Positions 1 through 4,387 of a stretch of DNA of 4,387 bases are shown here, one piece after another. This DNA comes from a virus (taxonomy: Duplodnaviria > Heunggongvirae > Uroviricota > Caudoviricetes). The DNA lies in IMG/VR virus record IMGVR_UViG_2711768059_000006. One strand, written 5' to 3'. The position numbers and the translations under genes were made by a program. The stretch's first letter is position 1, and each line of letters opens with the position of its first letter. The notes beneath the pieces were generated by a model. The model was not told the origin of the DNA, ran no database searches, and saw nothing but the letters and a program-made list of their open reading frames with translations.

Positions 1-471
1 CGTGCTGGCTGCACGTGCTGAATCTGCAGCATCAGTCGCACGGGTTGCCGCCTCACTGGCAGATGTGCTGGCATCACTGGCTGACTTCTTTGCGGCTGCC
101 GTGTTCTGTGCCACCACGGACGCGTTACGCGCCACCTCTTCCACCATCAGTTCAAAACGACGCAGTGCCTCCGGACGGGCATCATCCTCCGTCATGGCAC
201 CGAGAAAATCATTCAGCGTACCGGGTTGAGAATCTTCATACACGGTGATGGTCCCGGCATGTGACGGCGGGAATCCCTCCACCAACAGAATAACGCTGTA
301 CTGACCGTACTCAACGTCCATGCTGTAACGCCCGGCTTCATCCGGATTTTCTGAGGCCAGCGTGTTCACCACCACAGTGGTACTGTTACGTTTTGCTTTC
401 AGCTGGATTGTGCAGTTCTGTACCGGTTTTCCTGTGCCGTCTTTCAGTACACCTGAAATCTTTACTGCCAT
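1..471 (-). CDS. stf: Side tail fibre protein Stf, N-terminal 157 codons; start codon at 469-471, gene runs off the window at position 1
   Basis: Reverse-complement translation from the ATG at 471..469 gives MAVKISGVLKDGTGKPVQNCTIQLKAKRNSTTVVVNTLASENPDEAGRYSMDVEYGQYSVILLVEGFPPSHAGTITVYEDSQPGTLNDFLGAMTEDDARPEALRRFELMVEEVARNASVVAQNTAAAKKSASDAS..., open to position 1. This matches the N-terminus of lambda Stf as I recall it, with few substitutions. Not in the ORF track because it has no stop inside the window. Upstream on the minus strand is GTGGGGTGAAT-ATG, a weak G-rich Shine-Dalgarno. Gene order J-lom-stf matches lambda. Confidence 0.85.
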   Translation of the reverse strand, partial: MAVKISGVLKDGTGKPVQNCTIQLKAKRNSTTVVVNTLASENPDEAGRYSMDVEYGQYSVILLVEGFPPSHAGTITVYEDSQPGTLNDFLGAMTEDDARPEALRRFELMVEEVARNASVVAQNTAAAKKSASDASTSASEAATRATDAADSARAAST

Positions 472-482
472 ATTCACCCCAC

Positions 483-509
483 AAAAAAGCCCGCCTGAAC
501 CGGCGGGCT
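483..509 (-). terminator. Rho-independent terminator candidate between lom and stf, read on the minus strand
   Basis: Plus 488-495 AGCCCGCC and 502-509 GGCGGGCT form a perfect 8-bp inverted repeat with a 6-nt loop (TGAACC). Plus 483-488 is AAAAAA, so on the minus strand the stem is followed directly by TTTTTT. It lies 27 nt downstream of the lom stop and 11 nt upstream of the stf ATG. Confidence 0.65.
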
Positions 510-535
510 GTCATAACACTGTGTTACCTGGCTAA

Positions 536-1135
536 TCAGAATTTATAACCGACACCCACGATGAAACCGTCAGTGCGCCAGTCACCACTGCCGGAGCCTT
601 CATAAGCAATATCAATGGCCACGGATTCGGTCGGGTTAAACTGCACGCCAGCTCCCCACGCCAGAGACGTGTTGCTGTGGCGACCGTCATCACTTCCGGT
701 CAGCACGTCGTGCGTTTTCCCCTTGTTGTCAATTACGCGGAGATAATCCCCGGAGAAAGTCGACACACGGCTGTAAGCCACACCCGCCATCGCATACGCG
801 CTGAACCATTCATTCACGCGCACAGACGGCCCCGCCATTACGCTGAACCAGCGGTTACGAACGGAATCTTCATGCCAGCGGGTATCGCTGTAATGGGTCA
901 GCTGGCGATTCTTGTCTCCTGCATAGCTGAATGACGTCACCATCCCCAGTGTGTCCGTAAACTCATAACGGTATTTCACGTTAATCCCGTTCAGATCATC
1001 GCTGCCGGGAACGTTCGTCGAGGCATGAAGATACCCCGCGCTCAGCGTGGACTGATGTTCAGACGCCCATGCAGGCGCACCGGATACGGCCAGACAAATG
1101 GCTGCGGACAAAATGGCGGCATAAAGTTTACGCAT
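536..1135 (-). CDS. lom: Outer-membrane protein Lom (Ail/Lom/PagC/OmpX family, 8-stranded beta-barrel); prophage accessory gene
   Basis: 199-aa ORF (ATG 1133-1135, stop 536-538). N-terminus MRKLYAAILSAAICLAVSGAPAWA is a typical Sec signal peptide with an A-x-A cleavage motif. The C-terminal segment ...AIDIAYEGSGSGDWRTDGFIVGVGYKF matches the C-terminus of lambda Lom as I recall it, including the terminal aromatic residue typical of beta-barrel outer-membrane proteins. Internal GINVKYRYE and SAYAMAGVA motifs are also shared. Position immediately downstream of J matches lambda. Confidence 0.9.
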   Translation of the reverse strand: MRKLYAAILSAAICLAVSGAPAWASEHQSTLSAGYLHASTNVPGSDDLNGINVKYRYEFTDTLGMVTSFSYAGDKNRQLTHYSDTRWHEDSVRNRWFSVMAGPSVRVNEWFSAYAMAGVAYSRVSTFSGDYLRVIDNKGKTHDVLTGSDDGRHSNTSLAWGAGVQFNPTESVAIDIAYEGSGSGDWRTDGFIVGVGYKF

Positions 1136-1140
1136 AATTA

Positions 1141-1146
1141 CCTCTC
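1141..1146 (-). promoter_or_regulatory. Shine-Dalgarno sequence for lom
   Basis: Minus strand reads AAGCGAGAGG-TAATT-ATG: GAGAGG with a 5-nt spacer before the lom start codon. Confidence 0.5.
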
Positions 1147-1156
1147 GCTTTTCTGC

Positions 1157-1183
1157 AATAAAAAAGGCGTCATTTCTGACGCC
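1157..1183 (-). terminator. Rho-independent terminator candidate just downstream of the J stop codon, read on the minus strand
   Basis: Plus 1166-1172 GGCGTCA and 1177-1183 TGACGCC form a perfect 7-bp inverted repeat with a 4-nt loop (TTTC). Plus 1157-1165 AATAAAAAA gives TTTTTTATT directly 3' of the stem on the minus strand. It sits in the 66-bp gap between the J stop (1202-1204) and the lom start (1135). Confidence 0.65.
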
Positions 1184-1201
1184 CGTTATGGGTTATAAAA
1201 T

Positions 1202-4387
<3,186 letters not shown>

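Follow-up and report, generated by a model that had tools for sequence, protein, structure and literature searches.

The window, that is, the whole stretch of 4,387 nucleotides that was analysed, carries all of its genes on the minus strand, in the order J (1202-4387), lom (536-1135), and the start of stf (1-471), and it comes from a lambda/434-like E. coli prophage, where it forms the J-lom-stf junction. The same gene order is found in phage lambda. The J gene, which encodes the tail tip and of which the 3′ part lies in the window before the gene runs off it, has an open reading frame at 1202-4267 that continues to the window edge, in which Pfam recognises all of the tail-tip domains of lambda J; unlike J of phage 434, it shows two in-frame stop codons near the edge, at 4357-4355 and 4315-4313. 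Its DNA is 93.6% identical to that of lambda J over 1644-4384, whereas the receptor-binding domain, for which no DNA-level alignment to lambda was possible, occupies the last 149 codons (1202-1651). The stf gene, a side-tail-fibre gene homologous to lambda orf-401, is represented by its first 157 codons (471-1) before it runs off the other end; it contains the Pfam phage_tail_N domain (E 1.4e-73) and is ~87-93% identical to lambda at the DNA level. A 901-nt query around lom matched 213 phage records, with at least 80% query coverage in 160. With the whole window as query, matches were obtained in 5,009 of 5,426 complete genomes of E. coli, and in 3,623 of these the coverage was 80% or more; the number of copies per complete genome has a median of two and a maximum of 17. 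Few prophage segments are as common in E. coli as J-lom-stf. Public annotation already contains the gene with its family and position as well as both of the terminators described below, so that nothing in them is new, and as it stands the window is of little significance, being one further copy of a very common, already annotated segment.

The lom gene encodes 199 amino acids from an ATG start codon located ~60-66 nt past the J stop codon. Its 5′ leader (1136-1154) carries the Shine-Dalgarno sequence GAGAGG (1146-1141), 5 nt before the ATG; this leader is invariant in 79 of the 80 close loci, and distant alleles keep the pattern ..AAAA..GAGAGGT. The Pfam family PF06316 (Ail_Lom) covers residues 1-199 of 199 with an E value of 1.1e-120 and a score of 401 bits (cutoff 23), and PHROG 108, the ‘Lom outer membrane protein’, is matched with an E value of 3e-109. 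Inspection of the translation shows a Sec signal at the N-terminus (residues 1-24; MRK-LYAAILSAAICLAVSG-APAWA|SE) with an A-x-A cleavage motif, and a C-terminal ...GVGYKF that corresponds to a beta-signal with a terminal Phe. The intact gene, signal peptide, and conserved C-terminus described in the sequence-only reading, an earlier note on this DNA, are thus all present. Matches in the PDB include lambda Lom (9wso), OmpX (E 1e-18), and Ail (E 2e-17). An AlphaFold model shows eight strands with a mean pLDDT of only 52, obtained from an alignment of 33 close homologues, and was used for strand order only. Taken together, Lom is predicted to be a Sec-exported, eight-stranded outer-membrane beta-barrel of the Ail/Lom family. 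The chromosomal eight-stranded barrels OmpX, Ail, and PagC are homologous to it in fold, with ~25-30% identity, but Lom differs from them in being phage-borne and in having longer L1-L3 loops and a Lom-specific loop 4, SGSGDWRT.

Each of the two intergenic gaps contains a stem-loop followed by a T-run on the coding strand. The upstream one, an intrinsic terminator after J (1155-1184), consists of the 8-bp stem-loop GGGCGTCA-GAAA-TGACGCCT at 1184-1165, followed by TTTTTATT, with a hairpin energy of -13.0 kcal/mol. The one after lom (481-509) consists of AGCCCGCC-GGTTCA-GGCGGGCT at 509-488, with 8 bp, seven GC pairs, and a 6-nt loop, followed by TTTTTGT, and has a hairpin energy of -17.6 kcal/mol; the ribosome-binding site of stf, GGGGTGA (480-474), directly abuts it. 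The 66-nt contexts of the hairpins fold with z scores of -3.2 (upstream) and -1.9 (downstream). When a strict terminator rule (at least 7 bp, at least four GC pairs, and a T-rich tail) was applied to both strands of the window, only two matches were obtained, both on the coding strand and in the sole two intergenic gaps, compared with a mean of 0.027 matches in 300 dinucleotide shuffles of the window, none of which gave two or more. The minus-strand terminator candidates that had been proposed at 1157-1183 and 483-509 were therefore recovered at the same positions. A permissive Rfam search of the window found no known RNA family and returned two sub-threshold chance matches only, ST7-AS1_2 and Trp_leader at 481-563, the latter with 21.7 bits, below its gathering score of 41.

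The pairing in these hairpins is maintained through sequence change. In an alignment of the upstream stem containing 12 distinct versions, taken from 80 close viral loci together with phages 2G7b and Stx1_499, both sides are changed in three of eight pairs (G-C to A-U, C-G to U-A, and A-U to U-A), pairing holds in 94.8% of cells, and the observed covariation score was reached by none of 500 shuffles; sliding the 3′ partner lowers the pairing to 34-58%. Moreover, unrelated stems occupy the same places in other phages and prophages (lambda, 434, Stx1_499, and Citrobacter and Salmonella prophages); five or more such stem sequences occur upstream of lom and four or more downstream. At the upstream site, the stem is CGTCCG/CGGGCG in lambda, GGGCACCT/AGGTGCC in Stx1_499, AGCGCTC/GGGCGCT in a Citrobacter prophage, and GAGCGCTC/GAGCGCTC in a Salmonella prophage, each with a T-run after it. 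At the downstream site, lambda has a remodelled apical part and keeps a 9-bp stem, and different stems are found in Citrobacter, in Salmonella, and in one further locus (L096). A hairpin and T-run are present on both sides of the gene in 145 of 153 lambda-type lom loci, and in the eight others there is either a junction with unrelated sequence, in some cases apparently an insertion sequence, or a single mismatch in the stem. The compensatory changes and the non-homologous stems at the same spots show that the pairing is under selection, and this applies to both flanking terminators across enterobacterial prophages. Both hairpins are real and conserved and are already annotated as terminators, and they are predicted to stop RNA polymerase.

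The closest described relative is phage 434 (OL657226.1), in which the gene CPT_434_22, annotated as an ‘Ail/PagC/OmpX porin’, encodes 199 amino acids that are 97% identical to Lom of the window. It has the same J-lom-stf order and the same two hairpins in the same places, both annotated as terminators (18940-18966 and 19615-19642), and its upstream stem differs from that of the window in two compensatory pairs. Its J protein is only 54% identical in the receptor-binding domain, as measured over the last 200 amino acids. In lambda (NC_001416), lom (18965-19585) likewise lies between J and stf/orf-401 and has a hairpin and T-run on both sides, although the upstream hairpin has a different sequence and the protein is 47% identical to Lom of the window, an indel of 8 aa being located in L1. 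The layout with two terminators is nothing special to the window, being present in lambda and annotated in the 434 record.

The accessory nature of lom, which the sequence-only reading had also asserted, is supported by the comparison of J-stf junctions. In HK97, J is joined directly to stf without lom, and phages of the HK542/HK022 type carry cor and two other genes in the J-stf slot. A remnant of lom in the HK97 J-stf gap was considered and rejected, the sequence there being unrelated. The classic moron is composed of a promoter, a gene, and a terminator, and has a deviant GC content (PMC3594210; Juhala 2000, Cumby 2012). Of these properties, lom shows those of an extra gene at a junction that is empty in a related phage and of a downstream terminator of its own (509-488). 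Its GC content of ~0.53-0.57 against 0.47-0.58 in the flanks is not deviant. No sigma-70 promoter was found on the minus strand by a consensus scan, and in a PWM scan of the 800 nt upstream of lom the best score was 8.8 against a shuffle mean of 9.0, that is, no promoter above chance; the matrix was self-built, and weak, activator- or factor-dependent, and alternative-sigma promoters could escape such a scan. No promoter candidate was found at a conserved position among the various J 3′ ends found in front of one and the same lom allele in five lambda-type contexts, no sigma-E or PhoP-box-like motifs were seen by eye, and no mapped lom promoter or terminator was found in the literature searched, where a paper on lambda sRNA deals with other loci. 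The distance from the T-run to the lom ribosome-binding site is only ~14 nt, too short to accommodate a promoter. Lambda-type lom is without a recognisable promoter of its own, as had been noted for sigma-70 promoters from the sequence of the window. The earlier description of a classic moron layout could thus be retained for the accessory character and the downstream terminator, but not for the arrangement of terminator, gene, and terminator or the base composition.

A different arrangement is found in the lom genes of the 933W/VT2-Sakai-like Stx2 podophages (Sepvirinae). These belong to the same Pfam family, share the beta2 island and the C-terminal motif YE(G/S)SGSGDWRT..KF, and have a downstream intrinsic terminator, but their proteins are only ~41% identical to Lom of the window and contain insertions of 39 aa in L1 and 14 aa at L2. 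Their genes have the moron layout, with an upstream spacer of 20-29% GC, better promoter-like sites, and no upstream hairpin, and a hok/mokW-like gene comes next. A common simplification could be corrected accordingly: the textbook moron layout is present in 933W-type lom and absent from lambda-type lom.

In lambda, Q-modified RNA polymerase starting from pR′ reads through intrinsic terminators. It is probable that lom of the window is a late gene reached by such antiterminated polymerase and insulated in the lysogen, with termination and antitermination as the predicted switch. A canonical intrinsic terminator closes both J and lom, a short way in front of the ribosome-binding site of the following gene. 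During lytic growth, Q-modified polymerase from the late promoter would ignore both terminators, so that lom would be co-transcribed with the tail genes and its product made alongside theirs late in infection. In the repressed prophage, unmodified polymerase would stop at both terminators, so that stray transcription from inside J would have no access to lom, and any transcription of lom would be kept out of stf-tfa. Expression of lom in a lysogen, if any, would have to originate at a start that is weak, dependent on a factor, or located upstream, with partial read-through of the J terminator.

Instead of being a late gene, lom could be an autonomous moron with an undetected promoter of its own, expressed constitutively in the lysogen as a conversion gene for adhesion or serum resistance, in which case the upstream hairpin would merely end J. 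The junction without lom in HK97, which marks the gene as an add-on, and the terminator downstream of it are in keeping with this idea, as is the description of lambda Lom as expressed from the repressed prophage and moron-encoded (PMC7067206, PMC3594210). Further support comes from the 933W-like genes with their AT-rich, promoter-like upstream spacer and from phi24B, whose lom is expressed regardless of induction. However, the short distance between T-run and ribosome-binding site, the absence of a promoter-like site above chance or conserved across J 3′ ends, and the ordinary GC content all argue against it; a promoter inside J would need read-through of a conserved terminator, and lom was not detected in one lysogen array study. 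On balance, an autonomous moron seems unlikely for lambda-type lom.

The hairpins could also act mainly on RNA, as 3′-end stabilisers or processing barriers in the antiterminated late transcript that give J, lom, and stf different half-lives and yields. Both coincide with gene ends, lie on the coding strand, and show conserved pairing, and read-through would be obligatory in lytic growth, so that selection could act on the RNA. On the other hand, the T-run is kept with the stem in every variant, for which a pure exonuclease barrier would have no need, and such a role as the main function is considered highly improbable.

As regards published expression data, a passage of PMC12366544 (citing Liu 2013) gives a strong rise of Lom late in infection and a low level in lysogens, and co-transcription as a late gene would agree with this. 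The expression of lambda lom from the prophage given by PMC7067206 and PMC3594210, by contrast, would require a promoter that was unseen in the scans and in this respect speaks against a late gene insulated in the lysogen.

The divergence of Lom is distributed unevenly along the protein. As expected from the sequence-only reading, in which an N-terminal part diverged from lambda Lom was set against conserved C-terminal strands, Lom is 47% identical to lambda Lom overall, and 26 of the 28 residues at 172-199 are identical. The boundaries of strands and loops used here are approximate, being derived from the low-confidence AlphaFold strand order, from homology to OmpX, Ail, and lambda Lom, and from indel positions. 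With these boundaries, identity to lambda Lom is 2/10 in L1, 2/17 in L2, 10/36 in L3, and 6/6 in L4, and among the strands it is 4/15 in beta1, 10/11 in beta2, 3/11 in beta3, 9/11 in beta5, 9/11 in beta7, and 11/11 in beta8. When eight other alleles were compared with the window residue by residue, the mean identity was 0.31 in L1-L3, whereas the strands and turns within residues 25-157 reached 0.56 (p 1e-5). Large indels, of 40 and 14 alignment columns, are located in L1 and at the border of beta3 and L2. Within the 97-99% identical lom allele, polymorphic sites amount to 25 of 69 in loops versus 20 of 106 elsewhere (p 0.013). The alignment of homologues and mapping of variable positions, which had been suggested as a check, thus shows variation that is not even but enriched in predicted loops. 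The proposed diversification of exposed loops holds for L1-L3 but not for L4 (SGSGDWRT), which is predicted to be exposed and yet is the most conserved stretch of the Lom family (0.96 across nine alleles), and the signal peptide, beta1, and beta3 have also diverged from lambda.

Part of this pattern could be explained by mosaicism. Nucleotide identity to lambda rises from ~67% to ~93-95% at about position 612 of the window and is still high across the intergenic region and in stf, a step that marks a mosaic junction inside lom (600-625, codon ~175). The C-terminal 28 residues of lambda Lom, the lom-stf spacer, and the 5′ end of stf belong to one block of ~93% DNA identity. The spacer of 26 nt 3′ of the lom stop codon (510-535), which contains the palindrome TAACAC-A-GTGTTA (526-514), is identical between lambda and the window and nearly invariant across close loci. 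A second conserved segment, the island at 938-996 that encodes beta2 (GINVKYRYEFTD), has 85% DNA identity to lambda amid an otherwise unalignable stretch, and three natural chimeras of 207 amino acids (P0074, P0080, and P0103) switch allele type at this island, which marks it as a second recombination joint within the gene. Recent recombination alone was rejected as the source of the conserved C-terminus, as the motif is also present in the 41%-identical Lom of Sepvirinae in a different genomic context. The conserved C-terminus of Lom shows a pN of 0 and a pS of ~0.4, and these comparisons indicate that constraint and a mosaic junction both apply to C-terminal conservation.

The last 149 amino acids of J are identical at 147 positions to the ‘A8 gpJ’ of PDB entries 9wca and 9wcb, the second of which also contains OmpC, and the J tip of the window therefore most likely binds OmpC. 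Phage 434 is said to use OmpC too, a finding ascribed to Hantke in 1978. In lambda, J binds LamB. PDB entry 9wso contains lambda Lom together with the maltoporin LamB, whose sequence is the same as in the gpJ-LamB entry 8xcj, and a Lom-LamB complex appears to be present, judging from this co-deposition. It has been reported that over-expressed lambda Lom blocks lambda-vir and not T7, and exclusion or anti-adsorption late in infection was proposed by the authors (PMC12366544, 2025). Another small outer-membrane accessory gene located between J-type tip and tail-fibre genes is cor of HK022/HK542, phi80, and N15, and, as in the case of lom, a rho-independent terminator follows it; the product is unrelated to Lom, being a lipoprotein and not a barrel. 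Cor is a superinfection exclusion lipoprotein that blocks FhuA.

These observations raise the idea, tentative and rather improbable, that Lom is a receptor mask, so that, like cor beside J in FhuA-using phages, 434-type Lom would block OmpC as the receptor of its own phage, with L1-L3 carrying the specificity. With the receptor masked, neither progeny nor superinfecting phage would adsorb to an infected cell. Extended to the whole family, with Lom alleles as receptor-matched masks and the promoter-less layout as a late anti-adsorption device analogous to cor rather than a lysogenic virulence gene, the idea is equally doubtful. It would draw on the co-deposition of lambda Lom with LamB, on the selective block of lambda-vir, on the near identity of the J tip of the window to the J co-deposited with OmpC, on the presence of cor in the same slot in HK542, and on the behaviour of lom as a late gene without its own promoter. 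In addition, lom lies directly downstream of the receptor-binding gene J, as do the genes of receptor-masking exclusion proteins (Cor, Llp, lambda Lom-LamB). Against the idea, J and lom are so close together that an association of their types is predicted by physical linkage alone. In 29 loci, moreover, the partner of A8-like J tips, 70-79% identical to that of the window, is a Lom of quite another type, and L4, the most conserved exposed element, is identical across alleles. A strict co-variation of Lom type and J tip is unsupported as a rule. A PADLOC search gave no match. If the masking idea were true, Lom would move from a virulence factor to a phage-phage exclusion factor. Window-type Lom is found with two J tips, of which one is linked to OmpC through co-deposition in the PDB and the other is the different tip of phage 434 with its 97%-identical Lom, and as a lead for further comparison, Lom alleles may match the receptor to which the adjacent J tip binds.

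Several lom loci from other phages and prophages change abruptly at the two terminator hairpins. Upstream of lom, at the terminator that follows J (1155-1184), unrelated DNA begins exactly at or inside the hairpin in L004, L011, and L149, and the same is found at the hairpin downstream of lom (481-509) in L114 and L118. L004 and L149 retain only the 3′ half of the upstream hairpin, and in L011 the open reading frame upstream of lom has an end presumably resembling an IS66-family transposase. In a further locus, L020, the stem of the upstream hairpin is kept and the loop with its closing pair is inverted, from CCAGAAATGG to CCATTTCTGG, which reads as if the apical palindrome had been flipped.

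The stop codon of lom is separated from the downstream terminator by a 26-nt spacer (510-535, minus strand) with a perfect palindrome, TAACAC-A-GTGTTA (526-514, minus strand). The spacer is the same in lambda as in the window and shows almost no variation among close loci, whereas synonymous sites in the flanking C-terminal codons of lom differ by ~0.25–0.55. This near-invariant element could be a protein-binding site, a piece of 3′-UTR RNA, or a recombination linker.

The surroundings of lom were also compared with those in other phages. In the 933W-type phages (L085-L087), lom is preceded by a spacer of 20–29% GC and followed by its terminator and then by a small hok/mokW-like host-killing gene. 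The phage 434 record (L088, 3657-4901) carries a third annotated terminator 3′ of stf-tfa, past which NleB-like (pseudogene) and NleC-like type III effector genes are annotated; terminators and cargo genes thus punctuate the late operon at its tail-fibre end.

Within lom itself, two short direct repeats are present on the minus strand, each in two copies: TGGTTCAGCG occupies 850-841 and recurs at 808-799, and ATGGCGGG occupies 838-831 and recurs at 790-783. Compared with the 199-amino-acid form, database variants with lengths of 185, 183, 213, and 215 amino acids have lost or duplicated precisely the inter-repeat unit of 14 or 16 amino acids. Since the loss or gain of such a unit would remove or add approximately one strand, these length variants probably represent either alleles without activity or errors of assembly.

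A relative of the window's lom product (536-1135), lambda Lom, is found together with the maltoporin LamB in PDB entry 9wso, and the LamB sequence in this entry is the same as that in the gpJ-LamB entry 8xcj. The sharing of one entry by lambda Lom and LamB implies that the structure of a Lom-LamB complex has been solved; our literature search found no paper describing 9wso.

Close to the edge of the window, the J frame is interrupted by two in-frame stop codons on the minus strand, TAA (4357-4355) and TAG (4315-4313); the corresponding codons are GAA and TAT, respectively, in lambda and in the closest genome. A patch of ~125 nt around both stops (within 4260-4387) reaches no more than 83% identity in a comparison with 5,426 complete E. 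coli genomes, and a 24-mer taken from it has zero exact matches in IMG/VR; outside the patch, NZ_CP048604 matches the window at 98.6% identity. The patch is either a contig-end artefact or part of a decayed J of a defective prophage. At the other end of the gene, the C-terminus of J (1202-1651, minus strand), its receptor-binding domain, is identical at 147 of 149 positions to 'A8 gpJ 713' of PDB 9wcb and 9wca. The former also contains OmpC beside A8 gpJ, and OmpC is most likely the receptor of the window's phage.
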